From positions 22,258,001 to 22,322,000 of the forward strand of contig OZ004613.1 of the NCBI GenBank assembly GCA_963924565.1: DNA of 64,000 nucleotides, written 5' to 3'. Both the position numbers and the translations under genes were made by a program. This document shows, one piece after another, positions 1 through 64,000 of this stretch. This DNA comes from Ascidiella aspersa (taxonomy: Eukaryota). The number at the start of each line of letters is the position of its first letter. Within the stretch, counting starts at the first letter, position 1. Under the pieces are notes generated by a model that saw nothing but the letters and a program-made list of their open reading frames with translations, was not told the origin of the DNA and searched no databases.

Positions 1-158
1 GAAAAATGGCCAATGCGAAATGCTCAAACTGTTGTGGCAAAAAAGTAAAGATATTTTAGTTTTAATTTGAGAATGATGTATGTAAGTGCGCAAAAGCAAA
101 TTTTGCTGCGCAATTGCGCAGTTGCGCACCTTAGAGGGAACACTGTTGCCGACCCCTG
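1..158. mobile_element. Right ends of two nested hAT-type MITEs
   Basis: ttagagggaacactg (131-145; reverse complement CAGTGTTCCCTCTAA) is directly followed by ttgccgacccctg (146-158; reverse complement CAGGGGTCGGCAA); left ends lie outside the window. Confidence 0.6.
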
Positions 159-699
159 TTTTAACATATAAAACTAATAATAGCGGCTTAACTATGACGC
201 ATTTTTGGTTGATTTTAGGCTTTTAACAGTCTAATAAACTAAACTAAATTGTAATCAATTTTAGGCAATTCATCATATACCCTACTAATTAGATTTTGGA
301 CTGACAAATATATCTAGTGTCAAATATAGCCCAACAACTAGAAAAAAAAATGAGAAGGTTATTTATAGAAAAGTGATATTTTGGGTTGATAAATTACAGG
401 TTGTGCACGGTTATTTTCTTTTTACTTAACTGATTAAACGAATTGATACACATAGTTACAACAAAGAACTCCTAAATACCACTGGGGGAGCTCCGCTTTT
501 AAATATTTTATCTAGTTTTATTATTGTTAAGAGAAACAAACCTATTCCATTGCAACAAACCCATCCTTAAAAAAAAAAATTGCAACAAATTTGCATTTTA
601 AAAAATTGCAAACAAATTTGCATTTTAAAAACCTGTGTATTTTACGCCGATATTAATTACTGTATTAAGTTGTGTTATTTCACTACACATTTAATGAGT

Positions 700-1771
700 A
701 TTCCTAAACGTAAATTGTGCGTACACCTATTTATTTTTGTAAACTCTAATAACTAACTTAGTACTGTCTGCTTGCATTTATTTTTTCAATTGCATTTTAT
801 TGCTTAATTAGCCACAATCTATACCAGTCGCCGGGACTCCGTTTGTTCATTGCAGCTAGAATTTATTGTTTACTGGGATACTTTAACGTTGGCGAAAAAT
901 CTTACAGCGCTCATGCTAGTCGGAAGAAAATTTGCGTCACCGCGTGATATAGCAGCGTAACTTCAAACATGATTACGGCATCGCGAAAAACAGAGAAGAT
1001 AGCGCGAAAAAAACTCAAAGCGGTACAGACAAAAAAATAAACCGAAATTAATAGACGTAAATAACAGGAAACGATGTGGATTGTTAGAACTCGATACACA
1101 GTCAATAATGTCGTTTTCTATGGTCGGTGGAGCGAAACATTTACTGCGATTTGATTTTCAGGCCGGAACTTTATGGTAACGGTAGAGAGACCTACGGAAT
1201 GTTAGGCGTAAGAGAGTAAAAGGCGGAACGTACGTATTAAAAAAACGAACAAAAGCGTTTTGCAGCAGCAGCGGATAATTGCACCGAAAAACAACAACGA
1301 CGATAAAGACGAAACAAATGGGAATGGGTGGAATTTCATGGAAATATATAAAATAGAAAAACAAAGCTGACGATTTGCTTCAGTGAAGCGTTTAAATTAC
1401 AAACAAATCATTGTACAACCGCAAGCGTCCGCCCTGAATACAGACAAAAACTGCAAACTGTTCGGCGCTTTAAATGTAAAGAGGTAAGAAAAAAAAGAAA
1501 CAGAAAATACATCAACTTTGGGTCAGATAAAATTGATTAAAAGTTCGTTTAACGGGGCGTTCTTTCCGGGAATGATTCAAGGGTTGTTGTTTATATTCCT
1601 TAAATACTCCCAAAACAATTATGTGCATCAAGCGTGCAATACATATTGCTCCATCGATGTAATTCCCGCGTACCTTGAGGTCCTATTGAGTCGCACTCGC
1701 TGCTGCGCAGGAGCCCTCTTGCGGGAGCGCCTTTATTCTCGTACCACCGGCAGCTGGCGGCAAAGAGTCGT
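700..1771 (-). other. Probable 3' UTR of the IRF gene with candidate polyadenylation signals
   Basis: AATAAA on the minus strand (plus-strand tttatt) at ~1732, ~862, ~797, ~777 and ~730; the site actually used cannot be determined. Confidence 0.45.
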
Positions 1772-2061
1772 TCAAGAGACTTGTATGGTGCCGTGATGGG
1801 ACAGATGCAAGGACTGCATATGGGGTGAGCGCTGCGGGGGAGAAATCGACCCCCGTCGAATCACGTGGTCAGGTGACGCGCTGGAAGTGGATGACTCCTC
1901 ACGTGACGTCACCTCGGGGGAGTAGTTGCCCCCGTAAGCGCTGACGTAGAGCAGGGAGGGAGGAGAGGACTTGGACTGGCCGGGATAGCTGTGCGGGGTG
2001 ACCGGACTGTTTCTGTCCGAATCGTCGCCGGACGTTCGACGTAGCTTTGCGGGGGAGGCAA
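1772..2061 (-). CDS. IRF4/8-like: IRF terminal coding exon 8 (VASPAKLRRTS...HHGTIQVS*)
   Basis: ctaac...ttttctacaatccattacag| acceptor, phase 1, Ser/Pro-rich ORF ending in TGA at 1774-1772. Confidence 0.85.
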
Positions 2062-5000
2062 CTGTAATGGATTGTAGAAAACTCAGCGTTAGTTGCGCGC
2101 CCTTTGGGACAAGACATGAACTTCATAATTACAAAAAGTTCTGTAAAGAAAATTGGGTCGCCACAGTTGCGCTATTAAACCGACACTTACTATAAAAAGG
2201 TTTAGAAACACTTCTTTAGGTTGAGTAAAACGCACAACGACAGAAGGAAAATCTAAAGTGAACTTGTATTCAAATCCTGTGCAGTGCAAAAATGGCCATT
2301 TGACCTTTTTATGGCGATAATTAATTACCTAAGTTATTCAAAGGCCGACTCAACGTTAAAAGTACCTGTCAAATCGAGCGGAGATCCAACTCGCTTTCTC
2401 TTTAAGTTCTCAGCCGCCGGGGATTCACCTTCTACAGGGTCGGGGTTATAATAACCGCGCGTCGAACCTTCACCTTCTCTAATGCGGGGCAGCGGCGACC
2501 CCCGAAAGTCGTCGAGCCTTCGCTGGGGCGAGCGACCCTGTGACGAGGAGGGCGGTGGGCTCGTGACGTCATCGGTGACGTGGCTTGTGACGTTTATGCC
2601 GTTGATGGCCAGCTGCTTGCTGATCTCGTTGAACGCCCGCTCGCGATTCAGGCTAAACTGGTAAAGCGAGACAAAATTGGTTAGTTTAGCCTTTGCCATA
2701 AAGTATACAAGAGGTTCTGCAATGTAAAAATACGTTGTTGCTGTACAATGCCATACCATCTGTTAACAATTAAAATGCACTGAATTTGTCCTATTGCTTT
2801 GATTAAAGGCCGTTAATTATTTCTGCAGTGTTACTAAACTTGTAGTTTCGCTATATCCATGCGTCGCTAAATGCACTGCAACACCTGATGGATGATTTAC
2901 CATTACATAAGGATAAAATGAATCACGAAATAAGTTGTACATAATTGCCCAATAAAACTTGAAATTGTCGAAAGGCTGATGCTATTTGTTTGCTTTTAAT
3001 TGAAGGAATCTCACCACGCTCACTTTTACCCCTCAAAAACATCAAATTATCCATCAGTGTGCAAATAATCCATGGGAGAACAGTCACCGTATAAAGGCTT
3101 AGCATTTATCATAGCACAAAAAAAAATCCAGAAAAACCCAGGCAATCAGTTTTGTTCTGCTTTAAACGAGCGCGTTTCGGCCGTTTCAAGAACTTAAAAA
3201 CAAATCGGAAGGCGCATGCCTTCATGCTGGCGATTTACCTGATCGCGTGGTTCCGAGCGGCCGGCGCCCGACGAACTGACGTCACCGCTTTGGGGGTGCA
3301 TGTGGACGGCCAGGTTCCGCAGGCCCTCGCCCATGTGTTCCAAGACGCTCTTCATGCGCTCGCGCTCCACTTCTAGTTTCTCGCGCGCCTCCCGTTCTCG
3401 CGCATGCGCACTGCGGAAGTGCGACACCTCGCTCTCTAGCGTCTCTATGCGGCGCTGCGACTCGCCGAGCTTCGTGTACAGCTGGTCGCACTGCGTTGAA
3501 ATATATTGCTGGTTAGTTTACATTGTAGCTTCTAAAACAGGAGTCAGAATCAATCAGATGTAGGGCAACGTGGTTTATTAAAACTAATTAGGCCTACCTC
3601 CAAGTGGCGGCACCGTCTACCTTTGGGAGAATATGGTTGTCCTGAGGACTGGGGCTGATCATTACTGCCACTTCAGGCATTCCCGACCTACTTTTTTGTC
3701 AATGGGAAGAACAAGCCACTTCACCTTTACTTTACACTTACTTTCTTTACTTTTTTTTAGTTCGTTGAAAAAAATTAATAATTAAAACAACAATGTAGTT
3801 CAAGTGGGTCTTGAGTAGGCCTCTGTCGATTTAAAACGATGCTTTGTATAAAACTAAACGCACAACCAAATTTAACTGATTTGCACATTACTGTAACAGG
3901 GTTGCCACAAAGTCTTTGAATCTTTAATAGGCTTTAAATGCCTTCGAATTGATTTACGTATTGAAAAGTCGTTGAAAAACCATAAGTTTTTCTAAAATTC
4001 TTTAGATAGTTTTTCGTCGATTTACTTATTGTCCATCTTGAGTTATGTGTTTAAGAGTGCCGCAGCATAATGTTTTTTAAATTACATTATTTCGTGTTAG
4101 CCATGGTATTCATATATGTATAAACAGTATACTGTTTTGTTATTAAAAAATATTCAAAAACTGTGAAGCGATCTTTGAAAACCTACAATTTTTTTTTTTA
4201 AAGTCTTTAAAATTTTATATTTATTTCATAAATGTCTGGCAGCCCTGTGTAAGAAAAGTGTTCAGCAAAGAGAAATGTTATTTTATATCTGTCAAAGCTA
4301 AAGTCTTAATAAATGGGGTTGTGGACTTTTAATGTCACGCTTTATAAATTAGTTGGGTTTGATAATTACGTTAAGCAAATCAACAAAATATTTCAAGGAT
4401 AAGCAATGATGAGCTTAAAAAGCAAATGCAATAATTTGCTCTAAAATAGAACCGAGATACAATGCGTTTGGTAACAACTGTAAGGAAACTAATGTGTATG
4501 CAAGTGATTTACCTTCTTTCGAACAGTATATAGGATATTTGTGCATTGTTTTACTCTACAGTCTCCAATATAAATATTTAGTACTCAATAAACAAAAACC
4601 ATAAGTTAAGTCGAATCTATAACCAGTATTATTTTGACTAGAATTTTAGTGCTTCGACCAGGTTAAACAGCGCGCCTATGAGCGACAGTCACTGCGAGCG
4701 ATTGTTCAAGACTATGTCCAGCACTTGTGTACATCAGCAAAAGCGCTCTGGCTTTGTGCACAACGCCAAATCTCACACTGCGTGAGAGGCGGCGGCAATT
4801 AGCAAGCGCAGAAGCGCGCGGGCCGCGAAGGCCGCCGGCCGTTGATTTGAATATTATAATTGCGAATTCTGCTTCCCGCCCAGGGGTATAGTGCCGGGTG
4901 CTCGCGCGCGTTTACGGCAATAAACAGTGGCGCGCTTTCGCCCGGACGGGACCAGCCAGTCGGTCTTACCGCGGTGCTCTTATCCTCGCTTGCATCTCTG

Positions 5001-8000
5001 CGCATCTACGTGGTCGAACTTTGCAGCTCTCCAGGCAAAACAGAGACGAGCCACAAATGGAAAGTGAGAAAAGGGCGGTGCCACGAAATGCTTGCCTAAC
5101 ACTGCCGCCGTGCGCTGTAGCTTAACGCGTTCTCGACCAGCGGCACGAAAAGCTTAGATTCCCGACGCCGTGCGAAATTTAATCTTTCTTAGAGACCTCT
5201 GCGATTTTAACTGCCTGGATTTGTTTTTTTGGCAGCTTTTTGCGAATACCAAGTTTAGTTCGTTAAAAATTATGGCATTATTTTTAAATGAAAATGCTTT
5301 GTCCCAGTTGGCAAACTTACGTTTTTGCGAATTTCGTCGGAATCGAATCCGTTGTTTTTCTCGAGTTGATCGAGTCTTCTGTAAAGTTTTCTTTCTTCTG
5401 ACCTCAGCTTGTTGTTCTCATTTTCCAATTTACGAGCAAAGGTCTAAACCGCAGAAACAAAAGATTTCTCAGAAAAATTGAACTTTTATTGTTTAAAAAT
5501 GCTTTTATTGTTTTAAGTTGCTATTCTGTGATTAAAACCGTGCACTTTTGCTACTAACTTAAACGGCTGAGCATCCTTAAAAATGAGCACGCTTAATATG
5601 TGTTGTTCTGCATTGCTGATCAAGATTGTAATCTCGCTTTCAAGAGGCACTTTCTTCAAGAGCGTGGAGAGGTAAGGACATTTTGTATTCGCCCACCAAA
5701 TATCGCAAGTCAAAATGCCATCCCACGTTTAGATGTTATTTCCCCGGTTTCAAGCGATTGGCGCGGTGTCGCAATTTTATGTAATTAACAGGAGGGGCAT
5801 TTCCCAGCGCAGTCTGCCGCGAGCCAAATCGCGGCACAATGTGGCGCAAGCCACAATTCTCAGAGACTTATAGCTTGCGGCGGCCTGGCCGGTCTCTCTG
5901 TGTGCGTGCCGTTGCTTTCTTTTGGAAGCTAGGAGTACTAGTTTTAATGCACACGGCACAACTAAGCCGCCATATTAAACGCCACGCAACGCCCGCAGAA
6001 CCGGAATCCTGTATTTCGCGCATCGAATCGCGAATAATAACACCTTGCCAACGTAGTCGGACTGCGGCTGATTTTTTATGTCGTCAAATGGCAAGCATGC
6101 GTCACGACGCAGTAGTGCGTCAGCATGTCTATTCGCAACGCCAGGTCAGCACACTCACCAGCTGCTCTTGGTACTTTTGTTCGACCGCGATCGCTTGCGC
6201 CGTCATGTGCTTGAGCGGTCCCATGATAGCCGGGTTGTTGAAGGCGAAGGGATTCCTAAGACCTTGGGACGCAGAAAACACAGGGGGAACCGTGGCAGCC
6301 GCCGCAAAGGAGCTGTGGAAGCCGGGCAACATGGGGTAGCGCGCGTTGATGGGGCTCAGGTCCGGTAAGGCGACGTGAGCTGGGTCTTGGGGTATGCCGT
6401 CGGTGGTTGGGAGAGGCAAGGGAAGCATCGCAGACGACATCGGGGGCTTGAAGGGAATTCCGCCGGTCTGTGAGAACCAGAAAGCCGGCGAGTTGAGCTG
6501 GCTGGCGCTCGATGTCAGGAGAGGAGCTGCGCGTGGCTGCGGCGGCGAGGCGGTGAAGCGTTGCACTCCCTGCACCGAGAGGAAACAATATGGAGATGGT
6601 TGGCAAACTATCTATAGCGCTAGCGTTTTTTTTTTTGCTTTTATACCCTGAAGGTGACGATGTTTCAACGAGATGGGGTAAAGTGTAGAAAAGTGCCAGA
6701 AAATGGAGCCATTTGGAATTAATGTATGCTGGCCGCGTGATTACATCATCGCCGAAAAGCCTTTTTTGTGTTTTTTGCAGTTACATTAATACGATTTTGC
6801 TTTATTTCATACTATTTTTTGATAATCTTGTTGTAATGATTTTAAAGCAAAAAAAAATAAACTTTCACACATTTGCGGAAATATTTCATTCCTTTGGATT
6901 CCATTGTTACCTCTGAGGAATTGTTTCTTCGGTAGGTGCTGAACGGCTTGGTCCAGCTTTCGTTTTCCATTGGGTGCAAGTACGATGACGTAGGCGACAC
7001 GCTGCTTGATGACGTCATATGGTCAGTGTCGTGGCTCTGGCTGCGCTTGTAAAGTCGACGACGGATTTGCGATGCTAAACAAAAGAAGAAAGCGTTACTT
7101 TAACCATAAGTATACGCAAATCTGCTTATCTAAACTGCTTATCGTTTTCAGAAAATGTTCAGTAAAGATTTTAAAAAATAAAATAAACAGTATCTTAATT
7201 TGTTAAAAACTGCATTTTTAATGTTTTGTCAACTGGACAAAGTTTAATCATAATTTTTAATCCAGTTATTTAGCTTTCAGCGTTATTAAACTACACAAGT
7301 CCTCAAAACAGTTTTTGCTTGCGACTGACTTCTTAGCCTTTAGTGAATATTGTCGACAATCTCGCAGCACTCTGGTTTTTCGGTTGACCGAAGTTTCAAC
7401 CAACAAAATAATACTTTTAAGAATCGACCGCCATTTAACCTTACAAAAGCCTACAAATGGTTTTCATTTCGAATGGCTGAAGTGTCGCCGAATCGCTTAC
7501 GGCCCAGGTCGCATATCGCTAGCCTTGGCGGCCGAATAGCGAGCTAAAAATCAACATGTCGCAGACGTCTAGTTTGTATATTTTAAAGTTTGCCAATATA
7601 AACTAAATTTGCATATCATAAAGTAGTAAATTTCAGACTGGGCTTTAGCTACATTGGCTTTTAAAACAATGATAACAATACGTCGTCATGGAAATAATGA
7701 ACTACAAGTTTTCAGGAGTCTGGCAAGAATCGCTGGCGACTAACTTCGTTTCCAGGAAACACGCCGCTGCAAATCGCAGCACTCAGGTTTTCAAAGGACC
7801 CTGACTGCGGCACGCTCGCTCACCTTTATGCACAGGCGGCAGAAGCTGGTATACTCGATAGGGTTCGCTGATGTCCAATCGACTGCGATCCGGCAACTCT
7901 CGAATGTCCGGCATCTTGTTGAGGGCGCACCTCAGCCGAGTCTTCCACACTATTGGCTCGGGTTTGTCAATACCTTCCCTGTATCTGCCGCTGTGTTTGG

Positions 8001-11000
8001 CCCAGGCCTGTACGGGAAGAAATACAATCGCAATTTAGTTGATTGGAGCCAAGTGCCTTCAAGCCTGTGGTGAGGGCTCGAAATGCAAATTGCTTCATTT
8101 AGGCGCAGTTAAAATTCATCTCACAATTACTGGTCGCGTTCGTCGGCCATATTAAAGTCACGTGCACAAATGTAAGTGTTTATTGCGCGAGGAAGATGTG
8201 GTGTCTTACTCAGTACAGCAACGAGTGTATAATTTTATCCTGAAGCTATCCCAACAATTAATACCAGAAACAAATTTTCTCTCTTGTTCAGCACTTTAAA
8301 AAACGTTCACTTGAATAGGGATTGAACGTAACTTTAAGTCAATAGCATTTTGTTGGCTGCAGAGCTTGGCGCCCCAATCGGAGGACCTAATTTGCATGCA
8401 ATTTTTGCCAGCGGAAAGTGCCCCGTCTTGCACTGCAGCGATTACCAGGTAACCGGGAAAGGCGCATTACTGCGAGCGCGACAAGATCTGTCGATGCCTT
8501 CTCTCACGAGCGACGGTATTTTTGTCCAGTCTATATAAACCCAGGAGAAATACTCGCGCTATCGCTGCTCTAATCCTGAATCGAAACGGACGCGCGGCGC
8601 TACGGCAGGGAAATGTGTCAACATTAAATCAAAAATAACTCTGACCAGCGCAAACAAGCGACCATCATTGAAAAACTAACTTAACCGGTACAGCGTACGG
8701 GCCTGCTAAAATCACGATGCAATTACCAGTTCTGGGAAGGCATCCGTCAGGATTACGTTGACGGACTTGGGAGAGGAGAAACTTCGTTCCCGTGATCCGA
8801 CGCGTATTAATAACGTTTCGCTCATTCGACGTGGTGGAAAATTGTCGACGGGCGCTCACAATCTATTTTTGATTCCAGGCGTTTTGTTTTATTTCACCGT
8901 TCCTAATGACACCTTTGTTGTCCACAACACGCTGGACAACAAGCCTAAACACCCGCGCTAACTGTGTGATGTGGCAGCGGACATTATATTTCGTGTCGAT
9001 GGGACGCTCACTAATTAATTCCTCTCAATTAAAATACTCACATCGCGGGATAAATGGGACAGCTTACGTATATACGACTAATCTGTTGTCGCAAAGTTAG
9101 AAACCAATGCAAAAGTTGCTCCACAAGTTTATGTTTAACGCTTGCTGCAGTTGTATGAGTCACACCAAACCGCCAAACGACAGTCTGATCTTCAAGTTTA
9201 GCTGAACTTTTGCGCTGCTAAACATTGCCGCCGCCATTTTGGATGAATCATTTTTATTTTCGTTAATAAGTTTTGGTGGTCGGGCTAATTCAAACAAAAA
9301 AGAATCGTTCCGACGCAACTTTGCAAAATATACCACAAGATAGCTGAGATCAAACTCGTTCCTTACCATAAAAATCTTTGAATCCTCATCCAAGTTGTAA
9401 TCTTGTCTTCCAGCGTGCTTCCAAGGCATTCGGAAAATTGTGTTTTCGTCGTTTTCCCATACTAGGCCTGGTATTGTACCGCTGTCAAAAGCAAGGCGAT
9501 AACATTACAATATTCTCTACAACGCACAGTATCATCTTGGGGTGATTGAGCTTTTTGTGTTTGTGCTTAAATAGTTGCAGCTGATTTTCAAGTATTAAAA
9601 TTGTTAAAATGTCGGTTACTGCTTAATATGTGATTGCTCCTTTGCTCATAGTGGCTCGTATCGTTTGTCACTACTTCATACGTTTAATGCCGACAAAGTT
9701 ATCACTTGGCTACTGTAGGCGTGACGGTTTACTATGGGTAAGATGCCCTTCTCATGATGTTTGACTAGTTCGCTATACATCAGTCGCAACCAGGGTCGTG
9801 CTCTTTGCAATCAATAATCGTGTAATGACTACTGCCCAATGTAAATAAAATTTAGATTCATCGCATCTCTGTTGTCGTCATTGCTATCCGTAACGTAGCT
9901 TTTTTACACACAAGATTCATAAACATGTATACATTTATTGAAACCGGCGGAGACGCCAAACAAAGCAAGTTTTATAAAAGTTGTTATTTGGTTTTTGAAG
10001 TGACAACTTTACATGTTAAATACCTGATAGGATGTTAAAAAACGTAAAACTGTAACTCAGATGTACAGTAGCCAAGTTCTAAGAACGGTAGGTAAAAAGA
10101 AAAATTGTTTTCTGACCATTCGCCATTCTCGAAGGTTCCCCCCAATTCATTCTTACTTAAATAATTAAGCAGCCTCAATGGTTTTAATTTTTTTTCTTTA
10201 ATTTTAATGACGACTCTAATGCACACTTTAAAACATTAAAATTTGCGAAAATTCGTTAAGAATATTAAAAAAAAACATGTGTTTTTGTAGTGAAACGCTA
10301 ACGCAAAGAAACGAAAAACTGTATCAAAACTAAAAAAATGCCAAGTTTATTATATTTTTTAATTTTGCGTTATTGCAAAATTGTAAACTCAAGTATAACA
10401 TTTTATGTTTGTTGCATTTCAATAGACGAATTTCTTGCATTATAAATTTAAAAACATGTTTCAGCTTTCTGCTTTAACAAAACCTAATAATTCCATATGC
10501 TATACATTGCGCCCATTTTACATTTGTGTCGTAATCTTTGATAATTTCAACGGTTTTAACGTGGAAAGGCAGGCTCATTGTTGGAAAATAATCCCTAGGC
10601 TTACTTTATCGCTTGTAAAACTCGCAGCTATCGTTTCAAATATACATTAACCTTAAAAAGATGTTCGATTAACACAGTGGGCCTGTGTTTGAGTTACAGC
10701 AGAATAGAATCAGTGTTATAGAGAACGTTGCATATAAATCATCGTGTGTTTGCAAAATTACAAAGTTCGCCTTGCCAAAAATGTCGACATTAACCTTGAG
10801 CAGAAGTCAAGAGCCTAACGGTATATATATATATGCGTTACCCAATAGTACCTTTATTTCGTCCAAAATGATCCCACGTATTTTTGTGCTTTGACTTTTC
10901 GATCCTAATCGCTGCGTAAAATTTGGTGTTTCAACTAAAGTGGGTGGCGCAAGTAGGGTTATTTTGAAATTCATGCCGCGCTTTATCCGAAACGTTTGAA

Positions 11001-11234
11001 GCTGAAGTGTACATTAGCGCGCAATTTAACTTCCAACATATCGTAATAGGCTGTAAAAACTCGTATCAATTACATACAAACGTTGTTTGAACTGTTCTCG
11101 GAATCTTACCTGTGAATCATCTTGACGAGCCATGTTCTAAGTCGGTCTCGATACTCTGGTGCATAAATTTCCGAATCTGCGCTGTCTTTTCCGTTGGCTA
11201 TCGTTTCGTCTGTTGTGCTGCCTTCCATGGCCAT
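1772..11234 (-). CDS. IRF4/8-like: Interferon regulatory factor, IRF4/8/9/10-type DBD with atypical coiled-coil C-terminus; join(11234-11110,9481-9367,8007-7824,7074-6911,6569-6159,3490-3239,2657-2366,2061-1772), 1833 nt, 610 aa
   Basis: Eight GT-AG-bounded exons join with matching phases (2,0,1,0,0,0,1) into one ORF from ATG to TGA. The N-terminus has all five IRF tryptophans: RLRTWLVKMIHSGTIPGLVWENDENTIFRMPWKHAGRQDYNLDEDSKIFMAWAKHSGRYREGIDKPEPIVWKTRLRCALNKMPDIRELPDRSRLDISEPYRVYQL. WKTRLRCALNK and PWKHAGxQDYN are characteristic of the IRF4/8/9/10 group. Confidence 0.93.
2366..2657 (-). CDS. IRF4/8-like: IRF coding exon 7 (FSLNRERAF...KRKRVGSPLDLT)
   Basis: ctaac branch-like site plus ctttaccag| acceptor; AG|GTACTT donor, with an alternative in-phase donor at 2429. 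Confidence 0.82.
3239..3490 (-). CDS. IRF4/8-like: IRF coding exon 6, coiled coil (CDQLYTKLGESQRRIETLESEV...EPRDQ)
   Basis: tttcaacgcag| acceptor, CAG|GTAAAT donor, 252 nt, heptad pattern. Confidence 0.85.
3590..3760 (+). repeat. Possible 3' end of a SINE/LINE with a (TTTAC)n-like tail
   Basis: A GC-richer block ends in ctttactttacacttactttctttac; a similar tail occurs at ~27727-27748. Confidence 0.3.
3897..4247. mobile_element. MITE (CAGGGTTGCCA-type TIR) in IRF intron 5
   Basis: TIRs cagggttgcca / tggcagccctg, flanked by the direct repeat tgtaa. Confidence 0.65.
6159..6569 (-). CDS. IRF4/8-like: IRF coding exon 5, Pro/Ala/Ser-rich linker (GVQRFTASPP...EQKYQEQL)
   Basis: tgtttcctctcggtgcag| acceptor, |GTGAGT donor, 411 nt open, GC-rich coding-like composition. 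Confidence 0.88.
6911..7074 (-). CDS. IRF4/8-like: IRF coding exon 4 (ASQIRRRLYKRSQSHD...RRNNSSE)
   Basis: ttcttcttttgtttag| acceptor, AG|GTAACA donor; phase 1-0 exactly bridges exons 3 and 5. Confidence 0.88.
7824..8007 (-). CDS. IRF4/8-like: IRF coding exon 3 (AWAKHSGRY...WKTRLRCALNK...PYRVYQLLPPVHK)
   Basis: tttcttcccgtacag| acceptor, AG|GTGAGC donor, 184 nt, DNA-recognition helix. Confidence 0.97.
9367..9481 (-). CDS. IRF4/8-like: IRF coding exon 2 (GTIPGLVWEN...PWKHAGRQDYNLDEDSKIFM)
   Basis: cttttgacag| acceptor, |GTAAGG donor, 115 nt, clear IRF DBD motif. Confidence 0.96.
11110..11234 (-). CDS. IRF4/8-like: IRF coding exon 1 (MAMEGSTT...RLRTWLVKMIHS)
   Basis: ATG in aaattaaATGG context; donor AG|GTAAGA; upstream acceptor ttttttgtag| places the exon start at 11265; contains the first DBD Trp. 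Confidence 0.9.
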
Positions 11235-14200
11235 TTAATTTCAGTCACAGTTCGTTGCTAAATCGCTACAAAAAATGACAGTATTGGTTAATTTACGCAA
11301 GGGTCAATTTCAGAATAAGGCTACATCGCATTTTTGCACTGCTTTAACCCTATTCTTTTCCTTTCTAGACTATTGTTTTCACCGTATCTTTCCGGCGTTA
11401 TCATTTAAAATGGAAACTTAAAGTCCTTACGTAACCTTGCTATCTTTTTTGTAATCGGGTAACGTCTTGGAAATCTGACTGCTTCCAAATGCAGTAAACA
11501 CAAAAAACAACTCGATTATTTTTCAATCATTTTTACAGACGACCTTGCGTTTATATCCGAACAAATATCCTTACGGAGAACTCATCAAAATGCCCGATGG
11601 AAGAAATAATATACATTTTCCCACAAAAGTAGCAAAAACTAAGGAGACTTTGTTAAGCTTAATGAACGTAGAACATATGCGGTTTTTGATTATAAAAGCC
11701 CGAATGGCGTATCGAGAGTCCCTTCTTTCCCCCTTTTGCCTTTTTTTCTTTTCCCCATTCTCGCTTTAGCAAATTCTAGGATCACGTTTTCTCTCTTCGC
11801 AAGCGAAGTTATACGTATTCCCGAAATAAATGCGACCACGAAGCTTATAATGTTGCACGTCGGGAGTAATTGGGTGTTAGAGTTGACACGCACTTTAAAA
11901 TAAGCTGGGGTGGGGGCACGTAGTGCAGTAAATGACGTGCAGTGGTCAACGGGACAATTTCTGAGAAAAAGTCGCTCATTTGTTTTGTGAGTTGGTAATT
12001 TCAGTGTGATTAGTGGAAAAACGCCCCATTTACTAAATTATCGAAACTACACCAAATGAATGTCAACGCGTTTATGGATGTAACCGACTACTCAAAATTT
12101 CTTACGATTTTTCAAACTAATAAGCAAGTTGATAAATACCTTACATTTTTCACATTTAAGCAATGGAATAAACTGCTTGTTTCTCACGCATTTTTCGTGC
12201 AATTGTTCCAGCTTGATATAAATCGTTAACTAATACCCACAAAAGGGCAAAAACAGGAAAGTTTGTTTTGTCGCATTTTTTTCATAGCAGTTCATTCAAT
12301 TCGATACGAACAAAGTACTAAAATGTCGAATTTTTTCCCCCAAATAAATCAGACCAAGTTTCGCAGCACGTCTGATTTCATTTCACGCGAGAGCGACAAG
12401 TTAAATTTTCAATTGGCAGAACTGTCGACTATTCACGTAAGCGGACAACGACACTTTCAGCCTTTTTTTAGGAAGTGCCACTTTTTAGGCTTGGCAGACG
12501 TGTCGGGTACAGCCGAAATACAAAATGGGCGAAAAGTGGCGTTTCAATGCAAGTGGGGGCGCGACGATCGTCGAAAAGCGACGATTAAAAAAGCGAAATG
12601 AATGCAAAGCTGAAATGCGTGGAAGCCGCGAACCGGAAAACCGCCGTCGAGTGTTGCTTGGTGGCGCATTCCTAACAAGACTCTTCCCGTGTTAGGCCCG
12701 CCACTTTTCGGAGAAGGCAGGCGGCGATAAGCTGGCCGAATTGACAAGCGCTTTTCTGTCGCCGTGCCCAAGTGATTGCTGAATAGACCGTCTTCTTTCA
12801 TGAAACGAGTAGCTGACATTTTACGCGGGCTTGGCGGGCCGTTTTACATCTGAGAACACGGGCGTTCAGGCAGATGCCTGCCTGAAAATCGAAGGTTAAG
12901 CGCGGCATCTGCCAATATGTCTCTCGATTATGGCAGCTAAACATAGCAGACCCGTCAGCGCTAAAGCTTTTTCACGTTTCGCTGCAAAGCATTACGCCTC
13001 ACATCGGACTAATTCTCCCAAGCTGTGTGCGCGTTTTGTTTATTTTCCGATAAATAAAATCTTGAACTTTTAAAAATGACATATTGCGTTTGTACTTTTG
13101 TTTGAAAGCGATTTCTCAGTTGAATGAAAAGTAGATAACGTGTTTTTCAATTCAAGTATCGTTTTTTATGTGTTTTTTGTCTTCCGAAATATGCTGTGAA
13201 AAGCCAGAAATATTTCACGATGTTAGAGCATAATGTATGGGGAATCAGAATTTAATGTTGAAATACTGTTACATATATCTTTTGAATGCAATAGCGAAAT
13301 CTTTTTTATCCAGGTTAAAATACGTTTTACTTTGTATGTTTAGGTATATGTTGTTTACTTAAAGCAGCAAAGTCAATGCGTGATGCGACAAACTAATAGA
13401 GACTTTACTGCCTTACTAGCAGCCTATGCACGAAAGTGCGCAAATCTGTTGTGATCCCTTTCGTGTCTATCACAACGCATTGTGGTCCTTCTGGGGCCGC
13501 GCAGCTCAAAACCGCCGTTGCATAAAGTTCGATTTCGTAGCAAGACGCACGTCAAGTTCGCCGACCATACAGATCTAAGATAGGCGGTCGCGGATTGCTC
13601 AGCTATGCTTTGCGTGTTGGCTTCACTTGCTAAGGTCAAAACAAGCTGGTGGTGTGAGTTTCGTGCGCCTACCGACTCTTCCCATAATCGCGTATCACGA
13701 ATTGTATGTGGTTTCGCTGCAGCTTTTAAGAATACGCCCAGCACGAAGGCATCGGGAATTCACCAGCGGCGGTTCGCTCGAAATCTAAAGAAGTATTTCT
13801 TGCTGGCGATGCTTGCGGGTCGAAAGGTTTAAGAACGCTTCGCTTTAAAGCGACTATAGCAGCCGGTATTTCGTAAAAGTTTGTGTACATTTGCAATATC
13901 ATGCCGCATTTGAAGACTGCAATTTGTATGTACCAGCACATCATTTTTTATCATAATTTTTTTTCAAGGGTGTTTCATAAATTAAGATTTTTCCTTTACG
14001 TAAATCCTAAAAAATCTATAATAAACCAATACACTAAGTAGATGAAGTATACACGCACCTTGAAATCGTTAGCGCGCTTTAAGTAAAATCGTAAACCAAA
14101 GCCTATATATATATGCCGCAAACTAAAAGCTAAAAAAAACGTTCGGGTTGGCAACTTTCCTGTTCGGGTTTCGGTGAGCACACACTCGCCAAGCCGCGAT

Positions 14201-16049
14201 GACTGAAAAGGAGCGATCCAATTATCGCTTGTTGTTACTTCTCGAGTTCCTGTTATACCACTGCGCAAATACAGCCTTTGCCACGCTTGCCGTTTGCTAA
14301 GCGAAACGACAATTAAGCCGATTTCTACGCCAGCGAACATTTAAACAAGACGTAAATGCTGCTGTTTCTTGTAGAAAACTACGAGCCGTAACCTGTTGCC
14401 CGCATTTTGAGTGTAAGAGCGTATTTCCGATGGTTTATCTCCGCGAGAAGGCTGTATAAAAAATATTTGGAAGTTATTTATAAACCAACCACACCGTTGT
14501 GCAAAACTTTCCCTGAAAATTTTTCCTGCCTAATTAACCTGTATGATAGTTTTAGGACTAACGCACCACGCTTTGTAAAACTAACGCGCTATAAATCGCC
14601 TGTTCACATGTCGACTAAATAAGAGAAATGCATTATCTTATATTGGATAGCGCGTCGATGATTTATAGCTCAAGCCGCTCGCCGACAATCAAATTGCTAT
14701 ACCCTAAAGGTCATGTGCGCCTTTTTCGTAGAAACTTGTGTGGATCTACTGTAGCGCCAAGCACAGGTTGCTTTGGCTGCCATCTCGTTTCATAACTCAG
14801 GAGCCGAAACGTGACAAAGTCCTGGTCCTATAGAAAAAATCTTAAGTTTTGAAAGAACAAGTTTAGGTATAGCCCCCGATTTTCTCAATACGCTTGTTAC
14901 GCGCTGGCAAAACCTGTTATCATAGGTCACTATCGGCGGCGCCGCAACTGCGGCGAACGTGAACTTTAGAACCGAAAATTTGCGACCGCAGAAAGCAATA
15001 TTTTTTGCGCACACGTGAGTCACGAGTTGTTCGCAAAATGCCAGCCGCCGCCACGGCATTCTTCCGTTCTTGCTGCAAGCGGCCGTGTGTATTACGCGTT
15101 TCCCGTTTTACTGGTATTTCAACTGCGGCTACCAAACACTTAAAGCTTAAAGTAAAACAGAACTGCACACCATTATGCCGAACTTATTCGATGAGATGGT
15201 GAAGTTTATTTTATGAAATTTAAAGTATACCTTTCTTTTATGTCATGGAACCCATTCTAACATCGCGCGTAACAAGTTTTTTAATTAATTATTTTCTTGG
15301 AGTTTCACGATAAAGAGATATTTCATTATGCTGAACAACACAATAAATGTAACAGATAACTATTCATGATAATAAGGAGATTCCACAAATCGCATTTCAG
15401 TTAAAATCAGCAGTGGATCAATCTTATTTACCGTGAGGTTTCCATTAACCGGATCGCGACAAATATCAGAAACGTAAAGGCCGAGAAGCGACAGAGTTAG
15501 GCGATTCTAACATTTGGATACGAGCGATCGTCACGGCGATGAGCTTCGTGTCACGCGACGCTGTTGTCAAGTTCGACCATAAGCCAAGGCGATGTCTCGG
15601 TTTCGATCCGGGTTTGTCACGATTTCGAACTTTTCGCGAAGAGTTGGCCGCGGTCAATTGACCTTACTCGTTTGTCGCGCGATTTCGACAGATTATCGGC
15701 TGATGCTTCTCCCAGAGCTGGAAAGGCGAATTGGACGGCGCGGCCGCATCTCAGAACGCAGCTGTGCGTCGGCGCGAGCGTCCTTTGTGCTTTCCGCAAT
15801 TGTCAACCGCGCGTTGGGTATAATTTCGACTTTCGACTGTTCCGCTCGCCCCATCTTTTCCTGACATGGTGCAATAATGGCCGGACATCCCGTTTACCGC
15901 GGATGGAGGCGGAACTCGAGAATGCAAGACACAGTAAACATATCGAAGAAAACAAAACGTCAGCGTTGTGCACTGTTGGGAGTCTTAAAGCAGTTTCTAT
16001 ACGATCAGCAAAGCAAAAAACTATAGTGACTGTTGCACAAAATGTTTTA

Positions 16050-16460
16050 TCGTATGTTGTGTGATGTTTTCGCCTTATGTTCACTATTGCGTTGTCACTC
16101 ACTTAACTTTTCTTGCCTTTCCACTTTTGCACCTCACCTTTCACGCTTTATTTCTTATCTAATCACGTTTTCCGTTGGCACCCAATAATTAGTTACGTTT
16201 GACACAGACACCATTTCTTTCTCTCGTTGTTGTCTTTCGCGTGGTCGAAAACAAATGTAGACAGTCAGGCTAGGCAAGGTTGGGATAACCACCCGTTTAG
16301 ATCGTCGTCGTTTACGCCCTATTTTAATCTGTGGCCGCTTTATATTACGTCCTTTTATTGCTTTATGATTTAAACGTAAGTCGCCTGTATCGCCCTATAT
16401 TACAACGCTGATATACGTCTCGTGTAGTTCTCAGGCATCCGACAGGCCGTGAAGTAAAGT
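16050..16460 (+). repeat. Dispersed repeat, copy A
   Basis: Shares ttttgcacctcacctt...ttcttatct.atcacgttttccgttg.cacc.aataattagttac...gtcagg.t.ggcaagg.tggga and tcaggcatccgacaggccgt with 26500-26940; boundaries approximate. Confidence 0.75.
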
Positions 16461-17008
16461 TCTGGAATAGTTTAACGTAACAGTGACCACCCTTGTTTGT
16501 GGCCAGACAACAAATTTTCATGACATCCAATACCGACGTATAAAATGGCGCCAAATGGTTTTGAAACTAGCAAATACTTTTCACAGTTTACTGCGAGGAT
16601 TTCCCAGTTTTCAGAAAGCGATTGCCACTGTAATTTCCTATAATTAATATACAACGGTGAGGTAGCGCACGACTTGAATTACTCCCAAATCCCCTAAATA
16701 TTTGCTGGATTAGAAACGCCGTTCCCGCAAATCTTCCTTACATCGCGCCCGCCTCCAGTTAAGAGCCTCGAAAGCTTTAAACAAAACTCATGTTCCCGAA
16801 AACAAACGAACGAAGTTCAGTGGGAGGACTTTCGACTTTTGCGGCTTGGCGCCTTACACCCCACTCCGAAATTTAGTTATAAACGTTTTTAAAAGATGAA
16901 AACTCAAACACAAAAACTAAATTAAGATAGCGGATCGTGTTGGAAACAGCAGGGATTAGCCGGAGCATGTTCGCTCAAGTACAGAAAAACAAAAAGGACC
17001 GTATAGGT

Positions 17009-17307
17009 CAGGGATGTCCAACATTTTATTATAGTGGGCCGCATTGACACTTGAAATAATTTAATGGGCCGCAGAGTAATCTTGAATATCAAGTTTCAAG
17101 ATTAAGTATTGGCCTTTAGAGGTATATATATATATATTTTACCCATATTATACTATTAATGCGCCCCTAAAAGCTGACTAGTACATTTTAATTAGGTCAA
17201 TATTGAACGTTTAAAATACTACTTGGGAGTGAAAATGACTAGCGGGCCGCACAAAAATTTCAGGCGGGCCGCAATGTGGCCCGCGGGCCGCAGGTTGGAC
17301 ATCCCTG
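17009..17307. mobile_element. hAT (Charlie/Buster-type) MITE
   Basis: Perfect 14-bp TIR cagggatgtccaac/gttggacatccctg; perfect 8-bp TSD gtataggt; subterminal gggccgc repeats. Confidence 0.93.
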
Positions 17308-20300
17308 GTATAGGTGGTGTTTACTGGATCCAAGCTTTGCCTTACGCAACGCCGCGGCGATTTTGTTTCGGCGTATCACTGCGTGCATCTAGAATCGAAA
17401 CCGGGAGACGGTATCACCGATATCAAAGCTGATCATGAAACGACAATAATAGCGAAACGACGATATAACAAGGGCACTCGGACATGGCAGGTCGGGCAAC
17501 GGACAAACGGGCACGCGGCGATTTTGCGGGTACGCTAAACCGGCTCGCAATACGATTCCAATAATTCCGCTCGTTCCCGCCCGTCGACGACACGCGATCA
17601 ACATTCGCCGCCGCCAAACCACCTTAGCAGTGGCGAGAAGCGAAATACATAAGAGGGCTTAGCTGAGCGACGGCAGACATTGCCACTTTTGCTTCTGCTG
17701 CGGTCGCATCTGCTCCAGTCGAGTGCGGGGCCGCGGCGGATTACTTGGCGCGCGCAACTGCCCGCGGTAGAACCGTGAGCGGCACGCCCAACTTCGAGTT
17801 CGTACCAAATCGCGAAAACACCCGGCCTTTCGCGTCCCGAGTAAAATCAACAAATTGACACAAAATGCGTGCCGAGATTTTACTTTGGGATTTTTGGACT
17901 AACTGACTTTGAGAAGTTTTTCTAAAATGATTTCTGTACTTCTTTCAAAGTGAACGAAATTGGGTGAAAACAACTTTCCCAGCAATGACCAAAACTAAAT
18001 TTTACTTTTCAAGCAAGCTGAATAAAATTCTATACTAAAACACGTTGGAAGACACCTGATTTTTGTCGCGTAAGAAAATAAAAGTCTGACGTAATAGTCA
18101 CGTAGCGGTAGCTAAACGATTTAATCAGCTGATCATATATGTGAGATGCGACTGACCATTAGTCATAATCCGAACTGCGTGCTATTGCTATGTATTATAA
18201 ATACCACCTTAAACAATCATCTGAGCAAACGAAATATCACAAATGGTGTAATTCTGCCAGAAAGGCACTACTGTAAAAAACTGTAATACCACCATGTTGT
18301 GAAGAATACTCCATATTTAAATCGCAGTAGCTTGATAATGAATCTTCAAGTCTACACCCGGATCAAGTAAATCGACATCATCTTGATAAAGACGTGTTGA
18401 TACGTACTTGTTTCTTCATCAGTTAATATAAATTACAGTAATTCGTGTATTTTAGTAAGCACGTTAGTAGGGGGTATATATGCCCGAGTTAACTTTGTGG
18501 CAGTGCTAAGACATGTATGCAAAATAAATATTTCAGTGACTTCTAGAAAAGCAACGGTAGAAGTTTAAATATATCTACATTCTACAATATCATTGGCAAT
18601 ACTAATTAAAAATATATATACTAAATTTGGAACACTAAGAATTAAGTCATCAATTGAGGTTAAATATTTTAGTGTTTCTTCGTACATTATTATTTCGACA
18701 TTAGAATCCAACAAAGTAGCTGATACAAAACGTAAATACTTCTGGACAGCACAAATTTAGATTTTATTCTATATTTAACTTAATTGATGGCAACCCTAAA
18801 GGCGTTGTTACAACTTTCCTCAGCAACCTTTTGTAATTGACGGGTCACTAAAATACATTTCAGTAGACTAGTCCAGACAAATGAGATAACTATCGTACAA
18901 GTGGTCTTGAAGCTGTCGGAAAACAACCAAAATTAATAATTTGGGACACCGCGCTCGCTCGATTATTTAAGCTTAAGTGACAATTAAACTGCGTTGACAG
19001 CGGCTTAAATTAAAACAAACTTCAACATAAGAGAGCAGTATTTAGTATAATTACCCTACGCACTCCTATATTATCAGATCTAATATACTTGAATCTTCAC
19101 TCAGTTTGGTTGTCACATGTTCACCCGCTTCTGAAAAGTCTAAACTTGGCGCTGATACGTCCTAAAATAGTAGCTCCACTCTGTCTATAATTTGTCTCAG
19201 AAATAAATGCTGCCATCAGGATACGGATTTTACAGGTCGTTGCGACCAAGGCTTATAAATGGCAGGGATGTCTTGTCACAATGTAGTGACACAAGGCGGG
19301 AAATATAGAACCAGACTCCGCACGTTATAGCCCATCAAGCGCCATTTGTAATGGAATGGATGCACGATTGCACGGTCTGTCTTGGAAACGGCACGGCGCG
19401 CGCTCGCAGATATGTAAAGTGAAACCAGCTCACTGGTTTGACGTAGCACGCTCACACGTCAGCGCGTGCATATTAGGATGCCATGAACAATATGTCCAGA
19501 ATCGGTCAGCTATTTGCACCCCGATTGCGTCATGGCGCAAGTCATGCTTTGTCGAATCTTTTTCAAGGGCCTCGAATCGGGCGACTGCCGTGATTCGGGA
19601 ATTCGCTTTTCGGTTGCCTGTTCCGAGAATTTTCTAATTCAGTTCCAGGAGCGAAATCTGTCATTGCTCCTGGAATAGCACCACTCATGGTGTCTTGTTT
19701 TTTTTTCAACGTTTTGCTTTCTAGGCGTTTCGACTGATTTCGCGCGGCCACCAGTTTTCGCCCCCATTTTCGAGTGTATCGCGTATTCGGTCAAAGTTAT
19801 ACGATGTATTACATAACGATGGTCATTGCACGCCGTTTCTCGATATACCCTTTTGCACGTCAACATTGCGTCTTGACGGTGAATCAGTCGGGCCCGAGCT
19901 AGCTTAAAGGCTAAAGTCCGAAAGCGCCACTTTTTTATTAGATTAACAAACTGAAAGCCGCTAGTCGCTGTGTTTTTTCGGCTAGGAAGTAAGCAGCGTG
20001 CTTTTCACTTTCGTTTGAACGTTGCGCAATAGTCGTTTATTTGCCTTTTGGTTTGTTGGTACAACAAATAGCAAACCGAAATCAAAACAAACAGCTCTTT
20101 GCGATCTTTAATATTTCCCTGGTAATATTTTACGCAAATTTCGGGATTGTCTGTCGTTGGCCGATTTATATACGTTGCACTATTTTCCTGTAAGCAGTTA
20201 AACTCCTGATCTATATCTAAAAAAAAACGACAACGACACGTTTTTTTGTCTACCAATGTTAAGCCAAAGCTGTCCAACAACAATCTGCTTCTGTAAGCTC

Positions 20301-22502
20301 AGCTCAGAACGACAGAGAAGCAGGTCGCAATGAAAGACCAAACAAAACTTCAAAATAAAGAACACTTTCCTGACTTTTTCACTCTTTACATCAGCGTATT
20401 TCGGTTTCTGCCCTGCCCTCAAAAGCACCACGCACTTCCTGCTACATTTCCCTCATCTGAGATGAGGTCGAAACGAAACCGCAGTTGTGGTGATCGGTCA
20501 CTAAAGCGCCAATTAGATTGAAACAGTTGGTTATTGGCGCGTGTGGGTGTCATAGCTGTGTAGAGCACGTGCGTACTGCACTCGCGCTGCCTTTGTACCA
20601 TCTTGACTGAATACATATACGTACAAAGGGTCTACAGACATCGATCATGACACAGTTGCGAACCGGTGGCAATACGCCGCGCTGTTATCCGTTTGTTACG
20701 TCACAATGTCCTGCTCATCGGGCTTCCTTTCTCACGTGGCAAGAAGCCTTTTATTTTGTGCAGGGGTGACGGATTGGGATACTTCCGCAATGTGTGTTAA
20801 AACACGATTACGCGAGCATTGTGCTGGTACAGTCAATTTTATTATAAGTGGGTTTTTCTAACGTTCCACAGGTATGGCATACTTGGTTTCTTAAGGTAGT
20901 TCCAATTCGGGATTAAATTGCTTGTTAAGGCATAAGTAAAAATATAGACGAACAATTTACATTTTAAAACCTAGTCCTAAGAGATGCTAAATACAGTCTA
21001 ATTTGTTTTGAGAATATAAACCAATTCGGAATTGCTAAGCAGCCAAAGGGTTATTGTGATTCAAAGTAGGAAACGCAGTAAGTTTAACAAACGATATTAT
21101 GAACTGTGATCTTCGAGTTCAACAGTTATTGCGCAATATGTCGCAATAAAATTTTACCACATTAACGTCGTCATTTTCATAATAATAAAATGCGGTTTAC
21201 CATTAAAACATCGCAACTTGTATTTAAGGGCGGCAACCTTGCAATTTTCGCATAATGATAATAATCCTTGAACAATGAACGTTGTCGGAGAAAACTAATT
21301 GTGTTAATTTTTACTATAGTTCCTTGGATACAGTCGCATTGCGCCATATTTTTATCAACCGGTCGAAACATTCCCCCCACCCCCGAACCGCGAAATTTAA
21401 ATACAACGGCGATCAGAGGAGCGCTAATTGTTTTTTCCAGCGCGCAAATTAAGAGCCGGTTCGAGGTAGGATAGCCGGGACGGGGGCGCGTGACCTTGAA
21501 ATGCGGCACTTGACTTTGAGAACGCGTGGTTGCGCGGGCGCCTTAAATCGATAGAGAATGCCGCGGTGTTGAAAATATTTCGCCGGAAAATCGAGCGGCA
21601 ATGGCGCTAGCACGCACGCACACATATATGTACCATCGCTGCCTAAATCCGACCAATGTAGGCCCGCTGTAATGTTTTTCGCTGTGGGCGGATCGCTATC
21701 ACGACGTTTTCCTGGAAATGTGCTGTTTCGCCGTCGCGGATTTGTGGACGGTTGCGCGATGGCGAGTGCCAAGGCCTTCCGGAATAGTGTCACGACTTGC
21801 GAAACATTTTGCAAAGTGACACGGTCAAGCAGAGGTTAAATTTGATTTTTATCGCTTTACGCGATCAGGAGGGCTTTCGAGGGTGGGACGGACAACTGTA
21901 GAGAAATTAGGGAATCACGGACTATCGCATAGGCCGATTAAACCATCTCGCGCTTTTAGCAATGCCTTTGGCTATTTTTATTAATCACGTTGTTTTATAT
22001 CAAACGCAATCCATTTTGTAGAAAAACAGTATCGGATTTTTAACGCCTTTTGTAAAATATTTTAGTTTCGAAACTGATATTGTTATGAATTTAAATTACG
22101 ATTTTATGCAGTAATTATTTTAATTGAGAGTAATTTATTTCATTTAATCCTTTATCCAAATGATTACGACAAACTACTGTCAGTTGTGGCGTATTTCAGA
22201 ATTTCGCCAAGTCTGTTCGGGACACGCGCAGTCGCGTACGTAATAGAGTGGGAAATTAGGCCTTGCTGTGAATACAAACTGATCTGAGCTTTCTGTTTAA
22301 AGGGATTTGGCAATCCCGGCTGCTTTATAAAGGTCAACGTGTCTGGGATTAACTTTGCGTTTCGTTTACCGAATTCACTAATTTTAGTAGGTTTGTAATT
22401 CTTAAGGCGTTCGAAACAGGAAGAAAGAGATATTATGGTTTAATCATAAAATAAAGATCAAAATGAAAATTGATCCACAAAATATTTTATGTTAGTCTAT
22501 AT

Positions 22503-23002
22503 CAGTGTTTCTTAACCACCTAGAGGCGTATGAAAACGTGGCGGCGCGGCTTGCGAGCGAAGCGAGCGCGAATTTTTTGAGGTATTTCTCTTAAATTGCC
22601 TGCAATATTTGTAAGGGACTCGCCTTTAAGACTAAAAACTTTATTTTGTCATTTAAGTCTTATTTCGACTAATTTTTGACTTATTTCGACATGTTTAGGT
22701 CTTATCTGAACTATTTTAGATCTTCTTCTGTCGTGGTTATTACTGTGAATTTGGCGTTATCATGTCTGTGGTCTTAATAAGCCTACTTATGGTAGCCTAT
22801 TATAGATTAAGTATCATATTTAGATATTGTTGCTTTGTAGGTCTTATTGCGTTCTACTTGAAAAACATGTGGAATCAATGATCTAAGCTTAATAGGAAAG
22901 GAAAAAATATATGTTTTATATCATAGGACCTATACATTATTTTTTCCTTTTGCTCGTGGCGCACCTGGCAGCCTTCCATGGCGCACCGGTTGAGAAACGC
23001 TG
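22503..23002. mobile_element. hAT MITE
   Basis: TIR cagtgtttcttaacc/ggttgagaaacgctg (13/15); perfect 8-bp TSD gtctatat. Confidence 0.88.
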
Positions 23003-23250
23003 GTCTATATACACGGATTGTTTTATTTAAGGACTTCATGCATAATCTTACGAGTTTTTAATTTGTTTTATCTTTGGCATTTCTCCTGACCGTAAAGATT
23101 CGGACATTAAAGACGAGTTGCGAAAGACCTGTGCAATATTGTATAGCATTCGTTTACCATTCGCGGGCCAAAACCAATCTGAAAAAGGCTCGGCGGTTCG
23201 TAATAAATCCAAACCAACACTTTTGTTGTTAAAACGTGTAGTGTTTAGGT

Positions 23251-23513
23251 CAGGGGTGTCCAACTCAAACATACCGACGTGCCAATTTTTATCTTATAAC
23301 TTCTTCCCGTGCCAAAGTTTAGCAACTATTTTTTTTTTCTATCTTAAAAGCGCTTTTTATACGAAAATACAGAAGTAATTGTTTGTTGTGGGGTTGTTTT
23401 GTATTGGGAGTAAACAATGACAATTCGTTGTATATTTTTTTACAATTGGTTGTATTTTAGGGGGGCTTGCGTGCCATTTTTTATTAGGTCGTGCCTCATG
23501 CTGGACACCCCTG
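23251..23513. mobile_element. hAT MITE, short member of the family at 60827-61394
   Basis: TIR caggggtgtcca/tggacacccctg; perfect TSD gtttaggt; 5' ~100 bp and 3' end align with 60827-61394. Confidence 0.9.
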
Positions 23514-24422
23514 GTTTAGGTATTTTATTATAACAACTTTAAGAATTGTTTATCCGGGGCGGGCCTATAGGATTTGTTGTCAACTGAAAATTGGTCTAAA
23601 TACATTTCAAAAGAAACAGGTAAGCCATCCGAAAGATATGTGCTCGTTTGTTTAAAGTTTAAGTCCACACCGCGTTAACTATGATCATTTAGAAAGTTGT
23701 AATAAAAATGTTTTAAGGAAACACCATAAACATAATGGTTGATCTAGTTTTTGGACACAATGAATTCGTACGAAGCCCGGTTGGCGAAACTTTTATTGAT
23801 GATAGTTTTAGGGTATGTATGGCGCCTTCGGGTAAAAATACCCATAAAACGTAAACATATAGGATATATGAATAAGGTTTGCGAAAAGCGCGAAAAATAT
23901 TTGAAATCAATTGTTAAAATGGCCATAAATTACGAGAAGTGGTCTCGGGATAAGTTTTTAAAAAAGGTCGCGGATCGGATGAGTGTATAATGAATAGAAT
24001 AAGTAAACTATGTGCTGGCCTTCCACACTTTCGTCCGCGAGTATATATTGCTAACATTATATAGGTTAGGGTTCGAGTGGGTTAAGTATTATTATTATAT
24101 TTATTCTCCAATATTTGTTTCTTTGTTGCAATTACATTCTTGACAACTCGTTTTGTTACTGTAAAAAATTGGCACGATTCTAGACCAGCGCCGTAATCTG
24201 TTTTAACCAGCTTATCATTTTTATTTTCCCGGCGCGTATGAACTAAAAACTTGAAATTAAAACTCCCCTCGCATTGGAAATTCTACAACACGCTTAGCGT
24301 CAACTTCCGGTATGATTTTTCACTGGAGCATGTCGCAAATCACAAATCAAAACCGGATACAAGGGAATTTACTTCGCGCGACTTTACTTCTACAGCCACT
24401 TAAAAGCCCGTACTTCCCCGAT

Positions 24423-24690
24423 ATGACTCAGTACTTGGGGGTCGGCCACAAGAAGATACCTTCCTTTGCGAAGACGTCACGATGACGCAACGCACGGCGC
24501 GTGACGCGCTGAGAAAAGCGGAAACTGTCCCGGACGTCACTGCGAAGCGACTATAGTGCTTTTCAAACAAGTGACGCACTTCCTGTTTGGGTTTTAACCC
24601 TTTCCTGCCTTCCCTTGGCCTCCACAGGCTCCAATCCTGTGTCAAATCTCGACGTTTGCGAGCTGTGACGTCGCGTTATTTATAAACAGC
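24423..24690. promoter_or_regulatory. Candidate CREB/ATF/AP-1 homotypic cluster with an ETS site
   Basis: TGACTCA at 24424; six TGACG half-sites (either strand) at ~24475, 24483, 24502, 24535, 24572 and 24666; ACTTCCTG at ~24578; TATAAA at 24681. Confidence 0.45.
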
Positions 24691-26499
24691 GCGTATCGGA
24701 AACGATTTTGTTTTTCAGTGCCGGTGCTTCCCCATTTTTGCGCCGCATGCCGACGCCTCGTTAAGGGTCGTGAGTCCGTGAGGCGCTTATGGGCTGGCTA
24801 ATTTCGGATTTCTTGCATTCGTGCCCATAGGAAGGGCGCGTCGATTTGCGCGCTATACGTCAAACGCATTTTAAGGCGGACTCTGGCGAAAAATACACGC
24901 GCCGTATCATGGCGAGGTCTTTTTTAGCGATTTCTCGAGTTGGAAATAGCTCTGGCGAACTATTCCTGACATTTCGTTAAACGTTTGTTCATGATGGCTA
25001 AATGTTGCTAATGGAGTTGTATATATTTTTTGGGGGATAAAATGCAAATTCGGGCAGGTTTTCTTTTGTTTTCGTTGGAAATAAAATATTTAAAGCTGCA
25101 AAAACATTAACACTTTTAGACGAACTAAAATTGTATCGACTTGGCCATTTCAAGTTTATAAATAAGCCATTTTCTGATGTAAGCTTTATGAAATAACAAT
25201 TAGATGCCTTTTCCAGAATTTCAAAATTAACTAAATTTTAATTTGTTATAAATGTGCGAACACGTTCACAATAAGCGGCCCCTTATGGACTTCCTTTTCA
25301 TTGAGATGAAAGCTCATATGACCACTCAAACTCGTCCGCTCTCTTACAAGCCAAAAAGCCGGCGGCAACCGCTTATTAAATCTTTTTTAGCTTGATGTAG
25401 GATTCGCCTGCAGCGGTCACGTCGTATATTTTTTTAGAAATATTAACATGAAACGGCGCCGGAACCTCCATTTGCCGGATTAAGAAATACGCGCACGCAT
25501 TACACCATAAAGTAGCGGCACGCATGATATGGTTGCGTGAGACCTGGCGATTGGCAGATAAATATTGCCTTTCGTCGGGCGCGTTTCTCACGCAACACGG
25601 GCGTAAAGTTTGTCGTCGCAAAATATCTTGGGATGGTCCGGGCAACGGGATTACGCCAATCGGATATAAAAATACATTCCAAGCAAGCGGGCTCTGGTCC
25701 CGACGGCGCCAATGCGGAAAAGACTCCGATTCCAGAACGGCACGCGCCATCTCACGACGTAGTGACGGAGGACCTGCGATTGCCAACCGATTGAGGCCAG
25801 GCCCTAACTTGGAAAAGCGACATGCAAAGTTGTTCTGAGCAGTTTTGTAATCATGCAGCCAAAAGAACAAAGTACATTTGTTTAAATAACTTGACTTGAA
25901 CTTGAAGCATAAGCGTATTCAGGATTTTTGTTTGGGAAGGAAAACATGAGAAAGTTTTCAGAGGTGACGACCAAAAGGTTACGTTAAACGTGATGTATTT
26001 TATCTGTAAAAAAGAGAAAAACACTGGGGCGCAGCGTAAAAAAACGACTTTGTTTCGTATAAACTGCCCAAACTTTTATTTTAGAGGGTGCGATGAGACG
26101 CACGGAACCTTCAGGTTGAACCGATTTCAATAAACTATGAGTAAAGAAATACTAAAAACTTAAACAGATTTGTGCAAAGCGCTACACATTATAATTTATG
26201 TGTTTAAAAAAGGCAGAAAATAAAGTTTGAACGGACTATTCACCTCATTATTTGTACGGTAAACAATTTGCTTGCTATATCTTGCTTTGATGTTGCTAAT
26301 CGAAATATTTTCCAGGTTCGAAAGAGTTTACTAATTTTAATATAGTTTATATTTTAGTTTGATGTCAATGGACTAACTTTTACTTGTCTTGCTATAAAAT
26401 TACTTGGACTGGGACTTGACTTGTGCAAAACTACTGGGACACGAACTTGCCTTATTTCAAAAATGTCATAGGCCTACAACACGCGTTCGTGATATGTCC

Positions 26500-26940
26500 T
26501 GTAGGTTGTTGTGTTTCACCGATTATTTCATTGTTTGTGTTTGGTATTGTTTCTTTGCTTAATCGTTTGTACTCTGTTGTTCTTTTCACTCTTTCTTTCT
26601 CACTCACTTTATATCGCTTTTCCTATTTTGCACCTCACCTTTCTTATCTTATCACGTTTTCCGTTGTCACCTAATAATTAGTTACAATTGACAATCACAC
26701 CATTTTTTCCTCGCGTTGTGGTGACTCGCGTACCCGAAAACCAATGGAGACGGTCAGGTTGGGCAAGGCTGGGAGAACGATTCTAATTGGTCACACTAAA
26801 CGTTTGAGCCCATTTTGTGTCGCTGGCCGCATATGGTTTTACGCCTTTCGCATTCGCATGTATTCGGACTGCATTAAATACAATTGTATTAGACGCCTCG
26901 TGTAGCGTTCAGGCATCCGACAGGCCGTCAAGTAGAGGAT
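26500..26940 (+). repeat. Dispersed repeat, copy B
   Basis: Same-orientation diverged copy of 16050-16460; boundaries approximate. Confidence 0.75.
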
Positions 26941-29900
26941 CCAGTATTTTTGGCGCAACAGGTGCTGGCCCGTGCGTCGGTGCGACCACTTTCCCTGAAA
27001 GATCTCTTTCCCGCTTCGGAGTTCGCGACTGACGTCATAGGCGAAAAATGTCTTCGAGTATCTTAAAGACCACGCCTGCTTGGATAAGGCTTGCTGTTTT
27101 TGTGCGCCGAACATAATAGGCGGCGAAGTATTTAGTGCGATTAAGCCCGAAAATAGATATATTTGAAGCTATTTTCGAGCCTGACCTGCATTGCATTGCT
27201 CCACTTGATAAACGCGACCTTAGTTAAGAACGCACAAGGAGCGCGAGCTTGGAACAGTTTAGTCAAAGCTGGGTTATCGCTGAACGTCGCACAGGGCGTT
27301 TAGTGTGATTACACCTGCGAACAAATCTGTGCTATTTTTGATTCTGTGTTGACCTTAAGGACGCTTAACTGAAGGTTTGGCCGAAGAAAAAATGTTTTCT
27401 CTGAGTTGCGGAGAATGTTTTGTGACTTGGAATAAAAGTCAATCGTAAGAACAACTGTATAGGGAACACGCTAAAAAGTTGTATTCCTAAGATGCCAACC
27501 ATTTTCACGTCCCATATATTGTCTTGCCTTTTAAATATACTGTGATCCGCATACAAACGCCAAAAGTTCCTCGGCAGTCATATAAAAAGTGGAAATAAGT
27601 AAATAAACAATCATTTATTTCCTTTTAGTTCAATTAATTTCCCAAAATTTTGCTTTCAATATAGCTCAAAACTATCAAATTTGTGACTTAGATGCTTAGA
27701 AATTGGCCATGCTTCGTACAAGCCTCCTTTTACACCTTTACTTTACTTGCGTCGTCAAGACATAACCATCATCGCTTTTAACGATAAGAAGCTTTGTCTT
27801 GAAATATTCACTTGAAATATTCAAGTCCTGTGACCAAAGCAAGGCCGTTTGAGTTTGGGATAACAGATTGGAAGCTATACAGTTGTAGTCTAAACCAAAA
27901 TAAAGAGGAACACGTCTTCAGAAGCACGAACGAATATTTATAACAGTTACCACACCTGATGGTTGCTTTAAGCGAGGTCTGTGGCAACTATACGAAAGGT
28001 ACGGGCGCCGTGTTTAGCGTTATCGGTGCACGCGTATGCGACGGCTAAATATAATGACATTCGCGCATGCAACAATTTGAATGGAATGATATCGGTGTAG
28101 GAGTGCCAGACAGAGATTCCCATATACGTGACGATTTCGTGTTCTAAGCCAGCAGGTAGCGGCAATCGGCAGAACGTGAAAAGGCAAAAATCGCCGCGGA
28201 ACCACTACTAATTATAACCGAAAGTACAATGTCACCCCTCGCCGGAAAGACCTGCGCCAATAGCGGTGTTCCGAAAATGCTGACGCATCGCCGGAGTCCT
28301 GTGTCACGATGTGCAACATCATCCTTACAAGACCGAAGGCCGCAAGCCTACCACTTCAGTTTGACAGTGGCAGCGCTAATAATAACGCAGGAACTGCGAG
28401 TGTTTACAATTTTTTGCTTTTGCGGCACACGGTGATTTTTCGACAACTTCGAAGCGACGCAGAATCTGCAAATTGGAAATTTTCCGGAATATCCACGTGC
28501 TTAGATTTTCTATTCTCGGTCTGCTAACGAACAAGTAGATTTATTTTTGGAGCGGCGGTACCTGATTATACCTTCATTGGACATTCGCGCGGAGCCGGAT
28601 TAAAGCAAAAACTGGAAACACTGTCGCGGGTGTGGCTCGTGCACAAGGTCATCTGCAAAATTAGATTCGATCCGGTTCTTAAAGGTTATACCGGGAATAA
28701 TCAAAATGTTAAGAATTGCGGCGCGGTAAACGTGATTCAGGTTCTGTGTAACGTTGCGTCCCATGCTAAACAAATATATTTAGATGCATATAAATAACGC
28801 ATGATGTCAAAATAGCCTAACATCCTCATGTAAAGTTTGCCAAGATTTCAAAGGTTACCGCGTGATGGTAATTTTGGATTTAATCTACCCAGTATAGTTC
28901 TCCAACTTGGTCATCTGACCAATCCTTGTCATTTTTTAGAAATAATGCAAGAGCCAACCAATTTTTAAAACAGGGAAGTTTAACTAATCAGGAGCAATTT
29001 CTGTAACATCCAAATAAGTACATATACAAACTTCTTGTAGTACAGAGTCCGTTAAATTATTTATTAATTGTCATTAAATGAAAAAAAAAATTAAATAACT
29101 TAAAAATGTGTACCGCTTAAAGCATAGGCGAATTTTTCCTTTAGTCATTTAAAAATATTTGCGTTAAGGACTTGTTAGCCGACTTATGTCTGACAAACAA
29201 CTATTCAAATGAAACCCAAAACTATATAGATCACAGTTATACACGCAAGTGCATGAATGGTTTCATAGATGAACCCGATTAGAAAATATTTTCTTCCAGA
29301 ATTTTTATTAAGCGATTGGATATATATATATATACCAACTTCGAGAATACAGTAGCCTATACTTTATTATTTATTTGTAGATTGGTGAAATGCGGCGAAG
29401 AAGCGATTTTATTTGCAGTAAACCATCCCTTATTTTTTTACCTTGCTCACGAATTGATGAAAATGTAGATATATTGGTCACACGCACGCCAACGCCAATA
29501 CTAAAGCTTCCTTTCTTTAGCCTCGCGCTCGCAATTAACGATCGAAATCCGAAGGGGCATCTGGGATCCCGAGACAAAGGAGAGGGAGAAGTGGCGCGTC
29601 ATCGAAGGGGGACGGCGTGTCACGATCGGGCGTAGTCGAGGCCGGAGCGTTGCAAGGTTATTACCACTTTCCGTCAGATCCAAACGGCCAAATCCTACGT
29701 TGGCGGACGCTAATGGACGGTTGGTGGCGGCGATCGTTGGAACCGGCCCGCGGGCACACAAGTCGCCTTTGATAGGAGAAAAAACGCGGCGCCCTGGCCG
29801 TTTCTGTGGTGCCCTCGGAACGGAACGGTTCTTTCCGATGTCGCCCCGACACGATTCTAGTATGTGTGTTTATGCCGGTCCACGTGATCGTCTAACGCCG

Positions 29901-32900
29901 GCACGGTTTCGTAGCTTGCGCTCGCCATTGATTGCCGCCCTGAGCCACGCGCGGAAAATGACGCAACCCGGCCCCGGCGCTATTTCGGGATCCGCTTTTT
30001 GAGGATCCACGGTGGATTAGACTTTGGTCGCGTGCGGATTTCTGTAAAGTCGTGTCGAGCGGTGAAAATAGCCTTTCGTTTCTTTGCAAACGGTCCAAAA
30101 GGTCAGCTTACGTGAGTTGAGTGAAGAAAAACGTAAAACGTGGACGCGTCGGCTTTCATGCGGCGACGTAAAATGCCAACTGATGTGTATTTTTGCCATT
30201 TATGAAACGTCCGTATTTTTGCAGCACAGGGTATTTTACAATTGCGGTTTACTCATAGCAATAGCTCACAGATTCGAGTTTGGCCACCAAGCTGCCCTGG
30301 TGGACAATTATATGATGTTCCACGGCGGAAGAAAGATTTGAAATCATTTTACCCGGACCTACTAAAAACGTTTTTGACCAACACACATGGGTCTTCTGGG
30401 GAATTCGATCGCGTTATGATGAGGGTATCTACAAACACAACCATCCCGTTCATTTATGTGGAGATCAGGATTTAAACAAATCTCGCCCTAAAACAAATCT
30501 CGCCCTGTTCCGACTATATATGTCCGCCCACAAGTGTATAATAGCGTAACCAGAAAACAGAATCATCGTCGTTTTTCGGCGCCGAAAATAGCCACGGCGC
30601 GCTTGTTTTGTGCGACCGTGGCGTTGCTGCTTACCGACACAATGTGATGGCCAGGTGCCGCCAAAAACCAAACAAGCAGCGCCTCGCCATAACGCGTGAT
30701 AATGGGGGCGTGTTTCGAATGAATTTGGCGTTAAATCAACAGCGAAACAACTGCGAAGATTCGTCGCAGGCCCGAGGAAGCGCGGCCCGGGGGTAATTGG
30801 GTGATTTACCCGCGCCCCAGTGACAGACAATCGCCACGCTGGGGCCTTAATTTGTCGCCGGCCCAAACCCCGCTTACTGAACCCTCGCGCCCCAAAAAGC
30901 CGTTGCCATGGCGGCGCGGCGACACACAGCAGGCCCCACCGGAAAGGCTCCGACGTTCCATTATCGATTGTTTGGATTCGCTCCCCGATCGAGCGAAATA
31001 AAATTATCGCACTTGGCCGAACCGGTGTGATTATGAGTGGCGTTTCGCCCGAGCCCGCGAATCGCGCCCTGGCGTTCCGCGTTGGACGGAAAGGCAATAT
31101 TTTGCGACTAAAAGGTCAAAACTCGCGTTGTTTTCACTTCGGGTCGACGCCGCCACCGTAGCGTGACCAGCACGCGCGCGCTCGACCCTCGATTGCTGTA
31201 TTTTATGGCGCTTAGTGCAAGGTGCGGTCTGGAGGCGAACCTCGACAGAAAGAGTACGCGACGTTTTGGTTACGTCACAATGAGCGTGGCGAAATACTTC
31301 CATTACGCGACCCTATGTGGCAAGGCGAAAGCCCCCCCCCACACACCCCTCTGTCTCTGTCCCTCTTTCTATTCGCGAGGGATATTTCATCGTTCTGCGG
31401 CCAGAGAGATTTCGACATATTTTGGGTCGGCGAGAAATAGCAGAACGTCAATAAATGTTTATTAATGCCCGCCCGCCCCCGAAAAACGATGGCGGGTTTC
31501 GCCGGCAGCTAAGTGCACCAGCGGCGCGCACCTGTGCCATTCAGAACTCGCCAGCCGTGTATTGACCTTTGCGGGACGCATTAGCAAGTATTCGAGTCGG
31601 AAGAAAGCTTCCTAATCTTACAAGAAACGTATAGAAAAAGAAACTTGAAAACAACACCCCTTTCCTACTTGAGTTTTCATAACATTATTCGGTTTTATTT
31701 TTGGGTTTTGATATAGCCAATATCGTTTGTTAACAATTTCCTCATTTTTAGCGTGGTATTTTTGCCTTTAGAATAAAATTGGATTCTATTTAAGGCAGGT
31801 ACCCGACTTGAAATGTTATTATTATTTAAAATGTTTAATAAATGCCAGACATTTGTGTGGGATCTCTATGTTATTGTTTTTTTTTTATTGAACGTTCTTT
31901 GTTGAGACACACCTTAATCAATCTATATACGATGATCGGATTCCCACGTCGGTATAATTGGGTTAAAACCAAAATGGTTCATTTTCCAATTTGAATGGGC
32001 GATAATCATATTTAGTGTCTCTTCGTCACCAATGAAATTCATTCTCCCACGACGACCAGTTGCTTTTCGCTGAAGGTTAGTAATTGAACGATGTCAACCA
32101 ATTATAACTTCGGGTCCGGTCAAAAATGCATGTCAAAATAATAAATTTATCACAAAATTGTTCGTTATATATAACTGCAAATCTAAGCAATTCGTGTAAT
32201 ATTGAAGCCGACTTTTTCTATACATGCACCGGTTAACAAAGTTTTTGCAATGTGTTTTTATCAAAGTACAATTTTTTTAAACTGGCCCTCTATCTATATT
32301 GCTCATATAATTAATGATTTGGATCTTTTTCGATCAATAATTTACAACAGATTGAAGAAAATTAAATGTGATTGAAATATAAATACAATCGAAGGTCCGG
32401 CGAGGCAATGTTTATTCCCACGCCCCACCATTTAAACGATTTAAATAGCAGCGTGATTTTAAATTGCTAGTATGTATTCCGTAACAAATGTCTTGGACTC
32501 TTACAAATTAGCAACGAGGCGTAAATGGTGTCCGAAATCTTTTTCGTGTTTAGCCGTAAAGACAAAATAATTATTCTACAAATGTCCCGCGTGCCTGCAT
32601 TGGACGGTTATAACGCACTGACCCGATTTGAGACCCACTTTATTGATTATTTTTGAACAGTATACACTTAGGCCAATATATCGTGAATCAGTATAAGTTG
32701 TCCTCAAACTGGGATTCGCGAAGCCGTAGAGGCCGAGAATAACGGGTATGGGCGCTTTCTTTTTAATTTATTAACTAATTAGTCGGTGCACCATCGTGTT
32801 ATTGGGTTTTAGTTGTAATGGATACTTTTGACGGCTCTGTACAGTAAGTAATTTTATAGGGTACTGATTTAAGGCTTGAGTGATTATTGCAGTGCCGATT

Positions 32901-35900
32901 ATCGCAAAGCTTGATTTCTACATCCTACATTAGAAAAAAAAAGTTCACTTGTCCAAGCACTTTCTTCCGCCTTATCGATCAATGTTTACCGCCTATATTA
33001 TAAGAACCTAAAAAGATCAGGCCAGTTTTTTTAAGCGGCCCCGTGAACAGGGATCTCGCGAGACACTCGAAAACGACAGGTTTCGGTGAAGTGGGGGTTG
33101 GCATCTGTTACCCCACAAGATGGGGGAGGGTCTGGGGGTCCGGGGCGCGCGTGGGTGGCATCTATCAGTCGCGCTCGGTCGAGCCTGGGTCGTAACAATG
33201 GTTTCTGGCGAGAAAATGGGTCAAAACATTGAGTTTCCTGAAGGGTTGTATCCGCGCAACGCCCCCCCCCCCCCACCTATCCCGCAGTCCGTTATGAGTG
33301 GCATTTCGATGCTGAGTTGATAAAAAATGTCTTTCAACGCTGCCAACGCCTTTTCGGTAAAATTTTGCTGTACATGTAACTATTCTGAATCGGAGAGCTT
33401 TCAAGTTATTATGATCTATGATTTTTCGTGCTTCAGATTTAAGCCTTAAAACAGTCTACACCTCACTACTATTTTGCGCACTTTCCGTGCACGTAACTGA
33501 TTTTTTTTTTCGTTGTCAGTAAAATTTTAAACCCGTGCAATAATTTAACGCTGTAGGTGACCGTGATCGTTTACCTGATCTACATACTCTTAGATAAAGG
33601 GTTATTTTGTTTACGTAACATATTGACTCTGACTGGACTAAAATTTTTTATTATTTCGGGATGGATGAGGGATGTCCGATATTTCTTCCGATATCCGATA
33701 TTTTGAACCCAAAGTATTACGATCTGATTCGATACCAAATAACGTTGTTATGCTTGTACACGAAAACCAAGTAAAATTGAAACGTTCAAGAGTACCTTTT
33801 TGGTAATTAGGCCAAAATATGCTTTCTACAGTTAAGTAGTTTTGTTACCCGGCTTACCTACTGTTTGTTTGAACAGCACACCTTGCATAGAAAATACAAA
33901 TTTCAGCGTATTTAACCTTTCGGGAAAAGCGAAATTTTATTTTAATGTCATGGCATAACTTGAGCAAATTATGTTTTGGTCTAAGTAGATATAGATGAAA
34001 ATCGTACAGCTGTAGTACTGCAGCGGGGATCAGGTCCATTCGAACGACTTCATTTTAAATCGCTGCAAATTTTTCGCCTTTTTGGACAACACCTTCCGCC
34101 GTCCCGATTGCGCCCTTTAGTGGTCGAAAAACCAACGTCATTTCGTCAAACTACGTTGCTTACTCTGCGACACATTTGGCCATCAGCGACTTAGCGATAA
34201 ATGCCTTCAAGCGCGTCACAAAACGGATCAGTCGTGAGCGGGTGCGCTTATACTTATATACGCGACTGTCAGTCCTCGCAGAAAGGTATAATTATATTTC
34301 GAAAATTTCCCGGGGAAGTTTCGGACGACGACCTCTTCAGCTTCTCGCGACTCCAAAATATGCCCGTCTTTTGTTGTTAGGAGGTGCATAACAAAAGGAG
34401 GCCGCACCGAAACGCGTGATGGGCAAATTGCTGGTTCTGTTTCGTGCGAAACGCTTTTCGTTGAGTGGCCGATTGGCGATTAACGAGCAGGCGGGACTGT
34501 TTTCGATTTGGCGAGTCGTTTTCGTTACACAATGGACACCTTCTGCCGCGCAAAAATCAAACTCGAAAGTCGAGAATGTTGGCCGGCTGTCGTATTCATG
34601 ACGTTTTTCGAAAGCCCCGTGTTTAACTTCCAAAAATTTAAAGTTTTTCTCACAAACTTAAACACGTAGTATTAGATAATTAACTTTTGAACAGTTTGGT
34701 TTTGACTTGTGTTAGCGTATAGCTTATACTAGGTGGTTGCAGCACCTGTGTGCCTATTTTTGTTTTTCCTAATTCCCTTTTTTACATTTGCTAGGGTGGT
34801 AAAAATAGAAGCATTATTCGTGAAATATTAAAAACAAAATTCCAATCTCTACCTATATAGGCTATACTACCAAATAATCTTAGTAAGAGTGAAGTTAAGA
34901 TTAAAAAATACATATTCCTTATAGTCTGCGAAAAAGGTTACACAATAGATATGGACTAATATTTTTATCCCGTCTAACAGACGTCATTATTTTAGGGAGT
35001 GAAATTGTGTCCTCGTTTTAAACTAAAAACTTTCCTATATTGTGTGTTCTTATTGGTGTACTTCACCACAAAAACGCTATTTTGATGTTTAACCAAGTAC
35101 ATGGAAACTGATATGCGGTCAAGTAGGCCTACTGTATGCAAATGCTTTGAACGACTCATGTTCTATATGCTTATTAAATGTAAAAATACGATCTTATATT
35201 TTCACTAATATAAAACCGAAAACTTTCGAGGACGATGTGCCTCAGCGTTTTGTCTTGCAGCTCCATATAAGGCGCTGTCGCACTGATACATCCGAGGTAT
35301 GCCTTGTCAAAGGCGCGGAAAATAGTACTCCCGCAATACTGTTTTACCCAAAAAAGTATGGCGACGTATTTAGATAGCGATGAGGCACACCACGCGCGCT
35401 CCATTACTTCTTGGCGGCATTAAACAGCCGAAGACCCAGCCAAAAAGTCAAAAGGCAGCAAAACCGGAAAACATTGCTAGACAAACGTCACTGCTTCCGT
35501 TTCTGTATGAAGAAAGGCACGCCCAGAGCTCGAAATAGAAGACATTCGTGCATAACAGCACTATAGTTGGTCAACTTATTTGGCCTGAATCAAGTCGCCG
35601 CGGCGTGGCCGTTTTGGTTGTTAAAGCTACGTTTTTTTTTGTCTGATCTAATCCAGAGTAAAATAAACTTTATTTCTATTTACAGTTGCCCAACAATCTT
35701 TTGCGACATTATCCAAACACATTTTCTTTTATTTTTCTCAGAGTTATTATTTTAATTTGACTTCGAGTCGAAAGTTTGTATAAATAGTGCAAATTTGCAC
35801 GTCTGCTAAACGTCTATAGGTGTTTCTCTTGTATGTCCTTAGTTTAGAATTGGATCATTTTTTGGCATACAAAAGAGGTCTTCATCTTAAGGTCCGACTA

Positions 35901-36441
35901 AATAGATGGTGTAATTTATTTTTCCGTACCTATCAATATATTCATGCCGTTTCTGTCTTAGTGTAGCCAAATGTCACACAACCTTGTTTTTATTAATCTT
36001 CTACAGCAGCTGAAAATGCATAAAATTCAGGAGTGATCGAATCGGAGCCGGCCACATGAAAACAAAACAGGCCAATGTCGTGGGTCTGCATATCCACTAG
36101 CAGACGTGCCAGTTATAACCGATGACCATTAGCGTCAATCTGTAAAGACGCAAATAGCAAAATCACGCGCCCGCAATACCAAAGCGTATAGTCATCGCGC
36201 ACGTATTGGTAGTTTGCGAGCGGGCTAGCCCCAAGCATAACCCGAATACCCGTTCTTCGTGCCAGACCGCCAAATTACGTCTGCAGGACTATTTTTTACC
36301 CAAATGACTTTTGATTTGTCTCTGTCGTTACGTCGAAATATATTTGGGGCCTGGCGAACGCTTTCGAATGACAAGAATACACTAACTGCGTACGCTTAAA
36401 TATAGCTCGTCCAATAGTGACGAATTGTTTCTTAAAGGGAT

Positions 36442-37032
36442 TAGAATACAGCGTCGTGATCCTATACCACGAATTCGTTTGCTCTGTTGACCTTTCTTAG
36501 CAATTTTTATATTTCTGAAAACTGCTACTTGTTAATTTAGGAGTGAATTTGCGAAACTATTTTAAGTGACTCAGTCACAAAAAATACCACATGATGAGAG
36601 TACGTATCTAATCGTTACTCTAAAAATTACTAAATGTGCGATGTGTTAATTCCCTAACAGATATTGTTTGCAACAAAATTCACTCGTTGGATTTTCGGTA
36701 TGACGAACTCTTGGTTTAATAGAAAAACTTTGGATCATAAATTTGGTAATAGAATATAGCGTCGCAATCCTATACCAAGAATTCGTTTGCTCTGTTGTCC
36801 TTTCTTAGCAATTTCCATATTTCTCAAAACTGCTTTACTCAGTTATTTAGGAGTGAATTTGCGAAAGTACTTTTAGTGACTCAGTCGCAAAAAATACCAG
36901 ATGAGAGTAAATATCCAAATGCTACAATAAAAGTTACTAAGTGTGCGATTTGTTAATTCCCTAAAAGAGAATTATCGCAATAAAAAACACTCGTTTGGAT
37001 TTTCGTTATGACGATCTCTTGGTTTAATAGAA
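36442..37032. repeat. Tandem duplication, two diverged copies, period ~308 bp
   Basis: tagaata.agcgtcg..atcctatacca.gaattcgtttgctctgttg ... ctcttggtttaatagaa starts at 36442 and again at 36750. Confidence 0.92.
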
Positions 37033-40000
37033 TAATTTTCATTGCCTTTTATGTATGCATTTAAAATCTTTCCATTGTGTTTTTTTAACACATTTCTATA
37101 TAACTTTGTTCTGCAATATCCCAACTGTTTACAAAATATGTCTTAAGGGGCCCATAAGCGCTACATCACAGATGATACAAGTTGTATATATGAGCGTTTC
37201 CTACCCTTGAAAAGGTATAGGTTTTCCGCCGAAATTGTAGAAAGCCACACGTTTTATACTTTCGTTTTACAGAAACTCTTTTCTGTGTGTCATGCACATT
37301 GCATTTTACGGCCTAAACGTGCTTGCAGTCAAGCGTAATAGACGCAAAGTCATAAGGTTTTTATAAAACATGTTATGAATAAAATGTTTGTTGCTTACCA
37401 AGGAGAAGTGAATCCGCGATAAATTCTTGAAGCCCCGTGAAACGAAATTTTCTTTTTCGAAATTTGGCTGTAATGTAGAAGGATATTTATGATGAAAGAC
37501 AGGACTCCATTTTAATATATCTATAGGATTTATTGTTACCGCTTATAATATATTTCAAAAGTATTTTATTTGTTGAGGTGCCTATATTTGTTAACAGTAA
37601 AAATGTCTCTAGCCTATATCTATAACTTGCAATACCAATCAAAAAGTATTTTTAATCAAATATTTGTCATAAAAAAATCACAAATTGATTCAGCTTTTGT
37701 TCACTCATGTCAGGAATTGTAGTTTGATGTGAACGCTTGAGCCTTTATTAATCGTTTTAAACTGTCAGATTAATATACAAGTGCTTGCGCCAACTTTCGT
37801 TCGCGCTTATAGGTTTCAGATTTAGTGTTTTCGAACACACTTACCGTCTCTCTGAGTAGCTTTGTTCTATTGTAACGGCTTCAATATTTGCAACAGAATT
37901 TATTTTTGCCTATCGCTGAACTATGTTACAATACAACTGAGAGCGAACGTGAAAACTAGCTGTTCTTATTGAAGCAATGCCACCGCAAAGTCAACCGCAC
38001 GGCAAACAATGTCTCTCTTTGACTGCAACCAAAACAAAAAAGTCGCCGTCCATAACGTATAACATATACCGCTATCCATTTTCCCGACTTTTCTATTGCA
38101 ATATTTTTGCCTAAATTACACTAACGCAAACAAACGCCCAAACGCCTGTATGGAAATTGATGTAAATCGGAATAGACACAAATTCTTCACTTTACATGCT
38201 AATATTTCGGTGACGCATTCTCATTTGTTCGCACCCTGAACTTATAAAATAATATAGCTGAGTTACAATACACTATAGCCAATGTAGATGGCATTCACAA
38301 AAGGTGTTACAGTCATCAAATTGAAAACAAATCGTAGTTTTTATCTTACGTTATGTATATAAATTAAAGAAAACCTGTGACAGTTTAAAACACACTAAAG
38401 AAATCAACTGTGATGACGGGGATTTTGCTAAACTAATAGAGCAGCTTCACTCACTTTTATAGATTAGTTTTCTCAGATAATGTTTTTATAAATTAGTTAA
38501 GTTGTCTGTTGAGTTTGCTTGTTTTTAGCTGTTTAGCGCATTTTGCTAAATAGCTCTTACGCCCTCTTGCGAAAAAAAGTTTATAAACATTATTTTTCCG
38601 TTCATATTTTAGCGTTTGTTTTGGCGGTTACAATTTGCGATAACGCTTCCATCTGAACGTTTCCCACTTCCAAATGGAACAGGTTAAAACTAAAAATCTC
38701 CTGGGTTATTTAAAAATTGTAATGGATCCGAACAGAAGGGTTTAGCAAAATTGAAAGACCTCCGGCTAAAAATTATAACCAAGTAACAGGTAAACAATAA
38801 ACAAGAGCACTCGTTCACTTATTTTCCATAAACGCGTGCAATTTTAAGTGCAATTTCGTTTGCTGCAAACTTATTCGAATTGCGAAAGCGACTTTGCACA
38901 CATGATATGACTCGGTCAATTTGCAGACAGGGCCCCGGATTTGTACCGCATACCTTCCGTGCCGCATACAAATCTCTTCTAGTTTAAATACAAGCAACTA
39001 AATGGTAATTGGAATCTCACCTGCGTTATTCCCGCGTGTTGTGTTTACGTTGAGGCCGACTTTCCTTGAAATTTCGAAATCGATGGATTGTTGACTTTAT
39101 CGCCGCCGTTTACTTTTTCGATTTCCAACGCAAATTTTGCCTCAACCTATCAACAAATCTCCGCGTGCTGCTGGAATGCAAAGCGAGATATTAAAGGTGT
39201 GGCCGCCGATTTATACTATACCACCAATCAGCAGTGCAAATGCGTCATGGCTTTGCTGAAAGCCGTTAGCATGCTGATGGGCGCATCTGCATTCTAGCAA
39301 ATTTTCGGGTAACTTCACGACAACGCATTAACACGCGTGCCTCGCGTGCCTCATATCAGGCCCGCGCATATAGGAGATTTATACGTCCTTAAAATAGCTC
39401 GCTTTGGGGGAGAAATTCGCGACGGCAGTCGTACGCATCACTGCATGAAGCATGTACCAAATCGCGCCCGTGTACATCGCACGAAACGCACTAAATCGTA
39501 TTCCGTGACTTGCACGACGTTAGAGAAAACATACTTTTTTACTACAAGTTGATTTTTATAGTACGCAGTGTTCGGTGCGTAACACTATAGCTGTACCCGA
39601 CAGACCTTTCACCTAAAAATCGCAGGTTAAGTGCGTCATATTTTTCGCGGCGTCATGGTGCTACGTGGCGGCCACGCAAAAGTTTTATTTTACAAAATCG
39701 TAAGCGGCGTTCTATATTAAATTCACGAACATATATAAAACCTTGATGACAGTAGATGTGTTTTTTTGCTTTGCGCTATATTCAGCTAAAGGTTATTTCT
39801 ATTGGCCGGCAGTTTTTCTACATTTGTTTTCTTGTTAAGCATCGATGATTACATAGTGTCTTTGCGACAATTTCGTGTAGTTTTACTCTAGATAAGCGCA
39901 GCCAGTACTTTCTCTGTCGCTATTGTCCTGAGACAAAGGTACCCTTCGAGGCTCTACCCACTATCCTGCGGTGTTTTGCGAGGTCTCAGCTCGGCGAAAC

Positions 40001-43000
40001 GGTTTGCTTGTTTCTTCTCTGCTCGTCTTTACACGTACCACTCACTATCTATTCGATTCCTACCTCATCGACGCGATCGGTACTAAAAACAATTTCCATA
40101 TACTGTTTCTTTGTTATTATTCAACGGACCAGTTTATGAGTAGTATGCTGAATAGCGGCGAATATTCGATCTTTCTCTATAAACCTAATTTCGACATTAT
40201 AATTTATTACTTATATGTGAACAAACGACCGCAATATATCGATTGCCCCAATAGTTCCTAAAAGCGCTGACAGCAGTACAACCTTCACGTGTAATTTCGT
40301 CTGCCAAGTTGGGTCATTTTTAGCAGAAACCCTGCTCAAGCTAATAGAAGTAGACCTGCGCCGAGATGTTGACTTAACTTCAAGGGTCGCGTCAACGGCA
40401 GACGAAAAAATCAGTTTCGATTTCGATGAAGGCCGAGTCTCGCGTTTCGTTAAGAGCGGATCTCGAAGTGTTCGAATTTCAAAAACTTCGCCAGGACGCG
40501 TATTGTGAAATCGACATCAATCCACAGCTGATAAATGTGAAAAAATACAATCTCATGACTGAAAAACACAGTTTTTAAAATAAAACAGACAAACATTACG
40601 ATATGCAAACCTTCGCAAACATTTAGAGCCACAGTAGATATAGGATTTTAAATATTACAAAAACTTTTTGTACACTGTAAAGCGTTTAATCGATAGCACT
40701 TTCTATTTGAAAATATTTTGGTATACAAAAACAATTCACCCCCAAGACGCAAAATCCTAGCCTTTTCATCGCAGTTTAAGTATAGCGGTGCACCTTTCAC
40801 CTGCTATTGCGCACTGCAGAACGTTAGTTTTATACAAGGTTCGCACACTATGATTTATGTAGGCAATGAGGTCGCGCGACAAACATACAAGAGAATCACT
40901 TTCAAAACACAACTAGTTTACAAAGCAAGTCACCGCACTGCACTGCGTTGCACTTCGTTTCCAAAGAAGCCTCGACTCTCTCGTGTTAGCGAAGCCAAAG
41001 TGAGCCATGTTACTAAGAAAGAGCGTAATCAACTGCTTTACTAATCACTCGTGATTCACAAGTTTGACCCGTTCTGCTCCCTTACCGCTCGCCAGCAAAT
41101 CCTACCACGCAAACTCCTCCTATCCTGTAGAATTGCTATCCGCGCTCTGCTCAACATATTGTCGAAACGATCTGTTTCCTATGGCAAAAGCAAAGTGACG
41201 CCGGACTTTCAGATCTCCACAAAAGTTTTGCGCTTTGCGACGTCGGACTTAGTCACTTTGAAAATAAAGAGCACATTTTTTTGGCGTTGGCGGTTTTCAG
41301 CTGCTACCGTTTTCAGCTGCACACTTGTGTACTCCACAAATGCGCCTGCATTGTTCGCCTGATATTCCTCTATTGCTCTTGCGCCAACGGCGAACAAAAG
41401 GCTTTAAACGAATACCGACTGCTGAATGAAGGTTGCAATGGCTTACGGCAAGCAACGACTATTGTCTATCGCCGTTTGTGATTCAACATTTGTCGCACCG
41501 CGTGCTGTGCCTATCTTACGGCCAAGCGTCAAACGGAAAAACATTACCACTCTTAACTGCCGCGCCGCTGTAATGCGTAATGCGGCAGCAGAAAACATAT
41601 GAATGTGGTGTCGTGGGGAAAACGAAAAAAAAACTGTTCTTTCGCCGCTCGATTTTGTTTGCACACAGCGGTGCGACTGCTGATGGGACGTTTACTTACT
41701 GGTTGGCTCGAAAGTGGAGATCCGTACTTTGTACCGCTGTTTTTTTATTCCCGAGACCGGTCGCCGCGCAAACGACAAGATTTATGACAGCGCCTCTCCC
41801 TTAAAACTGCGTTCGGGTTGCGCTGGTATTTAACCTTTAGATGCCGCCTTTGCGACCGTGAATAGGCCACCTGATTTCCACACGAATCAAAAAAACAAAA
41901 ATGCTGTCCTTAGCTAAAAAAGGTTAATAAAATGCGACACTAACATTACTAGAAGAATGTTGTTCATTTACTCACAGCTGTTGACAAAATTGGGTTTGCA
42001 AACCCCTGGGCCCCGCCGTGAAATTTAAATAGTTACCCTCAACATCGTTTGTATATATTTATTGATAAGTGTCTTTGGCTGAGTACATCCTTTTATTAAG
42101 TTTTATGAACACCGATGCATTTCATATTCTCTGTACGGTACAGGTGGTCTGTATAAGTCCTGATTTCAATGTCAGAGTAATTATTTTAGCGCGAAATTTT
42201 ATTTTTATTTTGTTTTTTGGTATTTTAAGGGGGTTCAAGCAGCGAAAGAGTTTGAGAACCACTGATTTCTCCAAGCCACTTCAATAATCCGCTCCGACTT
42301 ATTTCGACGTTCACTTCAAAATTGCGCGCGTCAGGTTGCCCGAGGTTTCCGTTTATTTCAAAATCCGCTCTATTTTCGCGGCATTGTTTACTCCAACCGC
42401 GTCACGCCGCTTTCAAACGCAAACCTGTATTAGTAAAGGACGTAAAGTCCCCGCCTATTGCGTTTTTAAGATACCTAGCAAAACCCACTCGAAATTGAAA
42501 ACAATCACAGGGGCGCGCCCCACGCCAAAGGTCGACCCCACAACAGGACGACAACCCCCCGAATCCTAGGGGGGCACGCCGCTTCCCGTTTCGACGCAAA
42601 ACGGAAATGCGTCGGCGCGCAACGCGACGTAAGGGCGAGCGTGTTGCGTCGAACTGCGATTTGTTGTGAGCGCGGCGTCGAATTAGCGCGTATTTGTTTG
42701 GAAACAAATCGATGACACAGAATGTCGTCGGGATTGTCGCGTCCGTCATCGTCACGCTTCGCCTGCGCCGGCGGGACGACATAAAAATAAACGACCCCCG
42801 AAAATAGAAGCACTTGACCGGCGTGAATATAGGTTATAACCAAGAATGCGCGCTCGGCTGTTTGCCTTTTTTAGGGCTTTAGCCGGATGTGACCTTCAGA
42901 AATGTTTTGTGTTTTTAATTGTGAAGTACCATAACTATAATATACCAGGGAAACCGTGGCGGTCAATTGTAAAGGCAAACGATTTTGCGTAGGGCGTTGG

Positions 43001-46000
43001 CCGGGATTATAAAGTTACTTCAAAACATGTTTTGTGGGGAATTTTAAGTTGGCAATTTTTAATTTTTTCACTATTTATGTGTTGATTCTAGATTTGAGTT
43101 TTTGTAAGTTCGATTTGAAGTGAATTGTTACAAATTTAATTTTAGCATCATACATCTATACATTTTCGTATCGCTATAATAGATATAGACGAAATGGACG
43201 CGGCATAATTGGCAATTTCAAATAAAGCTTTGAAATGTTAAACTTAAGTTTAAGATGTTCTTCAACCTATGAAATAAATATTTATGACTCAATCATGCAC
43301 TGAAAAAAAATTGGTCTACTCTAGACTCAACAGATTAATCAATAACGTTTAATAAAACCATACCCGAAAAAAGAGAAGTGTTTTTTTTTATATAGCAATA
43401 TAGTCATCAACTTAGATATGTTTCAAGCTGATCGTTATTTATGTTTTGCTCCAAGTCTGCTTGAAGCGCTTTAGGATGTCAACCACGGAAAGGAGTTTCG
43501 CTTCCAATTGCTGTTGTTAAAACAAAGCAAAACACGCCGAGGACCCTTTCCATTATCCATTAACTGCACGGCGGTACACGAGGACTTGCGACCTGTGTAC
43601 GCCATGCCATTGCTGTGCCCTTGTCGAATCATTGAACCAACACCGCAACGCACACGAAGGTCAAGCCCAACCGGCTAAGTTTTTTCTTTGTCAAATGCTA
43701 CTTGCCGCTTGAAAACTTGCGCGACCAGATAGCGGCTGAAAATAGGGTCTCAGAACTCTTTTTAACCCTACAGATTGTAAAGCTTTTCGAAAACTTTATA
43801 TTCAATAAAAATTTGATAAACTTGATTCTTGCCTACATACGGTTATCAACGACTTTTAATAAATGGGCCTGAATGGTGTTGCATTTGTCAGCATTTTATT
43901 GCATTGATACACAGCCTGTGAATATTGCCATCGAGGGGGCAGTTTTTACAATGATATGAGATGCTATCCTGCACAACTGAATAGCAAAAGTTAGTAACCA
44001 GCCTGAATAGTACTTTCTTATTTTGCAAGGTCAAATTATAAGGTCATTGTGGTGCTGTTTGTCATTCGGTTAACTGGAGGTACTAAAGCCTGTAATATTT
44101 AAAGCCCTGTAATTGAAAAACATGAAATATTTTTTCAGGAAGATTTAAAAACATTAAATTCTTCTCAGGAGTAATAACACTCAAGGGTGATATATTGGGT
44201 AATTGGGGCAAATTAATCAAACGAATTGAGACCCTCTGGATGTAATTTGAGTTTCGGGCGCCTTGTCGTCGTTGATAAACCTGCCTGTTTTAAACTCACG
44301 GTAGTTTGTTGACTTTCTTGCTTTGTTTCGAGTAATCGAGACACCTCAATGTTGACTGACGAGGGTCACTGACAGGTGGCATGATGTTGTAACTCTGTCG
44401 GTGATGACTGCGACACTTTATACTACTTTAAACGGGACCTGAACTTCAGCGAAAACGAAAGTACAAATTTCTTGACTGGGATATTTTGGAATTCCTGTGT
44501 CTTAAGATTTTATAGAGGTTGCGTTTGTTCCCGTGGGGCCGATGACATAATGGTCATCATATAACTTGAAAATGTACACAGTTAAAACGTATGTAAAGTT
44601 AATTGTCTTAGTTTGATATGCTTCATTTAACAGCACTAAAACACAATTTTCTCCCCTAAAGAACTATCCCGGTGTTTTTTCGTTTTTTTTAAGTGTATAT
44701 ACATGGTATAAAAGTCAAAGACTGCATACCGATTGTCATACGCAGCGGAAATTCCATGTAAATGTAATGCTGCGATGCCAGACAAACGGCGCTTATATTT
44801 CTACAAACATAACCTGACACCCACGGCCGAACTCATAAATAACATGCAGCACCACGCAGAAAAGCTAGATTGCCTCACGAAGCGCAGTAAATCGTTATTC
44901 CTCGTTAGGTTTTCGTATTATGCACAAAACAACGCTGCGGTTAAGATAACGATGTTTGTTTTCTTGACTATTGCCGTCGGGGCTGCGCTAAATATAAACC
45001 CGGCCGTTTTATCGCTTTTCAACAATACTGTGTACCAAGTATAAAACCTTTTCAATGTATTTTATCCCCTTAATAAAACAGTTAGGGCTATCGCTAAAAG
45101 TTGGTCAGATGTAGGTGAAATATGCCAAATGGAAGTTGTATACTGGGCAAAAATGTAAAAAAAAACCTAGCGAAGCGAACATTAACCTTTTTATTTATTT
45201 AGTATGGGCCTAGTCGTCGTTCGCGAGACAAAAGACATGACTGTATACACATGGAACATCGTAAACCCATATATTCGCTTTCCCGTGAGTGTTTTACCGT
45301 AAAAGCAATGGGAGGTTTTGTCGAATGCCCTTAACGCCTGTTTTAGCAAACAGGCAATTAGCTCCTAAAATATTTTCCACTTTGGTCACGTTCCACTCTT
45401 TAAAGAATACCTTGAACTTTGTTTTTTTACCACCTTGCAGTTTCGAGTCCCCACTATACTGAAACTGGCTGGCATGGCGACGCAAGATGCAATTTTTAAA
45501 ATTAAAAACATGTCGTGAGATTTCCGAAGAGAGCGATATTACCAGTGAGAAAACGACCAAAATTTTAATTTATATTAGATTCCTGATTTTTAACTAGGGA
45601 ATAAATGTTGGTAATTTATACGTAAAAAAAACAACTTCAAACAGAAGGAAATAAATTACATGCGAAAGTCCATCATTGCATTTCGAGAAACGTCATTATA
45701 TAAAGAGCAATTATAAATACCTATTGAATTTAGAGAAATAGGCATCTTAGTATTTACTAGTGATATGTGAGTCGTACTTTATATACCGAAAATAAAGAGT
45801 ACCCAGTTATGAAACTGGCGTACAAATATTTGCCCGATCAGCTTAAACAAGTTTAATAATTTTGAAACTTCATTTTCGTTAAAAAATATTGTCGGTAAAA
45901 CCAATGTCGGATTGTCAACCGAATGGCTGATTCAGCAAAAAGAAAAAAATGATTGATCTGAATGTGTGTTTTTCCAATACAGGGAAATCAGCATTGTGTC

Positions 46001-49000
46001 AGTTAGAAACACAGTTTTTGCATTGAACTTGTTTTAGCAGAACGCATAGGGCTTAAATTATACGCGTGTAAATCGAACCAAGTTTTGGTTTAACTCCAAG
46101 CGGTAAAGTCGCAACAGTCACTGGCTGATGCTTTGCTGAGAGCTGGAACCCGAAACACGAGAAGCCCTCCTATCGTCAGTCCGCATTTCGAATCCTTCCC
46201 AAAAAGTACGTACGCCTACATCATTTATCGTAAAACCAATGTGCGCCCGTCGGAGTAGCACAACAAACAAGTCGCGGCCATCGTGTGTTTGTCGCACTCA
46301 TAACCAACCGAAAACTAACATCACGTGGCGGCTGGACACTCGAAAAACAACGACGGGGCTGGCATATGAGTTAAAGCCATTGGGTTGACCGGCGATTTTA
46401 CGGCCAGCAATGGTGACGCAGCACCTAATGACAAAACCGAAAGTATACAATGGCGCGGTGCGGCCCTGCCGGCAAACAATCTGGTTAATAATTAACGCCG
46501 CGCATTGCCAGGCGAGCAAGTACACTCGCCACTGTTGGATTCGATTTTAGTTGCGGTCCTCCCTATGGGCCAGGGTCTTTTTTATGGCTCAAAGATGATG
46601 AGCTAAAATCTGAAATGGCTAAAAATATCGGATCGGTGCCGATACCCGATACCATCTCGACTGAAACTACAGGGTGTTTTTGAGGCCAATCCAATACCAA
46701 CTTATTTTGTTTAATTGATTCAAGCCCCGATCAAACGCAGTATTTTCGTTCAATGATAATACTAATTAAAGACAAAGAGAATACTAATTAAAGATAAATG
46801 TAACTAATCTTCGTGAGGGAGCTAGGTTATATAATTTTACGAATGATTAATTTTTGACTGAGATGAGAGAGAAGTGTCCGAAAATTTGAGGTATTAAAAT
46901 TGTCCACCAATCTGTTGCAACACACCAGAAACAACCAATCTGTCTGAAACAGTCCTTTCCTTAATCCCAATAAAATCCGCAAATAAGAAAAATGATGAAG
47001 TTATAATCGAGCTATAATGTGCCATATTTTTGAAATCGATAATTGAAAAACATTTGGTCCTCCACTCCCCCTTTTAGCCCTTTAGACCGCGGGTCACAGC
47101 GCTTTACGGTCGCCACTGTTTGCTGAACTATCCGCGACCTTTGCAATACTTCGGCAGCAGCCAATCGCTGGCAAAACATCGCCACGAAACTTGCTTGCCT
47201 TCTCCGGGCCTGCTCCGTTTCCCAAGTCGGGCCGTGTTTAAACAGGGCCCTTTATTTACGACCGCGGGCCGCGTTTTATGTCCATCGCTTGCTTTGTTTG
47301 TTTCGCGCTGCCTCGCAGCTCCCTTAATACCTGCGATACAGGGCAAATGCACCCTGATCCTCGGCGATTTTGTCACGTACGCACTTTACTTTTTTCCCTT
47401 TGTTTCGATACCCAGGTGGCCATGATTGCACCGGCGCCGAGAGGTAAATGCGTCCCTGCCCTTTTGCTTTCAGTAAAATTGAGCCCTAAACTATCACAAA
47501 GGGCTCTGTTGAGTTTTTATGACTCTAACGAGTTCCAAAAAAGAAGACAGTTACCGGAAAAATGTGGTACGATTTTGGGTAGAAACTCTTTATCGTCGCA
47601 CATGCTGTTGGACACAGCTATAAAATAGACACAACATAGTTTGTGTCATCCTTAATTAGGCGTTATGTTTAAATTGGGGTTGCATATAGTAGTAAAATGT
47701 TCGCTTAGCAACCAAGCATAACCATGTTTAAATACTGCAGTTAAACGGCAGCGCAAAATAAGTGTCGTTTGCCGAACAAATTCCTTACAGACCTTACTTG
47801 TCTTGTTCATAAAAAGCCAAGTTTATCTCTATTTCTCCGGACTTTAACATTGTAGATCAAAAGATTAAAGCTATAAAGACATGAACGAAATCACACTTTT
47901 CGAAGAACTTAGCAAATCTACCGTGTATTGTTTAATGTAGGCGAAGAAATCCTACACAGTGGACACGCTTCTTCTCCGACACATAGTGTGAATCACCGAT
48001 TTATAATATCGCGACAGTTTCGGAATCGAATATATCAAACAGGTAAATATACGGCGGCACACCTGTGCACTCGCGAATAAAGCATTTTGTTTATTCATTA
48101 TACTTCACAGTGAAAGGTTTTAAGGTATTTGCCTTCGTGCGTTTTCTTAGAAGGTTTTGAGAAACGTCTGACAGCAGGGATATTATACGAAAACGGTAAT
48201 TTATTACAGCAAACGTAAATACATCGAACTATTAGATGGCTGTAGGAAGTTGTTAGTCCTACTACAATTACCCAGCTTTACAGAATTCAAAATACAATAG
48301 AGTAGGTTTACAATTTTTTTAGAATTAACGATTAAACGTAGACGTTAACGACTAACCATATTTATTTACAGTATTTAGTTAAAAAATATAAGATAATCAT
48401 TAAGCAGAGTGGGTGCATTGATAAATGTTGTTGGCCATCCCCCAATTTTTAAAGCAAGAATGCATTGAGACTAACAATAACATGAGATTTACTTTAACAA
48501 TCATTCTTACAATACCACCCTCTGCGTTCCCTCTATAACCAACAATCAATCACCAGATTGTGTTACGCAACATGACCAGCGGCCTATCTCGAGTGTGCTT
48601 CAAATAGCGTTTATTGGTCTCTATTTGAATATGCATCCTGATTGTAAGCTGCTTTTATAGGTTTTGGCTTTACAACAAAACGAACGACACAGTACTGAAG
48701 AAAATAGCAATATATATATATAAAAAGTAAAATACCTAAAAGCAGATTTACGATTTGTATTATATAAGTGTTTCTTCGCAGCGCTTTAAGTAAAATCAAA
48801 AGAAACCAATCAAATACGCAAGAATTTTTGCTTAGCGATTTGCCGTCTTACTGAGAATTTCCCACAACTCCACATGTGAAAACTGTATTGCGCTCACTAA
48901 TATAAAGTAGGCTGAGCGTATGCCGTCGAACCAAGGACAACCAAACAAATAACGCTAAAAGGCGGATACGAGAACGAAAACCTTTTATAAGCCATAAAAA

Positions 49001-49741
49001 ATTACTTCGCAACCAACAAACCGAGGATGAACGAGAACTGAAAGCCAATCAAAGGTATTGGGAACGGAATACATGCAAAAATCTCTGACGTGGGTGTAAG
49101 GCTGACAGTTACGGCTCCAGAAAGTGTACAAATCTTGGGCAAACCGAAGAAAAGGGGGAAAATTACCTTAAATATAAAGGGTGTATATACGTGCGATAGG
49201 TTATTTTTGGGTTGGTAAGTCTTACTCGACGGAGAGTTTGCAACGATGTAGACACAGCATAAGGTCTGCTTTATACAGTACTGAACTATGTTTTTTAACC
49301 GTTTTTCTTTTAAAGCACTTAATTGCTGTGTTTTGCGTCCTTCTCACATAGTGCTGAATTGGACGTAGTTGGAAAATCAAAGCCCATTTTGCAGAAATAT
49401 TTTGAAAGTTTTGGATATCTATTTCGTTTTCAACTTGTTTCATTCTTAAATAAAAACAAAAACAATGTTGAAAATATAGAGAAAGATATATTCGAAACGT
49501 TGAAAAACTACTTCTATATGGGCTTTAGTATTCCTACTAACGTCTGAATTAAACTTCCGACAACTATGCTCCAAAAGCAGTTTTGCTTTGTGAATTACAC
49601 AACATCAAAACATTGGAAAGCTCTTATCAGCTAATAGACTTTTAAAGTAAAGTTTAACTCCTATAGCACGCATAAAAGTGGTTCTTAACGATGAGGGGTC
49701 GGCACCTTACGGGTTTTTGCCAAACTGTGTAGAATTTTGCC

Positions 49742-50094
49742 AACTGTGTAGAAGGCTATTCCACAAGTTTTTTTGTTGTTTTAACTAAGCAAACTCGATT
49801 TGTGTCTTATTTATACATTTAGTGTTTCCATTTTGAGCTTTTTGCAGTCTGAAGTGGCTGTGCACAACCTTGGAACTATCAACAATGGAAGAATTGAGAT
49901 TTACTAAATTACGCAATGAATCAAGTTAACGATTCCATATTCCTTGTTTCCTTCAAGTTAACCATTTTCACATACTTTTTTAGGTACTTTTATTATAACT
50001 TTTCGATGTGATTAACTCACAATGAATGACGCCGCATACTCACATTTTATAAGTATGTGGCGAAACAACTTGTGGAATAGCCTCGTACACAGTT
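49742..50094. mobile_element. MITE with 28-bp TIR (possibly Tc1/mariner-like)
   Basis: aactgtgtagaaggctattccacaagtt matches the reverse complement of aacttgtggaatagcctcgtacacagtt at 26/28; the TACGAGG core resembles mariner ends. Confidence 0.7.
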
Positions 50095-50173
50095 CGACTT
50101 ACATTTTATATCAACAAACTTAATTGTTTTATGCTTTAACCGCCTTATTCTTAAATGTTGTTAGCCTATAGAC

Positions 50174-50998
50174 CAGGGTTTCTCAACCGTGGCCCTCATC
50201 CCCCATGGGGGGCCACGGAGCGGTCATTGGGGGGACAACGGGCATAACTCTCAAGCTAGATATTGCGAAAACCAAAGTGCCACTATTTTCAAAATTTACC
50301 AGTTGACTTGATTTTGTGTTTTCATTATGACTGCAAACCTTTCTTTTGACGGTTTGTAACACATTTTTTGACACCTGCTTTGACTAGTAAGTATGGATGT
50401 TTAAAGTAGAATATTGAATCCTTTTTATTCGTTTTATCGCGGAAAGTTGCGCCTAATTGGTTGTTCGCGAGTGACAAGTTTGGTTAGAGACCTGTCGCTG
50501 TGGCAAAACAATTACTGTGCTGCTTTATACGTAGCCATGCAGTTCGGCGTCAGCGTTTTTTCGGGCGGTCAATTATTACTTGGCGATACCCTTGGCCTAA
50601 TCCAGGGGTCGGCCACGTACGGCCCGCTAGCCGCCAATAAAAATTATCCGGCCAGCCGCCTCTTTGACAAACTAGACACGAGTCCATTTCAAATACTTTT
50701 TGACTATTTTAACTACCTAAGTGCGAAAAGTTTTCGCGCTTCGCGCGAATGATCTTTGTACATCTGTTTATTTTACGTTTGGATGCTGTCTTTTCAACTA
50801 AATCAACGCTTATTTACCGTTGCGTCGTGGAAGGCTGCCAACTGCGTCACGGACAAGCTGTATTTGTTATTAACGTAAAGAAGTAAAACAAAAGAAAATA
50901 CTTTAAACACAATGCTTGGTATTTTTATAAGCAGGGGGGCACCAGGGTCGAGAGCCTTTCAAAGGGGGCCACGAAGCATAAAAGGTTGAGAACCACTG
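50174..50998. mobile_element. hAT (Charlie-type) non-autonomous element
   Basis: TIR cagggtttctcaacc/ggttgagaaccactg; perfect TSD ctatagac; subterminal gggggccacg repeats. Confidence 0.9.
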
Positions 50999-51270
50999 CT
51001 ATAGACCGACTTTTAATTGCCCAAAAAACAGGTCTGTCCCTGTTTAACAGTTGCTACAATAAAATATTAACAACTACAGGTTTTTAAATCAAAATTATGA
51101 GTTAAAAGCATTGCCGAGCACTTTATGAGCTTGGCTTTGACCAGCCGTATGGAGAAAGGTTACCGACTCCTGTTATACATCGTTCACAATTATGATTAAC
51201 AGTATAAGGCTAAGAAAAAGCCTAATCAGTATCGATAACCAAATGAAAAGTTTCCAGGGTCGGTTGAACT

Positions 51271-51357
51271 GGAAGTGAAACTATAGAAGAGGCCCGCGCC
51301 ACCACTTGTGGTATACTTGTGGGAAAATCCGCCCGAGAATGTGCAGAAACCGAAACC
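51271..51357 (+). promoter_or_regulatory. Candidate immune enhancer: Ets-IRF composite element + kB-like site + ISRE
   Basis: GGAAGTGAAACT (51271-51282), GGGAAAATCC (51321-51330) and GAAACCGAAACC (51346-51357) lie within 87 bp. Confidence 0.5.
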
Positions 51358-51898
51358 GCATTTTATGGGAATAACGACGCAGTATAGCAAAACACCATGA
51401 AGAGAAAAGGAGTTCGTTTTGCTTCTACCTTAATCATATATTTAAATAGTGTTTGGTACAGGCTCTAATAAAAATTAGACAAACCTATTTTGTTTGAAAC
51501 GCTATTGGAGTGTTTCACTTTCTTAAATTTATGTAACTTTCTAACATTCGGAGAGAAAAGAAAAACATGATTAATGAGTTAGCCTTTATATTTGTTGGAT
51601 ATGATTAACGGCGGGTTGATAACAAACTGGGAAGGGGAAGTAACTTGAGAAAAGAGAGTTTCGACGCACACTTCATCTTTTAACAGGTGGCCTACATAAT
51701 GGTTACTAATACATATTCGTTCTGCGCAAGTATTGTGCTTCAAATAACCATTTTTAGGTTAGCACTGCTTATAGCCGTGTAGGCCTACTGATATAAATAA
51801 AAACACGATGCACATAGAAATACATGACATCAGTTTTGTACGACAAATTGTGCTGTAGTTAACGACGCCACCGGTTACCTAACAACACAAGTTGTGTG

Positions 51899-52660
51899 AC
51901 TTACCTAAACAGTTCAGTCCTGGAATTTCCTTCGGCGATGGCGACAATAAATCGTAAAAAGTTGCGAAAGGAACTTCGCCCGTTTTTAGTGCAACTGTAC
52001 TTTGCGACCCACACGCGTCCTTAGACAATTGAGAAGGGCCCCGAAACGAAACTCACACCCATTTCGCTTTCAACACACCGCGCGGGATTAGGGCAAAGCG
52101 ACGGCGCGTACAGTGACGACCCGAAAATAAGGCACGAAGTGGCCAAATATCCGACGCCTTAAGCGCGCCGATGACAGGCTTTCGACCGCGTCCCCGCGTG
52201 TAGATTTGCTGAGCGTTCCAGTTATATTCTCGGTGTCCCTTGTGGTCAACGCGGCCGGGTTTCGCTTTTCGCGTTTCAAGCACGGCATGGCCGTATCGCG
52301 GTTCGAAAGGAAAACCCGAGGGTGTAGCATGCCGGCTATTGTGACGTGGCTGTTGGAAGCGCGGTTTCACCACCTCCTCCACCGGCGATGACATCGTTTG
52401 TCAGCGTCGCCTTGGGCGTGAATGACCAGTCACCCGGCTCCCAATCTCCAGCGCCCAGCAGTCACGAAGCCACGGTGCGCCGCTGCTGGCTAAATATTGG
52501 CTCAGGGCGGAATCGGGCCGGATCGCGGACGGGTTATTTCGACCCACTTATATACGTTAATATTAACACGCCCTGTGTTGTGATAGGAAGCGGTCGGCAT
52601 CGAGACACGTTCAGTTTTCAGTGCCCTTCCGGGCGCGCCGCTATATGTACATTATATAGG
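51899..52660 (-). promoter_or_regulatory. CpG-rich candidate promoter and non-coding first exon of the IRF gene
   Basis: Consensus minus-strand donor AG|GTAAGT at 51905/51904 at the island edge; TATA-like TATATAA on the minus strand at ~52554 and ~52658; IRF elements at 52062-52071 and 52258-52270. Confidence 0.35.
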
Positions 52661-54329
52661 GTCTACGTAAATGTGGTATGGAGGTGTCAATACGATATGT
52701 TCACTTTTGGTATCAGTGCATTTTTTCGTGCCTATCAACGTGGGAGACACCCTTTGTGCTTACCACCTCACTCACCGACTCTGCGTATATTTTACCAATA
52801 CATGCTGCGGCGTATATGGCTTCATACATTTACGTATATATGAGATTTCTATGCGACCCAATAAAGAACATAACCAACGATAAAACGGTCCATATCTTTC
52901 TATGACGTTATACATAAAATACCCCTGCGAATATGTGACGTTGTTTCATTTTTAGTACTATTTTTTCCTTATTGCGATAAATTTCGAACATCATCAACAT
53001 TGGCTGGATAAGCCTGTGGTTATATCGTTGTCGATAATTTCATATTTTGCAGCTTCGTCATGTTGAAAACTAATTTAAACGACGAGTAAGTCTAGATTCA
53101 TAAAATATATTCACAATTTAGGGTTGGCCTCAAACCAGCAGGAAACGGCGCCGGGATTTTTAATATCCGTTTGAACTCCAAATACCGGAGTGTTTAAGTT
53201 TGTAGGTTTAATTAAAACGGTTTTCTTGCCTGAAATACGCTGGAAAATCAAAAGCGGCGCCGGTGGGCAAGAACTATAATAACAGGACGGCAGGACTTTT
53301 GTCGCTCAAATAACTGACGCGGGACAAATGAAAACGAAACTCATTTTTCATTACGTCGGAACTATGGATTACGTGTAATAAATTCATTTTGAAGTTATAT
53401 TGTGCTCGACTAGTTATCAATAGCATCACGGCGTCTCCAACACATTCTTTGAAAAACGTGTGACTTCTGCTGAGCGGACGTAGCTTGTTGCAGCGTTTGT
53501 ATTTTTTCTTGGAAGGAAAGAAATGAGAACTCCACCGTCAAGCTATTTGGGAAAATATTGAATTTTTTTTGACGAAACATAAGTGGCACTATATTCGCGT
53601 CACGGTTTCACGGCTGCGATAAAACGCTGCTCTGTTCGGTCAATCGGAGAATGGATTAAGGGAAGATCTTGTTTTGATTTGCACGAGCACTCTACAGTGG
53701 CGCTAATGTCACTGCGTATAGGTGATTTTATTTCACACGCCACCCTCGCAACTTTTTCAGCACTTATAAAAAACGCATGAATGCAGTTATTTATAGGTCG
53801 TGTATTGCGTAATTGCTTCTCTGTTAGACTGAAATAACACTAATGCACTAAAGTATGTCAAACTCGAGAACATTTGTTTGCTGCAAGCCAAATGTTATAA
53901 GCAATCTGCAATTCGTTAGTTTGGCAGTCTCGCAATTTTTAAATGCCTTACTCTGCAAAGTTTCACTTCATTTTGTTCATTGATTTTCACACTTACACTT
54001 TTATCGAAATCTCACATAATAAAAAACCTTGTTGTCAGCAATGTCCCCGAATTATAAAGACGTACATGGTGCATGCTTGGACTGTGGAAACCTCTTATAA
54101 ATACCCAAATGTTGGTAAGATTTCTTATACAGGGCGTATTAGTATGTTTGTAGTTGGTAGTAGCATGAAAGCAGTGCTACCGTTATTTTACCCAGCCTCA
54201 CGCCATTATGGGTTGCGTTATAGCCTACTATTATTCAGGAAAAAAAGTTTTTAGGACATCCAAAACATTTATCGTTTAGCTGTTTTTTGAACAGAAGGCT
54301 AACGGAACACGCTCGCGGCGCAGTTTCGC

Positions 54330-54725
54330 AGCCCCAAGCCTTTGTCTTTGGAAACCGATCGCGCTAAGTGCCGGCGAGCAAATGCCTTAAGCCTATTGAC
54401 GCCTTGTCCGGGCAGAGTCAATATTTTCGCGCCTCACAGATAACTAATTACAGCGCGCCGCCAATCAACAATAAAAAACCGCAAACACGCGCTGCCACGA
54501 AGCGAAAGGACCAGGTCGGTGGGCTCATGTTGCTGCGTTTAGCTTCTTTTCCCAGTGGCCTCAACAAACAAGCAAGGGGGAATCGATATCCACTACCGGT
54601 TTGAAACAAAGCGCCGCGGGACGCTTGAAAGGCCTTTGTTTTTATAGTTTGCCCGCTCCCGTTTAATGCATGGTCGTACCCGGGGCTTGCTTCAGGTTGT
54701 GCCCGGGTGTTTGTTTGTTAATTAG
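54330..54725. promoter_or_regulatory. Candidate enhancer with a Sox/TCF/Fox motif cluster
   Basis: CCTTTGT twice, AACAAT, AACAAAG, AACAAACA and TGTTTGTTTG within ~400 bp of CpG-rich DNA. Confidence 0.35.
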
Positions 54726-57700
54726 GGCAACTCTATTCCCACAGAATCGGTTTGAAAGGCTTGGTTTAGAATTTAGATGGACAGCGAAAGTGCGCTTAGC
54801 GCCGATGAAAGGCTGTCGTTTCGCTGAGCTCGCTGTTTGCCTTCATTCGAAAATGCTCCACGTTTTGGACACGTTCCAGTGGATCTATGGGTTCTACCCG
54901 CAATCTCAACGGTTTCGCGCCAAGGCTAACACAGTGAGCTATTTCACATTTTTTTACTATGGGTAAAACAGGTGAAATTTAACATTTTTTGTGGGTTACA
55001 CGTGGAGGAATTTTGTGAATAACTGGTGTGAAAAACATAATACCAATTAACTATGCAGTCGTACATCGTATACGAAAGCAGTATTGGCCGACCACTTAAG
55101 GCTCGCACGTAAAAACAACCTTTTTTGTTCGCTACAGGTTTATTAGACACTATAGTTTTAAAAAAGGTTTGCATTGCTGGCCTGACCTGGACCGCTTGAT
55201 TGAGTTAGATTATAACAAAAATACTAATTTTTTGGCAACTAAAAATTAAGTTAAGATCCAACATTTAGTCAAATAAAGTTTAGTTTACAACCATTTCTTT
55301 GCGGCATGGGAAATTAGAAGGGTAGGATTTTGCGTTGGATTTTCAGCCAAACCGGAAATTAGAATAAACCAAAACAAGCTAAGTACAAATATTATTTCAA
55401 TAGAAGTATTGACAGTTCGCTGTTTATGCTTATGTTGGACCACTGGAATTATCTATTAGTCGGAGTCTGCTCTTGTCTAAAGGAGGCATATTATACCCGA
55501 GCGCACCAACCAAGGTCGAAAACGGAAGAAAGATTCCGTTGAATTTCCCACCGAAAACGAGCTCGCCCCACGCTCTCCCGAATCCCTACTATTGGCCGGA
55601 ACAGATCGGTTTCATTGGCGCTGTCAACTTGAGTAAGCCGACACCCGTGCGATCTCCCGCCCCTCGCCAACAGACGGGCCGTCTGTAGTGTTCCACGGCC
55701 GGGACACGAAGGCCTCTGTATGCTATGTGTGACTATACACGGGACTGTTGTGGCTGCCTTTCGCAGTAGAACGAACAACGGTTCGCTCCGAGCCCGGGAG
55801 CACAATGCTTCGGCGAGGTCTTCCGCCGGAAAACAAAGGCACGATGCGCTAATGGCAACTTGTCGTGCCGGCAGCGCTTTTCTGCTTTCAAGGGGAGCAA
55901 ACGTTTTCGTATACACTTTTAGGAGGTCGGTATACAGCTAACAAAAACCAACAACGTACTGAATGGCAGCGTTGTGACCGCTAATTTATAAAAGAGTGAA
56001 ACAATCTAGTCCGTACTGGTAGTTCTTATGGGACCAATATAGATATAAGGGCAAAATTAATTATAGATATGTAGGGCTTGCATAATACGTTTTCTATTCG
56101 TAGTTTATTAGCTTGAAAAATGTTTGTGTTCTTGACCCATGTCTTAAGAGCACAAAAGTTGTTTTGGTGGTAAGGCGTATATCTAAATTATAGTGTAACG
56201 AAATTCGAACAATTGACTAAATTTGTTTTTTGAAAAATGAATCAAACGGTTGTGACATTCGGGTAACATGAGCTATGATTGCACAACATCCTTGGTGTAT
56301 CCAAAAACATCACCCATATATCAATGTAAATCACTTCTGGAAAATCCAGCCATTACACTTTTTAGGCCCCAAAATGAAACACAAAACAGCGCAAATTCTT
56401 TCAATTTGACAATGATTTAACTTTAGCAAGTTATAATTTGTTGTTGATTTGATAGATTTTATCAACCTTAAGCTGCTCTAAAAAAACATTTTAAAGGGTA
56501 ACCTATCAGGGCACATTTCACAGACATCGCAAATTTTTAGCGATCTCAGATCCGCATGCTGTTAAATGTTTTTCTAACAAGTCTAAATTGTTGTTATCCT
56601 GCATAATGTCAGTTAAAACAGTTATTGGTATATATGCAGGTCAGCAACCGATTGAGCCATTTAATGTTAAAATTTCAAGAATAGTTATTTTTAACTGGTT
56701 GTTTGTATACATGTTTTCTCGCCTTCTCTAAGATAGGAACAGTTTTAAGTTCTTTCAAATAACACTTAATTTTTGAAAGAAGTGGCAAATTAAACTTACA
56801 CTTCGTTAAAAATGTCACTAAATTACCGTTTATCGCACGTTTATCGTTTTCGAATTTCCGGATCTACTTATCCCGCCATAAACGCTCCCTAAAAGTACTG
56901 GTTGTTGTCTTAAGAGATGACCGGTTGGTTTCAAACCACATCGCTGAAAGCAGCGAAACAAAAGCGCGCGTTTATCGTCCATTTCCTGGCATGGCCCGCT
57001 GCGGTTTTCTTGTTGGTACAGGCGCGAATAAAATAACACGGGGCTTGTTTCAATCTGCCGGCTCGCCCGCAGAAATAAGGTGCGCGGAAACTCGTCTGTC
57101 ATCGAAGGCGATAAAATCTATAGCGACAAGAATAACAGTTACGATCCACCACCGTTGGCTACATCGCTTTTGTGAACGACGGGCGAGCCATTAGACCAGC
57201 AGATAACAATCGGTTTCGTTTTGTTTCGTCGAACCGGCGATCGCCCAACGCTTCTCGGAAGACCGTCATTTTGAATAATTTTTTGTTGTCGTTTGACGAA
57301 GACGCCATATAATAGTGGGTCGGTTTGTTTTCCGTTACTGAAACTAGAGTTGGGTGTGGTTTTAGAGGCAAGTATATGGGCTCTCTTAAATTCAGCTTGT
57401 AACAAGGTAGAAACATTTAACTTTGAAAAATCCAACAAGAATTTACAGAAATTGAAAGGGTGCATTAAGAGCCTAACAGCTTGCTTCCTATTTTTACAAA
57501 GCGGTTAACGACATTATTAGTGATTCTTGATACAAATAATAATTATTTGTTCCAGATAAATTAAGCAGTCAATTTGTTAAACAAACCACACTTAATGTTG
57601 TTTTTTTTTCGTTTTAGTTAACCACGCGTATTGTTGTTTTTTGTTTTTTCTTACCACACATATTGTTTGTTTTTCAGAAAACCAACGCTCCTTTGCCGCC

Positions 57701-59062
57701 GTTAGCGGACGTGCACTCAAATATTTGTGACCTCGAGATGTCGCTGAGTGTTTCGTAAGGGCAGATACGGACAGCGGCAACATAAACAAACAGTCATCGT
57801 CGCGGAAAAGTGCCTTGCCAATTAGGCAGCATCCTCCGGAACCACACAAACGCGTGTGGGCTCGACAGCACTGAATGCCGTCGTCGTATGCTTCGCATAG
57901 CGTGAAAAGTCTGATTTTCACGTAAGCGTCGTTTCTTCGGAACTGAAAGTCGAAGGCGGGCGGTCGATTGTGATTTATTTTAATTGATTAAGCGATGTCA
58001 AACGGGAGCGCGTGTGGCCGAAAAGCGACTCGCGCCGTTTCTTGTGTAAATAAACAAAACTTTTCGCTGCAAATCTCCGTCAAAACGTGATCATGAAAAT
58101 AGCACGCTTTCCGGAGATAAATCACAGCGTTTAAACAGCCAGCAATAACGGCATAGTTTTGCGTCCGAGGTTCTCTGCAACAGTCTTCTGTAAAGCTATA
58201 AACAATTATTGTATAACTTCCAGGACAGAGATGTTTGACACTATTTTGGAACAAAACTATCGCGAACCGGTAGCGAACAACGTCATTATCATGTCAAAAA
58301 AAAAAGAAAAAAATTGAAACTTTCAAAGGAAACATTTTTTTAGGTTGATAGGCCAAATTTGTTTTTACGTTAAGAAGTTTAGTTATTTGCACTACAATTT
58401 TTAATAAATTTGCGTTTAAAAGAAAATGGCTAAAATTCTATTTGTTAACACTGTATCGGAGCAACACCAATACCACTCTTGTATCGAACGAGTACCAATA
58501 CAACCACTTTGAATCGGGTATAGGCTGCTATCCGATGTTATGGTACAAATATTGAATCAATTCCTTAAACAATATTGAGTGGTAATCATCCTGTGTTTGA
58601 AGTGGCCGTTATCCTGAAAAGTGAAAAGGAAATTACCTCGGCTCGTGCTTAGAAACATCGTCTCGAGTGCTACTTTAAAGATAACAACAGACTCTTGTAA
58701 ACTCCACACAAAGCAGTAAGGAGCAGGCAACATTAGTAAATATTGCCCGGACTGCTAGTTTAAACGACTGTTGTAATCGAGGTTTCTTGCTTTTTTGTTG
58801 TTTAACCCGACTGAAATCAGCTGAACAAAATAAATTTTCAAATGAATGACTAACATTTTTAGATTTGATTTAAAAAAATTTAAGACTATTTATTAGCAGT
58901 TAAGGCTTTATTAATCAGTAAGAAGTTAGGCACGCAGTGGAATTTTTTACCATTTTCTCTTACATTTTACTGTTAATATTTTTATGGATAGTTTACCTAC
59001 ATCAATTTTTTGAAGAAAATATTTAAGTAATCTATGGAGTGGGAAATCACTAGTTAAATTAA

Positions 59063-59201
59063 ATGGAATTTGGGGATTGTTGCGACGTGTATTGTACGTC
59101 GTGTCGCATCTGGTATCTACGCGTCTTGCGACCAGGCGACACAGTTCCATTTCGAAAACCCAAGTTCGTTCTTCCGCTAGGTGTGTCTGAGATCGTCGTT
59201 G
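59063..59201 (+). CDS. MS4A-like: MS4A-like exon 1 (Cys-rich N-terminus, start of TM1)
   Basis: In-frame TAA directly before the ATG (aaattaaATGG); G|GTAAGA donor. Confidence 0.8.
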
Positions 59202-62200
59202 GTAAGATTTAGGTCTTATTTTCTTTGACTGGTGCATTTTAATTGCTTGTTTTAGTCCTTGAAGGGACTATGAAATGTGAATTCTTTTTATTCTAAATTT
59301 GATAATATTATCTTTTTATAAAGTAATTTAAATAATATAGGCTATTAACAATCATTTTACTTTTTTATGTTACTGCATCATAGTTGTCTTGCTTAAAATA
59401 AGTTAATTTGGACATACTATGTTTGAATATTGTTTTAGAAAAAGAACAAAACAAATAATTTTTTGGGTTGATGTTACTGGTCCTTTAACAACTTTGTTCT
59501 TATTTCGTGTCTTAAAACATAAAAAAGTAGCAAATAATATATTGTTATTATTGGCACTGGGATTATCCTGCTCTTTAAAAGAAGATCTTATTTGTGCCTT
59601 TGGCGTCTTTTTTGTTTTTTGTAAAACGTTAAAAATCTTGAACTGCAAAAAGGTCCATCAATGGATAGTAATGAGTCAGCGTGCTTTAAACTTACAATTA
59701 GATAAATGTTTTTAATTTTTATTTTTTTACTTTTATAAAATAATAGTGTTTGCTTATTGTAATGATGTGAGCGATAAATAATTATAATCCATATTTTAAT
59801 TTGTGTGTCCATTATAAAAAAACACACTTGTGTAAACAACGCAGTTCTTGGTTAAGAAAAACAATCAAGATTTGGCTGGAATTCTTTATTTCAAATTGTG
59901 ATGTTATGTAATTTCAGCTTTAGTGGTGATTGTGCTTGACGCCCTTGCGTTATACTGCCAAGGCCAGAAGAGCGCTGCACCATCACCTTCATTCCTGGGA
60001 AGTCCAGGCTTCCCATTGTGGTTGTCGATTTTGGTTTGTTTGCTTTCTATTTGCCCTACAAGTTATCTATCCTTGTTTAAAACAGTATTTTTAGTTTATT
60101 TTGCCTACAGTGTTGTTTCATTTTCGTACAGCACAAATAAAAAAATGGTTTGCTGTTTGATATTCCAATAAAAAATACCGTGTATATTTCAACTAATTGT
60201 AAGACCTGTTGTTGTCTTAGTTTGTACTTGCTGGGTGCATTAACGTGGCTTCCTACAAACACAAGACCAGGTTTATGGTAAGCTTGATTCCTAATTTGAA
60301 CTAATGCAGCGGTCCCCAACCTGGGGGTAGTAAATGATATCCCATTTTTAATTTACTTAACTTCAGTTTATTATTGTTCAGTCATAAGCTCAAAATGTTT
60401 TATTTTATTGTGAACAAAACTCGTTAATGGCGCTATTTAAGGCCTAAATAGTAATTTTATGGAAAGTCGTACATGGTTTAACAAACAACTTAGGATTTAA
60501 AAAAATAAAAAAGGGGGTCGCGAGAACCAAATTGTTGAAAACCACTGACCTAATGCAATGTTTTTTTAATTATGCAAAAACCATTGATTAATGTACCACT
60601 TTTAATAAACGACAATTGTAAGTATTTAACTAAAGAGTTGATTTCTCCGCCTTTTCGATATAAAAAGATGTGGCTTCAAAAGCTAGCGATAAATCTTTTT
60701 CTTTGTTGTTTATGCAGACCGCCATTGCCTTAGGATCGTCGCTCGTAGCCATGGTCCTGGTCGTTATTTTACTGGCCGTCATAACTATGTCGATTGCACA
60801 AGAGGTATACAATTAAAGTTCTAAAACAGGGGTGTCCAACTCAAACATGCCGGCGTACCAATGTTTATCTTATAACTTCTTTTCGTGCCGAAGTTTCGTA
60901 ATTAATTCTTTTTAATTTTAAAAGCGCTTTTTTTGCAAAAAACAAAAGCGTTTATTTATACAAAAAAAAACATTTGTTGTTTTAATCAAGCAAATTATTC
61001 ATAATTTACCAAAGCAGATTTTTTGCAGACGTTTGTTTTCAGCCAAACTTTAAAGATAAATTGGCCTTGTGTAGTAAAACTGTGCATTACGGCGTATAAA
61101 TATCCGTCGGTGAGCTGACTTTTGCTTTGTGTTTATTTACACCAAGCTATATAATTATGTGAAACCCTCCACTACAGTAAAATTTTATAACATCAGAAGT
61201 AATTGTTAGTTGTCGTGATTGCCGCGATTGTTTTATATTGTGAATAAACAAAGGCAATTGGCTGTATAACAAATTTAGTATTTTTGGACAATTGGCTATA
61301 TAACAAATTTAGTAATTTTAGGTGAACTTACGTGCCATTTTTTATGAGGTCGCATGCCATATTTGGCACGCCTGCTGTGTGTTGGACACCTCTGTTCTAA
61401 ACTATAAAAAATTGCTTTTTTGGCCAAACATTTTGTACAATCTTTACTTTTACTTGAAGTTGGTGTTCTACCACGAGAAAGGAGGTGCCAGTGGTGTCGT
61501 CATCAGTTGCGTCATCTGCGCTCTCGTGCTCGTCCTGCTCGGTGTGACGTCAACGTCTTCGCTCTTGTGTTATCTGGCGCTGACATCACACGACGACAGG
61601 TGGTTCACCGACAGGGTAAGTACCATGTTTGTAAGTAATAATTTTCCAATATTGTATAGTTGAGTACACAATATACTGGTTTTTCTTTTTTTGCATTTGC
61701 GATACAAAATATAAGGGTAAAAAATGCGAATATTTGCCAAAGCATTTTTTTGCGCTCTATGGAATGTATGTGCTTATTACCATGATTTAACGTAACATTT
61801 TTATGAGGTTTTAAACAGTGGTGGGATTCAGCCGGTTCGCACCGGTTCTATAGAACCGTCTCACGCAATTTTATGAGATCAGCGAACCGGTTAGCATTAC
61901 TGGTTATGCTTTCAATAGATTTTTGCATCTTATCTGATACACCGATTTTTGAGATCCAAGTAGGTCACGTGTTTTTTTTCGAAATGTGCAATGGTCAAGT
62001 TCCCACTAGCAGTTGTACATTGTGTTAATTTTTATTTTTATAATTGTTGTAATTTTATGTTTGTGATTGTTTGTCTGAAAATTGAATTGTTGCGTCATAA
62101 GCACGAGTCTTGAGACGACTGCTGCTTTTAGTGTGGCTGTTAGCTGTGTCGATTTATCTTTGTAAAACGAAGTTCTGTCGTTCATATAAAAATAATCAGT

Positions 62201-64000
62201 TTATTTGCCGAAAAATATGACTTTTTGTAACAGAACCGGCTGAAAAATTTGACTTTTTGTAACAGAACCGGCTGACAAAAAATTTGAATCCCACCACTGG
62301 TTTTAAACCGTTGACATACTAAAAATATTTATGTTATAATGGTAGTGACTGCGAACGATATTTGTTAATACTTTTTATAAATTGAACTTCACACATCTGA
62401 TGTAGCGTTATCCCGCGTTAGGCAAGTGAAATAAAATAGCTCCTACATTTCTCTGGTCAGGGTACTCAATACGACTCCGTTGCATCGTCTAGCGGAAATA
62501 CAGGAAACGCGAAATTGAGCGTGCCGAGCGGTCAGCCGGCCTTTCTGTTTTACGCGCCTTCCAACGAAGCCAGTAAATATACATCGGTGTTTAACGATGT
62601 ATTCAATCGAATAAATGGTAAGAACATAGGCAATAAATTTTATTTTCTTAAAAAAAATAAATGCAGTTTTTGAAAATTGTTCAAAGTTAGATAAGAGCTT
62701 ATGGATGTAAGATGTTATTTACTCATTGCAGACAAGAGTCGTTCAGCAATGTATGACGAGTGTGATGACGAGACGCAGGACGGACGGAAAACAGAAGGCA
62801 AGTTAATTACCGTGCAGCTGACTGGAAGGTCCATTGGACCCTTCGCTGCTCCGGCCGTATCGCGCGTGAATTTGTTTTTTGTTATAGCTTACTTGAGTAT
62901 TTTAATTTAAGCGCTAACGGAAAAATAAACATTACTTACTGACATTACTTACTTAATCTAAATGTAATGTCTGTTTACTGCATATACTTACACTTTATAC
63001 CAACATAAACGTTGTGCCAAAATTATAGCTTATTTGAAAATGATTTCGAGTAAGATTGTTAGCTCTACTCTTTTTTTTCGTTTATCTGCATATCGTTTCA
63101 ATTTTAAAGGCAGTTTTTAAAATGCCTGCAGTTCTTTTAATGCATTATACATTGCAAAATTAACTTTACATCATTACGCGATTTTTTTACGCTAACATCT
63201 GTTTGTTGTATAAGTTATAATGCACCACATTTTAAATAAGGTAATAGCGGTCAAACAAACTTCAGCTCATCGGATATTTTATTCGGTAGGTGTTTTGAAC
63301 TTGGTGTAAACTATTGGTTTCCATACAAACAAAATACCCATATTATCAATGGCAAACGAAGTCCCAACAGACGATTATTACTTTTTGTATTTATTAGGTC
63401 TATTCGAGTAAAAATAAACTACGTTTAGATCACAAACGTCAACTGCCTTCGTAAGTCTTGCGTTTTAGTTGCAAATGTTAAATGACATTGGCCATTTATA
63501 CATAAGGATTTCTGATTATACCAAAATGCTCAGACGACTTACGCTCTTTTTAAAAACAAATATGTAATTAACGAAACCACCATAAAAGGGGAAATACGAC
63601 ATACGATTGAATTAATTGCTCGCTGAATAACTTTGTGACCCATTTTTGAAAATCTATTGTCAAACAAATTCCAAACAACCAATAGTCGCTATATGCTGGT
63701 TTAGCGCATGCAACGTCCCTCTCAATTTGCACAAAAATCAATAAATTCAAAGCGAAACAGTTGAAGTTCCACATCTCGGGAGTTGTACAAATTGGAAGTT
63801 ATTTATCTTTGGCAGGTCGAGCTTAAATCTCAACACTCACCAAGAGCAAAAGCACAGGATTTTGATTGCGATTTAACCAAACAGAACCCAGCAGATTCCA
63901 AGACGTGTGGGCATGCGAAACAAACCTAAACCGAACACGTGTTTCCGTTCTTGTTTGCAGAACTGAGCGATGCGGGAACCCTTGAGCCACCGGCCGACGC
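59063..64000 (+). CDS. MS4A-like: MS4A/CD20-like four-transmembrane protein, 3'-partial; join(59063-59201,59918-60033,60221-60277,60718-60804,61460-61615,62461-62617,62732-62797,63961->64000)
   Basis: Phase-consistent exons (1,0,0,0,0,1,1) give MEFGDCC...KPKFVLPLGVSEIVVALVVIVLDALALY...GFPLWLSILFVLAGCINVASYKHKTRFMTAIALGSSLVAMVLVVILLAVITMSIAQE...GVVISCVICALVLVLLGVTSTSSLLCYLAL... There are four hydrophobic helices. GFPLW resembles the MS4A GYPFW motif, and a 57-nt phase-0 exon after it matches the MS4A layout as I recall it. Confidence 0.8.
59918..60033 (+). CDS. MS4A-like: MS4A-like exon 2 (TM1 end, loop, GFPLWLSIL)
   Basis: atttcag| acceptor, |GTTTGT donor, phase 1-0. Confidence 0.8.
60221..60277 (+). 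CDS. MS4A-like: MS4A-like exon 3 (FVLAGCINVASYKHKTRFM)
   Basis: ctaat branch-like site, gttgtcttag| acceptor, |GTAAGC donor, 57 nt. Confidence 0.85.
60307..60547. mobile_element. Degenerate hAT MITE in MS4A-like intron 3
   Basis: TIR cagcggtccccaac/gttgaaaaccactg; TSD aactaatg/acctaatg (7/8). Confidence 0.72.
60718..60804 (+). CDS. MS4A-like: MS4A-like exon 4 (TM3)
   Basis: ctttttctttgttgtttatgcag| acceptor, AG|GTATAC donor, strongly hydrophobic 29 aa. Confidence 0.85.
60827..61394. mobile_element. hAT MITE in MS4A-like intron 4
   Basis: TIR caggggtgtccaac/gttggacacctctg; TSD ttctaaaa/ttctaaac; same family as 23251-23513. Confidence 0.88.
61460..61615 (+). CDS. MS4A-like: MS4A-like exon 5 (TM4)
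   Basis: ctttacttttacttgaag| acceptor (weaker AAG), GG|GTAAGT donor, 52 aa hydrophobic. Confidence 0.8.
61816..62299. mobile_element. Young hAT MITE in MS4A-like intron 5
   Basis: Perfect 15-bp TIR cagtggtgggattca/tgaatcccaccactg; perfect TSD gttttaaa; subterminal aaccgg repeats; internal 32-bp-period duplication at 62218-62275. Confidence 0.93.
62461..62617 (+). CDS. MS4A-like: MS4A-like exon 6 (cytoplasmic tail with TQYDSV and SKYTSV)
   Basis: catttctctggtcag| acceptor, G|GTAAGA donor, open in phase 0-1. Confidence 0.78.
62732..62797 (+). CDS. MS4A-like: MS4A-like exon 7 (DKSRSAMYDECDDETQDGRKTE)
   Basis: ttatttactcattgcag| acceptor; the 3' end assumes a GC donor AG|GCAAGT (otherwise the frame reads on to TAA at 62910). 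Confidence 0.62.
63961..64000 (+). CDS. MS4A-like: MS4A-like exon 8, partial (ELSDAGTLEPPAD...)
   Basis: Strong acceptor tttccgttcttgtttgcag|; open in phase 1, runs off the window. Confidence 0.6.

Follow-up and report, generated by a model that had tools for sequence, protein, structure and literature searches.

An interferon regulatory factor of tunicates without an IAD and with a conserved, predicted homodimeric coiled coil

The window, a 64,000-nucleotide stretch of Ascidiella aspersa genomic DNA, carries a gene for an interferon regulatory factor (IRF) in which an intact DNA-binding domain (DBD) is followed by a coiled coil and the IAD is absent. On balance, we think that the product is a ready-made dimer, which likely binds paired GAAA sites and likely represses through CtBP. 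Of this explanation, the exon structure, the DBD, the lack of an IAD, the heptads and the conserved motifs were observed, and the parallel, in-register dimer was predicted. The gene had been outlined in a preliminary description made from the sequence; an extra exon, conservation across tunicates, a CtBP-type motif and a likeness of the coil to UBAN were missed there.

The earlier model comprised eight exons and 610 residues. Its GT-AG splice sites and open frame were borne out, but it omitted the coding exon at 5443-5321, with which the protein has 651 residues, a coil in two parts, and intron phases 2,0,1,0,0,0,0,1 (Table 1). The added exon encodes the first coiled-coil segment, the more variable of the two and poorly conserved among orthologs; the final 20 or so residues of the linker exon (6159..6569) begin the first helix. 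The Ciona protein aligns to the added exon in colinear order (39%, E 0.016), and a homologue lies at 9126-9251 of a relative's locus, L048, with a score that none of 5000 shuffles matched. Exon order at L048 is identical to that of the window gene, all on one genomic contig. For an additional phase 0-0 exon of L048 (9705-9803), no convincing counterpart was found in the window introns 6158-5444 and 5320-3491. The gene also extends further than first described, to a non-coding 5′ exon 26 kb upstream: nine RNA reads (median loose length 65) joined 11266 to 37399 onward across a GT-AG intron of about 26 kb. RNA depth was about 2 on the exon at 11110..11265.

Table 1. Features of the IRF gene, in positions of the window
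Feature	Position	Strand	Remarks
5′ non-coding exon	37399..37464 (far end approximate)	-	Donor at 37398 (GTAAG); first intron of 26.1 kb
Coding exon 1	11110..11265	-	ATG 11234, in-frame TAA before it; DBD Trp 1; donor phase 2
DBD exon, Trp 2-3	9367..9481	-	Phase 2-0; PF00605 E 5e-11
DBD exon, Trp 4-5, recognition helix TRLRCALNK	7824..8007	-	Phase 0-1; PF00605 E 1e-17; best PDB match IRF4
Basic-patch exon (IRRRLYKR), directly after DBD	6911..7074	-	Phase 1-0; patch kept across the clade
Linker exon, Pro/Ser-rich, predicted disordered	6159..6569	-	Phase 0-0; RNA depth about 2.6
Exon overlooked in the preliminary description, 41 aa, heptads	5321..5443	-	Phase 0-0; consensus splice sites
Conserved coiled-coil exon, 9 heptads	3239..3490	-	Phase 0-0; predicted parallel homodimer
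UBAN-like coil core	3326..3445	-	ERxAREKL and downstream Glu kept; A-H (3409-3404) in place of D-F
Disordered exon, KRKR, and PLDLT at end	2366..2657	-	Phase 0-1
PLDLT, CtBP-type motif	2367..2381	-	
Last coding exon, Ser-rich, TIQVS end	1772..2061	-	Stop 1774-1772; RNA depth 2-5
3′ UTR, to at least 1000	1000..1771	-	RNA depth 3-5.6; read orientation as on coding exons

The DBD is intact, as first reported, with tryptophans at residues 35, 50, 62, 82 and 101 and PF00605 matches in both DBD exons; the exon at 9367..9481 is 85-90% identical to orthologs. The RCALNK segment of the recognition helix equals that of IRF4, and R98, C99, N102 and K103 (IRF4 numbering), the GAAA-reading residues according to a passage of PMC7913761, are all present. 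Since these base-reading residues are kept, the domain probably recognizes GAAA/ISRE DNA. The basic patch that follows appears NLS-like to us from its residues. The earlier assignment to an IRF4/8 type stands by similarity but not by descent, since a 96/96 branch groups the Ascidiella DBD with 33 mostly invertebrate-type rows, outside vertebrate IRF4/8/9/10. That tree used 110 columns and a midpoint root, with vertebrate IRF1/2/3/5/6/7 rows left out, and does not by itself fix exact orthology. ISRE-like sites were counted in the window as a separate observation; their numbers, 19 and 12, lie above those of a mononucleotide shuffle, but this null ignores A-runs and the excess supports no conclusion.

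The IAD underlies IRF regulation through phospho-activated dimers and the partners PU.1 and STAT2 (see also PMC7913761). Its absence, proposed earlier, was confirmed: across the 308-Mb genome PF10401 gave no match near this locus, yet matched beside 9 of the 10 other IRF loci. With an IAD HMM of our own, the window (2179 ORFs in six frames) gave nothing better than E 2.9 and none of the 17 clade proteins matched, while 101 of 102 control IRFs were recovered. Among the ortholog-profile matches listed, the best 15 carry PF00605 only, and 103 of the 104 others carry PF10401 additionally. As modelled by AF2, the Ciona ortholog has two long helices, at residues 268-325 and 330-386, and no beta domain; pLDDT by block is mostly 71-94, with 53 at the break between the helices.

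Orthologs were found in two Ciona species, Styela, Clavelina and Oikopleura, and form a single IAD-less clade of 16 rows (support 100/99). Their DBDs are 86-94% identical to that of Ascidiella (86% in Oikopleura), whereas its ten own paralogs reach 22-63%. The preliminary description left open whether the architecture was catalogued. The orthologs are indeed in the databases, as C. intestinalis NP_001071742 / Q4H3B4 / XP_078492605 ('interferon regulatory factor like protein'), C. savignyi H2YMS0, Styela XP_039270408, Clavelina CAK8671124 and Oikopleura CAG5082114, while the coil is undescribed in the literature that we found. The ascidian entries have the DBD, the coil, PLDL[ST] and I-[QE]-V-[TS], and no IAD, all as in Ascidiella, and their database names carry the IRF domain only. 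The Oikopleura entry differs from the Ascidiella protein in that PLDL[ST] and the UBAN-like segment are absent. The contigs on which orthologs of 442-670 residues were called measure just 1662-3018 bases; at this length the contigs are likely assembled transcripts, which would place DBD and coil on a single mRNA.

The gene is probably in print as Ciona 'IRF-like-scaf_162' or CI3, whose intron phases are 2,0,1,0,0,0,0,0,1 (Huang 2010, PMC2885996); these match Ascidiella save one extra phase-0 intron in CI3, and the link is based on the phases and the nearest human IRF, not on sequence. In the papers searched, neither the coil nor the accessions were described; Nehyba 2009 and Zhang 2020 (C. savignyi IRFs) may cover the gene. 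Ciona 'Irf-r.b' (bioRxiv 2025.05.20.655184) and 'IRF-like' (PMC10433773) are further names that may or may not refer to it. Outside tunicates, among the matches listed, an IRF with such a coil occurred in none of 44 other representatives of at least 280 residues and in none of 102 controls, in a check that covered 150 of 752 matches and 119 matches from 7987 scored candidates.

The a and d residues of the conserved coil exon (exon 6 of the preliminary description) are exactly those given there. On our own ad hoc heptad scale, its score was equalled by 4 of 2000 composition shuffles. On the same scale 12 of the 16 clade rows scored at least 0.48, where the top of the 102 controls was 0.45, and the remaining four, including Oikopleura dioica (0.34), fell within the control range. 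Since PLDL[ST] is also missing from the larvacean-type rows, the coil and the motif are less universal in the clade than the loss of the IAD. A predicted homodimer of residues 1-66 of the exon reached 0.58, against 0.03 for the best of three controls with unrelated partners, and the runs agreed on 100% of contacts, in register and parallel, with a pLDDT of 87. Among solved microbial pairs, 21 of 30 reach the mark that was passed here, and none of 23 single chains does; for eukaryotes the figures are 17 of 29 pairs (7 of 16 in animals), 1 of 7 where no relative has been solved, and none of 30 single chains. The predictor may, however, owe the pass to similar coils that it already knew. The helices of the Ciona model without a beta domain, together with this prediction, support the earlier proposal that a zipper takes the place of the IAD.

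The earlier idea that the phase 0-0 coil exon points to exon shuffling carries little weight, since four consecutive introns of this gene are of phase 0, the commonest intron phase. A single-protein search of the genome for a donor paralog of the coil returned only the coil itself and an E 0.37 match containing stops. Searches with the linker exon (no homologue among 445 candidates) and the coil exon (one among 593) were insensitive, since known orthologs were missed.

Seven of the 17 clade rows, as well as L048, have PLDL[ST], compared with 1 of 102 control IRFs. The motif is missing from P0159 and from all nine larvacean-type rows, and is otherwise kept in ascidian-type orthologs. The protein thus shares one feature with CtBP-recruiting repressors, a conserved PxDLS-type motif in a predicted disordered region. 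The ascidian entries also end alike, in I-[QE]-V-[TS] (TIQVS in Ascidiella), for which PDZ, LC8, calcineurin PxIxIT or SUMO-interacting motifs would be candidate readings. A single PLDLS is enough for EVI1 to bind CtBP, as stated in part of PMC11095456, and PLDLT may dock CtBP likewise.

How might such a protein act? IRF4 homodimers bind weakly and cooperate solely through DNA, according to a portion of PMC7913761, and the zipper would supply the protein-protein contact that they miss on the ISRE. Avidity would thereby increase with no need for PU.1, STAT2 or activation by a kinase, and the disordered stretch of about 200 residues that links DBD and coil would let the spacing of sites vary. 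CtBP recruited through PLDLT would then repress paired GAAA sites.

The coil could instead be a surface for heterodimers or partner docking (for example with a bZIP factor, a NEMO/ABIN-type coil or a coactivator), so that the protein would be a context-dependent activator and not a homodimeric repressor. Polar residues (H, E, R and R) occupy some a and d positions in the coil core and could favour a heterodimer or a weak dimer, and this conserved polar core together with the invariant surface residues A28, E37 and E44 suggests a specific partner. Furthermore, the BATF zipper recruits IRF4 itself (a passage of PMC7913761), and the Pro/Ser-rich linker could activate. However, the homodimer prediction passed where three unrelated partners failed, and the CtBP-type motif is conserved; we therefore regard partner docking as unlikely, though a serious contender to the homodimeric repressor.

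A likeness to the UBAN zipper of NEMO and ABIN-1 bears on the origin of the coil. A profile of ten coil rows, compared with 177,635 PDB sequences, had NEMO or ABIN-1 as its top 11 of 26 matches, and UBAN-family chains made up 17 of the 26 (best E 1.1e-3). With the eight ascidian-type rows alone, ABIN-1 was the best non-IRF match, and 18 of 34 non-IRF rows were UBAN. PF16516 was the top Pfam family for the coil, matched by 7 of 10 members, all below the curated cut-off (25.1 bits for the coil exon against 35.3); in a whole-genome search with eight matches the exon ranked fifth, amid D-F-bearing ones. Identity to ABIN-1 is 13/38 without gaps, and none of 200 heptad-preserving permutations reached the hhalign score, whose match probability was 8-34%. 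A control profile from other coil segments of the clade, thin and roughly aligned, found no UBAN. The single coil sequence did not retrieve NEMO from the PDB, and an Atlas search with the Ciona coil gave only generic coils, below 0.9. Four of the five UBAN exons of the genome have a phase-0 intron six codons before D-F, which is absent from the coil exon and from L048. Because of the weak scores and the absent intron, we lean against homology of the coil to the NEMO/ABIN UBAN zipper, or its capture from there, while holding it possible.

If it was captured, the coil is now likely a dimerizer rather than a sensor of linear ubiquitin. A coil that still sensed ubiquitin would let M1/K63-ubiquitin platforms recruit or regulate the IRF directly, with NEMO bypassed. 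Counterparts of NEMO residues R316, R319 and E320, which act in ubiquitin binding (a section of PMC6462001), are kept in the eight ascidian-type rows as R33 (7/8, with K in one), R36 (8/8) and E37 (8/8), and this patch, with the profile matches, the genome rank and the permutation and control results above, speaks for such a sensor. Against it, the D-F pair of DFxxER, invariant in the five UBAN exons of the genome, is replaced by A-H in all eight ascidian-type rows and by E-L in the two larvacean-type rows, and the mutation equivalent to F312A in Kenny abolished association with M1 chains, as given in part of PMC6462001. Together with the sub-threshold and generic matches, the absent intron, and the lack of a UBAN-like segment in Oikopleura dioica, this makes ubiquitin binding improbable. 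Equally a long shot is the fuller scenario in which the IAD of an early tunicate IRF gave way to a UBAN zipper from the NEMO/ABIN family of its own upstream pathway, so that the factor would itself read ubiquitin chains through R-R-E, with A-H retuning the choice of linkage, and would couple this signal to repression by CtBP.

That DBD and coil exons form separate transcripts, or that the coil is skipped in the main mRNA, either of which would make the architecture a gene-model artefact, is very improbable: RNA depth on the coil exon was at most 0.3 against 2-5 on flanking exons, no junction of exons 5-9 had at least three reads (about 6% of one thin RNA run, 83 + 81 reads), and in-frame skipping of phase 0-0 exons is possible, but each of the five named ascidian entries holds all parts in one protein record, exon order at L048 is colinear, and short unspliced contigs encode both parts.

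Tunicates are the sister group of vertebrates, and one of their IRFs dropped the IAD with its DBD barely changed. The identity of 86% to the Oikopleura DBD, against 22-63% for paralogs, points to an essential, possibly developmental role. A survey table lists two IRF and no IRF-3-domain genes for Oikopleura (PMC8122590; column order taken from the text), so the IAD-less line may outlast IAD-bearing IRFs there.

Among known proteins, IRF4 has the closest solved DBD (about 67% identity, Foldseek E 2e-15) and shares the recognition helix. The vertebrate IRF4, IRF8, IRF9 and IRF10 rows are 55-64% identical in the DBD; unlike the Ascidiella protein, which has the coil and PLDLT instead, they have an IAD and an autoinhibitory tail. 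IRF1 and IRF2 are the IRFs without a SMAD-like IAD, and PF10401 is absent there too; IRF2 acts as a repressor, which repression of ISRE-type sites by the Ascidiella protein would parallel. We know of no long coil in IRF1/2, and the DBD is not of their type, that of IRF2 being farther (E 3e-38) than that of IRF4 (E 4e-59). Another IAD-less IRF paralog of the Ascidiella genome is merely 38% identical. With the UBAN/CC2-LZ of NEMO, ABIN-1/2 and optineurin, the coil shares the register (E at d, R at a), ERxAREKL and a predicted parallel dimer; it differs in A-H for D-F, the Pfam score below the cut-off, the missing conserved intron and the DNA-binding host protein. If the coil were nevertheless a captured UBAN, the ubiquitin-binding module of an adaptor would have moved into the transcription factor that normally acts downstream of it.

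As the preliminary description had proposed, the IRF gene encodes no IAD, and the following searches and model bear this out. PF00605 had 22 matches in the whole genome (309 Mb), grouped into 11 loci, and PF10401 adjoined nine of them, the exceptions being the window locus and one on contig C8 of the same genome. A custom IAD HMM built from 8 proteins recovered 101 of 102 other IRF proteins used as controls, and matched 0 of 17 rows of the clade of IAD-less tunicate orthologs and none of the 2179 ORFs of the window. The AF2 model of the Ciona ortholog (16-row alignment) consisted of the DBD and helices 268-325 and 330-386, with the remainder disordered, and no IAD-only PDB chain was found among the 55 matches of the ortholog profile. 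Contig C7 of the same genome carries four fast-evolving, IAD-bearing IRF genes in tandem.

A profile search returned 119 proteins out of 7987 scored candidates. The top 15 had PF00605 only, while PF10401 was also present in 103 of the remaining 104; named members are Ciona intestinalis, C. savignyi, Styela clava, Clavelina lepadiformis, and Oikopleura dioica. In a DBD tree of 70 rows and 110 columns, from which one duplicate and four rows with an incomplete DBD had been removed, 16 rows formed one clade with support of 100/99. In this tree, built without vertebrate IRF1/2/3/5/6/7 rows and with a bootstrap not fully settled, the clade fell inside a 96/96 branch of 33 rows that also takes in molluscan, hemichordate, and some IAD-bearing rows, separate from vertebrate IRF4/8/9/10. 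The earlier label "IRF4/8-type" thus holds as similarity, not as orthology. The DBD shares 86-94% identity with the named tunicate orthologs; against the vertebrate rows in the comparison the figure is 55-64%, and against its ten paralogs 22-63%. The accessible part of Huang 2010 (PMC2885996) describes Ciona gene scaf_162 as CI3, nearest IRF4, with intron phases 2,0,1,0,0,0,0,0,1. On intron phases only, we take this gene to be the Ciona ortholog. Protein P0013 (1797 aa), with FIIND and CARD domains fused to five IRF DBDs, is another IRF domain shuffle. Protein P0010 (458 aa) joins a DBD of the clade type to an unrelated helical C-terminus without the coil; its GGWEQF motif, we presume, recalls Bcl-2 BH2, and it would be either a second domain swap or a chimeric contig.

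The heptad a and d positions read earlier from the coil exon were exact. On an ad hoc scale, its heptad score was reached by 4 of 2000 composition shuffles, and scores were at least 0.48 in 12 of 16 clade rows against a maximum of 0.45 in the 102 controls, four clade rows (O. dioica included) lying inside the control range. Modelled as two copies, coil-exon residues 1-66 are predicted to pair in parallel and in register; the score was 0.58, against 0.03 for the best of three controls, with 100% between-run agreement and pLDDT 87. In calibration, the dimer mark was passed by 21/30 microbial pairs and 0/23 single chains, and by 17/29 eukaryotic pairs (animals 7/16) and 0/30 single chains; only 1/7 eukaryotic pairs without a solved relative passed. 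The positive result for the coil exon may stem from its resemblance to coils of solved structure. Dimer formation, taken alone, is probable.

A basic patch directly follows the DBD in the whole clade. Seven of 17 clade rows, every one ascidian-type, contain PLDL[ST], as does L048, a relative's 15-kb genomic locus; among the controls it occurs in 1 of 102. Ascidian-type rows end in [IVL]-[QE]-V-[TS], and most larvacean-type rows in I-[ED]-[VI]. The larvacean-type rows (P0159-P0164 and P0274, Oikopleura included) have in common an N-terminal FQRPW and an acidic hydrophobic C-terminus, which is presumably SIM-like. What we take to be eh1-like motifs in P0159 and P0162 hint at other corepressor links in rows without PLDLS. 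In the accessible part of PMC11095456, a single PLDLS is enough for EVI1 to bind CtBP, and PLDLT would recruit CtBP here. We lean towards the window IRF being an already dimeric repressor that acts at paired GAAA sites, needing neither IAD partners nor kinases. That the coil is instead a partner-docking surface in an activator appears unlikely beside the predicted homodimer and PLDL[ST].

The top Pfam family for the coil exon was PF16516 (NEMO CC2-LZ), the NEMO/ABIN ubiquitin-binding zipper (UBAN), at 25 bits versus a cut-off of 35.3; it matches 7 of 10 ortholog segments, and the coil exon ranked fifth of its 8 matches across the whole genome. With a 10-row coil profile, NEMO and ABIN-1 were the first 11 of 26 PDB matches (best E 1.1e-3). 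Without two larvacean-type rows, the best non-IRF match was still ABIN-1, and TolC and lamin outranked NEMO. The hhalign score was reached by 0 of 200 heptad-preserving permutations, at a probability of only 8-34%. The single coil sequence did not retrieve NEMO, an Atlas search gave generic coils only, and the coil exon lacks the phase-0 intron that, in four of the genome's five UBAN exons, precedes the motif; these results weigh against homology to UBAN, which is possible but doubtful. Equivalents of NEMO R316/R319/E320 are present, whereas the UBAN D-F pair is A-H in the coil; in the protein Kenny, association with M1 chains requires both surfaces (PMC6462001). Retained ubiquitin binding is improbable, and so is a live ubiquitin sensor. 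Elsewhere in the genome, two DFxxERR UBAN-like motifs stand in tandem within a single exon, with a second UBAN exon 16 kb away (L042).

The 610-aa model stood in its eight minus-strand exons, GT-AG joins, and open frame, but had overlooked a phase 0-0 exon with a good acceptor and GTAAGT donor. Its addition maintains the frame and gives a 651-aa protein with intron phases 2,0,1,0,0,0,0,1. Ciona protein P0004 matched 8 of 9 exons in colinear order at E <0.5, the added one at 39% (E 0.016), and protein P0006 matches the end of the remaining one (2657-2366). L048 has an identical exon order, and the global score of its homologue of the added exon was reached by 0 of 5000 shuffles. Its extra helical phase 0-0 exon, lying between two coil exons and resembling a Clavelina protein segment, had no counterpart found in the window. 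Phase 0-0 symmetry of the coil exon, once offered as a sign of exon shuffling, is weak evidence because four consecutive introns are all phase 0.

Coordinates of features in the window and at related loci
Feature	Position	Strand
Exact read match in non-coding first exon	37400-37429	
Intron 1 (26 kb)	11266-37398	
Linker exon	6569-6159	-
Added exon	5443-5321	-
Coil exon	3490-3239	-
Exon matched at its end by P0006	2657-2366	
Opposite-orientation reads	~5100-7400; ~10100-11100	
Repeat element	~3600-4200	
Homologue of added exon	L048:9126-9251	
Extra exon	L048:9705-9803	
Tandem UBAN-like motifs	L041:1501-1629 and downstream (C8:303.9 kb)	
Tandem IRF genes (L007, L011-L013, L015, L017, L018, L020)	C7:4.50-4.52 Mb	

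About 6% of RNA run X4 of this species was read. Nine reads run from 11266 to a sequence with an exact match at 37400-37429, next to a GTAAG donor, which marks a non-coding first exon beyond the 26-kb intron 1. Same-orientation reads cover the first coding exon, linker exon, last exon, and 3' UTR to at least 1000. In this portion of X4, coil-exon depth was at most 0.3 and no coding-exon joint had at least 3 reads, the junctions named as a check in the preliminary description included; splicing of the 3' half in this species therefore rests on orthologs. All parts lie on one record in 5 named ascidian entries, and further orthologs (442-670 aa) were called on contigs of 1662-3018 bases, which are in all likelihood spliced; a gene-model artefact is highly improbable. 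The opposite-orientation reads (depth 1-2.6, introns and exons alike) are possibly an antisense transcript. Between 11300 and 64000 the longest frame free of stops has 216 aa and none makes a convincing long coding sequence; intron 1 and beyond would thus form an extensive non-coding domain of the kind common around developmental regulators. In DNA runs, the repeat element had a summed contig depth of 440-1000 versus ~70-100 elsewhere.

The genes are already in databases, under IRF-like names only; a literature search found no description of the coil, CtBP motif, or UBAN likeness, and Nehyba 2009 and Zhang 2020 may lessen the novelty. The IRF4 residues reading GAAA (R98, C99, N102, and K103; PMC7913761) are all retained in the window protein. 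According to the same source, IRF4 homodimers bind ISRE weakly and without protein-protein contact; in a pre-dimerised repressor, the zipper would supply constitutively the contact that IRF4 homodimers lack.

Follow-up and report, generated by a model that had tools for sequence, protein, structure and literature searches.

RESULTS

An eight-exon gene at the end of the window

The window analyzed here is a 64-kb stretch of DNA from the ascidian Ascidiella aspersa. On its + strand, from 59063 to past 64000, lies a gene of eight exons that encodes four hydrophobic segments followed by a tail. The exons join in phase and without a stop, and 272 residues of the protein are encoded within the window. 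The splice sites are AG acceptors and GT donors throughout, the sole exception being a GC donor after 62797. Exon sizes and phases are the same in an independent relative, L001 (139/116/57/87/156/(166)/66), in which the donor after exon 7 is GT instead of GC.

Exon 1 (59063..59201, 139 nt also in L001) encodes the putatively cytosolic N-terminus and the start of TM1, and its motifs C-D-x-x-C-T, I-x-Y-L and R-P-G-D-x-V-x-F are invariant in 7/7 covered alignment rows. Exon 2 (59918..60033, 116 nt in L001) holds the remainder of TM1, a Pro/Ser-rich first outer loop and the first half of TM2 (GFPLW), while the end of TM2 and a short basic inner loop are encoded by exon 3 (60221..60277, 57 nt here and in L001, phase 0/0). 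TM3 lies on exon 4 (60718..60804, 87 nt in L001). Exon 5 (61460..61615, 156 nt in L001) contributes a very short second outer loop, TM4 and the juxtamembrane SHDDRWFTDR; it shows 73% identity with the protein of Phallusia mammillata and is absent by skipping from Ciona isoform X4, and the exon boundaries are consistent with the Ciona isoform differences. Exon 6 (62461..62617) carries the G[TI]Q that ends the juxtamembrane motif, a variable linker and a conserved block, distinguishable by their divergence from L001 (see below). As the earlier note had assumed, this exon is coding: in annotated orthologues it is coding and joined to exon 5. Exon 7 (62732..62797, 66 nt in L001), which ends at the GC donor, encodes an acidic, poorly conserved part of the tail with Y245. 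The gene leaves the window in exon 8 (63961..64000 and beyond), assigned by its phase and by its alignment with RKTx[DE]FSD in the Phallusia and Clavelina proteins.

Intron 7 contains a polymorphic 150-bp repeat insertion flanked by a TTAA duplication (62803..62952, strand unassigned). In contig 13 of run X2, position 62802 is joined directly to 62953, TTAA is found at both ends, and contig depth in bin 62801-63100 reached 4318 and 8901, compared to about 70-130 in the adjoining bins. A read-through of exon 7 to a hydrophobic C-terminus was considered and rejected, since it leads into this repeat, which is polymorphic, and since the exon is spliced at the same point in L001.

Upstream, 57678..57921 (+ strand) is tentatively a non-coding 5' exon. 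It has an AG acceptor and a GTAAG donor, and RNA reads with the first mate on the minus strand give a mean depth of 2.84 in bin 57701-58000, without a junction read. In the roughly 6% that was read of this RNA run from the same species, there was no depth in the bins that cover exon 1 and the greater part of exons 6 and 7, no splice joints appeared among the rows listed, and 94% of the aligned material continued unlike the window (repeats); expression is thus neither shown nor excluded. The gene stands head-to-head with an IRF-family gene. Pfam matched none of the 96 open reading frames of 80+ residues between the two genes, Rfam had no match in the 64-kb window, and the window holds no second copy of the gene.

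Relationship to the CD20/MS4A family

The earlier note had read the protein as a CD20/MS4A-like four-TM protein, and both profile and structure comparisons bear this out. Against the curated cut-off of Pfam PF04103 (27.9 bits), the Styela orthologue scored 33.3 bits (E 6.1e-8), while Clavelina (24.5) and Ciona (23.3) fell short. Pfam CD20 matched four of the five members of the orthologue alignment; the window's seven exons, scanned one at a time, gave no PF04103 match. In a profile search of the PDB, the top match was FceRI-beta (E 3e-5), spanning all four helices. A search of 1.84 billion representatives returned 12 matches, of which only two were not ascidian-type, both of them carnivore MS4A proteins. 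The first match in the ESM Atlas was CD20-like (0.91); queried with a partial Phallusia protein, the atlas returned only matches under 0.9.

AlphaFold models of two orthologues each predict four confident helices, and with both of them Foldseek ranked FceRI-beta first (E 1.4e-4 and 5.4e-4). FceRI-beta also came first in VIA-align (Z 16.8, rmsd 3.0, 146 aligned), a comparison in which unspecific four-helix bundles score up to Z 14.8. The same arrangement of four helices is found in CD20 (MS4A1; Z 12.6) and in the four-TM subunit of the dystrophin-glycoprotein complex (Z 13.9), which we take to be sarcospan. Both values lie below that of FceRI-beta and are also attained by generic helical bundles, and neither protein had a sequence-level match in the PDB profile search. 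Identity between FceRI-beta/MS4A and the ascidian protein is 13-20% in the top structural alignments.

The gene structure agrees with this assignment. The 57-nt exon 3 aligns with 19 residues that are missing from the lynx MS4A3-like isoform X2 compared to X1, the isoform difference from which the mammalian exon is deduced. MS4A2/FceRI-beta and MS4A3-like proteins thus resemble the ascidian protein both as the best profile and fold match over four helices and in a 19-residue exon at the same place. The TM1/TM2 signatures of the narrow MS4A group, given as LGAXQI, GYPFWG and FIISGSLS in a review (PMC11663944), are recognizable but diverged in the window, as LGVSEI (LGVAQI in P0034), GFPLWL and FVLAGCIN. 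They are in register with FceRI-beta and MS4A3-like sequences, GFPLW corresponding to GYPFWG and FVLAG to FIISGSLS. The TM3 signature SLX2NX2 was not found, its Asn being replaced by Ser in the window. Nor does the window protein have the Cys pair that most MS4A members carry in the second outer loop, which here is only a few residues long; this pair is also missing in MS4A8B and MS4A12 according to that review (PMC11663944). A common origin with MS4A is favored by three lines of evidence: the fold, the 57-nt exon and a profile match that extends across all four helices.

The ascidian N-terminal and tail motifs are without counterpart in the mammalian MS4A matches, and the window tail, as far as seen, lacks the ITAM of MS4A2. 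The tail is most likely cytosolic, as the earlier note had it, given the MS4A homology (PMC11663944), the basic TM2-TM3 loop and the non-hydrophobic N-terminus.

Ascidian orthologues

Orthologues were found in Ciona intestinalis (LOC108950622, XP_078492758.1), Phallusia mammillata (CAB3263317.1), Clavelina lepadiformis (LOC143465568) and Styela clava (LOC120341260), all of them annotated as "uncharacterized". Every named full-length orthologue is from an ascidian, in keeping with the invertebrate chordate origin proposed from the sequence. By similarity over the N-terminus, the four TMs and the tail block, Ciona LOC108950622 and its Phallusia, Clavelina and Styela counterparts are the same gene. 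The most similar to the window is that of Phallusia mammillata (66/85 and 81/110 identities), with 56/85 and 79/110 for L001; trees of six orthologues do not settle the branching among window, L001 and Phallusia, and hence leave undecided whether the tyrosine pair described below is of shared descent. The tail comparison covers eight distinct tails, the orthology of three of them resting on similarity, and two loci from the metagenome scan with a mutual identity of 99.9% were treated as one.

Ciona has an MS4A-named gene, Ms4a15/2 (KH.C2.4, Pem-7), whose maternal postplasmic RNA serves as a germline marker (PMC11094015). Translations of its probe primers are absent from the Ciona orthologue, although primers could lie in untranslated regions, and Ms4a15/2 is probably a different gene from LOC108950622. 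Among the papers found, in a search that left subscription journals mostly uncovered, none names the orthologue identifiers or studies the gene or MS4A exon sizes.

Two tyrosine motifs in the tail

Read from the joined exons, the tail contains TQYDSV (Y189; 62464..62481, + strand) and SKYTSV (Y225; 62572..62589, + strand), with the tyrosines 36 residues apart and the acidic YDECDDE downstream (Y245 at 62752-62754), just as had been noticed at first. Both hexapeptides match the published consensus strings, TxYxxV/I for the ITSM and S/I/V/LxYxxI/V/L for the ITIM (PMC8631942). When the 100-residue tail was shuffled 100,000 times, the two motifs co-occurred in 0.09% of cases. Of 313 stretches of at least 60 residues that are free of stops in the six frames of the window, two contained both motifs, one of the two being exon 6's own frame. 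The pair is therefore rare in any one tail, yet several instances would be expected in a whole genome, and the comparison was made post hoc.

From these motifs, the earlier note had proposed an inhibitory co-receptor and had itself made this depend on their conservation, which fails across the orthologue tails. Among the eight distinct tails, the strict ITSM and the strict ITIM each occur only in the window; none of the eight non-window alignment rows, corresponding to seven distinct lineages, has either one. In the Y189 column, Tyr is present in 3/7 sequences and replaced by Cys in Ciona and by His in Clavelina, Styela and fragment P0012. Around Y225, the Tyr itself is found in 8/8, Ser at -2 in 1/8, and Val and Ala at +3 in 3/8 and 5/8, respectively. 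Y245 is present in one of six sequences. Between window and L001, pN was 0.50 in residues 189-201, which include the ITSM Tyr and its +3, compared to 0.07 and 0.10 in conserved stretches, the latter value being that of residues 202-233; pN is given alone and not as a ratio, as pS is near saturation. Real ITIM/ITSM pairs are conserved from shark to human in PD-1 (PMC12151841). On these alignments, the two "inhibitory" tyrosine motifs look accidental.

We nevertheless considered that one ascidian sub-lineage might have gained a tandem tyrosine module, so that the phosphorylated tail would recruit an SHP-2-like tandem-SH2 phosphatase and the protein would act as an inhibitory co-receptor. This would agree with the two strict motifs in the window and their rarity in shuffled tails, with Tyr at the Y189 position in all three closest sequences, with TQYEIL (a loose ITSM) and AKYTSV in L001, and with the IRF-family neighbor; ITIMs are moreover listed for MS4A8B and TMEM176B in a review (PMC11663944), so an MS4A with an ITIM would have precedents. 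However, L001 fails both strict motifs, and the most similar sequence, that of Phallusia mammillata, keeps both tyrosines and lacks both +3 hydrophobic residues (TQYDAT, NKYTSA). The likeness to PD-1, BTLA, MS4A8B and TMEM176B consists in the match to consensus strings. In PD-1 and BTLA, the ITIM comes first and the ITSM follows 25 residues on, a layout that is typical but not obligatory (PMC8631942, PMC12151841), whereas the window tail has the reverse order at 36 residues, polar pY+1 residues, no conservation and no ligand-binding ectodomain. Its pY+1 residues, Asp and Thr, failed in SHP1 recruitment in PD-1 (PMC8631942), which does not exclude SHP2, and the helix face on which Y225 is found is hydrophobic. 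We therefore regard such a gain as very improbable. Slightly more doubtful still is a two-step version, in which Y225 would be a phosphorylation switch in an undescribed cytosolic module of the ancient ascidian MS4A, and the second tyrosine and the +3 hydrophobic residues of the window species and L001 would represent a tandem SH2-docking inhibitory tail in the course of evolving. If true, the sister group of vertebrates would offer a view of an ITIM/ITSM pair emerging on a tetraspan.

The same hexapeptides contain YDSV and YTSV, which could be YxxPhi endocytic or sorting signals, as the earlier note had also suggested. Both window sites fit, and two such sites are present in L001 and one in P0012. 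The tails of Phallusia mammillata, Ciona, Clavelina, Styela and P0014 have none, so YxxPhi lacks conservation as well, and at least two sites arose in 11.5% of tail shuffles. We give this reading the least credence of all.

Conserved elements on the putative cytosolic side

The conserved part of the tail is a different one. Residues 202-233 (62509..62604, + strand) form a block of L[ST][VI]P, PAFxFYAPS and a predicted amphipathic helix, in which P207, P211, A212, F215, Y216, P218, S219, Y225 and F229 are invariant in 8/8 sequences. The juxtamembrane SHD[DN]RWFTDRG[TI]Q and the N-terminal motif are conserved alongside it. A helix over the second Tyr is predicted in both AlphaFold models, the pLDDT of the tail being about 46-50 in the first and 70-78 in the second. 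The helical moment is 0.37-0.61, with Y225 10-46 degrees off the hydrophobic axis, and in 6/8 sequences the amphipathicity gave a shuffle P below 0.05. A pairing of an N-terminal strand with a tail strand was discarded, as it was of low confidence in the first model and absent from the second.

The invariant tyrosines raise the question of phosphorylation outside the ITIM scheme. Y216 and Y225, Tyr in 8/8 sequences and never Phe, could be genuine sites for a non-ITIM reader, or phosphorylation of Y225 could free a docked helix; MS4A tails are described as having SH2/SH3-binding sites (PMC11663944). Their flanks are conserved as a hydrophobic or structural pattern (F215, A217, P218, S219, F229), not as an acidic kinase context, and the invariance of Tyr may equally be explained by packing and a hydrogen bond. 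We thus consider this unlikely.

The juxtamembrane motif could be a binding site for the dynein light chain LC8 (DYNLL) that dimerizes the tails, the "ITSM" containing its TQ anchor. Every row that covers the site has D-R-G-[TI]-Q, with a Thr/Ile exchange at -1, a sequence that fits [D/S]-4 K-3 X-2 [T/V/I]-1 Q0 and the phage-selected VSRGTQTE (PMC3078936); Ciona has TQCD, the same as the binder Ana2. However, the +1 residue is buried and must be mid-sized (PMC6607443). In the binder table, this position always holds Thr, Val, Cys or Ile, and neither Tyr nor His occurs there (as judged by eye; supplementary phage clones may differ), while Tyr or His occupies +1 in 6/7 of our sequences. Scanned for [TVI]-Q-[TVCI] with D/S at -4 and K/R at -3, the window fits at -4, -3, -1 and 0 and has Tyr at +1, a full fit being found in Ciona only. 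The motif is also only about 12 residues from TM4. We find an LC8 site quite improbable.

DISCUSSION

The reading that we favor, and think probably correct, is that this is an accessory or organizing ascidian CD20/MS4A-like tetraspan with a cytosolic docking module that is not an ITIM, the motif matches being incidental. CD20 and sarcospan are accessory membrane organizers. The gene is this species' orthologue of Ciona LOC108950622, a member of the CD20/MS4A-like tetraspan superfamily that is conserved among ascidians, and its product would be, like FceRI-beta, CD20 and sarcospan, an accessory or organizing subunit of a membrane complex. Its four helices, themselves predicted, would pack against a partner within the membrane, and its outer loops are too small for a typical ligand-binding ectodomain. 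We infer the accessory role, the docking function and the topology from these comparisons.

The ascidian-specific function would reside on the cytosolic face, where selection may maintain three elements, namely, the N-terminal Cys-containing motif, the juxtamembrane SHD[DN]RWFTDRG[TI]Q and the block 202-233. In this block, an extended PAFxFYAPS segment would be followed by the amphipathic helix, whose hydrophobic face (Y225, A/V228, F229 and V/I232) would dock, independently of phosphotyrosine, on a partner protein, on the protein's own cytosolic face or on the membrane. The ITIM match would then arise because, in this species, Val replaces the usual Ala at 228 and Ser occupies a freely varying position, and the ITSM match because a variable position directly follows the conserved G[TI]Q.

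An inhibitory receptor, if true, would matter more, as it would be a pre-vertebrate SHP-recruiting tetraspan, but the evidence points against it. According to a 2010 phylogeny, MS4A-like genes are absent from invertebrates, and the resemblance is called possible convergence (PMC2826416). Invertebrate MS4A-like genes are, however, already known at the annotation level, from Ciona Ms4a15/2 and from CD20-like clusters in molluscs annotated by Pfam, which our ESM Atlas search also returned. If the profile match, the fold and the shared 57-nt exon do reflect common descent, the MS4A scaffold is older than the vertebrates. The conserved tail block offers a small, testable lead in the model organism Ciona.

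Gene structure and genomic surroundings

The protein encoded at this locus is ascidian, CD20/MS4A-like and spans the membrane four times; its cytosolic part contains a block that is conserved but unexplained. In-phase joining of eight plus-strand exons (59063-59201, 59918-60033, 60221-60277, 60718-60804, 61460-61615, 62461-62617, 62732-62797 and 63961 to the window end) gives 272 residues without a stop; exons 6 and 7 fall in the interval where the earlier note placed the tail. The sizes of exons 1 to 7 are 139, 116, 57, 87, 156, 157 and 66 nt, and those of L001, a relative on a metagenome contig, are 139, 116, 57, 87, 156, 166 and 66 nt, in the same phases. The donor after exon 7 (62797) is GC in the window (GC-AG intron, 62798-62803) and GT in L001. 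A 150-bp high-copy repeat with a TTAA duplication lies 5 bases into intron 7 (62803-62952). Because this repeat is missing from one contig of X2, another DNA sequencing run, the frame reading through beyond 62797 was ruled out as coding. Introns 3 and 4 carry further repeats, and intron 5 harbors a MITE-like high-copy element (61816-62299) with 15-bp terminal inverted repeats.

In the roughly 6% of the one RNA run that was covered, the alignments listed included no splice-junction reads for the gene. Since exon 5 is followed directly by exon 6 in the annotated orthologues, the join falling within the conserved WFTDR-G[TI]Q, exon 6 is probably present in Ascidiella aspersa mRNA. The orthologues likewise suggest that the window is ascidian-type genomic DNA. 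A candidate noncoding 5' exon (57678-57921) has a few stranded RNA reads. Ciona isoform differences fall exactly on the exon 2/3 and exon 4/6 boundaries. Among the Ciona and Phallusia protein models compared (P0033, P0004, P0032 and P0034), Ciona isoform X4 lacks the TM4 exon, so that its tail would flip outside, and others have 17 to 20 extra residues within TM2, apparently from a short intron left unspliced.

An IRF-family transcription factor gene (about 1700-11200, minus strand; Pfam IRF, E = 2.3e-11 for 9163-9504), with more pieces of DNA-binding domain near 11141 and 7947, stands head-to-head with the MS4A-like gene. The intervening 46 kb or so, in which a Pfam scan of 96 long ORFs gave no match, might be read as regulatory sequence, long for so compact a genome. 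Downstream of the IRF domain lies a coiled-coil ORF (3194-3517, minus strand) with weak, subthreshold leucine-zipper matches; no IRF association domain was matched in the five IRF-side ORFs scanned. If this ORF belongs to the gene, the IRF would have an unusual C terminus.

Membership in the CD20/MS4A family

The suggested CD20/MS4A membership was borne out by Pfam CD20, profile and fold matches and by a shared-looking 57-nt exon. Searching with exon 5 recovered a Phallusia mammillata protein (73% identity) and, through it, Ciona LOC108950622, then proteins from Clavelina and Styela as well as a number of fragments of about exon size; all named orthologues are annotated as "uncharacterized." Pfam CD20 matched four of the five alignment members, and single window exons gave no Pfam match. 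In the proposed HMM check, Styela passed (33.3 bits; cutoff, 27.9), while Clavelina (24.5) and Ciona (23.3) fell below. Of 12 matches among 1.84 billion representatives, only 2 lay outside the orthologue group, both carnivore MS4A proteins (E = 1.7e-5 and 6.1e-4). Against the PDB, the alignment profile found FceRI-beta best (E = 3e-5), spanning all four helices, and a CD20-like cluster ranked first in the ESM Atlas (0.91). The predicted Ciona and Clavelina models each have four confident helices, and both retrieved FceRI-beta first. One structural alignment to it gave Z = 16.8 with an rmsd of 3.0 over 146 residues, against values of up to Z = 14.8 for generic bundles. Exon 3 aligns with 19 residues missing in a lynx MS4A3-like isoform, suggesting a shared exon.

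These data demonstrate homology and conservation. The protein has neither the TM3 Asn nor the outer-loop Cys pair that a review lists for MS4A in the narrow sense (PMC11663944), and we file it in the CD20-like superfamily without assigning orthology to any named MS4A. Contrary to a 2010 study, which drew the conclusion that MS4A-like genes are missing from invertebrates (PMC2826416), our analysis favors common descent with MS4A. Such invertebrate genes are already annotated, since the ESM Atlas results include mollusc CD20-like clusters and a Ciona gene has been named Ms4a15/2 (bioRxiv 10.1101/2021.07.12.452040; PMC11094015). The Ms4a15/2 probe primers did not match the Ciona orthologue at the protein level. 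Our literature search found no paper naming the orthologues, and the accessible part of PMC7776563 contains nothing on the gene.

The ITSM and ITIM matches

The earlier note had proposed an inhibitory receptor. The motifs themselves were confirmed: TQYDSV (62464-62481; Y189) fits the ITSM consensus, SKYTSV (62572-62589; Y225) fits the ITIM consensus, the tyrosines lie 36 residues apart, and Y245 follows in an acidic stretch. When the tail was shuffled 100,000 times, 0.09% of the shuffles held both strings; among 313 six-frame stretches in the window, 2 did, including exon 6 itself. Their co-occurrence is rare for a single tail but not for a genome.

We compared eight distinct tails (window, L001, Ciona, Clavelina, Styela, P. 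mammillata and two further sequences, P0012 and P0014); another allele from Clavelina was set aside, as was L002, which is nearly identical to L001. Position 189 is Tyr in three of seven covering tails, Cys in Ciona and His in Clavelina, Styela and P0012, and only the window has Val/Ile at its +3 position. At the second site, Tyr is present in 8/8 tails, Ser (-2) in 1/8, and Val or Ala (+3) in 3/8 and 5/8, respectively; Y245 is Tyr in one of six. None of eight nonwindow rows matched either strict pattern. Nonsynonymous difference between the window and L001 was 0.07 (residues 173-188), 0.50 (189-201) and 0.10 (202-233). The inhibitory receptor thus fails the test of motif conservation in tunicate orthologues that had been named for it, and both matches are most probably accidental.

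By comparison, PD-1 motifs are described as conserved from sharks to humans (PMC12151841). According to PMC8631942, PD-1 and BTLA carry the ITIM first, with tyrosines 25 residues apart, whereas the window tail has the reverse order and a gap of 36; Thr or Asp at pY+1 failed to recruit SHP1 in PD-1, and the window has Asp after Y189 and Thr after Y225. A genuine ITIM would be no new kind, because both MS4A8B and TMEM176B have been reported to carry such motifs (PMC11663944); ITIMs are also noted in Ciona Ig-domain proteins (PMC4016189).

Gain of an inhibitory receptor in one sub-lineage is improbable but keeps some weight, since L001 has two YxxPhi tyrosines in the same places (TQYEIL, which fits a loose ITSM, and AKYTSV), the three closest sequences share Y189, and trees do not resolve the branching of the window, L001 and P. 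mammillata. Against it, P. mammillata, the most similar sequence, has neither +3 residue. That YDSV and YTSV serve as YxxPhi sorting signals is very improbable.

Conserved cytosolic elements and a proposed mechanism

Three elements are conserved instead. At the N terminus, C7, D8, C11, T12, I16, Y18, L19, R23-D26, V28 and F30 are invariant in 7/7 sequences. The corresponding C-D-x-x-C-T and R-P-G-D-x-V-x-F are encoded at 59078-59152; the cysteines could be palmitoylated or could bind metal with the invariant H177/D178. The second element is S176-H-D-x-R-W-F-T-D-R-G-[TI]-Q188. Its D-R-G-[TI]-Q fits the LC8 motif given in PMC3078936 at -4, -3, -1 and 0, but the buried +1 residue is Tyr/His in six of seven sequences and never either of these in the binder table of PMC6607443; LC8 binding is improbable.

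The third element (residues 202-233) holds P207, P211, A212, F215, Y216, P218, S219, Y225 and F229 invariant in 8/8. Its F-x-F-Y-A-P-S-x-E ... Y ... F-x-x-V (62542-62604) may resemble the final strand and helix of PH domains, one residue shorter. The chain is predicted to be helical after APS in both models. An 18-residue stretch has a hydrophobic moment of 0.37 to 0.61 (shuffle P < 0.05 in 6/8 sequences), with the Tyr 10 to 46 degrees off the hydrophobic axis. Y225 is thus retained within Y-x-x-[AV]-F-x-[DN]-[VI], a face of the predicted helix, whereas SH2 domains bind phosphopeptides in extended form. That the conserved tyrosines are a non-ITIM phosphotyrosine site or a helix switch seems unlikely, though less so than LC8 binding.

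The mechanism that we infer, with its topology, accessory role and docking function, is reasonably likely and the best candidate: an accessory tetraspan would pack against a membrane partner, and its extended segment and amphipathic helix would form a docking module needing no phosphorylation.
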